A stretch of DNA of 47,490 bases, from NCBI GenBank assembly GCA_964647695.1, contig CAZYIS010000005.1, positions 1-47,490 on the forward strand. The letters run 5' to 3'. Source of the DNA: Candidatus Woesearchaeota archaeon (lineage in GTDB: Archaea; Nanobdellota; Nanobdellia; Pacearchaeales; GW2011-AR1). Position numbers and translations under genes: made by a program. The notes under the pieces are model-generated. The model worked only from the letters and a program-made list of their open reading frames with translations, was not told the DNA's origin and ran no database searches. Numbering within the stretch: the first letter of the stretch is position 1; the number at the start of each line of letters is the position of its first letter. Of the stretch, positions 1-47,490 are shown one piece after another.

Positions 1-187
1 TTCTAATCATCATTCCAGATATAATTTTGTAAACTTCATCGGATGATTTGTTTAGCTCAGAGAGAGCATTATCAATTTCATTTAATTCTACTTGAGAAGA
101 TTGTTTTTCCATGGCGAAAGTTTGTAAATTTCTTTCCAGCAATTGTAGCTCTTGTAGTTTAATAGTGATATCTTTACTTATTTCCAT
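1..187 (-). CDS. pfdB: Prefoldin beta subunit (partial, runs off window start)
   Basis: Manual translation MEISKDITIKLQELQLLERNLQTFAMEKQSSQVELNEIDNALSELNKSSDEVYKIISGMMI; coiled coil plus VYK motif; usual position downstream of rpl37ae-rpo12. Confidence 0.85.
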   Translation of the reverse strand, partial: MEISKDITIKLQELQLLERNLQTFAMEKQSSQVELNEIDNALSELNKSSDEVYKIISGMMIR

Positions 188-199
188 TTTAGTTTAGAA

Positions 200-337
200 T
201 TAAATTGCCTTTACTTTGACAATTTGTAATCTTGGTTTGTAGAATATCTTGGAACCACAGTGAGGACATACAAATCTTTTATCTAATACTTTAGAAGTTA
301 TTGCTTTTTCACACTTGAAACATTTGTAGGTGGCCAT
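200..337 (-). CDS. rpo12: RNA polymerase subunit Rpo12 (RpoP), 45 aa
   Basis: Manual translation MATYKCFKCEKAITSKVLDKRFVCPHCGSKIFYKPRLQIVKVKAI; CxxC...CPxCG zinc ribbon; follows eL43. Confidence 0.92.
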   Translation of the reverse strand: MATYKCFKCEKAITSKVLDKRFVCPHCGSKIFYKPRLQIVKVKAI

Positions 338-375
338 GATATTGTTTGTTTTTTATATTTTTAAAGGTATTTAAT

Positions 376-600
376 TTATTTTTTGTAACCTAGATAGTAG
401 GCTGGACCAGCGAATATCTTTCCAGTCTTAAGATCTTTCCAAATTCCGGCAGCGATTCTTACGGCTCTACCGTTGGAATGTGGTGATTTTTGTTTCTTTC
501 TTTGAATAGCTTCAATGGTATTATATTCATTTCTTACTCTAGTTCCATAACCTGCACCAAATTTACCTGCTGCTTTAATCTTTTTAGTTTTACTTCCCAT
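376..600 (-). CDS. rpl37ae: 50S ribosomal protein eL43 (L37Ae), cysteine-less variant
   Basis: AGKFGAGYG, GIW and FAGPAY motifs; synteny with rpo12/pfdB. Confidence 0.9.
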   Translation of the reverse strand: MGSKTKKIKAAGKFGAGYGTRVRNEYNTIEAIQRKKQKSPHSNGRAVRIAAGIWKDLKTGKIFAGPAYYLGYKK

Positions 601-688
601 ATTTTCTTGAGAAAAAGATGCTTTTTAAACTATTCGATTTGAGCCCACTATTGAAAAACATTATAAATAAAGGCAAGTCTAAATTTTT

Positions 689-1108
689 ATGGATATAAAA
701 GTAATTGCTCTGGATATATGGGGAACTGTGTTGCCTAGCGATGATGCTGATAAAGAACTTAGACCTAGAAATGGAATTGAATCATTTTTAGAAGAATGTG
801 AAAGAAGAAAGATTAAAGTTGTTTCTGCATCCGATGCACCTATAGAGACGGTTAGAATCGATATGGTTGACTATGGAATAAATATAGAGAGATTTGATAG
901 ATTTTATCAATTAAAAATGGTACCTAAGAATTTTTCTCAAATTATATCGGACTATGGAATAAAACCAAGAGAACTGCTGGTTATTGGAGATACTCCTGGA
1001 AAAGATATTGAAGGAGCAATTATTGCAGGAGCAGAATATAGATTAGTTAATTCTTATAGGTCGCATCAAGATGATTTTGATTTTTCACGAGATGTTTTTA
1101 AAAAATAA
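689..1108 (+). CDS. HAD-superfamily hydrolase
   Basis: Motif I DIWGT; motif IV IGDTPGKDIEGA. Confidence 0.8.
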   Translation: MDIKVIALDIWGTVLPSDDADKELRPRNGIESFLEECERRKIKVVSASDAPIETVRIDMVDYGINIERFDRFYQLKMVPKNFSQIISDYGIKPRELLVIGDTPGKDIEGAIIAGAEYRLVNSYRSHQDDFDFSRDVFKK

Positions 1109-1110
1109 AA

Positions 1111-1184
1111 TGGGGATACCCGGATTTCAACCGGGGTCGCGAAGTCCCAAACCTCGAATGTTAAGCAGGCTGCACCATATCCCC
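1111..1184 (-). tRNA. tRNA-Pro(UGG), intronless, CCA not encoded
   Basis: GGGGATA/TATCCCC acceptor stem; anticodon arm CGAGG-TTTGGGA-CTTCG; T arm CCCGG-TTGAAAT-CCGGG. Confidence 0.93.
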
Positions 1185-1269
1185 TATCTAAATAAGATAA
1201 AAAATAGGTTTTTAAATTGTTGCAAAAAATAATCTAAATGTTTATAATATACTTAATAAGAAAAAATTT

Positions 1270-2529
1270 ATGTCCTCTAAGAAGATTAAACAACCATTAT
1301 TCCATCATGAGGTCGTAAGATATCTGCAAAAAGTTACGGATAATCCTTGGGAACGATCAACAAGAGAGGTAATTTTCAAAATATTTCCTTCTAAACTCAG
1401 TGCTTATAATTTGGGAATATCGATCAAACATGGAGTTGGTGATGAATTAAGAGAAGTTTACGAAAGAGAATTTATGGCTAGAACAAGTCATTATATTGAA
1501 AAATCCTGTGAACAGGAAAACCTTTCCATAGCTACTTTCAAAGCAGTTTTTAGACCAAATATACCTCTAATTGTAAAAAGAACATTAGATGCAAGATATA
1601 TGAATCCTAACTTTCAATTTATTTATAGAGATTTTTCTGGATATCCGTTATCAAAAGATGCAAAGGAAACCAATAGATCAATATTTATGATGCGAATGAG
1701 CGATACCATAAGGCTTCTGGCAGGCAGCGAACATTTTAAAGGAGTTTGTGAAGATTATGAATTGGTTCAAGAGGTAAAAAATAATCCCGATAAATTCTGT
1801 GAACTAGAGAAGAAGTGCATGGGGCAATTGAGAAGATTTAGTGCTAATACTATTAAGGGAATAGATAAAGAATCTCAACAACAGGAAGGATTATTGGCAA
1901 TATGGGCTGCAGCTCAAGTGTATGAAGGAAGAAACTTGGCAAGGTTTACAACTTTGGCAAAGACGGCATTGAATAATAAATTTATTAGTTTGATAAGATA
2001 TAGTCAAGCAACAAAAAGGAAAGCTAATCGCCATTTGTTGGATTTAGGAAGAGCATCATTTTCGAAAGATTCTTTTCCAGCAAGTTTATTGGATAGGTTG
2101 GTTTATGAACAATGGGAAAGACAACAAGCAGTTTATGATGCAATTGATACTGGAATTAGTGCTAAAAGATTGAAAAACTTATCAGAAGAGGAGATAAATA
2201 CGCTTAGACAAGCTGAATTTTCAGGAAGAGCAATTTCTCCTGCCGAGTTAAATTCTGATTTAATTAATCTGCCGCCAATGTACAAGTGGCTGTATCGTAA
2301 TAAAGGATTTGAAATGGGAAGGTTTGATACTTTAGCTAGAATACAGCAAAATGGAGATCCCAATCATTTGGTTGAAGTGGATGAAACTAATTTTCCACAT
2401 CTAAACGAAAAAGAAATAGATTTATCTCATTCGGTTGAAAGACTAGATTGGGAAGACTTGAATGCCTATGAACAATCTAAATTAATGGGTAAAAATTTAA
2501 GTTATACTGATGATGATTACGGAAATTAA
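1270..2529 (+). CDS. Hypothetical protein with sigma-70 region 2-like (SigH/ComX-like) domain
   Basis: GIDKESQQQEGLLAIWAAAQVY...FTTLAKTALNNKFISLIR...KR matches the sigma region 2 pattern by eye. Confidence 0.55.
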   Translation: MSSKKIKQPLFHHEVVRYLQKVTDNPWERSTREVIFKIFPSKLSAYNLGISIKHGVGDELREVYEREFMARTSHYIEKSCEQENLSIATFKAVFRPNIPLIVKRTLDARYMNPNFQFIYRDFSGYPLSKDAKETNRSIFMMRMSDTIRLLAGSEHFKGVCEDYELVQEVKNNPDKFCELEKKCMGQLRRFSANTIKGIDKESQQQEGLLAIWAAAQVYEGRNLARFTTLAKTALNNKFISLIRYSQATKRKANRHLLDLGRASFSKDSFPASLLDRLVYEQWERQQAVYDAIDTGISAKRLKNLSEEEINTLRQAEFSGRAISPAELNSDLINLPPMYKWLYRNKGFEMGRFDTLARIQQNGDPNHLVEVDETNFPHLNEKEIDLSHSVERLDWEDLNAYEQSKLMGKNLSYTDDDYGN

Positions 2530-2547
2530 TATCGATTCTGAAACTAA

Positions 2548-3036
2548 CTAAATAAGAGTTCCGTCAAAACTATTATTAATGTAATCTTGTAAATCTGATG
2601 ATTTTCTTGAGGTGTGGAGGAATTTTTTCCAGGCTTTTACTTCATGTTCTACTATTCCTAATTCCCAAACACAATAGTTACCTTCATTTTTTGTATCTAA
2701 AGTCCTTAAAGTTTCCCTCATATTTTCTGGCTTGTCAAAACCAAATAAATCGTTATTTAATAGCGTTGGAAATTCTCCACCCCAGATTGAAACATTGATA
2801 TAACCATCTGAAACAATTCCAAAACCTACCCCTAATCTTTTCTTAATTCTTCCATCTCCTAACATTTCAGATATCAAAGATCCAGCAGTAGCCATTGCTT
2901 CTCTTGAAAATGGTTTATCGGGAAGTGAAGTTTTTGAATACATCTTAATAGCTGAATCTGGAGCATAGACTACTGGAGGAAATGGAGTTACAAACCAGGG
3001 TTTCATAACATAATCTTGTAAACTTGTTTCGGTCAT
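2548..3036 (-). CDS. Hypothetical protein
   Basis: 162-aa ORF with upstream TATA-like element; no family recognised. Confidence 0.6.
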   Translation of the reverse strand: MTETSLQDYVMKPWFVTPFPPVVYAPDSAIKMYSKTSLPDKPFSREAMATAGSLISEMLGDGRIKKRLGVGFGIVSDGYINVSIWGGEFPTLLNNDLFGFDKPENMRETLRTLDTKNEGNYCVWELGIVEHEVKAWKKFLHTSRKSSDLQDYINNSFDGTLI

Positions 3037-3094
3037 GAAAAGTTCGATTAAAAATAATATATAAATTTAACTAAATTAAAAATTCAGACAGAAA

Positions 3095-3826
3095 TTATTT
3101 CTTCTTGGCTGCAGGTTTGGCTTCTGCTTTGGCTGCGGCTGGTGCTGCTGCTGGTGTTGCTCCGGCTGCAGGGGCTGCTCCTGGTGCTGCGGCTGCTCCA
3201 GCGGCTGGTGCTGCTGCGGCTGCTGCTGCTTTGGCTGCTTCTTCAGCTGCTTTAGCATCTGCAATTGCCTTCTGATCCTTATCTTGTTTATCCTTAAGAA
3301 CTTTATAGAAGTCGGCTAATTGTTTCTTCTTTTCTGCAGAAACTTCGGTCTTTCCAGATTTGATTTCTTTATCGTAAACTCCGGCTTCAATATCTCTTTC
3401 GATATCTCTTCCGTTCTTATTATCAACAATTACTCCAAGTGAGACGCAGGTTCCAGCTACTAATTTAACTGCTGCTTTCAAATCTTTGGCCAATAAATTT
3501 GATTGTTTGGTTTTTGCAATATCTAGAATTTGTTCGAATGCAATGTTTGCAACTTGATATCCGCCAGCAAGACCTGATCCTTTGTCAAGAGCTGCTGCTT
3601 TTTTGATTAATTCAGCTACTGGTGGTGAAAATACTTTTATCTTGTAGGTTTTAGTTTTAGAATCTACATCAATTTCAACTGGGACTTTGGTTCCTTTGAA
3701 ACCTAGAGTTGCAGCGTTAACGTCAGCGATGACTTTACCCATGTTTATACCTAGAGGTCCGATTTGCTGAGCTACAGCTGGCCCTGGTTTCATGTCTCCG
3801 CCGTCAACTATTAATTTTACTATCAT
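3095..3826 (-). CDS. rpl11: 50S ribosomal protein uL11 with long Ala/Pro-rich C-terminal extension
   Basis: GGDMKPGPAVAQQIGPLGIN, KVPVEI, GTCVSLG; downstream of spt5. Confidence 0.95.
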   Translation of the reverse strand: MIVKLIVDGGDMKPGPAVAQQIGPLGINMGKVIADVNAATLGFKGTKVPVEIDVDSKTKTYKIKVFSPPVAELIKKAAALDKGSGLAGGYQVANIAFEQILDIAKTKQSNLLAKDLKAAVKLVAGTCVSLGVIVDNKNGRDIERDIEAGVYDKEIKSGKTEVSAEKKKQLADFYKVLKDKQDKDQKAIADAKAAEEAAKAAAAAAAPAAGAAAAPGAAPAAGATPAAAPAAAKAEAKPAAKKK

Positions 3827-3832
3827 GTTTGT

Positions 3833-4342
3833 TTATTCGAATGTGAATTCGTCATCCTCCTCTTCGATCTTGATTTCCTTTCTCTCATCCGTATCTTTTT
3901 CCTTATCTTCACGCCTTATAACCTTTACGTTATCTATTTTTACAGTGACAGGAATAGGTACTGATGCTCCAAGAAGAGAAACTACTACTTCTCCTTTGGC
4001 CTTGTCAATTCTTGTAACCTTAGCTTGTTCTCCTTTGAATGTGGATCCGATCATTTCAACAATGTCTCCAACTTCGATGTGATAATCTTCAGCCTTAGGT
4101 TCAATCATGTTCTTTATTTCGGCATAATTTACGGTTTTACCGACGATGCCTTTCACATAGGGTAGATTGAATGCTGCTTCTTCGGCAGAGTCTTTATCCA
4201 GAGCTTCTAAAATCATGTAACCCTTAAGTCCATGAGGTCTTATCAATGAAAAAACATTTAGATTTTTTTTCTCGATTCTTTGTAATATCATTTCCAAAGC
4301 TCGGTCTTCCTTATTTGTTGTGACTTTTATTATAAATAACAT
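3833..4342 (-). CDS. spt5: Transcription elongation factor Spt5 (NusG family)
   Basis: NGN domain (LKGYMILEA) plus KOW (GDIVEMIGSTFKGEQAKV). Confidence 0.95.
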   Translation of the reverse strand: MLFIIKVTTNKEDRALEMILQRIEKKNLNVFSLIRPHGLKGYMILEALDKDSAEEAAFNLPYVKGIVGKTVNYAEIKNMIEPKAEDYHIEVGDIVEMIGSTFKGEQAKVTRIDKAKGEVVVSLLGASVPIPVTVKIDNVKVIRREDKEKDTDERKEIKIEEEDDEFTFE

Positions 4343-4425
4343 TTTTTGTTTAAACTACAACTTAATATCTAAGAAGTAGATAATAGTTGGAGAAAAAAAG
4401 GGTTTTTAAATTATTCGGTTCAATT

Positions 4426-4677
4426 TTAATTCATAAATTTATCCCAAATTCCAGAATACTTCAATAAAAGAGGGGTTGTGAACAGGGAGCCAATTTGATA
4501 GGCCGAGTAGCCTAGAAAAATTAATGTGGATCTAGCATCTAATCTAGGAGTTTTAGAATGATTTTCTTTAGAATGATTGTATAGATGATTAACTGCACCT
4601 ATTCCAAAAGGGATCCAATCGGCCGTATGTAGAAGACCTGCAGATTTACAAGCATCATCAAATTTATTTTCTAACAT
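4426..4677 (-). CDS. Small hypothetical membrane protein
   Basis: 83-aa ORF with hydrophobic segments. Confidence 0.5.
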   Translation of the reverse strand: MLENKFDDACKSAGLLHTADWIPFGIGAVNHLYNHSKENHSKTPRLDARSTLIFLGYSAYQIGSLFTTPLLLKYSGIWDKFMN

Positions 4678-4723
4678 GGTAAGGATTAATATTGATAGTT
4701 TAAAAGAATTACTGAACTGAAAA

Positions 4724-5170
4724 CTAGGAATCTAATTTATTTAGATATTCCTTTAGTCTTTCTATTATTTGAGGAATAAGAAATTTTTCTATTTTTGATT
4801 CAAATATTTCCGATAGGGAAGAAAATTCTGAAATCCTATATTTATTTTCTTGTTTGTCCAATAGAAGAGCATCTCTAAGTCTTTTTAGCTGTCTTCGGAT
4901 ATTACTTTCGGCAAGACCTTTTTCATCCTGGGAAGATATCTTTCTGGCTTCAGCTACTTTATCTCTAATTTCAAAGGAAGTTAGCCAAATCTTATTTTTT
5001 CTTGCTTCTTCTAGAACCAGAATAATATCGACAATTATATCTCTTGAATCTCCGGGTTGCAATAAACCGAGAGATAAACAAACTTTTCTAACCAATTCAC
5101 GCTTGGAAGAATCATAGGGTTTCTCATATCTTCTTATGGTAATTTCTGACAAAGGTATATCTTTAACCAT
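4724..5170 (-). CDS. Putative winged-helix DNA-binding protein
   Basis: LTSFEI...AESNIRRQLKRLRDALLLDKQENKYRI is an HTH-plus-wing pattern. Confidence 0.65.
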   Translation of the reverse strand: MVKDIPLSEITIRRYEKPYDSSKRELVRKVCLSLGLLQPGDSRDIIVDIILVLEEARKNKIWLTSFEIRDKVAEARKISSQDEKGLAESNIRRQLKRLRDALLLDKQENKYRISEFSSLSEIFESKIEKFLIPQIIERLKEYLNKLDS

Positions 5171-5220
5171 GACTATATTAGAATAATAATCATTATAAAT
5201 CTAATTATAATTAAAAACCC

Positions 5221-5574
5221 ATGGAATTAGTTGCATTTCTCGGATCAGATAAAGAAAGTTGGGGGCAGGTTTCTGCACTTATTAATAAGGGTAAATGGGA
5301 TAAAGTAATAATCGTTAAAGACAAGGAAGGGGATGAATCTCCATTTGATTTGTCAGATATTGCTAAAGTCAACACTAAACAACCCATAACTCTTTTGAAA
5401 AATGAAATAATGGAAAAGATTAAACCTTTCCTGGCTGGAGATTTTGAAGTGGCATTGTCCATAGCTTCTGGAAATGGAAAAGAACATATGGCTTTGATTT
5501 CTGCTTTGTTGAGTATTCCGGTGGGAATAAGACTTGTTGCATACACTAAAGATGGAATTGAATTTGTAAACTAA
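5221..5574 (+). CDS. Conserved hypothetical protein, possible CARF-like Rossmann fold
   Basis: LVAFLG...WDKVIIV...VALSIASGNGKEHMALISALL alternating beta/alpha pattern. Confidence 0.55.
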   Translation: MELVAFLGSDKESWGQVSALINKGKWDKVIIVKDKEGDESPFDLSDIAKVNTKQPITLLKNEIMEKIKPFLAGDFEVALSIASGNGKEHMALISALLSIPVGIRLVAYTKDGIEFVN

Positions 5575-6143
5575 CTTCCTTCCATTAATCTTCTTCTTGT
5601 TTCTTCAACTGCATTTTTAACATCTAATCTTGTTTGTAAACTTATTTCAGGTACATTAGAAGCCACAGATATAGGAATATAATCTTCAGCAGTAGAATAA
5701 TTTATATTTGATCTTTTTTTCTTAGGATTATTCTTTTCTTGTAGTTTCTTTAATTGAGCTTCTCCAGATTCTTCATCTGCCTCTTTTAGCTCATCCAGTA
5801 CTTTTTTAGGAATGTCTACGCCATCTAACGGAACATAATTAAATTTAGATTCTAGGCCCTTGAATTTAAAGATCATGTGTACTTCTATTCCTTTTTTTAA
5901 TTTATAGCTAATTTTTGCATTGGGTAAGTCAGTTATATAACTAGGATAATCTCTGGCAAGGTACCCTTTTAATTTTTCTAGATACTCTCCTTTATTTTTT
6001 TGAGCGCCATAATTATCCACGTGGACTCTAGCCCATAACCTATAAATATTGAATCCTGAATTTTTTATGCTTCCTGCTGCTGATTCTGATGCTCTAGATT
6101 TTAATTCAAGATCCTCGTGAGTATTGAAACCATCTTCGACCAT
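5571..6143 (-). CDS. Hypothetical protein
   Basis: 190-aa ORF, no motif recognised. Confidence 0.55.
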   Translation of the reverse strand: MVEDGFNTHEDLELKSRASESAAGSIKNSGFNIYRLWARVHVDNYGAQKNKGEYLEKLKGYLARDYPSYITDLPNAKISYKLKKGIEVHMIFKFKGLESKFNYVPLDGVDIPKKVLDELKEADEESGEAQLKKLQEKNNPKKKRSNINYSTAEDYIPISVASNVPEISLQTRLDVKNAVEETRRRLMEGS

Positions 6144-6221
6144 GAAAAAATAGCTAATCTAGGGTTTAATAAGTTAATGATTATTGAGTAGGTTTATAAA
6201 TTTCTATTACGAAAGTTAATC

Positions 6222-6560
6222 ATGAAAAAGAGTATAATCCTAGTTTTGTTATTGGTTTTATTATTTGGGGGAATTCTTGCTTTTAGATATACCCAGGCTC
6301 ATGCAATAAAAGAACCTTCCATTCTATGCAATAAAAAGTATTTAGGTTGTGAAACGAAGAGTATAGAATTTTGTAGCGAAAATAATCAAACAAATTATAA
6401 AATAGCCACTTCCTGTGCTAATTTGGCCAATGATTATTTTGATTCTAAATTTAATTATAAGGCTAGTTGTTTAGGAAATAAGAGTCCTAATGAAAGCATA
6501 TATGATTTTAGTGAATTTTGTGCTAAAGTAACTTGTTCGAATGAAACAATTAATTGTTAA
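6222..6560 (+). CDS. Secreted/membrane-anchored Cys-rich small protein
   Basis: N-terminal signal/TM segment; 8 Cys in the remainder. Confidence 0.6.
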   Translation: MKKSIILVLLLVLLFGGILAFRYTQAHAIKEPSILCNKKYLGCETKSIEFCSENNQTNYKIATSCANLANDYFDSKFNYKASCLGNKSPNESIYDFSEFCAKVTCSNETINC

Positions 6561-7585
6561 TCTTCTTCGGAAACTTCTTGGATTGAACTGGAGCTTTCTC
6601 TGAATGAACTAGGGGCATGTTTTTCATCATCGTCTATGGATTCTCCTTCGACTGCTTCTTCTAGAGATTCTCCGAGAGGATTGGCAAATTCATTTTCCAC
6701 TCTATCGGCTCTAGCTCGTTGTTCGGGAGTTAGTTCGGCGTGGAGTTTCTTCATTTCTTCTTCTACTTCTTTTTTCATTTGAGCTAACATGGCAGAGTTC
6801 TTTTTTTCATAAATATGTTTTAGTAAAATCCAAATTTCCGCTAGATGTCCTTCCTGTTCAAGCCAAACTTTTTGCTGATTATCTAAATGTAATAAGGGAA
6901 TAAATGTGGCAATTCTTTCTTCATCTGTTGTGCCGGCAAGTTCTGAGAAAGGAAGACTCTCTTCTCGGGTTTTGAATATCTCTTCTAATTTTGAGTAAAC
7001 TTCTAGGATTTTATCCTTTAGATTAATCTTTGAACGAGGCATGAACATGGCTGTTTCGAATTCCTGTTGTTTTGCCAGAACTATTTTTTTAATACGTCTA
7101 TTTTCAGTGACTATGGCTGTATTGAGTGCTTTCATAAGTTCTTCCAGAGTTACTTTTTTATATCTTGGAAGAGGAGTTTTGGCCACTAGACCTGGAATGG
7201 ATTCATCAAGAATTATACGATTTTGAACATACTTCTTTTCTTCATCTTTCCTATTGAATAGAATTGCGTCTAAACTTGGAAGTTCTTGATCCAATAAGAT
7301 GTCGGATTTTATTCTAAGAAGAATGGCCGCGGCTAGAAGTACCTTACTGGAAATAAAGAAATTGGCTTCTTCTAGTAAACGAACTCTTTCCAGATATTTA
7401 TCGGTTAGAACGCTCAGATCGATGTCCCAGGGATCTAATTGTTCCGTATTGATTAGATCATAGATGATTTCATGCCAGGTAAGCTTTTCTCCGAATAGAA
7501 GTGAGTGGATTTGTTCTTGGCCCACCTTAGCATTAACGGGAGTAGGATTAACCACTGCCTCTTGAACCTCATTATCTTCTTCCAT
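6557..7585 (-). CDS. scpA: Segregation and condensation protein A (kleisin)
   Basis: LDPWDIDL, LLAAAILLRIKS, VTLEELM, TFIPLLHL...LEQ motifs. Confidence 0.9.
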   Translation of the reverse strand: MEEDNEVQEAVVNPTPVNAKVGQEQIHSLLFGEKLTWHEIIYDLINTEQLDPWDIDLSVLTDKYLERVRLLEEANFFISSKVLLAAAILLRIKSDILLDQELPSLDAILFNRKDEEKKYVQNRIILDESIPGLVAKTPLPRYKKVTLEELMKALNTAIVTENRRIKKIVLAKQQEFETAMFMPRSKINLKDKILEVYSKLEEIFKTREESLPFSELAGTTDEERIATFIPLLHLDNQQKVWLEQEGHLAEIWILLKHIYEKKNSAMLAQMKKEVEEEMKKLHAELTPEQRARADRVENEFANPLGESLEEAVEGESIDDDEKHAPSSFRESSSSIQEVSEED

Positions 7586-7680
7586 TTTATGCTTTTGTTA
7601 AAACGAACAAGTTTAAATGCCTTTAGTTATAACCTATAGGAGCAAAGGGTAAAAGTGTATTCATTCTATAGTTACAACAT

Positions 7681-7698
7681 ACCGAAAGATTTAAATAT
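7681..7698 (+). promoter_or_regulatory. BRE/TATA-like promoter with no downstream ORF
   Basis: ACCGAAAGATTTAAATAT fits archaeal BRE+TATA. Confidence 0.5.
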
Positions 7699-7718
7699 GG
7701 CTAATACCTGCATATATT

Positions 7719-7790
7719 ATCACCTCTTTTTTCCCAGAGGGAGACGTTTCATCGCTCTTCTTGATTGATGAGGCCTCTCCTTCATGGGTT
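7719..7790 (+). ncRNA. Candidate small structured RNA (about 20-bp hairpin)
   Basis: CCCA-GAGGGAGA-C-GTTTCATC pairs with GATGAGGC-C-TCTCCTTC-A-TGGG, with G-U pairs on the + strand; lies downstream of a TATA box. Confidence 0.35.
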
Positions 7791-8126
7791 ATATTCACTA
7801 AAGGATTTTAATGAATTTAAGAGAAAATGATTATTCTGGGATTAAGGGTAATAAAAGAAGAGAGTGAAAAAAGGGTTTTATATTCAATTGATTGAAAAAT
7901 AATTCTTCAAAGCCTTTCGGCATTTAAGTCCTTGTTTTATATAAGGCAAGAAAGGCGAAGAATTATAATTTATTTTTAAATAATTCTCTTTGATTCAGCA
8001 AAATTAGAATTGCAACTGGAAGGATAAACCAATAACTAGTGGTATAGGTTAAAACAAGAAAAATTAGAGCTAAAATTGATTGAATCAGAACAGTTTTATT
8101 AATACTAGATTTTTTCATGATTTCAT

Positions 8127-8657
8127 TTATTTTTCAATTTTAATTAAATCTTTTCCACTAACAACATATTCATGCCCAAATTTTCTACCTACTTGAACTA
8201 ATTTTCTATATAGGCTATCTGGATTTTGCCAATTGGGTTGAAATCTGAATCCCTTTTTCGCCAATTGAGATTCATATTTTACTATTACTGGATCGTTGGC
8301 TAATAATAGTAAAGATTTTTCACCCTGACTTAAAGTTTCTAATTCAGAATCTACTTCAACAGCTAAATGAATTATTTCATCGAATGATAATTCAGAATGT
8401 AAATCTAAAACAGCATAATTATTTGAAAAACCGTATTCTTGTATTATAGGTTCGGCGTACCTGTGATATCGTCTAATTGCAGAACGTAAACCTGGGCTGC
8501 GGATATAACTTAAAAGACCTACACTTACTGGGGCTGGCTGAAGATTTTCTGTTGCGAAGTCAAAACATCTAGCCATTTCAGCTATTGCCTGTTCTTCGGA
8601 GATAAGAACTCCATGCTTAGAAGCATGATCGAATATTGCAGGTAGTTGAATTTGCAT
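8127..8657 (-). CDS. Hypothetical protein
   Basis: 176-aa ORF. Confidence 0.55.
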   Translation of the reverse strand: MQIQLPAIFDHASKHGVLISEEQAIAEMARCFDFATENLQPAPVSVGLLSYIRSPGLRSAIRRYHRYAEPIIQEYGFSNNYAVLDLHSELSFDEIIHLAVEVDSELETLSQGEKSLLLLANDPVIVKYESQLAKKGFRFQPNWQNPDSLYRKLVQVGRKFGHEYVVSGKDLIKIEK

Positions 8658-8709
8658 ATGATCAAATATTTCTCAGATTATTTAAACATTTATACAAATA
8701 AAAATAGAA

Positions 8710-8907
8710 TTATTTCTTGGTGAATTCGGTGTACTTGCACTTTCCACAAAATACTCTGTCTTTTGCAACGGCTAGGAAAGTTCCCATTCCGCATCTTGGA
8801 CAATATTTATCTCTGATTACTTTGTCTCCAGAAATTTTATAATGAGTATACTTCTTACTGGTTGGTTTGTTCTTATGTGGTTTTTTTCCTTTTCTATCTT
8901 CTGCCAT
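8710..8907 (-). CDS. rps27ae: 30S ribosomal protein eS31 (S27ae)
   Basis: CPRCG..FLA...R..CGKC. Confidence 0.95.
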   Translation of the reverse strand: MAEDRKGKKPHKNKPTSKKYTHYKISGDKVIRDKYCPRCGMGTFLAVAKDRVFCGKCKYTEFTKK

Positions 8908-8908
8908 T

Positions 8909-9181
8909 TTATTGTGCTCCTTCCTTCTTCTTTACTTTAACTTTAGGTTCTATTTTAAGCTTATCGGCAGCTGAATCGTATATATAGGCATCGATAAGGA
9001 AAGTGTTTCTTCCAAACTTACTTTTAACTGCTTTGACTGCGATGGAATCTTCCTTGGCTTTGAATTGATCAGCAATATTGCTTTGGGAAGCAGTAAATCC
9101 AGGATTACTTTGAGATTCGACTAGAACTTTTACTTCTCTTCTTTTCAATAATAAATTTTTTGTGTCTAAGATTGTTTTCAT
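8909..9181 (-). CDS. rps24e: 30S ribosomal protein eS24
   Basis: NLLLKRREV, KSKFG, AYIYDS; synteny. Confidence 0.9.
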   Translation of the reverse strand: MKTILDTKNLLLKRREVKVLVESQSNPGFTASQSNIADQFKAKEDSIAVKAVKSKFGRNTFLIDAYIYDSAADKLKIEPKVKVKKKEGAQ

Positions 9182-9186
9182 GATTA

Positions 9187-9378
9187 TTAACCTAACTTGA
9201 TGGCATAACTGCCCTTAGATTTAATTTTTAAACTTTGAGCAACTTCGGATTGTTCAGGATTTATAATACAAACTTTTCCTTTGGAATTATCTGCAATTTC
9301 TTCGCTTCCGCATCTTGGACATTTACTTCCAGAGTCAATAAGGAATTTACATTGCTTACATGCTTTTTGTGCTGCCAT
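9187..9378 (-). CDS. spt4: Transcription elongation factor Spt4 (RpoE'')
   Basis: ACKQC...CPRCGS...IINPEQSEVA...G.YAIK. Confidence 0.95.
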   Translation of the reverse strand: MAAQKACKQCKFLIDSGSKCPRCGSEEIADNSKGKVCIINPEQSEVAQSLKIKSKGSYAIKLG

Positions 9379-9980
9379 TATTTCTTGCCACCCTTTTTAT
9401 CTGGTTTGTCTGCCTTTTTTGAAGCAGCTTTTGTAGCGTGATCTTTCTTTTTCTTTTCTTCATTTATCCAGTCTAGTTTACCTAGTCCAGGTTGTCTCAT
9501 GGTTAATCCAATCTTAGGTTCTCCGGATTTGAAACTGATGGCAACTATTCTTGCTAAACATTCATCGCCTTTAGCTAAAACTCTCTTGGATGCTTTTCCA
9601 GCTAGAGTTCCGGTCTTGCTTAAAGATACATAGTCTTCCATGGTTTGGGAAACGTGGATCATTCCTTGGGCAGGACCCATTTGGATGAATGCTCCGAATG
9701 AAGTAATTTCATTTATTGTACCGAAAACTAATTCATGTAGTTCTGGTTTCCAGGTTAACAATTTGAATATGGATTTATAGAAAGGTGCTCCATCTCCAGG
9801 AATAATAATGCCATCATCTACTACTTCGGCTGAAATAACGGACATGACATGACCTAATTCTTTGCTTACTTTTCCGACGAAAGATTCGTTAAGTTGTTTT
9901 TCAACTGCTTCTCTGGTTGGTAAACCGAAGTGTCTAGGTTCAACTCTTACATGATCTTCAACTTCTAATATATAGAACAT
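9378..9980 (-). CDS. rpo7: RNA polymerase subunit Rpo7 (RpoE')
   Basis: VRVEP..FG, IIPGDG, S1 domain, IGLTMRQPGLGK. Confidence 0.96.
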   Translation of the reverse strand: MFYILEVEDHVRVEPRHFGLPTREAVEKQLNESFVGKVSKELGHVMSVISAEVVDDGIIIPGDGAPFYKSIFKLLTWKPELHELVFGTINEITSFGAFIQMGPAQGMIHVSQTMEDYVSLSKTGTLAGKASKRVLAKGDECLARIVAISFKSGEPKIGLTMRQPGLGKLDWINEEKKKKDHATKAASKKADKPDKKGGKK

Positions 9981-10053
9981 ATTTTGAAAAGAAAAAGTTG
10001 ATTTAAAAAGCTTTCCTTTATTGGAAGAATGAGAAAATTAAGGGAAAAAATGA

Positions 10054-10380
10054 TTATTTTTTAACAACGACAGCAGTACCATAGCAAAGAACTTCGGTAA
10101 TTCCATTCATTATTTCAGTAGCATCGTATTTTACACCAATTATGGCATTGGCTCCTAGGTCTTCGGCGTGTTTTAGTAATTGTTCGTAGGCATCGGCTCT
10201 TGCTCTTTCACAAAGTGAAGTATAGAGCGTAATATTTCCACCAAAAAGAGACTGAATTCCAGCACCAATATTTCCGATTATGGATCTTGATCGGACAATT
10301 ATTCCTCTAACGATTCCGAGGTTTTTTACAATTTTATATCCTTCCAGATTAAAAGCAGTGGTGACCATTTCAGGTTTCAT
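10054..10380 (-). CDS. YbjQ/UPF0145 family protein
   Basis: [27 protein letters not shown]. Confidence 0.92.
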
Positions 10381-10529
10381 AGATTTATTAAGTTCAGGAA
10401 GATTATAAATTTAACTAAATAAAATTTGATTTTCAATAGCTTTAAATAGCACTATTTTCTTTGATTTTTGTCAAAGTCGATAGTTTACAAAAACTATTTT
10501 TTGACGTAACAACTGTAAGGAGAATTAGA

Positions 10530-10916
10530 ATGAGCAAGAAATTGTATGTCGGGAATCTACCTTTTTCTGTTAACTCAGAAAAATTGAAAGAGCTTTTCAC
10601 TGCCTATGGCGCAGTGGAAGACGCACAAGTTATTTCTTTTAAGGACACTGGAAAATCTAAGGGATTTGGTTTCGTTACCATTACCGATGATGTTCAAGCA
10701 GATAAAGCCAAAGAAGAAATGAATGGAAAAGAAGTCGAAGGAAGAAAGCTTTTCGTAAATGAAGCTAAACCTTTTGACCCTGATGCACCAAGAAAACCAA
10801 GAAGAAGCTTCGGAGATAGAGATGGAGGCGGATTTGGCGGTAGAAGTGGTGGATTTGGAGGCGGAAGAAGCTTCGGTGGCGGTAGAGGAAGATTTAATAG
10901 AGACGACAGGGATTAA
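10530..10916 (+). CDS. Single-RRM RNA-binding protein with RGG-rich tail
   Basis: RNP2 LYVGNL, RNP1 KGFGFV; ATG at 10530 preceded by AAGGAG, preferred over the TTG start at 10461. Confidence 0.92.
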   Translation: MSKKLYVGNLPFSVNSEKLKELFTAYGAVEDAQVISFKDTGKSKGFGFVTITDDVQADKAKEEMNGKEVEGRKLFVNEAKPFDPDAPRKPRRSFGDRDGGGFGGRSGGFGGGRSFGGGRGRFNRDDRD

Positions 10917-10930
10917 TTAAATTCCCGTTA

Positions 10931-10985
10931 GTTTTTTATTTTATTAACTTTAACTTTTTATTTTTTTATTTTTTAATTGTTTTTA
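10931..10985 (+). terminator. Oligo-T tracts, likely terminator
   Basis: Several T5-T8 runs directly after the RRM gene. Confidence 0.5.
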
Positions 10986-11056
10986 GGATTTTTTATAAAA
11001 AAAATTCTTTTATTATTTATGCAAACATTTAAATTTCTAATGATATTGCGATTTTT

Positions 11057-11245
11057 ATGGAATATACATTACCATTAAATAGGAATGCCTTGGGTCCAAT
11101 AGGGAATATATTTAGCAATTATTATGCTCCTAATAGGGCATTGCCTAGTAGTAGAATAAATATGAGAAGTTCTTATACTCGATTTGAAATGCCTAAATTA
11201 GATTATGTTAATATTGAAAAAGCAACTAATAGAACTAACTTATAA
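11057..11245 (+). CDS. Small hypothetical protein
   Basis: 62-aa ORF with TTTAAAT about 25 nt upstream. Confidence 0.4.
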   Translation: MEYTLPLNRNALGPIGNIFSNYYAPNRALPSSRINMRSSYTRFEMPKLDYVNIEKATNRTNL

Positions 11246-11255
11246 TATTAAATTT

Positions 11256-11666
11256 TTATTTTTCAAGAATAATGTTAAGTTCTTTTAATGCTTTCTTGTA
11301 TTGAGGCCATTGGGCTAATTCTATAGCTTCATTAATATTTAACCACTTTAACTCATCATGCTCAGGATAAATATTTTGATTTAGATTTATTTCAGTTTTT
11401 GGTGAAACTTCGAATGCTAAAGCATACTCAGTAAAAGCTTCTTGGCCGTTGGGATAATCAGATAATTTTATTGTTCTTTTTGTCTCAGTTATACCTGTTT
11501 CTTCCTTTAACTCTCTCTTTGCACCCTCTAAAGGTTCTTCTTTTTCTAATCTTCCGGAAAGAGTTTGCCAAAATCCTCCCCGTTTAGGAATTCTTTTTAA
11601 TAATAAAAATTCATAATTATCTTTTATTTTTCTAAAAACTATAATTTGTAATGTATCTTGTGGCAT
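11256..11666 (-). CDS. NUDIX hydrolase (NudB-like)
   Basis: FWQTLSGRLEKEE...AKRELKEETG Nudix box; EH..KW. Confidence 0.88.
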   Translation of the reverse strand: MPQDTLQIIVFRKIKDNYEFLLLKRIPKRGGFWQTLSGRLEKEEPLEGAKRELKEETGITETKRTIKLSDYPNGQEAFTEYALAFEVSPKTEINLNQNIYPEHDELKWLNINEAIELAQWPQYKKALKELNIILEK

Positions 11667-11709
11667 ATATCTAATAAGGTTATTAGGATTATAAATTTAA
11701 CCAAAATTT

Positions 11710-12432
11710 TTATTTTTCAATTAGTTTCGCATATTTCCACATGCTGTCAAAATAGCTTTTGTAGGCCTTGGCGGCAGCAGCGTTTTCAATTATTATTCCT
11801 TCAGGTTCATCGGTCCAGATTATTATGGCAACCTTATCTCCATAGATATTGGTTACTGCTGGACTCTCGGATATATTAGGTAGATATCTATGTTCTGAAG
11901 TCTTACCATCCAATTCATATCTTCCTTTTCTTAGGATTAACTGAGTTTTGATTCCTTTTTCCTTTTTCATCCTATCGAATTGAGGAGCAAAAGTAGGCAT
12001 TCTTAGAGAGAATTGACCTTCGCTTCCAAAAACATAATTATCTTTTCCAGTTCTTACTATGTCTAGGAAAACAGACTTAACTCCCTTGTAACCCTTAAAT
12101 AGTCTAACTTGACCTTCAATCTTTTTTCTCTTATGGCGTTCTTGGAGCTCTGGAAGAATGGATTGTATTTCTTCTTCCTGTTCCTTAAGATAATCCAGAA
12201 TTCTTTTAGGACCTACGGCTTGGAACCATTTTACCTTTCCCACTAGAACATAACTAACAAATCCTTTGTCAAGAAGCATTTGAATTGCATTGTAGGTGCT
12301 ACTTCTATCTAATTTAGATATTTTTGCTACCCTCCCTGCCTTGCAGGAACCATTATCATTGAGAGTAAGATAAACCTTAATTTCGTTTTGAGAAAGACCT
12401 ATTTTAGAAAGTGTTTTTGTTATATCATCCAT
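11710..12432 (-). CDS. TrmB-family transcriptional regulator
   Basis: IGLSQNEIKVYLTL...RSSTYNAIQMLLDKGFV wHTH plus PLD-like C-terminal domain (IYGDKVAI...YFDSMWK). Confidence 0.88.
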   Translation of the reverse strand: MDDITKTLSKIGLSQNEIKVYLTLNDNGSCKAGRVAKISKLDRSSTYNAIQMLLDKGFVSYVLVGKVKWFQAVGPKRILDYLKEQEEEIQSILPELQERHKRKKIEGQVRLFKGYKGVKSVFLDIVRTGKDNYVFGSEGQFSLRMPTFAPQFDRMKKEKGIKTQLILRKGRYELDGKTSEHRYLPNISESPAVTNIYGDKVAIIIWTDEPEGIIIENAAAAKAYKSYFDSMWKYAKLIEK

Positions 12433-12473
12433 CTTAGTTTTATGAAAGTGAAACTCTATTTAAGCTTTGCTTT

Positions 12474-12500
12474 TTGTTGTAGATTTTTAAACTACAAAAA
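12474..12500. promoter_or_regulatory. Imperfect palindrome, putative operator upstream of TrmB gene
   Basis: TTGTTGTAGATTTTT identical to 14111-14125; right arm CTACAAAAA. Confidence 0.55.
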
Positions 12501-12881
12501 TAAAGTTAGATCTTTTTTACCTTCACTTTTAAGTTGAGCTATTCTTTCAAATGCATCATTTTTGGCCCACTCATAGGTTTTCATTCCACCCAGTTCTTCC
12601 GTATATTTGCAAAAAGGTTTGTAGTCTACAACTTTACTATAGGCATCGGCAAGTTGTGTTAGTAAAGGCCCATCTTTTTTCATCGTAACCATAAGCAAGG
12701 CATCTTTTATCCAAGAGACATTATATTTTTCACCTTTGTATCTGCCGAGATGACCTACTGAATCGCTGTGATTGCCTATAATTACTATCTCTTCTAATCC
12801 TGCTTTTTTTAAATCACGTTCTATGTTTTCAGCAGTCCAGATTAATTGGCCATCTTTATCTTTTATTAGTGTTTCACTCAT
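12492..12881 (-). CDS. Hypothetical protein (operon gene 4)
   Basis: ATGA overlap with upstream gene. Confidence 0.7.
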   Translation of the reverse strand: MSETLIKDKDGQLIWTAENIERDLKKAGLEEIVIIGNHSDSVGHLGRYKGEKYNVSWIKDALLMVTMKKDGPLLTQLADAYSKVVDYKPFCKYTEELGGMKTYEWAKNDAFERIAQLKSEGKKDLTLFL

Positions 12882-13264
12882 TTTGTTTCCCCAGTAATAA
12901 CTTTAGCTCTCGCAATTAGCAATCTGTTTTTTACTGATTCTTTGTATTCTCTAAGATGGTATTGTATTGCGTAATCGAATTCATCTCCATCTTCTAGTCT
13001 TATGCAGTTCCAATTTCTTTTTCTTTGCGTTTTTTCTACTACTTTTAATTTTTCTTCGAGGTTTTCAGTTGGCTGACTTCCAAAGAATTTGGTTTCCACT
13101 CTGAATTCTATTTTATTGAAATCTAAATTTTTATCATCTTTATCAATTTCTGGATCATAGTTTGTACGAATGACTGCATCGCATCCCTTAAGAGTATTTT
13201 CTTTTATATGGTAAATGAAAACTGAATCAGATACTCTATCATGAAAGTTTACTGTGTATTTCAT
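12878..13264 (-). CDS. Hypothetical protein (operon gene 3)
   Basis: ATGA overlaps at both ends. Confidence 0.7.
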   Translation of the reverse strand: MKYTVNFHDRVSDSVFIYHIKENTLKGCDAVIRTNYDPEIDKDDKNLDFNKIEFRVETKFFGSQPTENLEEKLKVVEKTQRKRNWNCIRLEDGDEFDYAIQYHLREYKESVKNRLLIARAKVITGETK

Positions 13265-13761
13265 TTTATCCTGCCTATGGCTCTTGCGATTTTTGTTATG
13301 TTGAGAATTCCATAGTTCTTTTCTGCATCTAGAGTCAGTTTTCCAAGGTATTCTTCGTATTTTGCTCTTTTTTCAGTAGTCATCCAGCTGGCATCTAGAA
13401 GGTTGCTTACTTTGTCATAGAGTTTGTATAATCTTACTTCCTTTGGTTTGCCCCAAATTTCTTGCATTTCTTGTTCGCTTCCTCCTTCGAAGGTCATGTG
13501 ATTTACCAGTTCCAGTATTCTTGATTCTAGATTAGAAGGTAGTGGTTTGTTGGTATCTTCTTTGACATCATGGTAGATAAGAGTTTGGTAACCTTCCATT
13601 CTTGTTTTTTCATCTAGATCAGTCTCGGTAAGAATAGTCATGGCTGACCAGATGGGGTGGATTGAGTAGGGTGTTTTGCCATCCCATTTTCTAAAAGCCT
13701 TGCTTGGTTTTTTAGGATGATTTTGGTGAGCATCTATTGTGAATGAGATTTCTTCTATCAT
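13261..13761 (-). CDS. HD-domain protein, RelA/SpoT hydrolase (Mesh1/SAH)-like
   Basis: RKWDGKTPYSIHP, YHDVKEDT, KLYDKVSNL. Confidence 0.75.
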   Translation of the reverse strand: MIEEISFTIDAHQNHPKKPSKAFRKWDGKTPYSIHPIWSAMTILTETDLDEKTRMEGYQTLIYHDVKEDTNKPLPSNLESRILELVNHMTFEGGSEQEMQEIWGKPKEVRLYKLYDKVSNLLDASWMTTEKRAKYEEYLGKLTLDAEKNYGILNITKIARAIGRIK

Positions 13762-14075
13762 TTTGTTTCTCCTGCAGATTTTTGCTTGACATTTCTGAAG
13801 TAGTTGACCTCTAGATAGTGTACTTTAGTTGCTCCGCCCTTGGCTTGTTCGTAGGGAACTATTTTCATTCCGTTTCCAGAAATCATTATTTCGAAGTATT
13901 CTGCTTTTTCTAGAATTTCTTTGTCAGTGGCGTTTAGGACCGTATTAAGATAATCTTCTTTAGTGTGGATCCAGTTAGGGCCTGTAATTCTTACGCTTAC
14001 TAAGTATTCTATTTTCTTATTTTCTTCCAGGCTTTTGACCTGGTCGTTGCTTAGTTCTTCTAGTGTCTTGTTCAT
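13758..14075 (-). CDS. Hypothetical protein (operon gene 1)
   Basis: 105-aa ORF, ATGA overlap with the HD gene. Confidence 0.65.
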   Translation of the reverse strand: MNKTLEELSNDQVKSLEENKKIEYLVSVRITGPNWIHTKEDYLNTVLNATDKEILEKAEYFEIMISGNGMKIVPYEQAKGGATKVHYLEVNYFRNVKQKSAGETK

Positions 14076-14109
14076 GTTAATGAATCGATGAATAATTGCT
14101 AGATAAATA

Positions 14110-14135
14110 TTTGTTGTAGATTTTTCTACAACAAA
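14110..14135. promoter_or_regulatory. Perfect 11-bp inverted repeat, putative operator
   Basis: TTTGTTGTAGA-TTTT-TCTACAACAAA in a divergent promoter region. Confidence 0.7.
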
Positions 14136-14207
14136 AAGCTAAATAGTTTAACTTGAATAAATTTGTATGATTATTAAAATAACTAAATTTAAATATGAAA
14201 CAAGCTA

Positions 14208-14702
14208 ATGATTAATAACAAAATGAAAAGAGATGAACTGAAAGCAAATCCGGAAAAGGCAACTTCAAGAGTGTCAATAAACTCATTTATGATTGGAAGT
14301 TTATTCTTTATCCTAACTCTTATTTTAACACTGGGTCCAGATAAATTTAGTATTTTTATAATATCTCAACTGGTTTTGGCGATTCCACTCTTATTTATTT
14401 CTAGTTTGGCCTATGCTAAGATAAGCTATAGAGCAAAATCTATGACTTTTGATAAATATGGTTGGATAGCTCATACTTTGGGAAATAATATGGTCTTGAA
14501 TGCTTTTGGACTAATGGCTGCAATTTACTTTAGAACTGTAGGAATATTATATTTTGTTCTAGCACTAGTAACCATAATATTGTATTATATCATAGATAGT
14601 AAGCATGATCCTTCACAATCCAGAGAGAATTTGATTAAAGTTATATTCATATTAATTATCTTCGCCGTGGGCGGAATTTATCCATTGTTAAGTTCTTTAT
14701 AA
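14208..14702 (+). CDS. Multi-pass membrane protein
   Basis: About 5 hydrophobic helices. Confidence 0.7.
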   Translation: MINNKMKRDELKANPEKATSRVSINSFMIGSLFFILTLILTLGPDKFSIFIISQLVLAIPLLFISSLAYAKISYRAKSMTFDKYGWIAHTLGNNMVLNAFGLMAAIYFRTVGILYFVLALVTIILYYIIDSKHDPSQSRENLIKVIFILIIFAVGGIYPLLSSL

Positions 14703-14712
14703 TTATAAATTG

Positions 14713-17700
14713 CTACATTCCGTAGACATACTCATTACAAAATTCACAATTCTTTTCAATTGGACATGGTTTGAAACCAATTTTATAGGCTTCTTGGATT
14801 GCTTTTGCAGTGGTTAGTAACTCTGCACGAACATCGTTAATGTTGAAACCATCTATATATTTGGAAGATGTACAGACTGCATTGCCTTTGCTGTCTATTT
14901 CAAATTCTAAAGGCTTATCTTGTTTAAGCATGTCAAGAATAACCTTTTTTACATCCCCATACTTTTCCTTTGCTGCTAGGGCATAGAATCCAAGTTGCCA
15001 ATTTCTGTCTTTTGGAGAAATGGCTGATTTTCCTGTTTTGTAGTCTACTATTTGAATTCCATCCTCTAGGAAATCAATTCTATCGGCATAACCTATAAAT
15101 TCAATATTTTCTATTTTTAATGGGAGATATTTTTCCGTCTCTGAATGATTATTGTATCTATTCCTATTTCTTTCAAAGAATACTTTTATTAGAGTTTCGG
15201 CTTCTTCGAAAACTACGGATTGCCATTCTTCTTCTAGAATTAATTCTCTGCCCAACTGAAGGAACTCTTCGGCAGTTTTGAAATGTTGATTTACTCCTTT
15301 TTCTAGAACCAGATGGACGAAAGAACCAAGTCGCATGGCTTCCCAGGAGATGGTTTTTCTTTCGGGCATGTTGAATACATAGCGATATTCGAATTCCTTT
15401 TCGCAATCGGAAAATAGCCTTAGAGCGGAAGGAGAGAATTTTTTATGTTCTTTTTCCGATTCTATAACTCTCTCGGATTCAACTATCTTATTTAGAACTT
15501 CATTAAAGTTTTGATAATCCAGAGCCGATGAAAATTTAGGAGGTTCTTTCTTATTTTCTTCTGGCGAAATATATTTTTCTTCACTGTCTATGGAAAATTC
15601 AATGTCTGGATTAGTTTTGAATGAAATTTCATTTAGAAATTGGGAAATAGAAACTTCCTTACTGGAATATTCTTTTGCATAGGTAATGATTAGCTTTTCT
15701 TTAGCTCGAGTAAAAGAAACGTAGGCTAAACGACGCTCTTCCTGTAATTGGTGATGTTTTTCATAGGATTTAACATAGTCTTCGCTTTCTTCTTCATTCA
15801 TGGATTTTATTTCATTCTTTACTTCTGGAAGAAGTTCGGTGGGAATTAGAGAGTTATTGGTGTAGCGTTCAATGGGAAAACGGCCTTGAGAAAAGTTAGT
15901 TATTATTACGGTTTTATATTCTAATCCTTTGGTGGAATGGCTAGTCATCAATCTAACTCCCAATTCTTCCAATTGAGGCGCTTCTATTTCTATTTCTAGA
16001 CTTTCAAGCACATCTAGATAATAAAGGAAATTGGATAGATCAGAATCATAGAGCTCTTCATGTAACTTGGCAATATCATAGAATTTATTTAGGTTCATCA
16101 TTACCTCTTTTTCTTCTATGGTTTTTTGTTCATTGGCCAATCCGGAAATTCGGTAAACTTCTTGGATTAATTCAGAAATAGGTTTATCTATGAATGGCAA
16201 CATAAGTTTTATTTTATCTATAAGAATTTTTGCAGCCATTTTCCCATCTGGACTGAGAGGAAGGGTTTGAAGATTGTTAAAGAGATGCAGAGAGATAATT
16301 TTATCTTTTTCTGCTTCAACAGTTTTAGCATTATTATCTCTTGGAGGTTTGGTAAATTCCTTTATGGTTTTACCTATGGTAATAAGATCGGATTGTTGGA
16401 AATGTAGTTGGTATACTAGATCCCACCAACTCTGTTCGGCACCTTTTTCCTTCTTTCTAAGTTTATTTAATATGTTTAGATAATCTATTACGGTTTTTAC
16501 TGATTTTTGCTTTAGCAAAGATGATTTGGAAAGAGAATGATACTTTATTTCTGCCTGCTCTAGAGCTCGCTTTATTATATTTCCATACTGATGGGCTCTA
16601 AAGAGGATGCAAATCTCTTCCAGTTCCTTTCCAGATTTTTCCTGTTCCTTTATTAATTCTATTACTTTTCTGGCTTCTTCTTTGGCATTCTTCAGTTCAA
16701 AAATAGAAACTTTTTCTCCTTCAATTGAATTAACATTCTCTACAATGAATGATTCTTCTTTATTTTGATAATTATTGGTAATTAATTTGTGGGCAGAACG
16801 CAGAACCGTATTTGGAGAACGATAGGATTTGGCTAGATTGAAAGTATCTTTGTCAGTTACGGAAAAGTATTTTTTGAATAGGGTAAGATTTTCCTTGTAG
16901 GCACCTCTAAATCTATAGATGGATTGGTTGATATCTCCTACAATGGTAATATTATTATTTAATGCTAGTTTGAATAGGAAATCCAGTTGAAGTTTATTGG
17001 TATCTTGGAACTCATCGACAATAATATATTCAAATTCTCTGGATATTTCTGGGTGTTTTTCCAAAAGCTCAAGAGATTTTGTATTGAGATCGGAATAATC
17101 TAGGTAATTTCCTTTTTGTTTTAGTTTTTCATAGGCATTCCAGGAGTTAATGAATTTTTTAATGTCTAAAATTCTTTTTATTCTTTTTATTTCTGCCACC
17201 AGATCTTTTTTGTCCTTACGGTATTGTTTTAGATGAAGAGTTTGCAACTCGAAATTAAGATTTTCAAGTCTTTTGTCCAATTCCACATCCTTATATTTGG
17301 AGATTTCTTTTTCTAAAAATAATTGAAATTCTTCTAGCTTTATTCCCAGATCTTTGGCCGTTCCAATGGTTGAAATGTAACGATGACAATTTAGAGGTAT
17401 AACTTTAAAATTTCTATGGAGAATTACCTTGGCCTGATCCGGATCGAGGATTTTAAACTTTTCAGGAATATTTAATTTGGAACCATATTTTCTTAATAGG
17501 TCTGCAGAAAAAGCGTGGAATGTTTTTATTATGGGTTCCTTTCCTTTTTCCAAAGGTACATTTTTCTGAACCCTGGAATTTATATTGTTGGCTGCTTCGT
17601 TGGAAAAAGTTATGCAAACTATCTTTTCAGGAGAATAAATCTTATGGCTGATAATATGTTTTAGCTTTTCTACGATGGTATAGGTTTTACCCGTTCCGGC

Positions 17701-17754
17701 TCCGGCGAGAATAACACAGGGACCACTTACTTTTTTTATTGCTTCTTCATTCAT
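14713..17754 (-). CDS. UvrD/REP-family helicase fused to PD-(D/E)XK nuclease (AdnAB/AddAB-like)
   Basis: AGAGTGKT, DEFQD, GDINQSIYRFRGA, HSTKGLE, EERRLAYVSFTRA; C-terminal GYADRID, IVDYKTG, CPIEKNCEFC. Confidence 0.92.
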   Translation of the reverse strand: MNEEAIKKVSGPCVILAGAGTGKTYTIVEKLKHIISHKIYSPEKIVCITFSNEAANNINSRVQKNVPLEKGKEPIIKTFHAFSADLLRKYGSKLNIPEKFKILDPDQAKVILHRNFKVIPLNCHRYISTIGTAKDLGIKLEEFQLFLEKEISKYKDVELDKRLENLNFELQTLHLKQYRKDKKDLVAEIKRIKRILDIKKFINSWNAYEKLKQKGNYLDYSDLNTKSLELLEKHPEISREFEYIIVDEFQDTNKLQLDFLFKLALNNNITIVGDINQSIYRFRGAYKENLTLFKKYFSVTDKDTFNLAKSYRSPNTVLRSAHKLITNNYQNKEESFIVENVNSIEGEKVSIFELKNAKEEARKVIELIKEQEKSGKELEEICILFRAHQYGNIIKRALEQAEIKYHSLSKSSLLKQKSVKTVIDYLNILNKLRKKEKGAEQSWWDLVYQLHFQQSDLITIGKTIKEFTKPPRDNNAKTVEAEKDKIISLHLFNNLQTLPLSPDGKMAAKILIDKIKLMLPFIDKPISELIQEVYRISGLANEQKTIEEKEVMMNLNKFYDIAKLHEELYDSDLSNFLYYLDVLESLEIEIEAPQLEELGVRLMTSHSTKGLEYKTVIITNFSQGRFPIERYTNNSLIPTELLPEVKNEIKSMNEEESEDYVKSYEKHHQLQEERRLAYVSFTRAKEKLIITYAKEYSSKEVSISQFLNEISFKTNPDIEFSIDSEEKYISPEENKKEPPKFSSALDYQNFNEVLNKIVESERVIESEKEHKKFSPSALRLFSDCEKEFEYRYVFNMPERKTISWEAMRLGSFVHLVLEKGVNQHFKTAEEFLQLGRELILEEEWQSVVFEEAETLIKVFFERNRNRYNNHSETEKYLPLKIENIEFIGYADRIDFLEDGIQIVDYKTGKSAISPKDRNWQLGFYALAAKEKYGDVKKVILDMLKQDKPLEFEIDSKGNAVCTSSKYIDGFNINDVRAELLTTAKAIQEAYKIGFKPCPIEKNCEFCNEYVYGM

Positions 17755-17794
17755 TAAATTTTAGAGATTGAGAATGTTAAAAAGATTGTTATTG

Positions 17795-18121
17795 TTAATA
17801 TCTAAGAGCAGGAAGTTCAAAGGAAGTAATTTTAGCATTTGTTAAACCTGGTGTGGTTTCTACAGCAAAGGCTGATTTTTTTGATCTAAATAATAAACAT
17901 CCTGGGACTTCTCCGACGGGATGATATTTGAAACCCATTAGTTCATAGTGAGCCATAATAACTGCATGGAGATGACTCTGTGATAGTTTTTGAACAGGTA
18001 GCAATAAATCTTCGGAAGGTCGTCTTAATTCTTTTAGATCTATTTCGCTAGGTCTAGGAAGTACTTTTACCCTGAAAGACTCTTCCAAACTCGATTGTAA
18101 ACTTTTCATTGGTAGGACCAT
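17795..18121 (-). CDS. Hypothetical protein
   Basis: Start overlaps the aIF2-gamma stop (TAATG). Confidence 0.5.
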   Translation of the reverse strand: MVLPMKSLQSSLEESFRVKVLPRPSEIDLKELRRPSEDLLLPVQKLSQSHLHAVIMAHYELMGFKYHPVGEVPGCLLFRSKKSAFAVETTPGLTNAKITSFELPALRY

Positions 18122-19320
18122 TACAATACTTCTCCGTAGCCGATTAATCTCCAGTGATTGTTAATATTTCTCGCAATTCCGAAATTATCTCCTTTTTGAG
18201 GAACAATAGGAATCTTTAGAGTAAATTCCATTTCATCTTTGTTTATTCTTTTTACCATTCCTACGGTCATGGAAGTATTTATGCTTAGCATCAGCATTTC
18301 ACTAGGTTTTATGGCTTCTACTTTGGTAGGCATTTGGGAAGTGAAGATTTCGGGGAATAGGGCGTGTTTTACTTTTATGGATGTGGTTATCTCTGGAAGT
18401 TTACCTTTTAATGAAGCGACACATCCTGAAAGAGTATCATTTTTACCAAGAGCCATGTCTAGAGAAGTTTCAATGGACATGCTTCCTCCAGGAGTTAGAG
18501 ATTGAACTTCTTTTGAACCATTGAAAAGTTTTAGTATTTTAGTATTGATGGTTTTGTAACTATATTGGTTAGCTTCTTTTATTACTCTTCCAGGTTTTAT
18601 TTCTATTTCATCTCCAACTTTTAATGTACCTTGTTTCAAAGTGCCGCCAAGAACAGCCCCATTTAATTTTTCAGGAGATTTTCCAGGTTTATTTATATCA
18701 AATGAACGAGCAATTAGAAAAATTGGAGTTCCAGATTCATTTCTTTGGGGAATTGGAACTTCCATTATGGCTCTGTAGATTTCATCAATGTTAACTTCTT
18801 GCTGAGCGGAAATAGGAACGATAGGTGCAGAATCATATTTTCCTTTTAGAAGAGTTTTAATTTCATTATAATTTTTAGTGGCCTGTTCTTTGGTTACCAG
18901 ATCGATTTTATTTTGAATCACGATTAGATTTTTTATTTTCTTAGCCTGTAGAGCCATTAGATGTTCACGAGTTTGAGGTTTTATTCCTTCATTGGCTGCA
19001 ACTACTAAAATTGCAGCATCGATTATTGCAGCTCCAGATAACATGGTAGCCATAAGCATTTCGTGTCCTGGTGAGTCTACAAAAGAAACCTTCCTTACAG
19101 GATTGCCTGAAGTTCTATTGAAATTACCCTTATCTTCATAGATTATTATATCTGCATAGCCTAGTTTTATGGTAATTCCTCTTTTGAGTTCTTCGGAGTG
19201 GGTGTCAGTCCATTTTCCAGATATTTTTTGAAGTAGAGTGGTTTTACCGTGGTCTATATGACCTACTATGCCTACATTTAGAATGTCCAATTCCTTTTCC
19301 GTGTTTGATGCTTTTACCAT
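18121..19320 (-). CDS. eif2g: Translation initiation factor 2 gamma
   Basis: GHIDHGKTT, RGITIKLGY, DSPGHE, QNKID, WRLIGYG. Confidence 0.97.
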   Translation of the reverse strand: MVKASNTEKELDILNVGIVGHIDHGKTTLLQKISGKWTDTHSEELKRGITIKLGYADIIIYEDKGNFNRTSGNPVRKVSFVDSPGHEMLMATMLSGAAIIDAAILVVAANEGIKPQTREHLMALQAKKIKNLIVIQNKIDLVTKEQATKNYNEIKTLLKGKYDSAPIVPISAQQEVNIDEIYRAIMEVPIPQRNESGTPIFLIARSFDINKPGKSPEKLNGAVLGGTLKQGTLKVGDEIEIKPGRVIKEANQYSYKTINTKILKLFNGSKEVQSLTPGGSMSIETSLDMALGKNDTLSGCVASLKGKLPEITTSIKVKHALFPEIFTSQMPTKVEAIKPSEMLMLSINTSMTVGMVKRINKDEMEFTLKIPIVPQKGDNFGIARNINNHWRLIGYGEVL

Positions 19321-19367
19321 GCTAGAGTTTAGAATGATGCTTTTTTAAAGATATCCTATAGAATAAA

Positions 19368-19565
19368 TTAAGGAAATCTAGGAGGAAAGGGTAAAAGAGG
19401 TCCAGTTAACCATCTAAGTCTTTCCATTTTCTCATCTTGGTTTTCTCCAGTTCTGTCCTTATCAGCTGGACTGATTGGATGCTCAGGTTCAATATTTAGA
19501 TGGTTCAAATAATTTGGAAGAATTTGTTCTTCAAACCTTCCGGTCCTAGGATTATATTTTAGCAT
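19368..19565 (-). CDS. Small hypothetical protein
   Basis: 65-aa ORF filling the intergenic gap. Confidence 0.4.
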   Translation of the reverse strand: MLKYNPRTGRFEEQILPNYLNHLNIEPEHPISPADKDRTGENQDEKMERLRWLTGPLLPFPPRFP

Positions 19566-19599
19566 AGACTATTCAAAATTAATCGGATATTAAATGTTT

Positions 19600-20355
19600 C
19601 TATAGAATAGGATTAAATCTTGTTTGTTCAATATACCCTTTTATCATCCCAGGTATATCTGATTGGAAATGACCTAGAATAGCAGTTTTTCCAGATTTGC
19701 AAATGGATTCAAGGGCAGTTAGCTTTCCTTGTAGGCCTCCACGACCTTCTTTTACTTCTTTTGATAAATTGTCATAATCCTCTGCGCTAAATGAATCTCC
19801 TAATCTTACTAATTTTTCATTTCTTATTAATCCTCGGTAGGTTATGAGATTAATTGCTAGATCGGCTCCGAGCTCTTTTACGACTAGAGATTGCAGTTCA
19901 TCATTATCGCTGAATTTTATTTCATGGGTTGCCACAGGGTCATTTTCATTTATAATAGGGATTATTTTTCTTTCTAAACAAGTATTATAGCTGTCGGTTA
20001 ATTTTTGGCGAGCAGAATCACTTTCGAAATCCATTTTACCTATTAGGAATTGACCAACGGTAAGACCATATTTTTCAAAAGTTTTTATATATTCTTGCAT
20101 GAGAAGTGGTTGACCTATGGCTGCGAGCATTTGCTTCTCGGGCAATGAAGAAGAAGTCCAATCATTTATTGCTCGTCTTCCGGAAGCTATTGCCCCAGAA
20201 GTAATTATGGACACTTTTTTATTTAAATTTAATAATTCATAACTTGCTCTAGCTAAATTTTCTATGGCTGATTGGTTTACGGAATCATCGGTGGTGATTG
20301 CTTTAGAACCAATTTTTATTACAATACTATTGGATTTGTTTAATAAATTTTCCAT
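19600..20355 (-). CDS. proB: Glutamate 5-kinase-like protein (no PUA domain)
   Basis: VIKIGS, TSGAIASG, AAIGQ, PIINEND, FSDNDEL. Confidence 0.8.
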   Translation of the reverse strand: MENLLNKSNSIVIKIGSKAITTDDSVNQSAIENLARASYELLNLNKKVSIITSGAIASGRRAINDWTSSSLPEKQMLAAIGQPLLMQEYIKTFEKYGLTVGQFLIGKMDFESDSARQKLTDSYNTCLERKIIPIINENDPVATHEIKFSDNDELQSLVVKELGADLAINLITYRGLIRNEKLVRLGDSFSAEDYDNLSKEVKEGRGGLQGKLTALESICKSGKTAILGHFQSDIPGMIKGYIEQTRFNPIL

Positions 20356-20383
20356 GTTAATAAAAAATAATTAGAATGTTAAA

Positions 20384-20803
20384 TTAGGCAGTCGGAGCAG
20401 GTGCTGGTGCTGCTTTCTTTGCTTTTGGTTGATTTTGTTCTGGGAAAATTTCAGCCAATTTCTTTGCTCCAGATTTTACAACCTTAAGATTAACTTGAGT
20501 TGTGGACAGAGATAAAATTTTTCCTCTCATGGTCTTTCTAAGTCTTATACCTTCTCTAGTATCTCTCATGCCCCAGCCCTTGGTCAATATTTCTTTCTTA
20601 AGACCAATTCCAGCAATGTTTTTAGAATGTGGGAATCCGGCTAAATCAGATGCCCCAGTTATTTCTAGTTCGTAACCAGCTAGATCAGCAGATAATTCTT
20701 TAGCATCAATTACTTCACCTAGAGATTTACCAACTAGGAATTCAGATTCGGTCTGTAGTTTCCATGCTTTTTCTTTATCACTTATATTAAGTTTGAATGG
20801 CAT
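20384..20803 (-). CDS. rps6e: 30S ribosomal protein eS6
   Basis: FKLNISD, GYELEITGASDLAGFP, RKTMRG, QVNLKV. Confidence 0.95.
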   Translation of the reverse strand: MPFKLNISDKEKAWKLQTESEFLVGKSLGEVIDAKELSADLAGYELEITGASDLAGFPHSKNIAGIGLKKEILTKGWGMRDTREGIRLRKTMRGKILSLSTTQVNLKVVKSGAKKLAEIFPEQNQPKAKKAAPAPAPTA

Positions 20804-20853
20804 AAATGTTCTTAAGAAATAGGGTTTTTAAAGCTATCTCAGTATAATGGACC

Positions 20854-21099
20854 ATGGTAAAAACCCTTTTAGCGATGGTTCTTGCAATACCTATTATTAC
20901 TGGTTGTGATAACCTAACCCAGAGGGACGCGGCGTGGATTTATGATCTAAGAAATTTTCCAAGATACATGGAAGAGGCTAGAAAAGAGAATTTAGCTAAA
21001 ACCAATAGAATTTCAGAGAATGTTAATACAAATGGATTTAAACTTTATTGTACTGAGGGTTTGACTAATAATTATATATTGAATTTTAAAAAGAATTAA
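20854..21099 (+). CDS. Small lipoprotein-like hypothetical protein
   Basis: Signal peptide ending ITGC (lipobox-like). Confidence 0.5.
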   Translation: MVKTLLAMVLAIPIITGCDNLTQRDAAWIYDLRNFPRYMEEARKENLAKTNRISENVNTNGFKLYCTEGLTNNYILNFKKN

Positions 21100-21197
21100 A
21101 AAGGGACAAAAAGCAGGTTATTTATGGATGAATATGATTTTAGTGTAGATAATATGTTGGGGTCAGTAGAAGGATTTTTTATGAAGACTCGGGATTA

Positions 21198-21398
21198 ATG
21201 TGGGCACATCAGAGAATGAAAGAAACAACGGCTAAAATTCATGGACGTTTTGAAAATCTAGGTTACCTAACATTGATAATAGGTTCAATTTTTGTAGGCT
21301 ATAAAGAGTTTAGTAATATGGCTAAGGAAATTAATCATAGACATCAAGGTATAGAAAGTAAGGTTACTCAAACTAATACTAATACTAATAAAAATTAG
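21198..21398 (+). CDS. Small hypothetical membrane protein
   Basis: One TM segment; start uncertain. Confidence 0.35.
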   Translation: MWAHQRMKETTAKIHGRFENLGYLTLIIGSIFVGYKEFSNMAKEINHRHQGIESKVTQTNTNTNKN

Positions 21399-23101
21399 AA
21401 TTTCTTAATTACTGATAGTTCTTGGAGAACTTTAAGTTCACTGGCTGAAAGAAGGTCCTTATGTTCTTTGAATTTCTTGAATTGTTTATCGCCCATGTCA
21501 GAATAAAGGTATTTGACATCTTTGAGTCTTCTATCAAAAGTTATTCCTGGGAGAGCCATGGCAAGTTCTTGACCTTCCAAACCTTCATCTACTCCAGATT
21601 TGTCCAATTGAAGAGATTTTATCCTGGCTACGGTTTCTCCTCGTTCATCTATTAGATGGGTTCCTATTTTTGCTTTTCCCCCAATTACTTTAACTCCGAA
21701 TATGGCTGGATTTGAGTTTTTGAATAAATAGTTATGAAGAATTTCTAGTTTGCAGACTGTAGAAAGCTCCATTAGTTTTTCTTTTTCAATCTCTGCTCTT
21801 TGGGCAGTTCTCCAGAGAGAAAGGTCTTCGATTAGTTTATAGATTACATCGTTGGTGATAATTTTTACCTTTCCTTTTTCCACATCTTCATCCAGTTCAA
21901 CATTGAATCCAACAATTACTGCATCTAGAGGATTAATTTCTAGATTTGCTTTGGCTGAATTAACATCTGCCTTTCCGATGGGACCTATGCCTGATTTAAG
22001 AATTTGAATATTTTCTTGTTTTAATAGTGTAATTAATGCCTCTAAACTTCCAAGGGATTCGGCTTTGATAATTATTCCTTGCTTGTCGGTTTGTAATGCG
22101 GAAGAAATTTCTTTTTTGAATTGCACTTTTGCTTTTTCCATGTCAGATTTATTCTTAACCTGTTGGAAGGGCATTCCGGAATAGATTCCTTCATTATTTG
22201 TTAGCTGTAGTCTAACTCCCGTTGCGGCAGTAGCTTGTTTTGTTGCAGCAAATTTGTTTTGCAAAGGAAGAATTTCTTGCAAAGATCTTACTTTAGAAAT
22301 TATGGGATCATTGAAAGATGCAATGACTACTTCATCTCCTTCATTTAGCGATCCTTCGTATAATATGGCTTCGGCATAGTTAGTAGACTTATCTTTTTTT
22401 ACTTCAAGAATTACTCCTTTGGCTTCTTCGGTTACTTTTAATCTTTCTTTAAGGAATTTTTGGCAAAGACCACATAAAACAAAAAGTAATTCAGATATTC
22501 CTTGTTTTGTTCTGGCTGAGCAGGGAACTAGAGCAATCTTTTTTGTGAAATCAGTTACTTCATAGAACAAATCAGAATCAAATCCTTGTTCTCTTAAACT
22601 TCCCTGGAATGTAAGCAGAGATTCTTGAAATTCTTGATCTACATTTAATGCCTGAGATTGAATTGATGTTCTTAGATCATCTCCATTTTTCCATCCGGAA
22701 ATTGTATCTAATTTATTTAGAGCAATTAGAAAAGGAGTTTTATTTGCCTTTAGAATTTGAAGGACTTCGGCAGTTTGGGGTTTTATTCCTTCTTTAATAT
22801 TTACAACGAGAATTGCTAGATCTGCTAGTGCTCCTCCTCGCTTTCTAAGATTTGTGAATGCAGCGTGGCCAGGAGTATCTATAAATAGGAATCCAGGAAT
22901 TTCAAGAGCAATTTTTGTTTTTTCAATTAGGGGGCAGGCAGATTTTATTTGTTCCAGAGGATATTTTGTAAAAGATATTTTTTGCGTAATTCCTCCGGCT
23001 TCATCCTTCTGCAGAGAACTACCTCTAAAACAATCTAGAATACTAGTTTTACCGTGATCTACGTGTCCACATACTGTAACTATTGGTGATCTTAATGTCA
23101 T
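21395..23101 (-). CDS. infB: Translation initiation factor aIF5B (IF-2)
   Basis: GHVDHGKTS, EAGGITQ, DTPGHAAFTNLRKRGG, LNKLD. Confidence 0.97.
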   Translation of the reverse strand: MTLRSPIVTVCGHVDHGKTSILDCFRGSSLQKDEAGGITQKISFTKYPLEQIKSACPLIEKTKIALEIPGFLFIDTPGHAAFTNLRKRGGALADLAILVVNIKEGIKPQTAEVLQILKANKTPFLIALNKLDTISGWKNGDDLRTSIQSQALNVDQEFQESLLTFQGSLREQGFDSDLFYEVTDFTKKIALVPCSARTKQGISELLFVLCGLCQKFLKERLKVTEEAKGVILEVKKDKSTNYAEAILYEGSLNEGDEVVIASFNDPIISKVRSLQEILPLQNKFAATKQATAATGVRLQLTNNEGIYSGMPFQQVKNKSDMEKAKVQFKKEISSALQTDKQGIIIKAESLGSLEALITLLKQENIQILKSGIGPIGKADVNSAKANLEINPLDAVIVGFNVELDEDVEKGKVKIITNDVIYKLIEDLSLWRTAQRAEIEKEKLMELSTVCKLEILHNYLFKNSNPAIFGVKVIGGKAKIGTHLIDERGETVARIKSLQLDKSGVDEGLEGQELAMALPGITFDRRLKDVKYLYSDMGDKQFKKFKEHKDLLSASELKVLQELSVIKKF

Positions 23102-23205
23102 TTTTATTGCTCCTAATCATTCATAATTAGAGAGGGTTAGAGGTTTTTAAAGGTTTTATTGATATGAAAATTAAACCGGGTATCGAGTAATTATTTGTGA
23201 GAGAG

Positions 23206-24144
23206 TTAAAACTTTGATTTTATAAATAGAAACAAACTAGAAATAATAGAGCCAACTAATTGACAAGTTATATCTTTTTGAGAATCCCATAGGTCTCCTT
23301 GGGTTGCTAAGAAAGAGTCACCTAATGCAGGGTTAGCAACTTTTATCACTATCATTTCAATGGTTTCATAGGATAGACTGAGAAAGGCTAAAAATGAGAT
23401 ACCTAAAATTGTTAACCAAATTCCTTGCAATTTTAATCTTTTTCTAAAATATTCTAAAGTAGGATAAATTAAAATTGCTCCAAATAAAAAATGAATAATT
23501 CTATCAAAATTATTGCTCCCTAGGAATTGACAATGGGAAAATAGGAAGACAACAAGATTATTGCATTGACTTGGGAGATTTAGAAAATTTTCAATAATAT
23601 AACCGAAGGGAACTGAACCATAGGTATAATGAACTCCTACTGTGTGTAAAAATAAGAATAAAAAGAATAAAATATAGGAAGTTAAACTAAATTGAAATTT
23701 TTTGTAGGTAGCTAGTAGAATAAGAATTATAGCAAGAGTAAAAGAATTCTCTAGATACCAGTCAGATCTTAGATAAACATTGAAGCTTAATAATATGAAT
23801 GAAATTACAAAAATAAAAAACAAAATTAATAATTTTTCTTTATTTGAATTAAACTTTTTTATGAGAATGTTGATTAAAATAGAAAAAATAAAAGAGATTA
23901 TAAAAATATAATTAAAATTCAAAAAGAATGAAGAGCCTAAAGAAATAAATAAGGTTAGTCCTGCTAGGAATGAGATTAAACAATTTATAAATCCATTTTT
24001 AGAGATAATAAAAAGTAGAATAAATATCAATAAAGAAAAAATAATATCTGAGTTAAAGGTGATAAGTTTATCTAAATAGAATAGAATGAAAGTTAGTAGG
24101 GTTAAACTTAAACTAATAATTGATCTTTTTAAGATATCATTCAT
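23206..24144 (-). CDS. DUF2238 (YjdF-like) membrane protein with extra N-terminal TM region
   Basis: DWYLEN, HYTYGSVPFG, NNFDRIIHF, FLATQGDLWDSQKD. Confidence 0.85.
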   Translation of the reverse strand: MNDILKRSIISLSLTLLTFILFYLDKLITFNSDIIFSLLIFILLFIISKNGFINCLISFLAGLTLFISLGSSFFLNFNYIFIISFIFSILINILIKKFNSNKEKLLILFFIFVISFILLSFNVYLRSDWYLENSFTLAIILILLATYKKFQFSLTSYILFFLFLFLHTVGVHYTYGSVPFGYIIENFLNLPSQCNNLVVFLFSHCQFLGSNNFDRIIHFLFGAILIYPTLEYFRKRLKLQGIWLTILGISFLAFLSLSYETIEMIVIKVANPALGDSFLATQGDLWDSQKDITCQLVGSIISSLFLFIKSKF

Positions 24145-24216
24145 AGGAGGATTAGTAAAAAAGGATTATTAAATCTTATTAGAAAGTATTAAAAATAAGA
24201 GAATAGTATTTTAATT

Positions 24217-24981
24217 ATGAAAATAGAGGCAAATATTACTAAAACGAAGTTATTCTTTTTAATAGCATCTTTGTTTGTTATAACTGGAGCAATTTTTGCT
24301 TTCGCCTATAATTCTTCTCCTGCTAATCCTGCAGTTTTTGGACATTCAATTAATGAAATAGATGGATTTCCTAATTGCACGTCACAACAGGCATTGACCC
24401 ATAACTCTAGTGGTTGGAGCTGTATAAGTACTCAACCACCAGTAGATAATGGATATTCTTCTGCTTGGACTTCAGTACAAGCAGGTGGAGATTTTACATT
24501 TGAGCATGATTTAGGAACAACTGATTTGGTAGGTTATATTTATGCTTCTAGCGTTCCTACAGGAGATAATCCTCAAATGTTTTATTATGCACAATATAAT
24601 AGCGCATATAATAATGGTTGTTCACCTGGTGCTGCTGGAGGATATGTTACAAAGTTAAATAGTACACATGTAAGAATATCTGTTTTATCTGCTTCTACTA
24701 CCACTGGACTCTCTTCTAGTACTACAAATCAATATAACTATATCAAAGTGGTTTTGAAAAAAGCGACTCCTGGAATAATTGTGGCTGGAGGATCCTATGG
24801 CACAATATGTACTGGTAGCACAAACGGAATAACTTCGCTATGGGGTTTGGCAGGAGTATTGAATGGAAAAGTAGTTTGTATGAATAATAGTACTTTGATG
24901 ACTCTTACGGGTGGCAAATTGGATGCAAATGGAAATCCTTCTTCAGGTCCATTTTTCTGTGTTAGTCAATTGAAACCTTAA
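24217..24981 (+). CDS. Secreted/surface protein
   Basis: N-terminal TM, PAVFGHS motif, Ser/Thr/Gly/Cys-rich body. Confidence 0.7.
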   Translation: MKIEANITKTKLFFLIASLFVITGAIFAFAYNSSPANPAVFGHSINEIDGFPNCTSQQALTHNSSGWSCISTQPPVDNGYSSAWTSVQAGGDFTFEHDLGTTDLVGYIYASSVPTGDNPQMFYYAQYNSAYNNGCSPGAAGGYVTKLNSTHVRISVLSASTTTGLSSSTTNQYNYIKVVLKKATPGIIVAGGSYGTICTGSTNGITSLWGLAGVLNGKVVCMNNSTLMTLTGGKLDANGNPSSGPFFCVSQLKP

Positions 24982-25033
24982 TTAAAATAATTTCTTTTGA
25001 ATTAGAAGAATTGAGATAAATATTATTTTTGAT

Positions 25034-26446
25034 TTATCCTTTTACAACAGCAAGAGGTTTCAATCGGGCAACTAACTGGCCTATGCCTAGTTCATCTGAA
25101 ACTCGAGCGACTTCATTAACATCTTTGTAGGCTTCGGGAGCTTCTTCAATTGCGCCTTTCATGGAATTGGCTTTTAGCATTACATCTTTATCTTTCATTT
25201 GTTTTGTTAAAGATTCTTCACTAATGTTTTTTGTGGCAAAACTTCTGGATAAAACACGACCCGCTCCATGGGCGGTGGATGCAAAAGAAAGTTCTTCTGC
25301 TTTTTTTGTTCCAATAAGGACATAGGAAAATGTGCCCATGCTTCCGGGAATGAAAATTGGTTGCCCTAGCTTTCGATACTTTGTTGGAATTTCTGATCTT
25401 CCGGGACCGAAGGAACGAGTGGCACCTTTTCTATGAACGCAGAGTGTGCAGGATTTTCCGTTTACTTTATGCTCTTCGAATTTTGCAATGTTGTGGCAAA
25501 TATCATAGATCAGTTCAAGTTTTGATTTTGGAAAGAATTTGGAGAAAGATTTTCTAATTTGATGAGTAATTAACTGTCTATTTACAAAAGCAAAATTTGC
25601 AGCAGCGTTCATTGCAGCGCGATAATCTTTTCCTAGAGGGGAATCAATAGGTGCACAGATTAATTCTCTGTCAGGCAAATGCTTCCAACCATATTCTTTT
25701 TCCATTTTCATAATATAATCGGATGCGGTTTGATGACCTAATCCCCTACTGCCACAATGGACCATGATCACTATTTGTCCTTTCTTTAATTTGAGCGCAG
25801 AAGCAGTTTTATCGTCGAAGATTGATTCAACTTCCTGAATTTCTAGAAAATGATTTCCGGATCCAAGTGAACCCAACTGGGATCTTCCTCTTGCTCTTGC
25901 TTTTTGGCTAACTTTAAGCGCATCGGCTCCTTCAAGGCAACCATTATCTTCCATGCATTCCAGATCATCTTTTGTGGCATAGCCTTTTTTCAGAGCCCAT
26001 TTTGCTCCAGTGTTTAGGACTTCGGAAACTTCGTTATCACTTAGATTAAATTCGGACTCTTTTCCAACTCCGGAAGGAACATTTTTATAGATTTCAGTAA
26101 GAGTTTCCTTTCTTTTTTTCATAAATTCATCTTTGGAAATATGGGTTGCAATTAGCCTTACTCCGCAATTGATGTCATAGCCTACTCCTCCGGGAGAGAT
26201 TATTCCTTTTTTTAGGTCAAAGGCTGCAACTCCTCCTATGGAAAATCCGTAACCTTGATGACAATCAGGCATGGCAATGGATTTTTCCACAATTCCGGGT
26301 AATTGGGCCACATTCTTTATCTGGGAAATGGTTTTATCCTCTTTTATCTTTTCCATGAGTAGATCTGAAGCAAATATGACTCCCGGAACGTTCATTTTGC
26401 CTGAAACAGGTATTTCAAACACGTTTTCTGACTTTTTCTTAATCAT
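25034..26446 (-). CDS. rtcB: RNA ligase RtcB
   Basis: MPDCHQGYGF, GYDINCG, GSGNHF, HRKGA, HGAGR, EEAPEAYK; start reassigned to MIKKKSENVF at 26446. Confidence 0.96.
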   Translation of the reverse strand: MIKKKSENVFEIPVSGKMNVPGVIFASDLLMEKIKEDKTISQIKNVAQLPGIVEKSIAMPDCHQGYGFSIGGVAAFDLKKGIISPGGVGYDINCGVRLIATHISKDEFMKKRKETLTEIYKNVPSGVGKESEFNLSDNEVSEVLNTGAKWALKKGYATKDDLECMEDNGCLEGADALKVSQKARARGRSQLGSLGSGNHFLEIQEVESIFDDKTASALKLKKGQIVIMVHCGSRGLGHQTASDYIMKMEKEYGWKHLPDRELICAPIDSPLGKDYRAAMNAAANFAFVNRQLITHQIRKSFSKFFPKSKLELIYDICHNIAKFEEHKVNGKSCTLCVHRKGATRSFGPGRSEIPTKYRKLGQPIFIPGSMGTFSYVLIGTKKAEELSFASTAHGAGRVLSRSFATKNISEESLTKQMKDKDVMLKANSMKGAIEEAPEAYKDVNEVARVSDELGIGQLVARLKPLAVVKG

Positions 26447-26582
26447 ATTTAGGAAAGAATAGGGTAATTTATAAACATGTTCAAATCGGGATTTCAGGTC
26501 GTTAATAATGAAATAATAAGGTTTAAAAGGTAGTAAAAAAATCATATTATCCCTAAAGAATAGGATTCTTAGGAATTTAACA

Positions 26583-26945
26583 ATGAATAACCCACAATCA
26601 AAATACGAATTGGTCAATTATGGCTTGGAAAGTAGAGCAATGTTAGCTTTGCCTCCTAAAGACGTAGAATTTATGGCTAACGTATATTGGACTCTTAAAA
26701 TTAGCGCAGATATAGATGTGGAAAAGCAAAACATAGAAAGAAAGAAATCAAGACTTGAACCTCTTACAGTGGATAGAACATATGCTGAATTGAATAGATC
26801 AATGACTCAAGCATTTGGTATAGATGCTAGCAGTTTTTTAAGAACCCATAATGCCATAAGAAGAAAGAGTACTTGCCCTATTAATTATTCTATACAATAT
26901 CCTGGAAGAGAGAGAGAATATGCCGGCGAAGGACATTTAGTTTAG
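26583..26945 (+). CDS. Hypothetical protein
   Basis: 120-aa ORF between rtcB and archease. Confidence 0.5.
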   Translation: MNNPQSKYELVNYGLESRAMLALPPKDVEFMANVYWTLKISADIDVEKQNIERKKSRLEPLTVDRTYAELNRSMTQAFGIDASSFLRTHNAIRRKSTCPINYSIQYPGREREYAGEGHLV

Positions 26946-27362
26946 TTAGATATCTAGAACTATTTGGGCACTGAAGGACTTACCTGATTTTTTAATAAAC
27001 ATTTCTGCATAGGTTGCAGCTTTTACGTGTTTAAGATTATTATTTTTAGTTAAATCTCCTAGTAAAACTCCAGATAAGGATTTTTCATCCTTACTGATTT
27101 TAATTTTGGCCGATGAAACGGCAAAATTTTCCGCATCCAATAAATAGATTAATTCGTCGATAAAACCATAGAGTAGAGACTCTTTGTTGTCTGCATTTAG
27201 ATTAATTTCCTTTTTAAGTTTTTTATTTATCTTAGTATTTCCAGAAATATAGCTGGAAAAGGCTAGGGCTGAATTTTCAAATAGTTCATTTAGAGATTTA
27301 CCTAGAATAGAGTATTTTATGTCGGCCGTATGCTCTAGTTCAATAAATTTTGATTCTTTCAT
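26946..27362 (-). CDS. Archease
   Basis: EHTADI, VKAATY, C-terminal LDI; next to rtcB. Confidence 0.93.
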   Translation of the reverse strand: MKESKFIELEHTADIKYSILGKSLNELFENSALAFSSYISGNTKINKKLKKEINLNADNKESLLYGFIDELIYLLDAENFAVSSAKIKISKDEKSLSGVLLGDLTKNNNLKHVKAATYAEMFIKKSGKSFSAQIVLDI

Positions 27363-27414
27363 CGAATTAGTATAGCTGGAATAAGTTTATAAATTGAATT
27401 AGTCTAAAGAATTT

Positions 27415-28347
27415 ATGAAGGGGTTAGATGTTTTTGTTATATTGTTGCTCTTTTTAACCCTAGGTCTAGGAGTTTATATCTTGATTGAAAGTCTCCCAGG
27501 TAAAACCGTACAATTTGAATCTCAGGGAAATAGTGTGGGTGGAAATTATTCTCAAGTTTATGCTAATCAGGGACAATTCTACCCTAACATGAGATATCCG
27601 GACAGGATAATAACCTACTCAGTTTCTGATTCTTGTAATGCGCAAAAGAAATTAGATATCGATAGTGCATTTAGTATTTTGGAAAACAAAACTATTTTAA
27701 AATTTGATAAGATTTCAGCCAATGGACAAATAGATTTTCTATGTTCTAATATAAGTCCAAGTTCTACAGATAAGGATCATTTCGTAGCTGGTGAAGGTGG
27801 TCCAGTGGATGTTTTCATAAGCGGAAAATATTACGTTATTATGAGTGGAAAAGTTTCGCTCTATAGAGATGAAAAGTGCAGCACTCCGCAAATTGCAATC
27901 CACGAAATTCTTCATGCCCTAGGTTTTGATCATAATAATAATCAAAAGAGTATTATGTACCCAGTAACCAGCTGTGATGAAACCGTTGATTCCTATATCT
28001 CTGATGAAATAAACCTTCTTTATGCAGATTATTCCTATGCTGATCTTATTATAAATAACGCCGATGCATCTAAAGCTGGAAAATATATGGATTTCTCTAC
28101 GCAAATATCAAATATTGGTTTGAAAGATGCAAAGGATGTAACTCTGCATTTATATGCTGGAAATACGGAAGTTAAGAATATTTCTCTAGGAGATTTACCT
28201 ATAGGTTCTAAAAAAAGGATAGATGGAAAAGATGTTACGGTTCCTAAAGATGCAGCCACCATTAGAATGATAGTATCCATTGGAGCAGGTCAAAGAGAAC
28301 TTAATTTGAATAACAATGAATTGGAGTTAAATGTTATATCTTCTTAA
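27415..28347 (+). CDS. Membrane-anchored matrixin (M10) metalloprotease with CARDB-like domain
   Basis: HEILHALGFDH, Met-turn SIMYP; ADL...NIG...ELNLNNN. Confidence 0.88.
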   Translation: MKGLDVFVILLLFLTLGLGVYILIESLPGKTVQFESQGNSVGGNYSQVYANQGQFYPNMRYPDRIITYSVSDSCNAQKKLDIDSAFSILENKTILKFDKISANGQIDFLCSNISPSSTDKDHFVAGEGGPVDVFISGKYYVIMSGKVSLYRDEKCSTPQIAIHEILHALGFDHNNNQKSIMYPVTSCDETVDSYISDEINLLYADYSYADLIINNADASKAGKYMDFSTQISNIGLKDAKDVTLHLYAGNTEVKNISLGDLPIGSKKRIDGKDVTVPKDAATIRMIVSIGAGQRELNLNNNELELNVISS

Positions 28348-28411
28348 TAGGTCAATCTTAAAAGAGCAATCTTTAAATATAACTTTTTATAGATATAACT
28401 AGGAAATAAAC

Positions 28412-28915
28412 ATGGCTGAAAAAGATCAGGTAGCAAAGGAAAAAGTAGAGCACACAGGTATTTTTGATTTTAAAGGAGTTTATGGTTTTGCCAATGGATG
28501 GTTTAGGGATGAAGGTTTTGATTTGGAAGAGGAAAAATATTCTGAAGTGGTGACTGGAAATAAGAGAAATATAAAATTCGATTGGAAAGCTACTAAGAAT
28601 ATGTCTGATTTCTTTAAACATGAATTAAAAGCTAAATTTGAAATAAAAGATTTGGAAGATATTGAAGTAGAGATAGATGGTAAAAAGAAGAAAACCAATA
28701 GAGGTAAAATTTCTGTGGAAGTAAAGGGAACATTAATTACGGATCAGTCCAGTAAATGGGATATTACTCCATTCTATAGATTTTTGAGAGATGCCTATAG
28801 CAAATATGTTATTCCGGCAAGGGTCGGAAGTAACGCAGATAAGGTTGTGTCTGATGTTATAGGATTTAAGGAAGAATTGAAGGCATTTTTAGAATTAAGT
28901 GGAAGAAGAAATTAG
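28412..28915 (+). CDS. Conserved hypothetical protein
   Basis: 167-aa ORF, beta-rich, core-like composition. Confidence 0.7.
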   Translation: MAEKDQVAKEKVEHTGIFDFKGVYGFANGWFRDEGFDLEEEKYSEVVTGNKRNIKFDWKATKNMSDFFKHELKAKFEIKDLEDIEVEIDGKKKKTNRGKISVEVKGTLITDQSSKWDITPFYRFLRDAYSKYVIPARVGSNADKVVSDVIGFKEELKAFLELSGRRN

Positions 28916-28976
28916 AAAAAAATAAATTATTTTGCGTAATACAAATATTTATATAATACTTACTTTTGATAAAAAT

Positions 28977-30350
28977 ATGATAAAAAAGATTTTGGTGTTT
29001 ATACTTGCTTTAACAATGGTATTACCATTGTTTGTTTCGGCATCGTTAGATGTATATAAAGTCGATAAGCAATCGGTAATTATTTCTGAACTTAATAATC
29101 CGGCAACATTTGAATTTGATATTACTAATAATGGATCGTCAGAAAGTGCTGAAATGTATTCTTTCGTAGGTGTTAGTTTTGTGCCTAACGGAACATTTAA
29201 TTTGGCCAGCGGATTGAATAAAATTGATGTGACTGCCCAATTGAATCCAGATCTAATGTCCAAGAGAGGCTATTACTATTTTGAATATGAAATTAAAGGG
29301 GCTAATTCCGGAATTACTGGAGATAAGATATTGGTTGAGATAAGATCATTAAAGGATTTGCTTAGTTTTGAAACGGATAAATTTAACATTGGCGATTCAG
29401 AAGTTAAATTGAAGGTTACCAATACTAAAAATATTAATTTAACTAATCTGAATTTACATTTTAATTCCATATTCTTTGATACGCAAAAAACATTAAGTTT
29501 TGCACCCTATGAATCTAAGGATATAACTTTGAAGGTTAATAAGGAAGGAATAGATAAGATTGAATCGGGTAATTATGTTTATCACACAGATTTGACTCTT
29601 GGAAAAGTCAATGTTAGCGTCGAATCAAGTTTGAATTATCTTCCTAGAGAAGAAATTTCTTCAACCACATCCAGTGAAGGATTTATAATTAGAAAATCAA
29701 CCTATACCAGAACCAATGTAGGTAATGTTGTTGCCACAGCTACAATTCAGACATCTAGAGATGTTTTGAGTAGACTATATACTATTAATTCCATTGAACC
29801 AGTTAGCGTTAAAAGAAATGCATTGTATGCAACCTACACTTGGGAAAAGAATCTTAATCCTGGAGAATCCTATTCGGTTACTACTACAACAAATTATACT
29901 TTGCCATTCATATTCATATTGCTGGTAATCGTTATAGCATTACTGGTTAAGGCATACACTAGAACCAATATGGTGGTTAATAAGAAAGTTTCCTATGTTA
30001 AGACTAGAGGCGGAGAATTTGCACTTAAGGTAACATTAAGCGTTAAGGCAAAGAAGTATGTAGAAAATATTCAAGTTATAGACAGACTACCTGGAATGAC
30101 TCAATTATATGAGAAGTTTGGCATAAGACCTGATAAGATTGACGCAGCAACCAAGAGATTATTCTGGAATATTGATAGATTGAACTCTGGAGAAGAAAGA
30201 GTTTATTCCTATATAATCTATTCAAAGGTTAATGTGGTTGGAAGATTTGAGCTACCATCAGCAACTGCAGTTTACCAAAGAGATGGAAATACGGAACAAA
30301 TCTTATCCAATAGAACATTCTTCGTGGCTGAAACAACTAGACATAGATAA
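28977..30350 (+). CDS. Surface/membrane protein with Ig-like domains on both sides of a TM helix
   Basis: Signal peptide from ATG 28977; LNPGES and LNSGEE Ig-like motifs; central TM. Confidence 0.75.
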   Translation: MIKKILVFILALTMVLPLFVSASLDVYKVDKQSVIISELNNPATFEFDITNNGSSESAEMYSFVGVSFVPNGTFNLASGLNKIDVTAQLNPDLMSKRGYYYFEYEIKGANSGITGDKILVEIRSLKDLLSFETDKFNIGDSEVKLKVTNTKNINLTNLNLHFNSIFFDTQKTLSFAPYESKDITLKVNKEGIDKIESGNYVYHTDLTLGKVNVSVESSLNYLPREEISSTTSSEGFIIRKSTYTRTNVGNVVATATIQTSRDVLSRLYTINSIEPVSVKRNALYATYTWEKNLNPGESYSVTTTTNYTLPFIFILLVIVIALLVKAYTRTNMVVNKKVSYVKTRGGEFALKVTLSVKAKKYVENIQVIDRLPGMTQLYEKFGIRPDKIDAATKRLFWNIDRLNSGEERVYSYIIYSKVNVVGRFELPSATAVYQRDGNTEQILSNRTFFVAETTRHR

Positions 30351-30426
30351 TTTTTAGGGCGCAAACAATCACTCGGTTTTTTGATATTTTAGTAATATTT
30401 AAATAGGATTCAAAAGGGGTATTTTT

Positions 30427-30717
30427 ATGACTAAAGATTTAGTATACCTTCATTTTCAGCAAGGTCGAGGATGGAATAAGAATAGATTTACTGCAGATGG
30501 AATAGATATTCTAGTTATGGATGCAATTCCTATTGGTCCACCAGTAGTAGTTAACGCAAGACAAGAAGAGATAACTCCAGAAACAGCAAGAATATCTGCT
30601 GGATATGAAAATAGAGGTGCTCAGGCATATACAGTCAATAAATGGCCTATTGGAAATGGAGATTTTAATGCTATCCAATTCTATAGATTACCTGAAAATA
30701 TTTCTTCTAAGAAGTAA
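30427..30717 (+). CDS. Hypothetical protein
   Basis: 96-aa ORF with upstream TATA. Confidence 0.5.
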   Translation: MTKDLVYLHFQQGRGWNKNRFTADGIDILVMDAIPIGPPVVVNARQEEITPETARISAGYENRGAQAYTVNKWPIGNGDFNAIQFYRLPENISSKK

Positions 30718-30788
30718 ATAACCATTAGTTTATTTAGAATATCTATCTTAATCATAATATTAATAAAGCAGGTTAATTCTATACTGTC

Positions 30789-31196
30789 ATGTCACAGCAA
30801 GATGATGAGATTGAAAGATTGAGGGAAACGGCTCAGACCATAGAGAAAAATAGAAAAGGAATCCATATGTATATTCCTGCAGAATTTAGATTTCCTTTTG
30901 CCTGGACCATATTTTTCGCCATATTTGGAATTTGTTTGCAATCGATAAAAACAAAGAGTTTTGCATTCATTGATTTTTTTGGTAATAATTATATGGTTTG
31001 GTTTAATAATTTTGGAAACTTCTCTTCAGCCTATGAGGTTTCTGGAATGAATGAAGTTCTGAGACTAATTGCCAATGATTGGTATTATTTCTTCTTTACA
31101 GGAGGCCTTATTGCGATTCTATGGGCGTTAATCTATTGGGCAATGCACATTGAACTAAGGTCTAGAAAAGATGATTTTTATGCTGGAAATATTTAA
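30789..31196 (+). CDS. Hypothetical membrane protein
   Basis: Two TM segments. Confidence 0.65.
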   Translation: MSQQDDEIERLRETAQTIEKNRKGIHMYIPAEFRFPFAWTIFFAIFGICLQSIKTKSFAFIDFFGNNYMVWFNNFGNFSSAYEVSGMNEVLRLIANDWYYFFFTGGLIAILWALIYWAMHIELRSRKDDFYAGNI

Positions 31197-31220
31197 GTAG
31201 TCTGCATTTATTCTAAATAT

Positions 31221-31593
31221 ATGAAATTAGAATCAAATTTTGAAGGACTTGCAAGTCGTCTAGAAAGACGCGATTGTTTTCCTTGTCGCCATTAAAGATA
31301 GATATAGGGTAGTAGGGGATAGATTTCTGGATGCTTTTTGTTCTGCTTGTTATTGTTATTATAGTGATCTGATGGATAGTAGTGGCTATTGTGAATTTAA
31401 TCAAAAATATGGTATAAAGAAATTGAATTTGGTAAAAAAGATGGGCGAAAAAAGATCCCCTGTGGAAGAAAAAGATAAGTTTGGGATATTGAAATTTATG
31501 CTAAAGGAGAAGGACATTGTTTATGACCTGCAAATGGAGATTAGAATAGCTTTAAGGGATAAAGACATTAAATTTAATAACCCTCGGAGGTAA
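31221..31593 (+). pseudogene. Possibly frameshifted hypothetical gene
   Basis: ATG 31221 frame stops at 31295; the +1 frame is open from 31264 to 31593. Confidence 0.3.
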
Positions 31594-31601
31594 ATATTTA
31601 C

Positions 31602-33068
31602 ATGAATAAGAAAGAGACTAAAGTTGAAAAAGACAATAAAGGTCTTACGGTTAAAAAAAGTGAGAATTTCTCTGAATGGTTTACGGAAATAGTTCAGAAA
31701 GCAGAGCTTGCAGACATGAGATATAATGTTAAAGGATTCTTAGTATTTCAACCTTGGAGCGTTCTTACTATGGAAAAAATGTATGGATTTATGGAAAGAG
31801 CTTTGCAAAGAAAAGGGCACAAACCATATTATTTTCCAACAGTTATCCCTGAAAAGAACTTTAAGATTGAAGGAGACCATGTCAAGGGTTTTACTCCAGA
31901 AGTATTTTGGATAACTCAAGGGGGAGATTCTAAATTTGAAGAAAAACTTGCTCTAAGACCTACTTCAGAAACTGCGTTCTATCAAATGTTTTCATTGTGG
32001 ATAAGAAGTTATAAAGAACTACCATTTAAAACTTATCAGAGAGCAAATGTATTTAGATATGAAACTAAAGCAACTAGACCTTTTCTTAGAAGCAGAGAAT
32101 TTCATTGGATAGAAGCTCATTGTGCCCATGCTACGAAAGAGGATGCAATGAAACAAGTTTATGAAGATATGGAAACAACACAAGAAGTTCTACATGATGT
32201 TTTTGGTTTACCATTTATTTTCTTTGAAAGACCAGCATGGGATAAATTTCCAGGAGCAGATAGAACATTTGCAGCAGATGTTTTAAATCCCGATGGAAAA
32301 GTTATACAACAACCATCAACACATTTGTTAAGTCAAGACTTTTCAAAAGGATTTAATGTTACCTATAAGGACAAAAATGGAAAGGACCAACTTTGTTGGA
32401 TAACTTGTTATGGTCCAGCAATATCTAGAATTTTTGCATCGGTAGCCATCGTTCATGGAGATGATAAGGGTCTTAGATTCCCTTGGGAAATAGCGCCCTT
32501 ACAGGTAGTTATAGTTCCTATTGCTGATGATGAAAAAATATTAAAAAAAGCCAATGAACTAAAGAAAGAAATTCAAAAAATAGCCAGCGTAGAAATAGAT
32601 ACTACTGATAAAAGCGCTGGAGAAAAATTCAATCTATGGGAAATGAAGGGAGTTCCTATAAGAATTGATCTTGGATTGAAAGATATTGCTTCTAAAAAGA
32701 TTACCGTATTCAGAAGAGATATTAATAAGAAAGAACAGGTAGATGAAAAAGATTTAACTGAATATGTTAACAAAGTAGCAATAGAATCTAGTAAGAATTT
32801 AATTAAACAGGCAGATAATTTATTCAATGATAAAATAAAAGATTCTAAAGATATTAAGAGCATTAAAAAGATTATTGAAGAAGGAGGAATTGCAAGATGC
32901 AATTTCTGTTCTGTCGATAAAGATGGCGAAGCCTGTGCCGAAGTTATTGAGAAAGAAACTGGAGCTGAAGTTAGAGGAACAAAATTAGAAAAGGAAACTG
33001 CAAAAGGAAATTGCGCAATTTGTGGTGAAAAGGCAAAGGAAGTAGTCTATATTGCTAGAGCCTATTAA
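31602..33068 (+). CDS. proS: Prolyl-tRNA synthetase (archaeal/eukaryotic type)
   Basis: LRPTSET, FRYETK...FLRSREF, WEMKGVPIRI, C-terminal ARAY. Confidence 0.97.
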   Translation: MNKKETKVEKDNKGLTVKKSENFSEWFTEIVQKAELADMRYNVKGFLVFQPWSVLTMEKMYGFMERALQRKGHKPYYFPTVIPEKNFKIEGDHVKGFTPEVFWITQGGDSKFEEKLALRPTSETAFYQMFSLWIRSYKELPFKTYQRANVFRYETKATRPFLRSREFHWIEAHCAHATKEDAMKQVYEDMETTQEVLHDVFGLPFIFFERPAWDKFPGADRTFAADVLNPDGKVIQQPSTHLLSQDFSKGFNVTYKDKNGKDQLCWITCYGPAISRIFASVAIVHGDDKGLRFPWEIAPLQVVIVPIADDEKILKKANELKKEIQKIASVEIDTTDKSAGEKFNLWEMKGVPIRIDLGLKDIASKKITVFRRDINKKEQVDEKDLTEYVNKVAIESSKNLIKQADNLFNDKIKDSKDIKSIKKIIEEGGIARCNFCSVDKDGEACAEVIEKETGAEVRGTKLEKETAKGNCAICGEKAKEVVYIARAY

Positions 33069-33073
33069 TTACT

Positions 33074-34333
33074 ATGGAATTTAATTTTAATCCCGGAGAT
33101 GAAGTAAGACTTAGACTTGCTCAGGAAGAAATTGATGGAACAATACTAGAAAGTGCTGATGGGGAAATAATTCTCTTAAAACTCAAATCAGGATATAACA
33201 TTGGAATTCCAAAGGAAAATATTCTTGGAGGAAGAGCATTGAAGAAATATGTGAATGAAAATAAAAAGTATGAAGTTAAACAGAATAAGGAATTACCGAG
33301 TATTGGACTAATAATTACTGGAGGAACCATTGCTAGTAAGGCATCGCAGGCAACGGGAGGAGTTAAACCTATATCCGATGTTAACGAATTTCTTTCTTTC
33401 TATCCTGAGCTGTTGAAAATTGTAAATGTTAAAAAACTTGAAGTGCCATTTAAAATGTGGTCAGAAGATATGTCTACCGAACACTGGATTAAAATGGCTG
33501 AAGCAATTGAACCTATGCTAAAGGATGATTCGATAAAAGGAATTATTGTTTCCCATGGAACAGATACATTACATTATACGGCTGCGGCTCTTTCATTTTT
33601 TATTAAGAATTTAAATAAACCGGTTGTTTTAACCTACAGCCAGAGAAGTATTGATAGAGCATCTAGCGATGCAAATTTGAATTTGCAATGTGCGGCAAGA
33701 TTTGCCATTTCGGATTGTGCTGAAGTAGTTCTAGTAGGACATGGAACAACCAATGATGATTATTGCTATGCCCTTAGAGGAACTAAGGTAAAGAAAATGC
33801 ATTCTTCAAAGAGAGATGCGTTCAAACCAATTAACTGTGAGGCTATTGCAAAAGTATTTACTGATAAAGTGGAATTTCTTTCCAAATTTAAGGCAAAGAG
33901 CGATGTTAAACCTGAAGTAGATACTAGTTTTAGTGATAAGATTGCATTGATCAAATATTACCCTGGACAGGATCCATCCATTCTAGACTTTTATGCTCTA
34001 AAATATAAGGGGATAGTTATTGAAGGAACTGGATTGGGTCATGTGGCTAGCAATAATGCGCTAAAACCTTGGATAACTAGTCTAAAGAAACATATTAAGA
34101 ACGGATTAGTTGTTTGCATGACTAGTCAAACCATAAATGGGAGAGTAGATCCTTATGTTTATTCTACCGGAAGAGAATTGATGGATGCAGGAGTTATATT
34201 CCTAGAAGATATGTTGGCCGAGACTGCATTCGTCAAACTAGGCTATGTGCTAGGTCATTACGGATGGAAGACTAATGTTAAGGATAAAATGTTGGAAAAT
34301 ATGGCTAATGAACTGAATGATAGAATTAGCTAA
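33074..34333 (+). CDS. gatD: Glu-tRNA(Gln) amidotransferase subunit D
   Basis: KLKSGYNIG, TGGTIAS, HGTDT, SQRSIDR. Confidence 0.95.
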   Translation: MEFNFNPGDEVRLRLAQEEIDGTILESADGEIILLKLKSGYNIGIPKENILGGRALKKYVNENKKYEVKQNKELPSIGLIITGGTIASKASQATGGVKPISDVNEFLSFYPELLKIVNVKKLEVPFKMWSEDMSTEHWIKMAEAIEPMLKDDSIKGIIVSHGTDTLHYTAAALSFFIKNLNKPVVLTYSQRSIDRASSDANLNLQCAARFAISDCAEVVLVGHGTTNDDYCYALRGTKVKKMHSSKRDAFKPINCEAIAKVFTDKVEFLSKFKAKSDVKPEVDTSFSDKIALIKYYPGQDPSILDFYALKYKGIVIEGTGLGHVASNNALKPWITSLKKHIKNGLVVCMTSQTINGRVDPYVYSTGRELMDAGVIFLEDMLAETAFVKLGYVLGHYGWKTNVKDKMLENMANELNDRIS

Positions 34334-34521
34334 TAATGTCTTCTTAGAGCAGCAGTTAATTTAGATAGATTTGCGGAACCTATAGATGCTTGAGGGAGGT
34401 ACTTTCTCATTTCAATAACATCAGATTTATTCAATAGCTGGGGTGCAGAGGTATAACATTCCAATAGCCTTAGGGCTCTTTCAGTGCCTTCAAATTCAGC
34501 CATAGTTATTGATCTGACCAT
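34330..34521 (-). CDS. Small hypothetical protein
   Basis: 63-aa ORF with TTTATATA about 25 nt upstream. Confidence 0.4.
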   Translation of the reverse strand: MVRSITMAEFEGTERALRLLECYTSAPQLLNKSDVIEMRKYLPQASIGSANLSKLTAALRRHY

Positions 34522-34561
34522 GATTATTAGGGTGCTTAGAAGTATATAAACATTATGAATG

Positions 34562-34584
34562 TTGTAACTGTTAAGAGGTTACAA
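34562..34584. promoter_or_regulatory. Inverted repeat TTGTAAC-N9-GTTACAA upstream of the NTase-Fic operon TATA
   Basis: Seen directly; followed by GGTTTAAAA. Confidence 0.5.
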
Positions 34585-34622
34585 AACGTAAGGTTTAAAA
34601 AGGATTTGGCCTAGTATAATAT

Positions 34623-35636
34623 ATGGATAATTCAGACGTAAAAGGAGATAGAGTACCCGCAGGGAATACCAAAGAAATCATTTATGTAGATCCCACTACC
34701 CAAGGATATATTGAATATTTTGATCATTTGAGAGCATTTAACGCAAAGGTACATAGAGAACTAGGGGAAGATATGGGTAAAAAATTCTCAGAATACGGTC
34801 AAGGAATTGCATTTGCTACAACTGGAAGCGACTCAAGATTAGAAAAAGGACCTGTATCCCCAGTCGAAATAGTACTTTATACCCAAGATAAAAGAGATTA
34901 TGAAACTATGTTGGCCCAACCTTTAGATCAATATCTAAAGAATAATAGAAATTATTTTCACTTAGATGGATTAGATTTGAAATTTATTGGCGCAGAAATG
35001 ATGAGTTACTTTGTAACTAATAGAGGTAAAGAAAATGAAGGTAAATTATTATCTCCTAACAGAGTATTAGATTCTACCATGTTATTTGGAGATCAGAATA
35101 TGCATAATTTGGCTAAAAGATATTTGTATCAGGAGATTAAATCATCTGATGGAAAAGCTATGGCTGATAAAATAAAAGATAAATTAAGAGGACATAAAAA
35201 GATAACATTAGAAGGAACTCAAAACTACCGAGGATTTCCACTAGAACATTTTAATTTTGAAAGTGGAATTGCCAATTATGATCCTGAGAAAAATCTGCAA
35301 TCATTTAAACAGGGACCTTTGAGAACAACACAATATGCATTGGTTAATGGTGTCTGTACAATGATTAGAAGAGGAGATGATGAGTCATTAATTTCTAGTT
35401 TGCCATCTAATACCATAGACAAAATACATGCATTGGAAGTTGAAGGCAAGACTGGATTGTCTCAACAGAATATACGTGAATTATCGGATAACTATAAATT
35501 CTTTTTATGGCTATATCATAAATCTCAACATGCCTATAGAACTAGTGGAATAACCCAAACTGGATTTGATAGTGGAGAAGCTAAAGAAAGAGCAAAGAGT
35601 TTAACCAGCATCTGTTCTGAACAGATTGTAAAATAA
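34623..35636 (+). CDS. Putative GlnD/DUF294-like nucleotidyltransferase
   Basis: FATTGSDSRLE...SPVEIVLY resembles GS..R.E...SD.D; SFKQGPLRTTQ resembles the substrate-binding helix K.g.LR..q. Confidence 0.55.
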   Translation: MDNSDVKGDRVPAGNTKEIIYVDPTTQGYIEYFDHLRAFNAKVHRELGEDMGKKFSEYGQGIAFATTGSDSRLEKGPVSPVEIVLYTQDKRDYETMLAQPLDQYLKNNRNYFHLDGLDLKFIGAEMMSYFVTNRGKENEGKLLSPNRVLDSTMLFGDQNMHNLAKRYLYQEIKSSDGKAMADKIKDKLRGHKKITLEGTQNYRGFPLEHFNFESGIANYDPEKNLQSFKQGPLRTTQYALVNGVCTMIRRGDDESLISSLPSNTIDKIHALEVEGKTGLSQQNIRELSDNYKFFLWLYHKSQHAYRTSGITQTGFDSGEAKERAKSLTSICSEQIVK

Positions 35637-35637
35637 A

Positions 35638-36438
35638 ATGGTCAATCAAATACTTGTGGATAGAATAATTGTAAATGAAATAGGAAATAAACTAATAGCA
35701 TTAAGAGAAAGAAAAGGCAGTATATTCTATTCTCTTTTAAGATCAAATAGTAGAGATGCATTAGAAAGAGAAGCCATACTTCATTCTTATAAAATAGAAA
35801 ATCCGGGTGAGCCCATCGATGAAGCTACAAAGTTTAAATGCCATCCATCTAGACGAGCCATAAAAAAAGGAGTAAAAAGTTTGAGTGATGCATTTAATTG
35901 GGGAGTAAAAAATTTTGATCCTAAAAAATTTAATAAAACTTATGTTGAAGAAATAGCTAAAAGAATAAATCCTAAGGGATATCCTGACGGTGGAAGAGGA
36001 TACAGAACTGAAAGAGCGATGGTTAAAGGAGTTAATGAAGAGAGAGTTATGCCTAGTGATATATCTTGGGAAATGGATTTATATTGTGAAAATATAAGTG
36101 AAATGCTAGAAAAAGGAACATTGATCATGGCTCTTGAAGCAGCAGCCTATGCTCACCTGCATCTTGCAAGAATACACCCATTTGAAGATGGAAATGGTAG
36201 AACAACGAGAGCATTACAGAATATAATTCTGGATAGAAACAATTTGCCGCCGGTAATAATTTTTGGTGGAGAAAGATATGAATATTATGCTCACCTGCAG
36301 GGAGCTATTGATGACTGGAATGCTTATGGAAAGCATGATAAATCTCAAAGACCCAATACGCCTACTAGAGAAAATGATTTTTATAATTTTATGGCTGGAA
36401 GGGTCTCTTCCTCATTAGATAGGATTATAGGTAAATAA
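35638..36438 (+). CDS. Fic-domain protein
   Basis: HPFEDGNGRTTR; N-terminal SYKIEN inhibitory motif. Confidence 0.92.
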   Translation: MVNQILVDRIIVNEIGNKLIALRERKGSIFYSLLRSNSRDALEREAILHSYKIENPGEPIDEATKFKCHPSRRAIKKGVKSLSDAFNWGVKNFDPKKFNKTYVEEIAKRINPKGYPDGGRGYRTERAMVKGVNEERVMPSDISWEMDLYCENISEMLEKGTLIMALEAAAYAHLHLARIHPFEDGNGRTTRALQNIILDRNNLPPVIIFGGERYEYYAHLQGAIDDWNAYGKHDKSQRPNTPTRENDFYNFMAGRVSSSLDRIIGK

Positions 36439-36439
36439 A

Positions 36440-37231
36440 ATGGTTAGCAGAAACTTTATCGATGGCAGAATATTAAATGAAATAAAAAGTAAAAAAGAAC
36501 AATTGGATTCATGTAACCACTGTGTTATAAAGAATGCTATTAAAAGATATAAAGAAAATTGTATCGAAAATGAAGCAACATTACATTCATTTAGAATAGA
36601 GCATGATTCTCAGTTTTTTAGAACTGATTATAATACTCATGCAAGTAAAAGAACCATAAGAAAAGGAGCAAGTAATATAAAACATGCAATGATTTGGGGA
36701 TTGAGAAATATAAATTTGCATAAATTTGATGAAGCGTTTGTTAAAGAAATAGCAGTAAAATCAGCACCAGAAGTATTTATGAGTGATTTAGGATATTATA
36801 GGACTGATAAAGCCAAAGTAATAGGTTCTGATTGGACTCCTCCAGAAGCAATAAAAGTACCCAGAGATATGAAAAGATTTACTCAATTTATAACTTGGAA
36901 TACTGATAAGGAGGATATTTCTACAGTTATAGAATCAGCAATATATGCTCATCTACATCTAGTAAGAATACATCCATTTGAAGATGGGAATGGAAGAACT
37001 GCAAGAACATTGCAAAATGTTATATTAGAATCTGTAGGATTGCCTCCTCCAATTATTTATGCTGGAGAAAGGCATGATTATTATGGACATTTACAAAATG
37101 CAATAAATGGATGGAGAGACAGAACTGGATCGGATAGCGATCAAATTGGAGATTCGCCTGCTGAAAATTCATTCTATGATTATATGGCTGGAAAAATATC
37201 TGCTTCATTGGATCGAGTTTTGAATAGATAA
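36440..37231 (+). CDS. Fic-domain protein (paralogue)
   Basis: HPFEDGNGRTAR; SFRIEH. Confidence 0.92.
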   Translation: MVSRNFIDGRILNEIKSKKEQLDSCNHCVIKNAIKRYKENCIENEATLHSFRIEHDSQFFRTDYNTHASKRTIRKGASNIKHAMIWGLRNINLHKFDEAFVKEIAVKSAPEVFMSDLGYYRTDKAKVIGSDWTPPEAIKVPRDMKRFTQFITWNTDKEDISTVIESAIYAHLHLVRIHPFEDGNGRTARTLQNVILESVGLPPPIIYAGERHDYYGHLQNAINGWRDRTGSDSDQIGDSPAENSFYDYMAGKISASLDRVLNR

Positions 37232-37265
37232 TAACTTTTAATAACCTGTATTCTTAATTAAAAGA

Positions 37266-38717
37266 ATGGTATCGAACATAGATTATGGAAAAATAGGATT
37301 TAAGTCAGGTCTAGAGATACATCAGCAGTTGGACACTGGAAAGTTATTCTGTAAATGCCCTGGTTACTTGCGTAGCGATGAACCTCATTTTTCCATTAGA
37401 AGGAAACTTCATAAAATAGCTGGAGAAAGTGGAAAAGTAGATATTGCAGTTGAACACGAAGCAGCACTGGATAAGGAATTTATCTATCAAGGATATAATG
37501 ATTCTACTTGTTTAGTGGAAATAGATGAAGAACCTCCTAAAGAAATTAATGAAGAAGCGATTGATGAAGTTCTTAAGATGGCCATTCTTATGAATTGTGA
37601 AATTTATCCCTGCGCTCAGATAATGAGAAAAACAGTTATTGATGGTAGTAATACTTCAGGATTCCAAAGAACTGTGCTAATTGCCCATGATGGATATATT
37701 GAAACAAGTTTTGGAAAAGTTCCAATCGAATCCATTGCACTTGAAGAAGATGCAGCAAGAACAATTTCTAGAAATGAGAAAAGCGCAACCTATAGATTGG
37801 ATAGATTAGGAATTCCTCTAGTTGAAATTGGAACAAAACCAGTAATGCAAAATCCAGAACAGATAAAAGAAGCCGCACTTAAAATTGGAGAAATTGTTAG
37901 AGCCTGCAAAGTTAAAAGAGGAATAGGAACCATAAGACAGGACGTTAATGTAAGCATTAAGGGACATGATAGAGTTGAAATTAAAGGTTTCCAGGATCCT
38001 AGTATGATGGTTATGACTGCTAATATGGAAATAGAAAGACAGCAGGAAGACATTAAAAATGATAAGACGGAAAGCAGTGTTAGAAACGCATTGCCCAATG
38101 GAACTACTGAATTCTTGAGACCACTTCCAGGAGGAGCAAGAATGTATCCGGAGACGGATCTGCCTTTGTTATATATTGGTAGAGATAGAATAAATAAAAT
38201 AAAGAAAAATCTTCCAAAATTAAAAGAAGAAATAATGGCTGAACTTAAGAAGAAAGGATTGAATGGGGAATCTATATCATTAATATTAGATAATAATAAG
38301 GTGGATGAATTTGACGCTCTTGTTAAGATAAATAGAAAAGACGCTAATCTTATTGCAAAGATGATTGTTCTATGGCCCAATGAATTTGCTTCTAAGAATA
38401 AGAAAAGCTATGATGAAATAAGAGAAATTCTAACCGAAGCAGTGTTGGAAAAAGTTTTAATCGCTTACACGGAAAATAAAATTGGCGATGGAGATATTAA
38501 ACCAGTAATGAATAAAATTGTCTCTGGAACAGCTGTTGAATCTGCTTTGATAATTGAAAAGACCGACGATAATGCTCTGGAGCAGGAAATTGTCAAAATA
38601 GTAAATGAGAAACCAGGACTACGATCTGGAGCCTATATGGGTCTGATTATAGGAAAACTTGGAGCCAATGTGGATAAGAGAAAGGCCATGGAAATTCTTA
38701 ATAAACTGGTAAAATAG
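37266..38717 (+). CDS. gatE: Glu-tRNA(Gln) amidotransferase subunit E (short form)
   Basis: GLEIHQQL, MRKTVIDGSNTSGFQRT, RGIGTIRQD, RMYPETD. Confidence 0.95.
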   Translation: MVSNIDYGKIGFKSGLEIHQQLDTGKLFCKCPGYLRSDEPHFSIRRKLHKIAGESGKVDIAVEHEAALDKEFIYQGYNDSTCLVEIDEEPPKEINEEAIDEVLKMAILMNCEIYPCAQIMRKTVIDGSNTSGFQRTVLIAHDGYIETSFGKVPIESIALEEDAARTISRNEKSATYRLDRLGIPLVEIGTKPVMQNPEQIKEAALKIGEIVRACKVKRGIGTIRQDVNVSIKGHDRVEIKGFQDPSMMVMTANMEIERQQEDIKNDKTESSVRNALPNGTTEFLRPLPGGARMYPETDLPLLYIGRDRINKIKKNLPKLKEEIMAELKKKGLNGESISLILDNNKVDEFDALVKINRKDANLIAKMIVLWPNEFASKNKKSYDEIREILTEAVLEKVLIAYTENKIGDGDIKPVMNKIVSGTAVESALIIEKTDDNALEQEIVKIVNEKPGLRSGAYMGLIIGKLGANVDKRKAMEILNKLVK

Positions 38718-38751
38718 AAAGATTGAAATAATAGTAGAGATATAATTTTTT

Positions 38752-39252
38752 ATGGTAGCATATGATTCAAAGACTAAGCAAGGTAAATGTATATTCTGTG
38801 AAATTGCTAGTGGAAGAATGCAACCTATGGGTAATGGAAAGTTCTGGGAAAATGATAAATATATGGCATTTTTATCTCCATTCCCTAATACTCCTGGATT
38901 TACCGTATTAATAACTAAAGAACATTATCAAAGTGATGTTTTACAAATGCCGGACAAGGAATTAAGTGGTTTTGTTCTGGAAGCTAAAAAAATAGCTAAG
39001 CATCTAGTAGAAAAATTAGATGATGTGGGAAGAGTTGGACTAATTATGGAAGGAACGGGAATAAATCATGCACATATAAAATTAGTTCCTATGACTGGAA
39101 CGGGATATATGAAAACTGGAGAATGGAAACAGGTTCATAGTTCAGTAAATACCTATTTTGCTAAATATGATGGATGGATTGCTTCTAACGACGGCCCTAG
39201 GGCTGATGATTCAAAATTGGCTGAATTGGCTAAGAAATTAAGTATAAAATAA
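38752..39252 (+). CDS. HIT-family hydrolase
   Basis: CIFCEI, PFPNTPG, HAHIK variant triad. Confidence 0.88.
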   Translation: MVAYDSKTKQGKCIFCEIASGRMQPMGNGKFWENDKYMAFLSPFPNTPGFTVLITKEHYQSDVLQMPDKELSGFVLEAKKIAKHLVEKLDDVGRVGLIMEGTGINHAHIKLVPMTGTGYMKTGEWKQVHSSVNTYFAKYDGWIASNDGPRADDSKLAELAKKLSIK

Positions 39253-39293
39253 AGAACAATAACAATTAAAAACGCCATTTTTCTAGGATTAAT

Positions 39294-40607
39294 ATGATGG
39301 ATTTACAAAAATTAAACAAGGAAAGAACCTACATCAAAGATATTAGTGCTGAGAATGATGGTAAAGAAGTAACCATTGCAGGTTGGCTTTATGATGATCG
39401 TGATCTTGGAAAGCTGAGATTTATTCTTATAAGAGATATTACTGGAGAAATTCAGGTAACTGGATTTAAGGGAGAAACAAAGGATGAAGTATTCAAGAAA
39501 ATGAAAGCAACCAGAGAAAGCGTAATGATAATTAAAGGCATTGTGAAGAAAAGTCCTAAGGCTCCCGGAGGAAGAGAAATTGCACCTACGGAAATAGAAT
39601 TGATGTCCAGTGCTGAGCAACCATTGCCTATAGACGTAACTGACTTTTCAAAAACTGAATTACCAAAGAGATTGGATTATAGATTCCTTGATTTACATAG
39701 AAGAAAAGTTCAGGCCGTATTTAAAGTGCAGAGTACAATAATTCAAGCATACCATGAATTTATGGTTAAGGAAGGAGCAATGGAAGCCATGTTCCCTTCA
39801 ATTATAAGTAGCAGTAGCGAAGGTGGAACTGAGTTGTTTAAAGCTAAATATTTTGAAAAGGAAGTTTGCTTATCTCAAAGTTGCCAATTGTATAAACAAA
39901 TGTTGGCCTGTTCCATGGAAAAAGTATTTGCAGTATTCACTGTTTGGAGAGCTGAAAAGCATAATACGGTTAGACATTTGAATGAATCTAGACAATTCGA
40001 TTATGAGCAGGCATTTGCTGATGAACATGTGGTAATGGAAGTTCTGGCAAGATGTGTTCAGTATATGGCTAAACAGGTTATTGAAAAGAATAAAGCAGAA
40101 TTAGATTTACTTGGAGTTAAACTTGAAGTTCCAAAAGTTAAATATTTGACATTTGCAGAAGTTACAGAACTTGGAAAGAAACATGGAGTTCATGTTGGAA
40201 AAACTGATTTATCCGGAGAATCGGAAAAGAAACTTGGAGAATTATTTCCAGAAACCATAGTGTTTGTACATGATTGGCCTCTTGCTGGAAAACCATTTTA
40301 TATTATGCCTAAGGAAGGAAAGAAGGGAGAAGAATTATCTAGAGGTTTTGACGCAATCTATAGGGGTATGGAAATATCTTCTGGAGGACAGAGAGTACAT
40401 CTGCCAGAATTATTGACCGAGAGATTGAAAGCTAAGGGACTTAATCCTAAGGATTTCAAAGATTATATTGATTCATTTAGATTTGGTGCTCCAGCTCACG
40501 CAGGATGGGGAATGGGAGTAGAAAGAATTACAATGCTTATGTTGGGATTGGAAAATATTAGAGAAGCCGTATTGTTCCCAAGAGATAGGGATAGATTAAC
40601 ACCTTAA
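39294..40607 (+). CDS. aspS: Aspartyl-tRNA synthetase (probably non-discriminating)
   Basis: RLDYRFLDL, SEGG, WRAE, EISSGGQR, FPRD; co-occurs with gatC/gatA. Confidence 0.93.
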   Translation: MMDLQKLNKERTYIKDISAENDGKEVTIAGWLYDDRDLGKLRFILIRDITGEIQVTGFKGETKDEVFKKMKATRESVMIIKGIVKKSPKAPGGREIAPTEIELMSSAEQPLPIDVTDFSKTELPKRLDYRFLDLHRRKVQAVFKVQSTIIQAYHEFMVKEGAMEAMFPSIISSSSEGGTELFKAKYFEKEVCLSQSCQLYKQMLACSMEKVFAVFTVWRAEKHNTVRHLNESRQFDYEQAFADEHVVMEVLARCVQYMAKQVIEKNKAELDLLGVKLEVPKVKYLTFAEVTELGKKHGVHVGKTDLSGESEKKLGELFPETIVFVHDWPLAGKPFYIMPKEGKKGEELSRGFDAIYRGMEISSGGQRVHLPELLTERLKAKGLNPKDFKDYIDSFRFGAPAHAGWGMGVERITMLMLGLENIREAVLFPRDRDRLTP

Positions 40608-40819
40608 TTGGTTGGAAAATTAATTCTTCTTTGTTCGTCCAGATGATGTAGGGCTGCTCTGGCTTTTTCAGGATCTTGTTTACAGGTGTTTAAAGTGTTT
40701 AACATAGATTCAATAATTTCTTCAAAGGTTTCACTTTTGTAAACTTTTAATTTTGATAATCTTTCTTTTGTATGTTTAGTTAGCTTTATTGTACTTACTT
40801 CGGGCTTGTTTTGAGTCAT
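40604..40819 (-). CDS. Ribbon-helix-helix-like small DNA-binding protein
   Basis: STIKLTKHTKERLSKLK....ETFEEII. Confidence 0.7.
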   Translation of the reverse strand: MTQNKPEVSTIKLTKHTKERLSKLKVYKSETFEEIIESMLNTLNTCKQDPEKARAALHHLDEQRRINFPTN

Positions 40820-40820
40820 A

Positions 40821-40906
40821 GTATACTGTAGTATACTTGGTTTATAAGTCTTTTGCTCTTATTTAGTAATATATACTGAAATATACTAAAGTATACCATA
40901 GTATAG
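40821..40906. repeat. 10-bp-phased RTATAC array, putative operator
   Basis: Copies start at 40821, 40831, 40871, 40881, 40891 and 40901 (last one GTATAG). Confidence 0.7.
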
Positions 40907-40935
40907 TAAACAAAAGGTTTAAATATAAGGGTTAC

Positions 40936-41139
40936 TTGGATATATTATGCCGACGCCGCATAATTACGACGCCGACCCAAAACATGGCAACGGCATTAAA
41001 AATATTACATTCATTGGAAGGACAAGTAGATAAAAATACTGGTCTCTTGGAAGAAAGAGGTGATACCAGACAAATTTACTGTGTCGAGTCTATTGGTCCT
41101 TCCGTTATTTTTTCTAATTTTGGAGGTTTGAAATGCTAG
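40936..41139 (+). CDS. Small hypothetical protein (start uncertain)
   Basis: Short ORF overlapping the next start; GGAGG upstream of 41133. Confidence 0.35.
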   Translation: MDILCRRRIITTPTQNMATALKILHSLEGQVDKNTGLLEERGDTRQIYCVESIGPSVIFSNFGGLKC

Positions 41140-41759
41140 TTACTCAAGAAGGAACTATTCTTCCATCAGGGATTGGAGTAGAAACATTAAGAAATATGAG
41201 ATTGAGATTACCTGAACTGGCAGAAATAAGAAGACCACTGCCATACCAGAATCCATTATCCCTTGAAGAACAAGAAGCAATAAGAAGAAATAGTCTAATC
41301 TATCTTTTTGATAATGATGTAATTAATCTAGAAGATATATCTAGATTAGGTAAATTATTTGAAAGACATTTGAATGATTATGAATGGAATGAAGTTTCTA
41401 GACATCCGGAAGATTATTGGCCCATATTGATTGCTAATCAATTAAGAGATGAAGATAGTCAGAGAAAGATAGGAAATCATTTATATAAGATCGGAACATT
41501 CACCGATAGAAATAAACAAGATAAATTTAATCTTAATCAGATGGTTTGGATTGGAAGAGCCGTAGAACTATATCCTTGGAATAATTTTGGTAGAGAAGCA
41601 GGACTTTCGGCCATGGTGGAAGAAATAATACCCGCCATCGCTCCAGTTTATCGAGCCTATTATGGAATTAAAATGGGTATAGGCCAGGATGTAAATTATA
41701 TTGATGGCGAATCTCATGGAAGAATAGAATCCTATCGTAGAGCTAAAGAAAGAAGATAA
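41133..41759 (+). CDS. Hypothetical protein
   Basis: 208-aa ORF with SD GGAGG. Confidence 0.6.
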   Translation: MLVTQEGTILPSGIGVETLRNMRLRLPELAEIRRPLPYQNPLSLEEQEAIRRNSLIYLFDNDVINLEDISRLGKLFERHLNDYEWNEVSRHPEDYWPILIANQLRDEDSQRKIGNHLYKIGTFTDRNKQDKFNLNQMVWIGRAVELYPWNNFGREAGLSAMVEEIIPAIAPVYRAYYGIKMGIGQDVNYIDGESHGRIESYRRAKERR

Positions 41760-41919
41760 AATGAAATCTAAAAAAATGTTTTTTATGCTGAGAGTTCGTG
41801 CAATTTTACTCTTGGCAATAATTTCGCACTTTATACATAGATTTTTTGTTCGTTCTTTATTCGATGAACATCTGGAAATGAAGTAATAAGTTTTTAAATA
41901 AGAATTCTCTAGCAAGGAT

Positions 41920-42762
41920 ATGAAATTATTAATGGTGGGCGATTTTCATGGGGAATTTTCTAAGAAATTTGAAAAACTAATAAAAAAAGAGAAAATTGAT
42001 CTATTGGTTTCTAATGGTGATTTTTTTCCTTTTCATTACAGAAAATTGTGGTTCAAACATTGTTATGGTACAAGTAATGAATTGTGGGAAGTAATAGGCA
42101 AAAATAATTATAAAAAATTGGTTTTAACAGATTTAAAGGATGGAGAAAATGCAATTTCTAAGATTAATGATTTACCTATTCCAGCAATTACAGTCTATGG
42201 AAACATAGATTATACTAGAACTATGGATTTTGCAGATTATAAGATTGATAAAAATCATCATTGGAAATGGGATGAACAAAACTTTTTTTCTAAAATAATT
42301 AAAAAATATAAAAACATTAATGATTTCACTTATTCATATTACGCTTTTGGAGATTATGTCTTTATTGGGGCCTATGGCGGAATGGTTCCTGGAAAACCAA
42401 GAAGTAAAAATTTCATAAAACATAAAAAGATTCTAGAAAAACTGTTTAATAAATTTAAAAAAGAGAATAAAAATAGAAAAGTCATATTTGTTTCGCATAA
42501 TGTACCATATAATACAAAACTAGACAAAATAGGAAGGAAAGCACATAAATTAGTAAGAGGCAAACATTATGGTTCTATGATGGTGAGACAAGTAATCAAC
42601 AAATATCAGCCAGTGATACATTTTGGAGGGCACATACATGAATCAAAGGGGATTCAAAAAATTGGTAAAACTTTATGCATAAACCCTGGAGCAGCCCATG
42701 ATGGACGAGGAGCAATTGTAGAAATCGTTAATAATAGAGTTAAAGTTAAATTAATTAAATAG
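41920..42762 (+). CDS. Calcineurin-like metallophosphoesterase
   Basis: GDFHG, NGD, GNID, SH, GHIHE, NPG. Confidence 0.9.
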   Translation: MKLLMVGDFHGEFSKKFEKLIKKEKIDLLVSNGDFFPFHYRKLWFKHCYGTSNELWEVIGKNNYKKLVLTDLKDGENAISKINDLPIPAITVYGNIDYTRTMDFADYKIDKNHHWKWDEQNFFSKIIKKYKNINDFTYSYYAFGDYVFIGAYGGMVPGKPRSKNFIKHKKILEKLFNKFKKENKNRKVIFVSHNVPYNTKLDKIGRKAHKLVRGKHYGSMMVRQVINKYQPVIHFGGHIHESKGIQKIGKTLCINPGAAHDGRGAIVEIVNNRVKVKLIK

Positions 42763-42792
42763 CTTTATAAATTCCCAATTTCTTTTTAATGT

Positions 42793-43038
42793 ATGAAAGA
42801 GCAATTAACACTTGAGGAAAGAGATAAAATAAAGAAAGAAGCTAAGAAAATTCTAGATAGTTTTGCTTCTGCATTGAATAAGGTTAAACTTAAGGGTAAG
42901 AAGGAAAAGAAAGAAGTTTCTGGATTTAGAGAAGAAGGAAATGGAGTTCAAAGAACTGAGGAGTTTAGAAAAATGATATTTGCAAATGCTCATTCTAAGA
43001 ATGAAAATGCAATAATTGGAGAAACTAAGGCATGGTAA
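42793..43038 (+). CDS. gatC: Divergent Asp/Glu-tRNA amidotransferase subunit C
   Basis: KKILDSF...FREE...FANA pattern; gatA nearby. Confidence 0.55.
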   Translation: MKEQLTLEERDKIKKEAKKILDSFASALNKVKLKGKKEKKEVSGFREEGNGVQRTEEFRKMIFANAHSKNENAIIGETKAW

Positions 43039-43571
43039 AAGCGTCTAAATCTAAAAAAGTCGTTAAGAAAGAAACTAAGAAAGTTAAAGCTGTAAAGAAA
43101 GTTGAAGAAAAAGAGGAAATGAGCGTTGATGATGCATTTGCAGATGATGAAGATGTGGAATATGCAAAACCTAAGCCTAAGAAGGAAAAGAAAGGCAAGG
43201 GAATGAGTGCTAAAGAATTAGAAGAAGAATTGGATGAAGCCGAGAATGAAGAATCTAAAGTGTCCAATGCAGTTAATGGTGCTAGCGATAGTGTGGAAAG
43301 AGAAATTACTTTCAAAACATCTAAGCCTATTTCTAAAGTAAAGAAAGGAGACAAGCTGAAGATTGAGGGCATTGAATATGAAGTTGATGGACATTATGTG
43401 TTAATAGACCATGGAGCCACTAAAGAAATGGCAATAGAAATATTTAATCCTAAAACCGATAAGGATTATCAATTGAGATATTTTGATGATCAGGTTGAAT
43501 CTACTCTAGATTTATATGAACTTCAGGATATTCTTTATCTTAAGAGACAATTCAAAAAAATTGAATGGTAA
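43032..43571 (+). CDS. Hypothetical protein with highly charged N-terminal half
   Basis: K/E-rich low-complexity region followed by a beta domain. Confidence 0.7.
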   Translation: MVKASKSKKVVKKETKKVKAVKKVEEKEEMSVDDAFADDEDVEYAKPKPKKEKKGKGMSAKELEEELDEAENEESKVSNAVNGASDSVEREITFKTSKPISKVKKGDKLKIEGIEYEVDGHYVLIDHGATKEMAIEIFNPKTDKDYQLRYFDDQVESTLDLYELQDILYLKRQFKKIEW

Positions 43572-43634
43572 TGTCTTAGAGGATTATTATTTCCTAACGA
43601 CAAGTTTTATTAATAGAGTTATTATCTTCTAGTT

Positions 43635-44423
43635 ATGATGAATAAGAGTGTAATTTTTGTTTTTGCTTTGATTTTTATTAGTTTAAGCTTTGTTTCTGCA
43701 GTTAGCTATCCTCAACCCTATAATCAACAGGTTAATGATTATGCAAAGGTATTTTCTCAACAGGAAACAATTTATTTACAATCATTGTTTTATGATATTG
43801 AGCAGAATACTACTGCGCAAGTTGTGATTGTGACTCTCGATTCTATTAATGGTTCAGATATGAATCAATATGCTACTCAATTAGGTAATAATTGGGGTGT
43901 TGGAATTGGAACTGCAAAAAAAGATAATGGGTTGTTGATGTTATATGTTGCAGATCAGCCCATTAACAATAGATTTTATGTTGCCACAGGTTATGGGACG
44001 GAAGGAGTATTACCTGCATCGATGATTGGTAGATTACTGGATGAAAATTATGTACCTCTAAAAAATAAAGGCAATATAAGTGAAGGAATAATTGCTTTTT
44101 CTAATGCTATTTATCCGATATTGATCCAAAATGCAGACTATATACGAGCAGACTCAAATTCGACTAATAGTATTTCTTTGGTCGGAATAATTATTTTTCT
44201 ATTGGTCGTATTCCTTATTATTGCATTGATTGCCTATCCTTTTGTTAGCAGAAAGAGAAAAGGATTTGGAGACTTTATGATGTTCTTCTTTATTGACTTT
44301 CTGGTAAGAATAATTATTTATTCCATAATATTTAGAGGAGGAAGTGGCCGAAGTTCTGGAGGAGGGTTTAGAGGCGGTGGCTTCGGTGGTGGAGGATTTG
44401 GCGGAGGAGGAGCCGGAAGATAA
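43635..44423 (+). CDS. TPM-domain membrane protein
   Basis: VNDYA, WGVG...DNG, TGYGTEG, Gly-rich tail GGGFGGGGAG. Confidence 0.92.
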   Translation: MMNKSVIFVFALIFISLSFVSAVSYPQPYNQQVNDYAKVFSQQETIYLQSLFYDIEQNTTAQVVIVTLDSINGSDMNQYATQLGNNWGVGIGTAKKDNGLLMLYVADQPINNRFYVATGYGTEGVLPASMIGRLLDENYVPLKNKGNISEGIIAFSNAIYPILIQNADYIRADSNSTNSISLVGIIIFLLVVFLIIALIAYPFVSRKRKGFGDFMMFFFIDFLVRIIIYSIIFRGGSGRSSGGGFRGGGFGGGGFGGGGAGR

Positions 44424-44479
44424 ACTAGGGATTATTTGTACAGCATAATCTTTTTAAACTGATTTTATCTAAATATAAT

Positions 44480-45064
44480 ATGGGAAAAATGAAGAATTCT
44501 ACAATTGCCTGGATTATTGTTGGAGCAGTAGTATTAATTCTACTTTTGTGGTTTGTTGGAGCATATAATAATTTTGTTTCTTTAAGTCAAAATGTTGACA
44601 GTAAATGGAGTCAAGTAGAAAATGATTATCAAGTACAAGCCGATAAAATTCCTAATTTTGCATCAACTATAACCAGTCAAGTTGGAGTTGAAACTAAGTT
44701 CGTTAAGGATGTTATTGCTGCAAGGACTGCATTTAAAGATGCTCAAGGTCAAGCTCAAATAGATGCTGCTGGACAACAAATGAACAATGGAATAACTACA
44801 TTAGTTAATGCTGTAGCTGAAAATTATCCAGTATTACAAGCAAGCACAGGTTATACTCAATTGAGAGATGAATTATCAGCAAGCCAAAATAAGATTGGTA
44901 ACTCTAGACGTTTATATATTGAAGCAATTCAAGATTATAACACTGCAACCAAGAGATTCCCAAGTAATATTATCGCTGGAATATTTGGATTCTCTGGAAA
45001 AGACTATTACAAAGCAGCAGCTGGAACAAATACTCCTGTTCTGGGTAATGGAACTTTACCTTAA
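44480..45064 (+). CDS. lemA: LemA family protein
   Basis: YN..V, WSQVE, AENYP.L, FPSNIIA. Confidence 0.92.
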   Translation: MGKMKNSTIAWIIVGAVVLILLLWFVGAYNNFVSLSQNVDSKWSQVENDYQVQADKIPNFASTITSQVGVETKFVKDVIAARTAFKDAQGQAQIDAAGQQMNNGITTLVNAVAENYPVLQASTGYTQLRDELSASQNKIGNSRRLYIEAIQDYNTATKRFPSNIIAGIFGFSGKDYYKAAAGTNTPVLGNGTLP

Positions 45065-45129
45065 ACAAATTTTAAATTTGATTTTTTAATTATATTTCTT
45101 AGCATATAAAACGTTTTAAATGGTGTTTT

Positions 45130-46581
45130 ATGTTTAGATTCATGGGTGAAGAAGTAGAACATAATTGTTTAATATCCGTTTCACATAATTTAGATGATGC
45201 CTATGCTATGGCCATTGCCCAGCAGCATAGAGGGAAAGATTCTACAGGTATTTTTGCTAGAGGAGAGCATGGAATCGACGTTTTAAAATGGATTGGCCCC
45301 GTTTCCAGATTCAACGTTAAGGCATTACACAAAATATTTACTGCTGAGAGATATCACACATTCGGGATTCATGGAAAGTATAGAACAAAAGGCGAACGTG
45401 AAATTAATTTAAATGAAGTTCATCCGATATGCGAGGGAGGAGTTATAGAAGATAGAGGAAGTCATATATTCGTACACGGAGTAAATAAAGCATTAATGCA
45501 CAATGGCCAAGTAGAACAAAGATTCTTGGATGGAATAGATCAAAGTCGATTAAAAACGAAATGTGACAGTGAAGGAGTACTTCATTTTTACTCTAAATTT
45601 GGAATTGAATCTGTTCTTACTCAAATTCCTGATGGATATACTCTTGCTATCGCTGATCTAAATGTGGATGGAGTCGTTATATGTAGAGGGAGACACGGTT
45701 TAAAGCCCGGCGTTCGTGGGAATAAAGGAGGTTTTGATCTTTTTGCATCAGAAAGTGTAGCTTTCTCGGATATTCATGCAACTCTAAATGGAGATATCAC
45801 TCCCGGAGCAGTTTATTATTTAAGACCGAATGGAAAAATGTCTGGACCTAGACAAATTGTTCCTCCGGAGAGAAAACATTGTATGTTTGAGTTTCAATAT
45901 GTTGCTCATCCAAAAACTCTTTTAGAGAGACTTTCAGTTGCAGGAATAAGACAGGATTTGGGTGAAAAATTATTTGAAGAATTTCCAACGGGAGACGCGG
46001 ATTTTGTAACTTATATCCCTGAATCACCCAAAGATGGTGCTCAATCCTATGCCAATCGTGCAGGTATACCTCTTGTAGAATGTTTTTACAAAATTAATGA
46101 TACAAGATCTTTTCAAGCGCACACTCCTGAACAAAGAAATACATCAATCTCTGAAAATCTTTATCTTTTACCCGGCGTAATTCCTTTGATAATGGGTAAA
46201 AAATTAAAAGTACTTGATGACAGTATAGTTAGAGGCACCGTCATTCGTAGATCTAGGCATCTACTAGGCGACATTGCTAAAGTAAAAGAAGAAGATTATT
46301 TAAGTTTGACTCCTAAAATAGGAATTATTGGAGTAGATGGCATAAAAAGAGGATGCGATTTTGGAGGAATTGATATGCCTGCAATAGAGGACAAAAATCA
46401 TTCTTTTATAGCTCGAGGAAGAACCGATGAGCAAATTAATAATATTATTGGAGCAAGAGTAGGATATTTATCAATTAGGGGTTTTGAAGAAGTTTACAGA
46501 AAAAGAGGGTTACCTCCAGAGAATTTGTGTACTTTCTGCATTGGTGGAAAATACCCATTTCGGGTTAATGGTAATGTTTAA
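45130..46581 (+). CDS. purF: Amidophosphoribosyltransferase-like protein (divergent)
   Basis: Propeptide then Cys (EHNC), QHRG, HNG, CDSE, CMFEFQY, DDSIVRGT, CTFC. Confidence 0.8.
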   Translation: MFRFMGEEVEHNCLISVSHNLDDAYAMAIAQQHRGKDSTGIFARGEHGIDVLKWIGPVSRFNVKALHKIFTAERYHTFGIHGKYRTKGEREINLNEVHPICEGGVIEDRGSHIFVHGVNKALMHNGQVEQRFLDGIDQSRLKTKCDSEGVLHFYSKFGIESVLTQIPDGYTLAIADLNVDGVVICRGRHGLKPGVRGNKGGFDLFASESVAFSDIHATLNGDITPGAVYYLRPNGKMSGPRQIVPPERKHCMFEFQYVAHPKTLLERLSVAGIRQDLGEKLFEEFPTGDADFVTYIPESPKDGAQSYANRAGIPLVECFYKINDTRSFQAHTPEQRNTSISENLYLLPGVIPLIMGKKLKVLDDSIVRGTVIRRSRHLLGDIAKVKEEDYLSLTPKIGIIGVDGIKRGCDFGGIDMPAIEDKNHSFIARGRTDEQINNIIGARVGYLSIRGFEEVYRKRGLPPENLCTFCIGGKYPFRVNGNV

Positions 46582-46605
46582 GAAATATAGTTTTATTATA
46601 TAAAT

Positions 46606-47490
46606 ATGGGATTAGTAGAAGATAAGGTTAAGAAGTATCTGGATAAAATAAAGAAGGAAAATGTAAAGATTAATGCAATTTTACATATAAATGAAAATGC
46701 ATTGAATGAAGCAAAAGCAATTGATGCAAAGACTAGAAAAGGAAGATTGTATGGCCAGGTTATTGCTATAAAGAGCAATATAAATGTTAAAGGATTAATT
46801 GCAAATTGTGCATCTCATGTGCTGGAGAATTATGTTTCTACCTATGATGCCGCAGTTATTGAAAAAATAAGAGCTGAAGATGGAGTTATTATTGGAATGT
46901 GTAATATGGATGAATTTGCTGCTGGTGGAAGTGGAGAGAAAAGTGCGTTTGGATGTGCTTTGAATCCGGCTGCAGCTGGAAGAATACCTGGAGGTTCATC
47001 ATCGGGATCGGCAAGCGCAGTGGCCGCAGGATTCTGTGATCTAGCTCTGGGAAGCGATACTGGAGGAAGCATAAGAAACCCGGCAAGTAATTGTGGAGTT
47101 ATCGGAGTTAAGCCTAGCTATGGATTGGTTTCTAGATATGGATTAATTGATCTTTCTATGAGTCTTGATCAAATAGGACCTATTGGAACTAAAATAGAGG
47201 ACGTTGCACTTTTGCTTGATGTAATAAAAGGTAAAGATGAAAGAGATACTAAAACTTTTGAATCAAATAAAATTGAAATCTCTAATCCTGGAAAAATTAA
47301 AATTGGAGTGGTGAAAGTTAAGGGAGTAGATAAAAAAATACAAAAATTGATAGATGATAAAATTGGTGAAGTGGTTAAGAAAAATAAGTGGGATTTGAAA
47401 GAAATAGAGATTAAACATATTGACCTTGCGGTGCAGACCTATTATCCTCTTGTTTATGTTGAATTCTTTTCTGGAACCAGAAGATTTGAT
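46606..47490 (+). CDS. gatA: Asp/Glu-tRNA amidotransferase subunit A (partial, runs off window end)
   Basis: Manual translation: NMDEFA, PGGSSSGSA, LGSDTGGSIRNPA, GVKPSYGLVSRYGL amidase signature. Confidence 0.93.
   Translation, partial: MGLVEDKVKKYLDKIKKENVKINAILHINENALNEAKAIDAKTRKGRLYGQVIAIKSNINVKGLIANCASHVLENYVSTYDAAVIEKIRAEDGVIIGMCNMDEFAAGGSGEKSAFGCALNPAAAGRIPGGSSSGSASAVAAGFCDLALGSDTGGSIRNPASNCGVIGVKPSYGLVSRYGLIDLSMSLDQIGPIGTKIEDVALLLDVIKGKDERDTKTFESNKIEISNPGKIKIGVVKVKGVDKKIQKLIDDKIGEVVKKNKWDLKEIEIKHIDLAVQTYYPLVYVEFFSGTRRFD

Follow-up and report, generated by a model that had tools for sequence, protein, structure and literature searches.

A sigma-70 domain 2 protein family of DPANN archaea and its possible role beside an archaeal RNA polymerase

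Sigma factors on the one hand and TBP/TFB on the other are the markers by which textbooks tell transcription initiation in bacteria apart from that in archaea and eukaryotes, and to our knowledge archaeal initiation requires no sigma. What does a gene with a sigma-like segment do in the chromosome of a woesearchaeote? The gene lies near the start of the window, the whole stretch of 47,490 nucleotides that was analysed (contig CAZYIS010000005.1), and encodes the protein P0001. Our best explanation is that the gene is functional and one of the accessory genes of a DPANN archaeon. P0001 is probably an accessory regulator, and a classical sigma role is unlikely because the rest of a sigma factor is missing.

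Domain structure of P0001

The reading frame has an ATG start and no internal stops, and the N-terminus of P0001 matches the starts of its homologues, M1 being kept in 91% of the 44 family sequences. The features of the gene and its surroundings are collected in Table 1. Given a TATA-box-like TTTATAATA 21–29 nt upstream of the ATG, the mRNA might be leaderless or nearly so. A scan for sigma-70-type sites also flags 1220–1248, but the 11 sites found are no excess over shuffled sequences (8.5 ± 3.1). The peptides quoted in the original prediction correspond to residues 161–182, 197–250 and 299–311, so that the sigma-like stretch lies at nt ~1750–2030, as had been claimed, and is preceded by ~156–160 additional residues.

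Table 1. Features of the P0001 gene and its neighbourhood, with nucleotide positions in the window
Feature	Position	Strand	Basis
tRNA-Pro (TGG), one border of the slot	1111..1184	-	ARAGORN
TATA-box-like TTTATAATA	1241..1249	+	21–29 nt 5' of the ATG, read by eye
Sigma-2-only protein P0001, 419 aa	1270..2529, stop codon included	+	ORF list and translation
Predicted beta-hairpin (strands 13–21, 30–38), residues 1–39	1270..1386	+	AF2 model
Family-specific four-helix N-terminal domain (predicted), residues 40–156	1387..1737	+	AF2, pLDDT 94
Sigma-70 family domain 2 (regions 1.2, 2.1–2.4), residues 157–260	1738..2049	+	hhalign, VIA-align, Pfam, NCBIfam
Predicted long helix after sigma-2, residues 269–301	2074..2172	+	AF2, low confidence (pLDDT 42–57)
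Low-confidence acidic tail, residues 302–419	2173..2526	+	AF2, subfamily alignment
Subfamily motif in tail	residues ~318–334	+	subfamily alignment
NFPHLNE motif in tail, residues 374–380	2389–2409	+	family alignment
162-aa ORF, unknown family, between P0001 gene and L11	2548..3036	-	no match in Pfam, NCBIfam or PHROGs
rpl11 (3095–3826) and spt5/nusG (3833–4342), conserved operon	3095..4342	-	Pfam Ribosomal_L11, Spt5-NGN, KOW

P0001 alone scores weakly, and it is the family-level evidence that places its similarity to sigma factors above chance. Pfam Sigma70_r2 matches P0001 with an E-value of 0.12 and 12.6 bits (cut-off 24). All six NCBIfam matches at E≤1 are sigma factors and fall on one stretch (161–268), the best with an E-value of 4.2e-4; all six fall far short of their cut-offs, and the protein by itself reaches no curated family cut-off in Pfam or NCBIfam. 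When the profile of the 44-sequence family was compared with five true sigmas by hhalign, P0001 residues 157–259 were paired with sigma positions 5–108 at a probability of 98.1% (E 1.1e-13, 104 columns), the QEG motif and the conserved helix-loop-helix after it aligning with those of the true sigmas. Sigma70_r2 is matched at E≤0.01 by 16 of the 43 relatives, and its cut-off is passed by two of them (P0031, 35.2 bits; P0025, 28.5 bits), the other 41 remaining below. A phmmer search with P0001 through 1.84 billion proteins reaches four true sigmas (E 5e-5 to 7.5e-4). Sequence searches of the PDB gave no match at E≤10 with P0001 alone and, with the family profile, only 14 weak matches to uL29 (E 0.041–0.43) and none to a sigma.

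The AlphaFold2 model of residues 157–258 superimposes on sigma region 1.2/2 in VIA-align with Z-scores of 11.0–7.9 over 72–105 residues and an rmsd of mostly 2.3–3.6 Å; every one of the 50 entries listed is a sigma chain. Foldseek with the whole model on the PDB also returned mostly sigmas, although the best E-value, 4e-3, is not significant. On the strength of profile comparison and the predicted fold, residues ~157–260 constitute a true sigma-70 domain 2 (regions 1.2–2.4), and we are highly confident that P0001 is a real sigma-2 homologue within an archaeal gene family. The sigma region 1.2/2 domain that had been predicted is thus borne out by hhalign, by the two relatives above the Pfam cut-off and by the structural Z-scores. 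So is its nearness to the SigH type: SigH is among the NCBIfam matches, a model of Bacillus subtilis SigH (9a4r_A) is the top structural row with Z 11.0, and the four closest true sigmas of the 1.84-billion-protein library score highest on SigH models. The sigma-2 module of the family is probably of SigH/ECF-like descent.

The family consists of P0001 and 43 relatives of 18–48% identity, about 350–450 residues long, with every ORF open. All named homologues are from DPANN (Woesearchaeota, Nanoarchaeota and Aenigmarchaeota), and members are annotated at NCBI as "hypothetical protein"; it is a small, unannotated family, seen so far only in DPANN. We found no fused forms among longer proteins (735–2095 aa) and no split forms among shorter ones (30–229 aa), both weak negatives, and none of six pattern matches on viral contigs was confirmed as a member. 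The sigma-2 stretch is the best-conserved part of the 44 sequences, with a mean top-residue frequency of 0.53 compared to 0.22–0.33 elsewhere. Of these sequences, 37 contain the QEG motif, and the near-invariant residues Q205, E206, W212, Y218, F226, L234 and R250 cover the stretch that aligns with region 2.2–2.4 of true sigmas.

The N-terminal part is modelled with high confidence (pLDDT 94.1 for residues 1–158), and its first 39 residues are weakly conserved (mean top-residue frequency 0.23, gaps 0.40). For residues 40–156 the model indicates no confident known fold and a topology that weakly resembles sigma-2. In a VIA-align comparison with 48,161 chains, sigma-2 domains occupy 12 of the top 13 rows, with Z-scores (6.1–4.4) that fall under the noise bar of the method. 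Foldseek of the N-terminal model on the PDB gave no match (E≥0.43), and an ESM Atlas search with residues 1–156 returned nothing above the chance range and named no family. An internal duplication of sigma-2 was also considered, but when the N-terminal domain is compared with the sigma-2 of the same protein, hhalign gives a probability of 0.5%, leaving the sub-threshold VIA-align rows as the sole basis of a tandem arrangement; for the tail as a second copy the corresponding value is 0.1%.

Beyond the sigma-2 domain, W282, located in the predicted helix 269–301, is conserved in 98% of the 44 sequences. Residues 302–419 are probably disordered, with pLDDT below 50 in the model at 312–335 and 346–419. 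The tail motif FPH[LMFQ][NS] is found in 22 of the 44 members. It had been proposed that LKNLSEEEINTLR marks the start of sigma region 4. This was not upheld: the NCBIfam matches all fall within residues 161–268, and the hhalign alignment covers sigma positions 5–108 only. Region 4 (PF04545/PF08281) is not matched in P0001 at E≤1 and is matched at E≤0.01 in none of the 43 relatives, whereas the same search finds it in three of four true sigmas. The C-terminal part of the nine closest members, compared with true sigmas by hhalign, gives a probability of 0.06%, and region 3 is not detectable in the family either. Since the C-terminal half is poorly modelled, a remnant of region 4 at the level of the fold may still exist.

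Genomic setting and distribution

The P0001 gene is archaeal and chromosomal. Its neighbours are L37ae, a HAD hydrolase, tRNA-Pro, an ORF of unknown family, L11 and Spt5, and the Pfam matches of L37ae, L11 and Spt5-NGN agree with the archaeal flanks noted earlier. The slot that holds the gene is bordered by the tRNA and by the 3' end of the spt5–rpl11 operon, a synteny shared by relatives and by two related metagenome contigs, L075 and L076. Seven of eight same-genus regions have the order Spt5-L11-tRNA-Pro-L37ae, with tRNA-Pro adjoining L11; in L076 the tRNA adjoins the homologue. Both L075 and L076 carry a homologue in the same slot, and the occupied slot is conserved in three lineages. These homologues are only 37% identical to P0001, as opposed to 62–84% for the flanking genes (66–84% in L076).

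In same-genus genomes the slot is empty or contains unrelated ORFs, and a tblastn search for remnants with six family proteins on the eight same-genus regions gave a best E-value of 0.34. The gene was not found in any of the 60 sampled relatives, and only two of 400 genomes sampled from the phylum yielded the family, a rarity that indicates that it is dispensable. In an all-against-all BLASTP comparison of the ORFs of eight loci, only the sigma-2-like proteins matched each other, and no conserved neighbour emerged. The Aenigmarchaeota homologue is situated between rpoD and L18e on a contig of 127 kb; ARAGORN detected no tRNA at this locus (L005).

The neighbouring 162-aa ORF has no match in Pfam, NCBIfam or PHROGs. 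It is present in two of 16 same-genus genomes, elsewhere in the genome, and neither L075 nor L076 has it in the slot; judged by sequence comparison it is an accessory gene rather than a conserved partner. A direct repeat of 14 nt, with 13 of 14 positions matching, surrounds the P0001 gene at 1184–1197 and 2544–2557. No equivalent exists in L076 and no copy in the empty slots of two same-genus genomes (G007, G016), and the repeat is probably due to chance rather than an insertion scar.

Weighing the possible functions

The host genome (0.7 Mb, 89% complete) encodes TFB and Spt5. A search with PF04997 identified a single Rpb1-family gene, whose two parts lie on C15 and C13, contigs that overlap at their ends; 38 of 40 genomes from the order have an orthologue. 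The search of this genome, 89% complete, turned up no bacterial-type RNA polymerase (RNAP) core (beta'). The bacterial beta' clamp helices have their homologue in the clamp coiled-coil of the large subunit of archaeal RNAP, and Spt5/NusG and TFE use the archaeal clamp as their site. We tentatively read P0001 as an accessory transcription factor on the RNAP clamp that consists, in the style of phage T4 gp55, of sigma-2 without the other sigma domains. Action on the archaeal clamp, taken by itself, is a possibility that we put slightly lower. The sigma-2 module would dock on the coiled-coil and may in addition hold unwound non-template DNA, and P0001 would regulate transcription beside or against TFE and Spt4/5, leaving TBP/TFB in place, with the tail motifs tethering it to another partner. 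Co-folding of an RpoA clamp fragment (186 aa, 30-row alignment) with P0001 residues 150–265 scored 0.00 in both runs, which were made without controls, and weighs neither way.

The boldest form of this reading is that DPANN archaea domesticated a bacterial-type sigma-2, which docks on the archaeal (Pol II-like) clamp coiled-coil and competes with or supplements TFE and Spt4/5, perhaps as a degenerate tandem sigma-2 that is tail-tethered like gp55. We consider it unlikely; if true, it would be the first case of a multisubunit RNAP outside the bacteria being regulated by a sigma-derived protein.

It should be noted that several observations count against a clamp-bound factor. These are the patchy presence (none of 60 relatives, two of 400 phylum genomes), a divergence far faster than that of the neighbours, the lack of a conserved partner gene at the eight loci and the fact that archaeal initiation has no need of a sigma. 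P0001 also stays below the curated cut-offs, has no sequence kinship to gp55 and has a C-terminal half of low model confidence. The fast divergence suits a conflict or interaction gene at least equally well.

Such a gene could have co-opted the sigma-2 fold away from RNAP, as an ssDNA- or protein-binding module of a conflict or host-interaction system (antiviral, anti-plasmid or symbiont–host) whose tail peptides recruit other factors. The patchy distribution, the variable slot beside a tRNA and the identity of 37%, compared to 62–84% for the flanking genes, would all be in keeping with this. So would the best NCBIfam match, a type III-E CRISPR-associated sigma far under its cut-off, and the occurrence of sigma-family proteins in defence systems, as reflected in the NCBIfam model names MzaA and CAS_III-E_sigma. 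However, the eight loci reveal neither a conserved neighbour nor a linked defence gene, and none of the six viral-contig candidates was confirmed. Moreover, the most conserved stretch is exactly the one aligned to region 2, as an RNAP-directed role predicts. We regard a function away from RNAP as rather unlikely, and as the foremost rival to the clamp-bound accessory factor.

Sigma-like domains of the PhyR type titrate partners, and P0001 might likewise be a sigma mimic that acts on a second sigma-like protein of the same genome or on the partner of that protein. The second protein (218 aa, regions 2 and 4; G000:C2:11555–12211) is encoded beside TFB and scores 56.4 bits with Sigma70_r4_2 and 60.7 bits with the sigma70-ECF superfamily. 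The idea would fit with the statement of Castelle et al. 2021 (PMC8204110) that anti-sigma factors were not found in DPANN. Nevertheless, the two genes are on different contigs, and the short sigma is itself sporadic (one of 60 relatives), which makes titration improbable.

The tail raises the question of a bacterial target. The bacterial single-stranded DNA-binding protein (SSB) has a tail with an acidic tip of the ...IPF type; 16 of the 44 family members end in PF, two of them in DDDIPF, and a PF00436 search of the 89%-complete genome turned up no SSB of the bacterial type. Together with a sigma-2 core close to bacterial SigH-like sigmas, this would be compatible with an effector against a bacterial partner, gripping bacterial RNAP through sigma-2 and, in many members, mimicking the SSB tail through the acidic tip. 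P0001 itself, however, ends in DDDYGN and has no PF tip, neither a secretion signal nor a secretion system is linked with it, and known DPANN hosts are archaea. In addition, a MutS_V-domain protein encoded by the same genome ends in an acidic VPF, which suggests that a receptor of acidic PF-type tails exists inside the archaeon. An effector function is very improbable.

No more probable is a relic, an option in the original prediction: a bacterial sigma gene taken up by horizontal transfer that is now decaying and has no present function. P0001 does lie below all curated cut-offs, its regions 3 and 4 are lost, and relatives can do without it. Against decay, the ORF of 419 codons is intact, the near-invariant residues of P0001 and its 43 relatives are concentrated in the sigma-2 core despite identities of 18–48%, the N-terminal domain is conserved and confidently folded in the model (pLDDT 94), and the slot is conserved in three lineages. 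What stands of the original prediction is thus the sigma 1.2/2 domain, its nearness to SigH, the N-terminal extension and the archaeal flanks; region 4 and the relic do not.

Bacterial contamination or an assembly chimera, to which only the absence of stretch 1253–1282 from the listed bridging contigs of three lake-water runs (which may include the source sample of the contig) would point, is close to refuted by contigs of these runs over 383–1252, 1283–2157, 2145–2898 and 2873–3418 without an alternative joint, an even GC content across the locus (0.31–0.34), archaeal genes and a tRNA on both flanks, synteny in relatives, the same arrangement on the independent contigs L075 and L076, and homologues on archaeal contigs as long as 127 kb, so that the locus shows no obvious chimera.

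A conserved, archaeon-only family that retains of sigma only the module for gripping the polymerase and melting DNA makes an old question testable, namely whether this module can work on an archaeal clamp. Should P0001 not act on RNAP, the family would show clearly how symbionts with reduced genomes put a sigma-2 fold to another use in accessory genes that evolve fast. Either way, about 40 sequence clusters now annotated as hypothetical proteins gain a name and a domain map.

Comparison with known sigma-like systems

SigH- and ECF-type sigmas (PF04542; TIGR02859, TIGR02937; 9a4r_A, 8x6g_H, 4lup_A, 1or7_A) are homologous to P0001 residues 157–260 in sequence and predicted fold. P0001 differs from them in having ~156 additional N-terminal and 160 C-terminal residues of no known family, and in its host, an archaeon with TFB and archaeal RNAP. 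It is not a SigH equivalog, scoring 18.5 bits (cut-off 294.8) with TIGR02859/PRK08295 and covering only profile positions 6–114 of 198. The region 4 helix-turn-helix with which sigma-70 factors contact the -35 element and the beta flap was not detected in P0001.

The best NCBIfam match of P0001, over residues 170–263, is the RpoE-like sigma associated with type III-E CRISPR (NF041236). We rejected membership of that group: P0001 scores 20.3 bits (cut-off 100) and has no region 4, and there are no cas genes among the ORFs annotated beside any homologue and no CRISPR-Cas neighbourhood.

Sigma-like genes in DPANN have been known since 2021, when Castelle et al. (PMC8204110) reported sigma-70 homologues as fam00359. 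Like P0001, fam00359 and the 218-aa protein are sigma-family proteins of DPANN chromosomes without a known function. Compared to these short sigmas, the P0001 family is about twice as long and has sigma-2 only.

Sigma region 2 touches the beta' clamp helices and reads the -10 element, and gp55 consists of a domain of sigma region 2 homology only, a helix-loop-helix and, on a linker, a C-terminal sliding-clamp-binding motif; its termini are disordered, and NusG can occupy the clamp helices once gp55 departs (PMC7892883). We do not place P0001 in the gp55 family. A PHROGs search detects no sequence relationship, its sole match being phrog_34937 (function unknown; E 0.075), outside the sigma-2 stretch, and Foldseek of the whole model on viral models gave nothing at E≤0.001. 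Furthermore, gp55 is a late-promoter specificity factor of five helices, much smaller than P0001, and acts on bacterial RNAP with gp33 and gp45. The likeness would be one of architecture: P0001 may parallel gp55 in combining a sigma-2 domain, a predicted helix (269–301, low confidence) and a probably disordered tail with motifs.

Similarity of P0001 to sigma region 2

On its own, P0001, the 419-aa product of the sigma-like gene in the window, shows a borderline resemblance in sequence to sigma factors. The match to Pfam Sigma70_r2 has an E-value of 0.12 and scores 12.6 bits, the cut-off being 24, with residues 204–246 pairing with profile positions 27–69 of 71. All six NCBIfam matches at E ≤ 1 are sigma factors aligned to one stretch (residues 161–268), among them a type III-E CRISPR-associated RpoE-like sigma (E 4.2e-4), SigH (1.1e-3) and the sigma70-ECF superfamily (3.7e-3), and all score far beneath the model cut-offs. 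PDB sequences searched with P0001 gave no match.

An exhaustive phmmer search with P0001 over 1.84 billion representatives found 48 proteins at E ≤ 1e-3 (query included), 42 of them at E ≤ 1e-10. Among the five weakest matches, four (P0044, P0046, P0047 and P0048; E 5e-5 to 7.5e-4) are short sigma factors of the ordinary kind, with Sigma70_r2 at 44–57 bits, region 4 in all except a 112-aa fragment, and SigH as best NCBIfam models (85–104 bits, below cut-offs). Sigma70_r2 is detected at E ≤ 0.01 in 16 of the 43 relatives of P0001 (148–560 aa) and exceeds the Pfam cut-off in two, P0031 (35.2 bits) and P0025 (28.5 bits). When the 44 family sequences are aligned with five true sigma factors by hhalign, P0001 residues 157–259 pair with sigma positions 5–108 (probability 98.1%, E 1.1e-13, 104 columns).

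The AlphaFold2 model of P0001 (6-sequence alignment) has a mean pLDDT of 67, with most blocks in residues 41–240 at 80 or above. Residues 157–258 superpose on sigma region 1.2/2 with Z 11.0–7.9, and all 50 structural matches listed are sigma chains, the best being the B. subtilis SigH model 9a4r_A. Foldseek with the whole model is weak (best E 4e-3), its rows being mostly sigmas. Family-level profile evidence and the agreeing structure thus confirm the sigma resemblance. The original prediction, whose quoted peptides lie at P0001 residues 161–182, 197–250 and 299–311, was right about region 1.2/2 and about its SigH-type flavour, as the nearest true sigmas also score best on SigH models. Of the comparisons it proposed, the Sigma70_r2 profile is positive at family level, with P0001 alone sub-threshold, and structural alignment succeeds where Foldseek is weak.

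Domain architecture and conservation

Conservation within the family is by far the highest in the sigma-2 stretch (mean top-residue frequency 0.53 versus 0.22–0.33 elsewhere). The QEG motif occurs in 37 of the 44 sequences, and Q205, E206, W212, Y218, F226, L234 and R250 are near-invariant. P0001 carries a sigma-2 homologue, and the part that pairs with the conserved region 2 of true sigma factors is under purifying selection.

Regions 3 and 4 have no Pfam match in P0001 at E ≤ 1 or in any of the 43 relatives at E ≤ 0.01. The hhalign alignment of the family with true sigmas ends at sigma position 108, and, for the nine closest members, the C-terminal part aligns to true sigmas with a probability of 0.06%. 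Outside the closest subfamily, the segment originally read as the beginning of region 4 is not conserved; it shows no alignment to that region, and the r4 profile is negative.

Features of the P0001 locus (window nt) and of the P0001 protein (residues)
Feature	Position	Strand	Remark
L37ae	376–600	−	
HAD hydrolase	689–1108	+	
tRNA-Pro(TGG)	1111–1184	−	
14-nt direct repeat (13/14)	1184–1197 and 2544–2557		
Conserved stretch (…AATrGGTTTTTAA…TTG…)	1198–1225		L076 1637–1665; L036 5962–5980
P0001 gene	1270–2529	+	ATG start, 419-codon open frame (ORF list, translation)
162-aa ORF	2548–3036	−	no Pfam, NCBIfam or PHROGs match
L11 (rpl11)	3095–3826	−	Pfam
L11 C-terminal extension	3095–3350	−	3′ part of rpl11
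Spt5	3833–4342	−	Pfam
Beta-hairpin, predicted	residues 1–39		
Four-helix domain	residues 40–156		AF2 alone, 38 sequences: pLDDT 94.1, pTM 0.83
Sigma-2	residues 157–260		
Long helix, predicted	residues 269–301		near-invariant W282
Acidic tail	after the 269–301 helix		low model confidence

Compared with 48,161 PDB representatives, the N-terminal domain (40–156) finds sigma-2 domains in 12 of the top 13 rows (SigK, SigE, CnrH, sigmaE region 2, SigC and others), at a Z of only 6.1–4.4, beneath the tool's noise level for helical proteins. Since, in addition, Foldseek with this domain gives no match and hhalign against P0001's own sigma-2 gives 0.5%, a degenerate second sigma-2-like domain is only a lead. 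The family profile matches just 14 PDB sequences, all bacterial uL29 chains (E 0.041–0.43), at P0001 residues ~128–175 (window ~1651–1794), the pair of helices where the N-terminal domain ends and region 1.2 begins. The common FN-R-Q...V..D...V pattern is probably a helical-hairpin coincidence.

In the tail, the motif FPH[LMFQ][NS] is found in 22 of the 44 members (NFPHLNE in P0001, residues 374–380), and 16 of the 44 end in ...PF, two of them in DDDIPF; P0001 ends in DDDYGN. A MutS_V-domain protein (76.9 bits) of the window's genome, G000 (C11:44–1378 (+)), has an acidic terminus, ...EEDVPF, that resembles the ...[IL]PF tips of these 16. The acidic PF-type tails in these archaea hint at a common receptor; bacterial-type SSB (PF00436) was not found in G000.

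Genomic setting and distribution

The P0001 gene is archaeal and chromosomal, and its flanks are archaeal as predicted. A TATA-like TTTATAATA was identified by eye 21–29 nt 5′ of the ATG, and GC content is even over the region (0.31–0.34). The genome comprises 0.71 Mb in 25 contigs (completeness 89%, contamination 0.18%). Contigs from three lake-water runs, which may include the source sample, tile the locus at 99–100% identity (383–1252, 1283–2157, 2145–2898 and 2873–3418; bases 1253–1282 are absent from the listed pieces), and none of the contigs contains an alternative joint.

Spt5, L11, zero to two variable ORFs and L37ae are found in this order in all eight same-genus regions fetched, with tRNA-Pro adjoining L11 in seven; none of the eight holds the P0001 gene or a remnant. 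Two independent metagenome contigs carry a homologue in the same slot between tRNA-Pro and the 3′ end of the spt5-rpl11 operon. The order is L37ae, two ORFs, tRNA-Pro, homologue (+), L11 and Spt5 (−) in L076, and homologue (+), then L11 and Spt5 (−) in L075. Between the window and L076, L11, Spt5 and L37ae are 73%, 84% and 66% identical, within the same-genus range, whereas the sigma-2-like proteins share only 37%; the values for L075 are 62% (L11), 70% (Spt5) and 36.5%. A stretch just upstream of tRNA-Pro, probably the tRNA promoter, is conserved in the window and two relatives, which marks the slot as orthologous.

The 14-nt repeat brackets the P0001 gene, one copy being flush with the tRNA-Pro 5′ end and the other starting 15 nt past the stop codon. 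We considered an insertion scar, but the repeat is probably due to chance, since it has no equivalent in L076 and no copy in the empty slots of two relatives. Of 16 same-genus genomes, two encode homologues of the adjacent 162-aa ORF; these lie at unrelated positions, and one of the two genomes has two copies. The L11 extension (~85 residues, Ala/Pro/Lys-rich) is encoded by degenerate 9–18-nt repeats; L11 frames of similar length (235–273 aa) occur genus-wide and in L075 and L076.

With P0001 as query, none of 60 relatives matches (16 of the same genus, 20 from the family's other genera and 24 from the order; completeness 61–98%). Among 400 other genomes from the phylum, the family profile matches three at E ≤ 1e-5, or two once G391 is set aside. 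The G391 protein (L011 1078–2079 (−), contig C8; 333 aa), encoded in a DPANN genome, is a sigma factor with the full architecture (Sigma70 r2 39.9 bits, r3 23.5, r4 38.6); G391 belongs to the same class as G000 and is 100% complete by marker genes. The proposed search for DPANN homologues was successful: of 17 candidate stretches from a pattern scan of 185,579 species genomes, four were confirmed, each of them in a DPANN MAG (two Woesearchaeota, one Aenigmatarchaeota, one Nanoarchaeia). Five of 83 metagenome candidates (one on the contig of locus L007) and none of six on viral contigs were confirmed. The three NCBI-named members are all "hypothetical protein". The homologue P0013, from an Aenigmarchaeota MAG, is encoded on a contig of 127 kb, where rpoD and L18e flank it within an S13-S4-S11-rpoD-L18e-L13-S9 cluster. 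The shared slot aside, the loci compared have no conserved neighbours.

Possible function and relation to known DPANN sigma genes

Archaea encoding P0001 homologues possess TFB, Spt5 and one archaeal-type Rpb1-family gene. In G000, the RNAP largest-subunit gene (C15 end/C13 start) is split by an assembly break only, the contig ends overlapping. Of 40 other genomes from the order (L043–L072), 38 have a matching open frame of 1095–1203 aa, which suggests a fused A′+A″ subunit.

In archaea, Spt4/5 and TFE dock on the clamp coiled-coil homologous to the β′ clamp helices. Sigma region 2 is described as touching the β′ clamp helices and reading the −10 element; phage T4 gp55, which retains of sigma just a region 2 homology domain, combines this with a helix-loop-helix and a sliding-clamp-binding C-terminal peptide on a linker, and after its departure NusG is able to bind the clamp helices (PMC7892883). 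We tentatively propose that the sigma-2 module of P0001 could engage the RpoA clamp coiled-coil and/or unwound DNA, that the protein might act as an accessory regulator and that its tail motifs might tether another partner. The main rival, which we rate almost as likely, is that the protein does not act on RNAP and serves a fast-evolving conflict or interaction system; it is favoured by the patchy distribution, the variable slot adjoining a tRNA and a divergence rate ~2x that of the neighbours. We give less weight to a mimic acting with the 218-aa sigma-like protein of the same genome, an effector aimed at bacterial machinery, a relic or an artefact.

Sigma-70 genes (fam00359) have been reported in DPANN, Woesearchaeota especially, by a study that found neither anti-sigma factors nor a known mechanism (Castelle et al. 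2021, PMC8204110). Full-text literature searches returned no further relevant paper on such proteins. G000 has a short gene of the kind reported there (C2:11555–12211 (+); L002 1339–1995), encoding the 218-aa protein, in which Sigma70_r4_2 is clear (56.4 bits) and region 2 weak (16.9 bits). It converges on an adjoining TFB gene (L002 1999–2931 (−)) and is sporadic (1 of 60 relatives with the 218-aa query). Compared with this protein and with fam00359 as described, the P0001 family is mostly invisible to Pfam and unannotated, and it differs in being sigma-2-only, ~400 aa long and equipped with private flanking domains.

Follow-up and report, generated by a model that had tools for sequence, protein, structure and literature searches.

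GlnE, DrrA and FICD are enzymes established to add or remove AMP. Fic proteins whose inhibitory helix is N-terminal and intramolecular form, in the classification reportedly made by Engel et al. in 2012, class II, and SoFic is said, by Millman et al. in 2022, to be a single-gene defence. To our knowledge, no target has been assigned to any archaeal Fic protein. In the sections of a 2015 survey that treat them, DrrA-like proteins are described solely from Legionella (PMC4454073); a passage of another study groups the C-terminal domains of GlnD, GlnE and DUF294 proteins with HEPN (PMC3710099), and the Fic motif is written, where a third introduces it, as HPFx[D/E]GN[G/K]R (PMC2686095).

The window, by which we mean the whole stretch of 47,490 nucleotides that was analysed, belongs to a small DPANN archaeon with a genome of 708 kb, 89% complete. 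Between gatD and gatE, at 34623..37231, it carries three co-oriented genes, called here gene 1, FicA and FicB. The features of this locus, all on the forward strand, are the following.

33074..34333, +, gatD, the upstream border of the slot (Pfam Asparaginase, Asparaginase_C and GatD_N)
34623..35636, +, gene 1, 337 aa, by its predicted structure a stand-alone nucleotidyltransferase-like protein of DrrA/GlnE/DUF294 fold
34824..34868, +, GSDSRLEKGPVSPVE of gene 1 (aa 68-82), with the Gly-Ser turn and, at Pro80 and Glu82, the degenerate DxD, from the profile alignment
34974..34982, +, gene 1 Asp118-x-Lys120, candidate third carboxylate on a beta-strand, from column counts
35631..35642, +, junction 1, AAATAAAATGGT: gene 1 stop, one base, FicA start
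35638..36438, +, FicA, 266 aa, class-II-type Fic protein (Pfam Fic, 45.2 bits)
35785..35802, +, FicA inhibitory-type motif SYKIEN, aa 50-55, read from the sequence
36175..36210, +, FicA catalytic motif HPFEDGNGRTTR, aa 180-191, read from the sequence
36433..36444, +, junction 2, AAATAAAATGGT: FicA stop, one base, FicB start
36440..37231, +, FicB, 263 aa, class-II-type Fic protein (Pfam Fic, 55.4 bits), orthologue of the Fic found upstream of gatE in relatives
36587..36604, +, FicB inhibitory-type motif SFRIEH, aa 50-55, read from the sequence
36971..37006, +, FicB catalytic motif HPFEDGNGRTAR, aa 178-189, read from the sequence
37266..38717, +, gatE, the downstream border of the slot, 34 nt past FicB (Pfam GatB_N)

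Three other public runs yield contigs that extend, with 0 differences, from the end of gene 1 through both Fic genes into the first part of gatE: the gene order is therefore not an assembly artefact. No RNA run figures among the public runs listed for this sequence. A contig joint from 35699 to 38217 was disregarded, its shorter side having just 23 letters, and a 63-aa antisense ORF at 34330-34521 was taken as spurious, with no family match and no relative at any of the loci compared. The GC content is level throughout the insert, and neither flanking repeats nor mobile-element marks were found around it. No Rfam family falls in 30-42 kb, and the ORFs listed for 31-41 kb include neither a glutamine synthetase nor a PII gene.

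The identity of gene 1 comes from structure. The protein has no Pfam match at E 0.1 (PF03710, PF03445, PF10335, PF08335 and PF20879 included) and no NCBIfam or PADLOC match; phmmer and a small profile against the PDB gave chance matches alone. PF03445 (DUF294) matches weakly in 16 of 121 gene 1 relatives, with a best E of 7.4e-5. Folded without an alignment, the protein reaches a pLDDT of 32.6, which is of no use; the AF2 model built on the 121-row alignment reaches 94.4. VIA-align superposes this model on DrrA (Z 19.2) and on the two halves of GlnE, AT-C (17.4) and AT-N (17.0), over 271-280 residues, the next row scoring 7.8, and Foldseek returns 3k7d_A (E 4.9e-6) and 6yx5_B (E 1.7e-5) with probability 1.00. 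The predicted protein would thus consist of a Pol-beta NTase domain followed by a helical domain of the substrate-binding type. The nearest Atlas clusters, by features and structure, are DUF294/GlnD_UR_UTase (scores 0.91-0.94, TM 0.60-0.70). The first-pass annotation had called this gene GlnD/GlnE/DUF294-like with an altered DxD, a call that VIA-align and Foldseek bear out. The switch proposed for the locus was to be dropped if this gene lacked a Pol-beta NTase fold, and the predicted fold superposes on DrrA and GlnE.

Each of the described relatives resembles gene 1 only in part. The best structural match, the N-terminal AMPylation domain of Legionella DrrA/SidM (rmsd 3.7 A over 271 residues, Foldseek TM 0.54), takes in both the NTase and the helical domain, but identity is 11%, gene 1 has neither the GEF and P4M domains nor a secretion context, and the first Asp of G-x11-D-x-D is substituted. 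The halves of GlnE (3k7d_B for AT-C, 1v4a_A for AT-N) superpose over 272-280 residues, and in hhalign, at a level not significant alone, the Gly-Ser, Glu and Ser positions of gene 1 line up with GG-x-E-L-x3-S-D-x-D; however, GlnE is a duplicated bifunctional enzyme, whereas gene 1 is a single domain pair without a Pfam GlnE match, and the Asp-x-Asp of GlnE is Pro/Glu. With the DUF294/GlnD type (PF03445, PF10335, PF08335) gene 1 has in common the spacing GSxxRxE-x4-S-x-x-acid, but it lacks CBS, cNMP, HD or ACT partner domains, and the first Asp is lost family-wide. Its N-terminal half also resembles MNT (7ae2_B Z 6.0, 8xeh_E Z 5.0) and its C-terminal half HEPN (2hsb Z 7.8, 8xdj Z 6.4), values in a range that the tool calls common for helical bundles; HEPN/MNT is a two-gene module, whereas gene 1 is one fused chain, as in GlnE and DrrA.

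The motif GSDSRLEKGPVSPVE is the counterpart of GSxxRxExxxxSDxD in MNT/DUF294-type enzymes. The profile of the 121 relatives aligns it to GSqaRaEakTDSDID of the NTase 9xbd_E (E 0.0018), and this alignment fixes the register of the DxD position. G68, S69, R72 and E74 are present in 121/121 relatives. Position 80, the first Asp of the DxD, is Pro in the window and non-acidic in 111/121 (P42 K21 L19 R8 E5 D5); position 82 is Glu in the window, with E112 D8 A1 among relatives. Gene 1 accordingly fails the pattern G-[GS]-x9-13-D-x-[DE] with both carboxylates: G68, S69 and Glu82 are present, and Pro80 is not acidic. Further along, on a predicted strand at 118-122, position 118 is acidic in 115/121 (E100 D15) and position 120 is K100 R13; Asp118-x-Lys120 faces D-x-R of E. 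coli GlnE when the family profile is compared by hhalign with that single sequence, a match whose E of 0.091 is not significant alone and which was used for register only. Judged by these columns, gene 1 retains the Gly-Ser turn and, putatively, two of the three canonical carboxylates, without the first Asp. A changed chemistry is suggested because this catalytic Asp is systematically missing and many other polar residues are invariant; gene 1 probably binds nucleotide with altered metal chemistry.

The family of gene 1 comprises 394 clusters at 50% identity, and the labels of 50 genome records with relatives are mostly of DPANN archaea and CPR bacteria, in contrast with the Legionella-limited distribution of DrrA-like proteins in the sections cited above (PMC4454073). 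The best homologue anywhere is 48% identical. Nothing relevant turned up in a literature search on DrrA/GlnE-like enzymes of Patescibacteria or DPANN.

FicA and FicB exceed the gathering cut-off of Pfam Fic (PF02661), which is 24 bits. Both have the full catalytic motif, HPFEDGNGRTxR, as annotated at first pass: HPFEDGNGRTTR and HPFEDGNGRTAR satisfy HxFx(D/E)GN(G/K)RxxR. Some 125 residues before the catalytic motif each chain carries its inhibitory-type motif, and S50 and E54 are invariant among 54 subfamily members in the motif columns of FicA and of FicB alike. By sequence reading, SYKIEN is a complete (S/T)xxxE(G/N) motif of class II, N-terminal and on the same chain; SFRIEH keeps the Ser and the Glu and ends in His, so that the motif proposed for both proteins fits fully in FicA and not at the last position, neither Gly nor Asn, in FicB. 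The subfamily consensus is HSxxIExP: the residue after the Glu is variable and then comes Pro, unlike the Gly/Asn of class-II Fic. Both proteins thus appear to have an intact catalytic site and to carry the putative inhibitory Glu on their own chain.

The closest solved chains are FICD homologues (FicB E 5e-15, FicA E 1.3e-12). FICD/HYPE and SoFic have in common with FicA and FicB the core HPFxDGNGRxxR and an upstream Ser-x3-Glu on one chain, but the window proteins, of 263-266 aa, are without the TPR and membrane part of FICD and without the C-terminal domain of SoFic: the alignment to the SoFic profile runs from the inhibitory region through the core, and positions 251-361 are unmatched. Unlike FICD and SoFic, they form a tandem pair in an archaeal host. 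Metagenomic orthologues exist for FicA (P0180, 69% identical) and for FicB (P0160, 78%), and both list a longest contig of 10,639 nt; with this same listed length, the pair may be kept together in a metagenomic relative. A metagenome scan with FicB returned generic Fic genes alone, its pattern being dominated by the catalytic motif.

The two Fic paralogues align end to end, as first noticed, with 38% identity (E 2e-65). The identical junctions reported between the three genes are also there: AAATAAAATGGT, 12 nt, stands at 35631 and 36433 and has exactly two copies in the window, where shuffles expect 0.06 and 0/100 shuffles reach 2. A direct repeat of 61 nt, 70% identical, with a spacing of 802 nt, begins at these two copies. 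On this sequence evidence, FicA and FicB are the products of an 802-nt tandem duplication of a Fic unit, an old one, and the junctions its scar; their identity follows from the duplication and need not be a signal. Spaced 1 nt apart, gene 1, FicA and FicB are probably one transcript. Such coupling of all three genes is also expected of a complex or pathway, a point against a modular reading.

The three genes had been interpreted as one reversible NMPylation switch, and this is the claim that the neighbourhood search does not sustain. Of 50 other loci with gene 1 relatives, 1 has a Fic gene at a distance of up to about 6 kb (tblastn; Fic HMM on six-frame segments). This is L005, a relative in synteny whose genes are ordered differently, and in which the relative of gene 1 adjoins a FicB-type gene at the same site as in the window. 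Around the first 25 loci stand housekeeping genes of various kinds. Gene 1 itself was not found in 60 related genomes, 16 of them of the same genus (MAGs 61-100% complete, one genome per species or genus), nor in 62 gatD-gatE gaps of the same archaeal family (0/62, even at E 10), and 12 of these 62 gaps have Fic without gene 1. Across these 50 loci and 62 gaps no conserved NTase-Fic-Fic set recurs in unrelated genomes, and the comparison shows genes loosely brought together in a slot of variable content instead of a fixed three-part switch. The 48% identity of the best gene 1 homologue, against 78% for the FicB orthologue, suggests that the closest relative may be without gene 1.

In 67 of 87 genomes gatD is followed co-linearly by gatE; the gap between the two measures from 62 nt up to 66 kb and is below 100 nt in only 2. 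The survey of 62 gaps takes one genome per genus within the family. In 54 genomes the co-oriented ORF (100 aa or longer) closest to gatE on its upstream side could be grouped by BLAST, giving 24 clusters. Fic is the largest cluster (n=12, thus 12/62 genera), and 9 of its 12 genes lie within about 120 nt of gatE. DUF1003 occupies 32/62 gaps and has left no remnant in the window. Other occupants are an epimerase, a glycosyltransferase, CorA, a chaperonin, MazF (L141), PIN (L145), small Pol-beta NTases (L099, L127) and an AbiEii-type NTase (L125; 23.8 bits, cut-off 22.5), and for one cluster of 7 members an Atlas search points tentatively to HipA-like kinases (score 0.94). Relatives of gene 1 are at or near gatD/gatE in 6/50 loci, including two in Micrarchaeota; these two may be a single event because their isolate labels carry the same study code.

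Fic appears to be a long-term resident of this slot. A total of 17 genomes have it either in the gatD-gatE interval or immediately ahead of gatE (the 12 genera of the survey, G309, G166, G297, L005 and the window), and 13/15 Fic genes of two slot clades are at the gatE site. One clade of 9 (support 98/98) contains FicA, FicB and the slot Fic of G005, L005, G460, G026 and G309; FicB groups with those of G005 and L005. Two old Fic lineages co-diverge with gatE: the distances correlate within each clade, with r 0.68 (Mantel p 0.055) and r 0.75 (p 0.041), each test using 6 genomes and giving a p near 0.05. One of the two is without the catalytic His (IQPFxxGNKR, 6 genomes). The link to gatDE first proposed for this locus thus stands as a matter of position, more for Fic than for gene 1; its extension to glutamine sensing does not, since nothing connects the two.

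Our main reading, to which we give a probability of about 45%, is that these are modular protein-nucleotidylation genes in a variable slot, with long-resident autoinhibited Fic AMPylases and a gene of DrrA/GlnE fold added later. FicA and FicB would be FICD-like AMP-transferases, each with its own catalytic His motif and inhibitory Glu helix, off until the Glu is displaced and then transferring AMP to a cytoplasmic target; as in FICD, this Glu could also serve AMP removal. Synteny and co-divergence place a Fic gene directly ahead of gatE before the genera of this family split, and FicB descends from it. Gene 1 would be an enzyme-like protein that entered the slot separately and works elsewhere without Fic. 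The adjacency in L005 may reflect a functional pairing in a sub-lineage.

Could the slot instead be a conflict hotspot that collects growth-arresting enzymes, with a SoFic-like Fic pair AMPylating an essential host or viral protein and gene 1 as effector or modulator? We consider this unlikely. The strong turnover of occupants, with MazF, PIN, AbiEii-type and small Pol-beta NTases and the HipA-like lead among them, is consistent with it. So is the PADLOC check suggested at first pass, in part: the SoFic model (PDLC03963) matches FicA (E 2e-16) and FicB (E 2.8e-21), with PDC-S04 candidates among the matches, but of the 361 profile positions they cover 57-250 and 64-243, without the C-terminal part, and gene 1 has no PADLOC match. 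Moreover, slot Fic seems to have passed vertically through divergence at family level, as defence cargo seldom does; plain housekeeping genes and DUF1003 share the slot, and mobile-element marks are lacking.

More doubtful still is a coupling to GatDE, in which Fic, and gene 1 where present, would modify GatD, GatE or another component of Gln-tRNA(Gln) synthesis as a translation throttle co-expressed with gatE. The recurrence of Fic close to gatE, its co-divergence and the gene 1 relatives near gatD/gatE argue for it, and the retention of the His-less clade at the site suggests a binding role. However, about 80% of the sampled genera have another gene or none there, adjacency may reflect descent in place alone, the two Micrarchaeota loci may count once, and gatE may be served by a promoter-like AT-rich box of its own, 24 nt before the gene. 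We know of no Fic target in the Gln-tRNA(Gln) pathway, and a search for literature on Fic with GatD or GatE found nothing relevant.

An extension of this coupling, in our judgement improbable, would make the position directly upstream of gatE in this Woesearchaeota-type family a dedicated seat for enzymes adding nucleotides or phosphate to the aminoacyl-tRNA machinery. Fic, active or His-less, would have been inherited with gatE since the origin of the family and would control Gln-tRNA(Gln) synthesis by AMPylation or GatDE binding; in other lineages the same job would have passed to MNT/AbiEii-type NTases, a HipA-like kinase, an RNA ligase or an enzyme of DrrA/GlnE fold whose metal site has been rebuilt. 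Least probable of all is an obligate triad of the writer/eraser or regulator kind, in which gene 1 and Fic share a target or act on each other, perhaps with a FicA-FicB heterodimer: the identical 1-nt junctions, the common orientation, the two enzyme kinds known to add or remove AMP, L005 and the paired metagenomic orthologues speak for it, but the 1/50 co-occurrence, the 12/62 slots with Fic and no gene 1 and the 48% against 78% identity speak against it, and duplication accounts for the junction.

Under the modular reading, the locus is a caution for reading operons: tight identical junctions can here be put down to duplication and stacking in a variable slot, not to a conserved system. Gene 1 would represent an unnamed branch, of 394 clusters in DPANN archaea and CPR bacteria, of a DrrA/GlnE fold previously thought rare outside GlnE and Legionella. 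As for Fic, kept beside gatE across genera and sometimes without its catalytic His, the slot would offer a first candidate pathway for an archaeal Fic protein, with a cytoplasmic role.

Around the gatD-gatE interval, or slot, at 34334-37265, the window reads as follows (L and G numbers below denote fetched loci and genomes).

31602-33068, + strand, proS
33074-34333, + strand, gatD, followed by a gap of 289 nt
34623-35636, + strand, gene 1 (DrrA/GlnE/DUF294-fold nucleotidyltransferase-like protein, 337 aa)
35638-36438, + strand, FicA
36440-37231, + strand, FicB
37266-38717, + strand, gatE, starting 34 nt past FicB
38752-39252, + strand, HIT-family gene, between gatE and aspS
downstream of the HIT-family gene, + strand, aspS

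The host genome amounts to 708 kb in 25 contigs, with a completeness of 89%, and the closest public relatives of the window's genes are labelled Woesearchaeota or Nanoarchaeota, that is, DPANN. Given their 1-nt spacers, gene 1, FicA and FicB are probably co-transcribed. GC content stays level at 0.30-0.37 throughout the region, and neither flanking repeats nor Rfam families were found. Contigs of three other public runs, possibly from one sampling campaign, extend from the end of gene 1 through both Fic genes into the start of gatE and show 0 differences. In the gap after gatD, the - strand carries an antisense ORF of 63 aa (34330-34521); it has no family match and no relative across the fetched loci, and is thus probably no gene. 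The HIT-family gene is replaced in L005 by an unrelated 113-aa ORF; HIT enzymes act on AMP-linked substrates. At 483 aa, the GatE of the window is short, and its sole match is to GatB_N, over residues 14-309. GatE proteins of the family are mostly of about 480 aa, with open frames of 601-635 aa in three genomes; the Micrarchaeota GatE of L023 (598 aa) additionally matches a GAD insertion and a GatB_Yqey tail.

The first-pass annotation had noticed identical junctions among the three genes, and indeed the 12-mer AAATAAAATGGT bridges both internal junctions, with no further copy in the window: shuffles predict 0.06 copies, and 0 of 100 attain two. It heads a 61-nt direct repeat whose two copies, at a spacing of 802 nt, are 70% identical. 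The identical junctions are therefore the trace left when one Fic unit, along with the junction upstream of it, was duplicated in tandem. A second direct repeat, of 92 nt, 79% identity and spacing 796, covers the Fic catalytic motifs.

The other observations on the Fic pair also stand. The two proteins score 45.2 (FicA) and 55.4 bits (FicB) against Pfam Fic, whose cut-off is 24, and align end to end with 38% identity; both contain the complete catalytic motif, HPFEDGNGRTTR and HPFEDGNGRTAR, and both carry, about 125 residues upstream of it, an inhibitory-type motif, SYKIEN in FicA and SFRIEH in FicB. An alignment of 54 subfamily members gives this motif the consensus HSxxIExP, with Ser and Glu invariant. 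Class II Fic proteins are defined by an (S/T)xxxE(G/N) helix within the same chain, and in FICD one and the same Glu switches between AMP addition and AMP removal. FICD chains are the closest solved proteins by sequence (E 5e-15 and 1.3e-12). The SoFic model of PADLOC matches both the inhibitory region and the core of the pair, in an alignment that does not extend past position 250 of its 361. Metagenomic orthologues, P0180 (69% identical to FicA) and P0160 (78% identical to FicB), both retain the Fic motifs; the longest contig listed for each is of 10,639 nt. In the nearest genomic orthologues of FicB, L126:1663-2454 (G005) and L005:5109-5903, the motif reads HPFNDTNGR and HPFIDCNGR: the first Gly of GNGR, kept in the window copies and the metagenomic orthologues, has become Thr or Cys. 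The wording of the Fic motif follows the abstract of PMC2686095.

Gene 1 has no match in Pfam, NCBIfam or PADLOC, and 394 relatives at E 0.001 (50%-identity representatives). Its predicted structure, computed from an alignment of 121 of these, has a pLDDT of 94.4 and a pTM of 0.92, and superposes on the DrrA AMPylation domain (6yx5_B, Z 19.2, rmsd 3.7 Å over 271 residues), the C-terminal half of GlnE (3k7d_B, Z 17.4, 4.0 Å over 272) and its N-terminal half (1v4a_A, Z 17.0, 4.3 Å over 280); the next match, a HEPN domain at Z 7.8, covers only the C-terminal half of gene 1. Foldseek concurs, the nearest Atlas clusters carry DUF294, DUF294_C, GlnD_UR_UTase and SidM_N, and 16 of the 121 relatives match DUF294 weakly: the proposed GlnD/GlnE/DUF294-like signature is borne out. 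So is its altered DxD. The family profile GSDgRlEKgpaSplEl aligns to GSqaRaEakTDSDIDf of a solved nucleotidyltransferase (E 0.0018), which places Pro80 at the first Asp and Glu82 at the second. Among the 121 relatives, position 80 is P in 42, K in 21, L in 19, R in 8, E in 5 and D in 5; position 82 is E in 112, D in 8 and A in 1; position 118, which falls on a predicted strand, is E in 100 and D in 15. G68, S69, R72, E74, K229 and Y291 are invariant, D70 and D150 nearly so. Conservation therefore extends to the fold and to much of the active-site cleft, but not to the canonical two-metal site, for which Asp70 might compensate. PMC4454073 describes DrrA-like proteins as rare and limited to Legionella; according to PMC3710099, the C-terminal domains of GlnD, GlnE and DUF294 proteins are HEPN-related, and DrrA is a nucleotidyltransferase-HEPN fusion.

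We now turn to the company that these genes keep. By their depositors' own labels, the 50 other gene 1 loci comprise 18 Woesearchaeota, 5 Nanoarchaeota, Nanoarchaeia or Nanobdellota, 7 Micrarchaeota, 8 "uncultured Methanosarcinales", 9 from CPR/Patescibacteria groups, 2 "uncultured Gammaproteobacteria" and 1 "uncultured bacterium". Within 6 kb on each side, only one of the 50, L005, has a Fic gene, and the outcome is the same with tblastn (FicA and FicB as queries) and with a 45-sequence Fic HMM run on all six-frame segments that reach 80 aa. No recurrent partner emerges, the neighbours being varied housekeeping genes (Pfam, first 25 loci, 125 of 250 proteins); four loci labelled Micrarchaeota or Woesearchaeota (L020, L023, L027 and L040) hold tandem copies of gene 1. 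A search for gene 1 in 60 related genomes with completeness 61-98%, 16 of them congeneric, was negative. L005 is syntenic with the window (GatD 70%, GatE 63% identical), with a different gene order and one Fic only: proS, gatD, epimerase, a 153-aa ORF, Fic, the gene 1 relative, gatE, aspS. In L005, L006, L013 and L019 the relatives of gene 1 occupy the slot or adjoin it; those of L023 and L040, two Micrarchaeota whose isolate labels share a study code, are found near gatDE.

The slot was surveyed in 90 genomes of the host's family, about one per genus: 87 have both gatD and gatE, co-linear on a single contig in 67, where the slot is between 62 nt and 66 kb long, and below 100 nt in just 2. The 62 gaps analysed, loci L084-L145, measure 0.4-7.4 kb. 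The gene 1 HMM has no match in them, even at E 10. With a Fic neighbour in one of 50 loci and gene 1 in none of 62 gaps, gene 1, FicA and FicB are not a conserved triad, and the obligate writer/eraser or regulator system proposed for them is the least supported reading.

Twelve of the 62 gaps hold a Fic gene. Going upstream from gatE, it is always the first co-oriented ORF that reaches 100 aa, at most about 120 nt away in 9 and with intervening ORFs in 3 (L114, L122, L134). A phylum-wide search, with matches in 237 of 401 genomes (a tally that includes one unpublished genome, G418, used for no other claim here), adds three family genomes with Fic at the slot: G309, G166 and G297. DUF1003, which the window lacks, occurs on the opposite strand in 32 gaps (scan of 150 of the 152 ORFs that reach 100 aa). 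In 54 genomes the genes adjoining gatE form 24 BLAST clusters: Fic (12), an unnamed family (7), another (4), an RNA ligase (3) and others. The unnamed family, of about 270 aa, is found in seven genera (L094:242-1060, L100, L103, L105, L115, L124, L140); it has no Pfam or PADLOC match, and HipA-like kinases are the lead from an Atlas feature search (score 0.94, 170 shared features). In three genera (L120:187-999, L135:203-1015, L141:3072-3902) the RNA-ligase-family gene (PF09414) immediately precedes gatE. Further occupants, several by weak matches, are an AbiEii-type nucleotidyltransferase, small Pol-beta nucleotidyltransferases, PRTases, MazF and PIN; a toxin or defence role is a live explanation.

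A role coupled to GatDE is live as well; in the literature collection searched, neither a Fic-GatDE link nor the DPANN/CPR gene 1 family is the subject of any paper found. A tree of 27 Fic proteins has two supported clades. The first (98/98) has nine members: FicA, FicB, the slot Fic of G005, L005, G460, G026 and G309, and two from outside the slot. Within it, FicB clusters with the one Fic that G005 and L005 each have, and FicA is their sister, with weak support. The second (100/98) has six, all slot genes of the family, sited in the gap or just upstream of gatE: L118:267-1049, L143:4052-4870, L065:1483-2262, L130:180-947, L114:610-1419 and L117:1101-1937. Here the catalytic His is Gln, in the motif IQPFxxGNKR, and there is an N-terminal motif, YSFWIENPxLR; the proteins are probably non-catalytic. 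Fic and GatE distances correlate within clades (r 0.68, Mantel p 0.055; r 0.75, p 0.041), in samples of only six, non-independent genomes each, and not across them (r -0.01). Both clades divide along the same two GatE groups. The within-clade correlation and the shared split fit two old Fic paralogues beside gatE in the family ancestor, lost differentially since.

The gatD-gatE interval is thus highly variable in the family, and on our reading the Fic genes are its long-term residents adjoining gatE. The pair in the window is a lineage-specific duplication that retains catalytic and inhibitory residues in both copies, and gene 1 arrived separately in the same slot.
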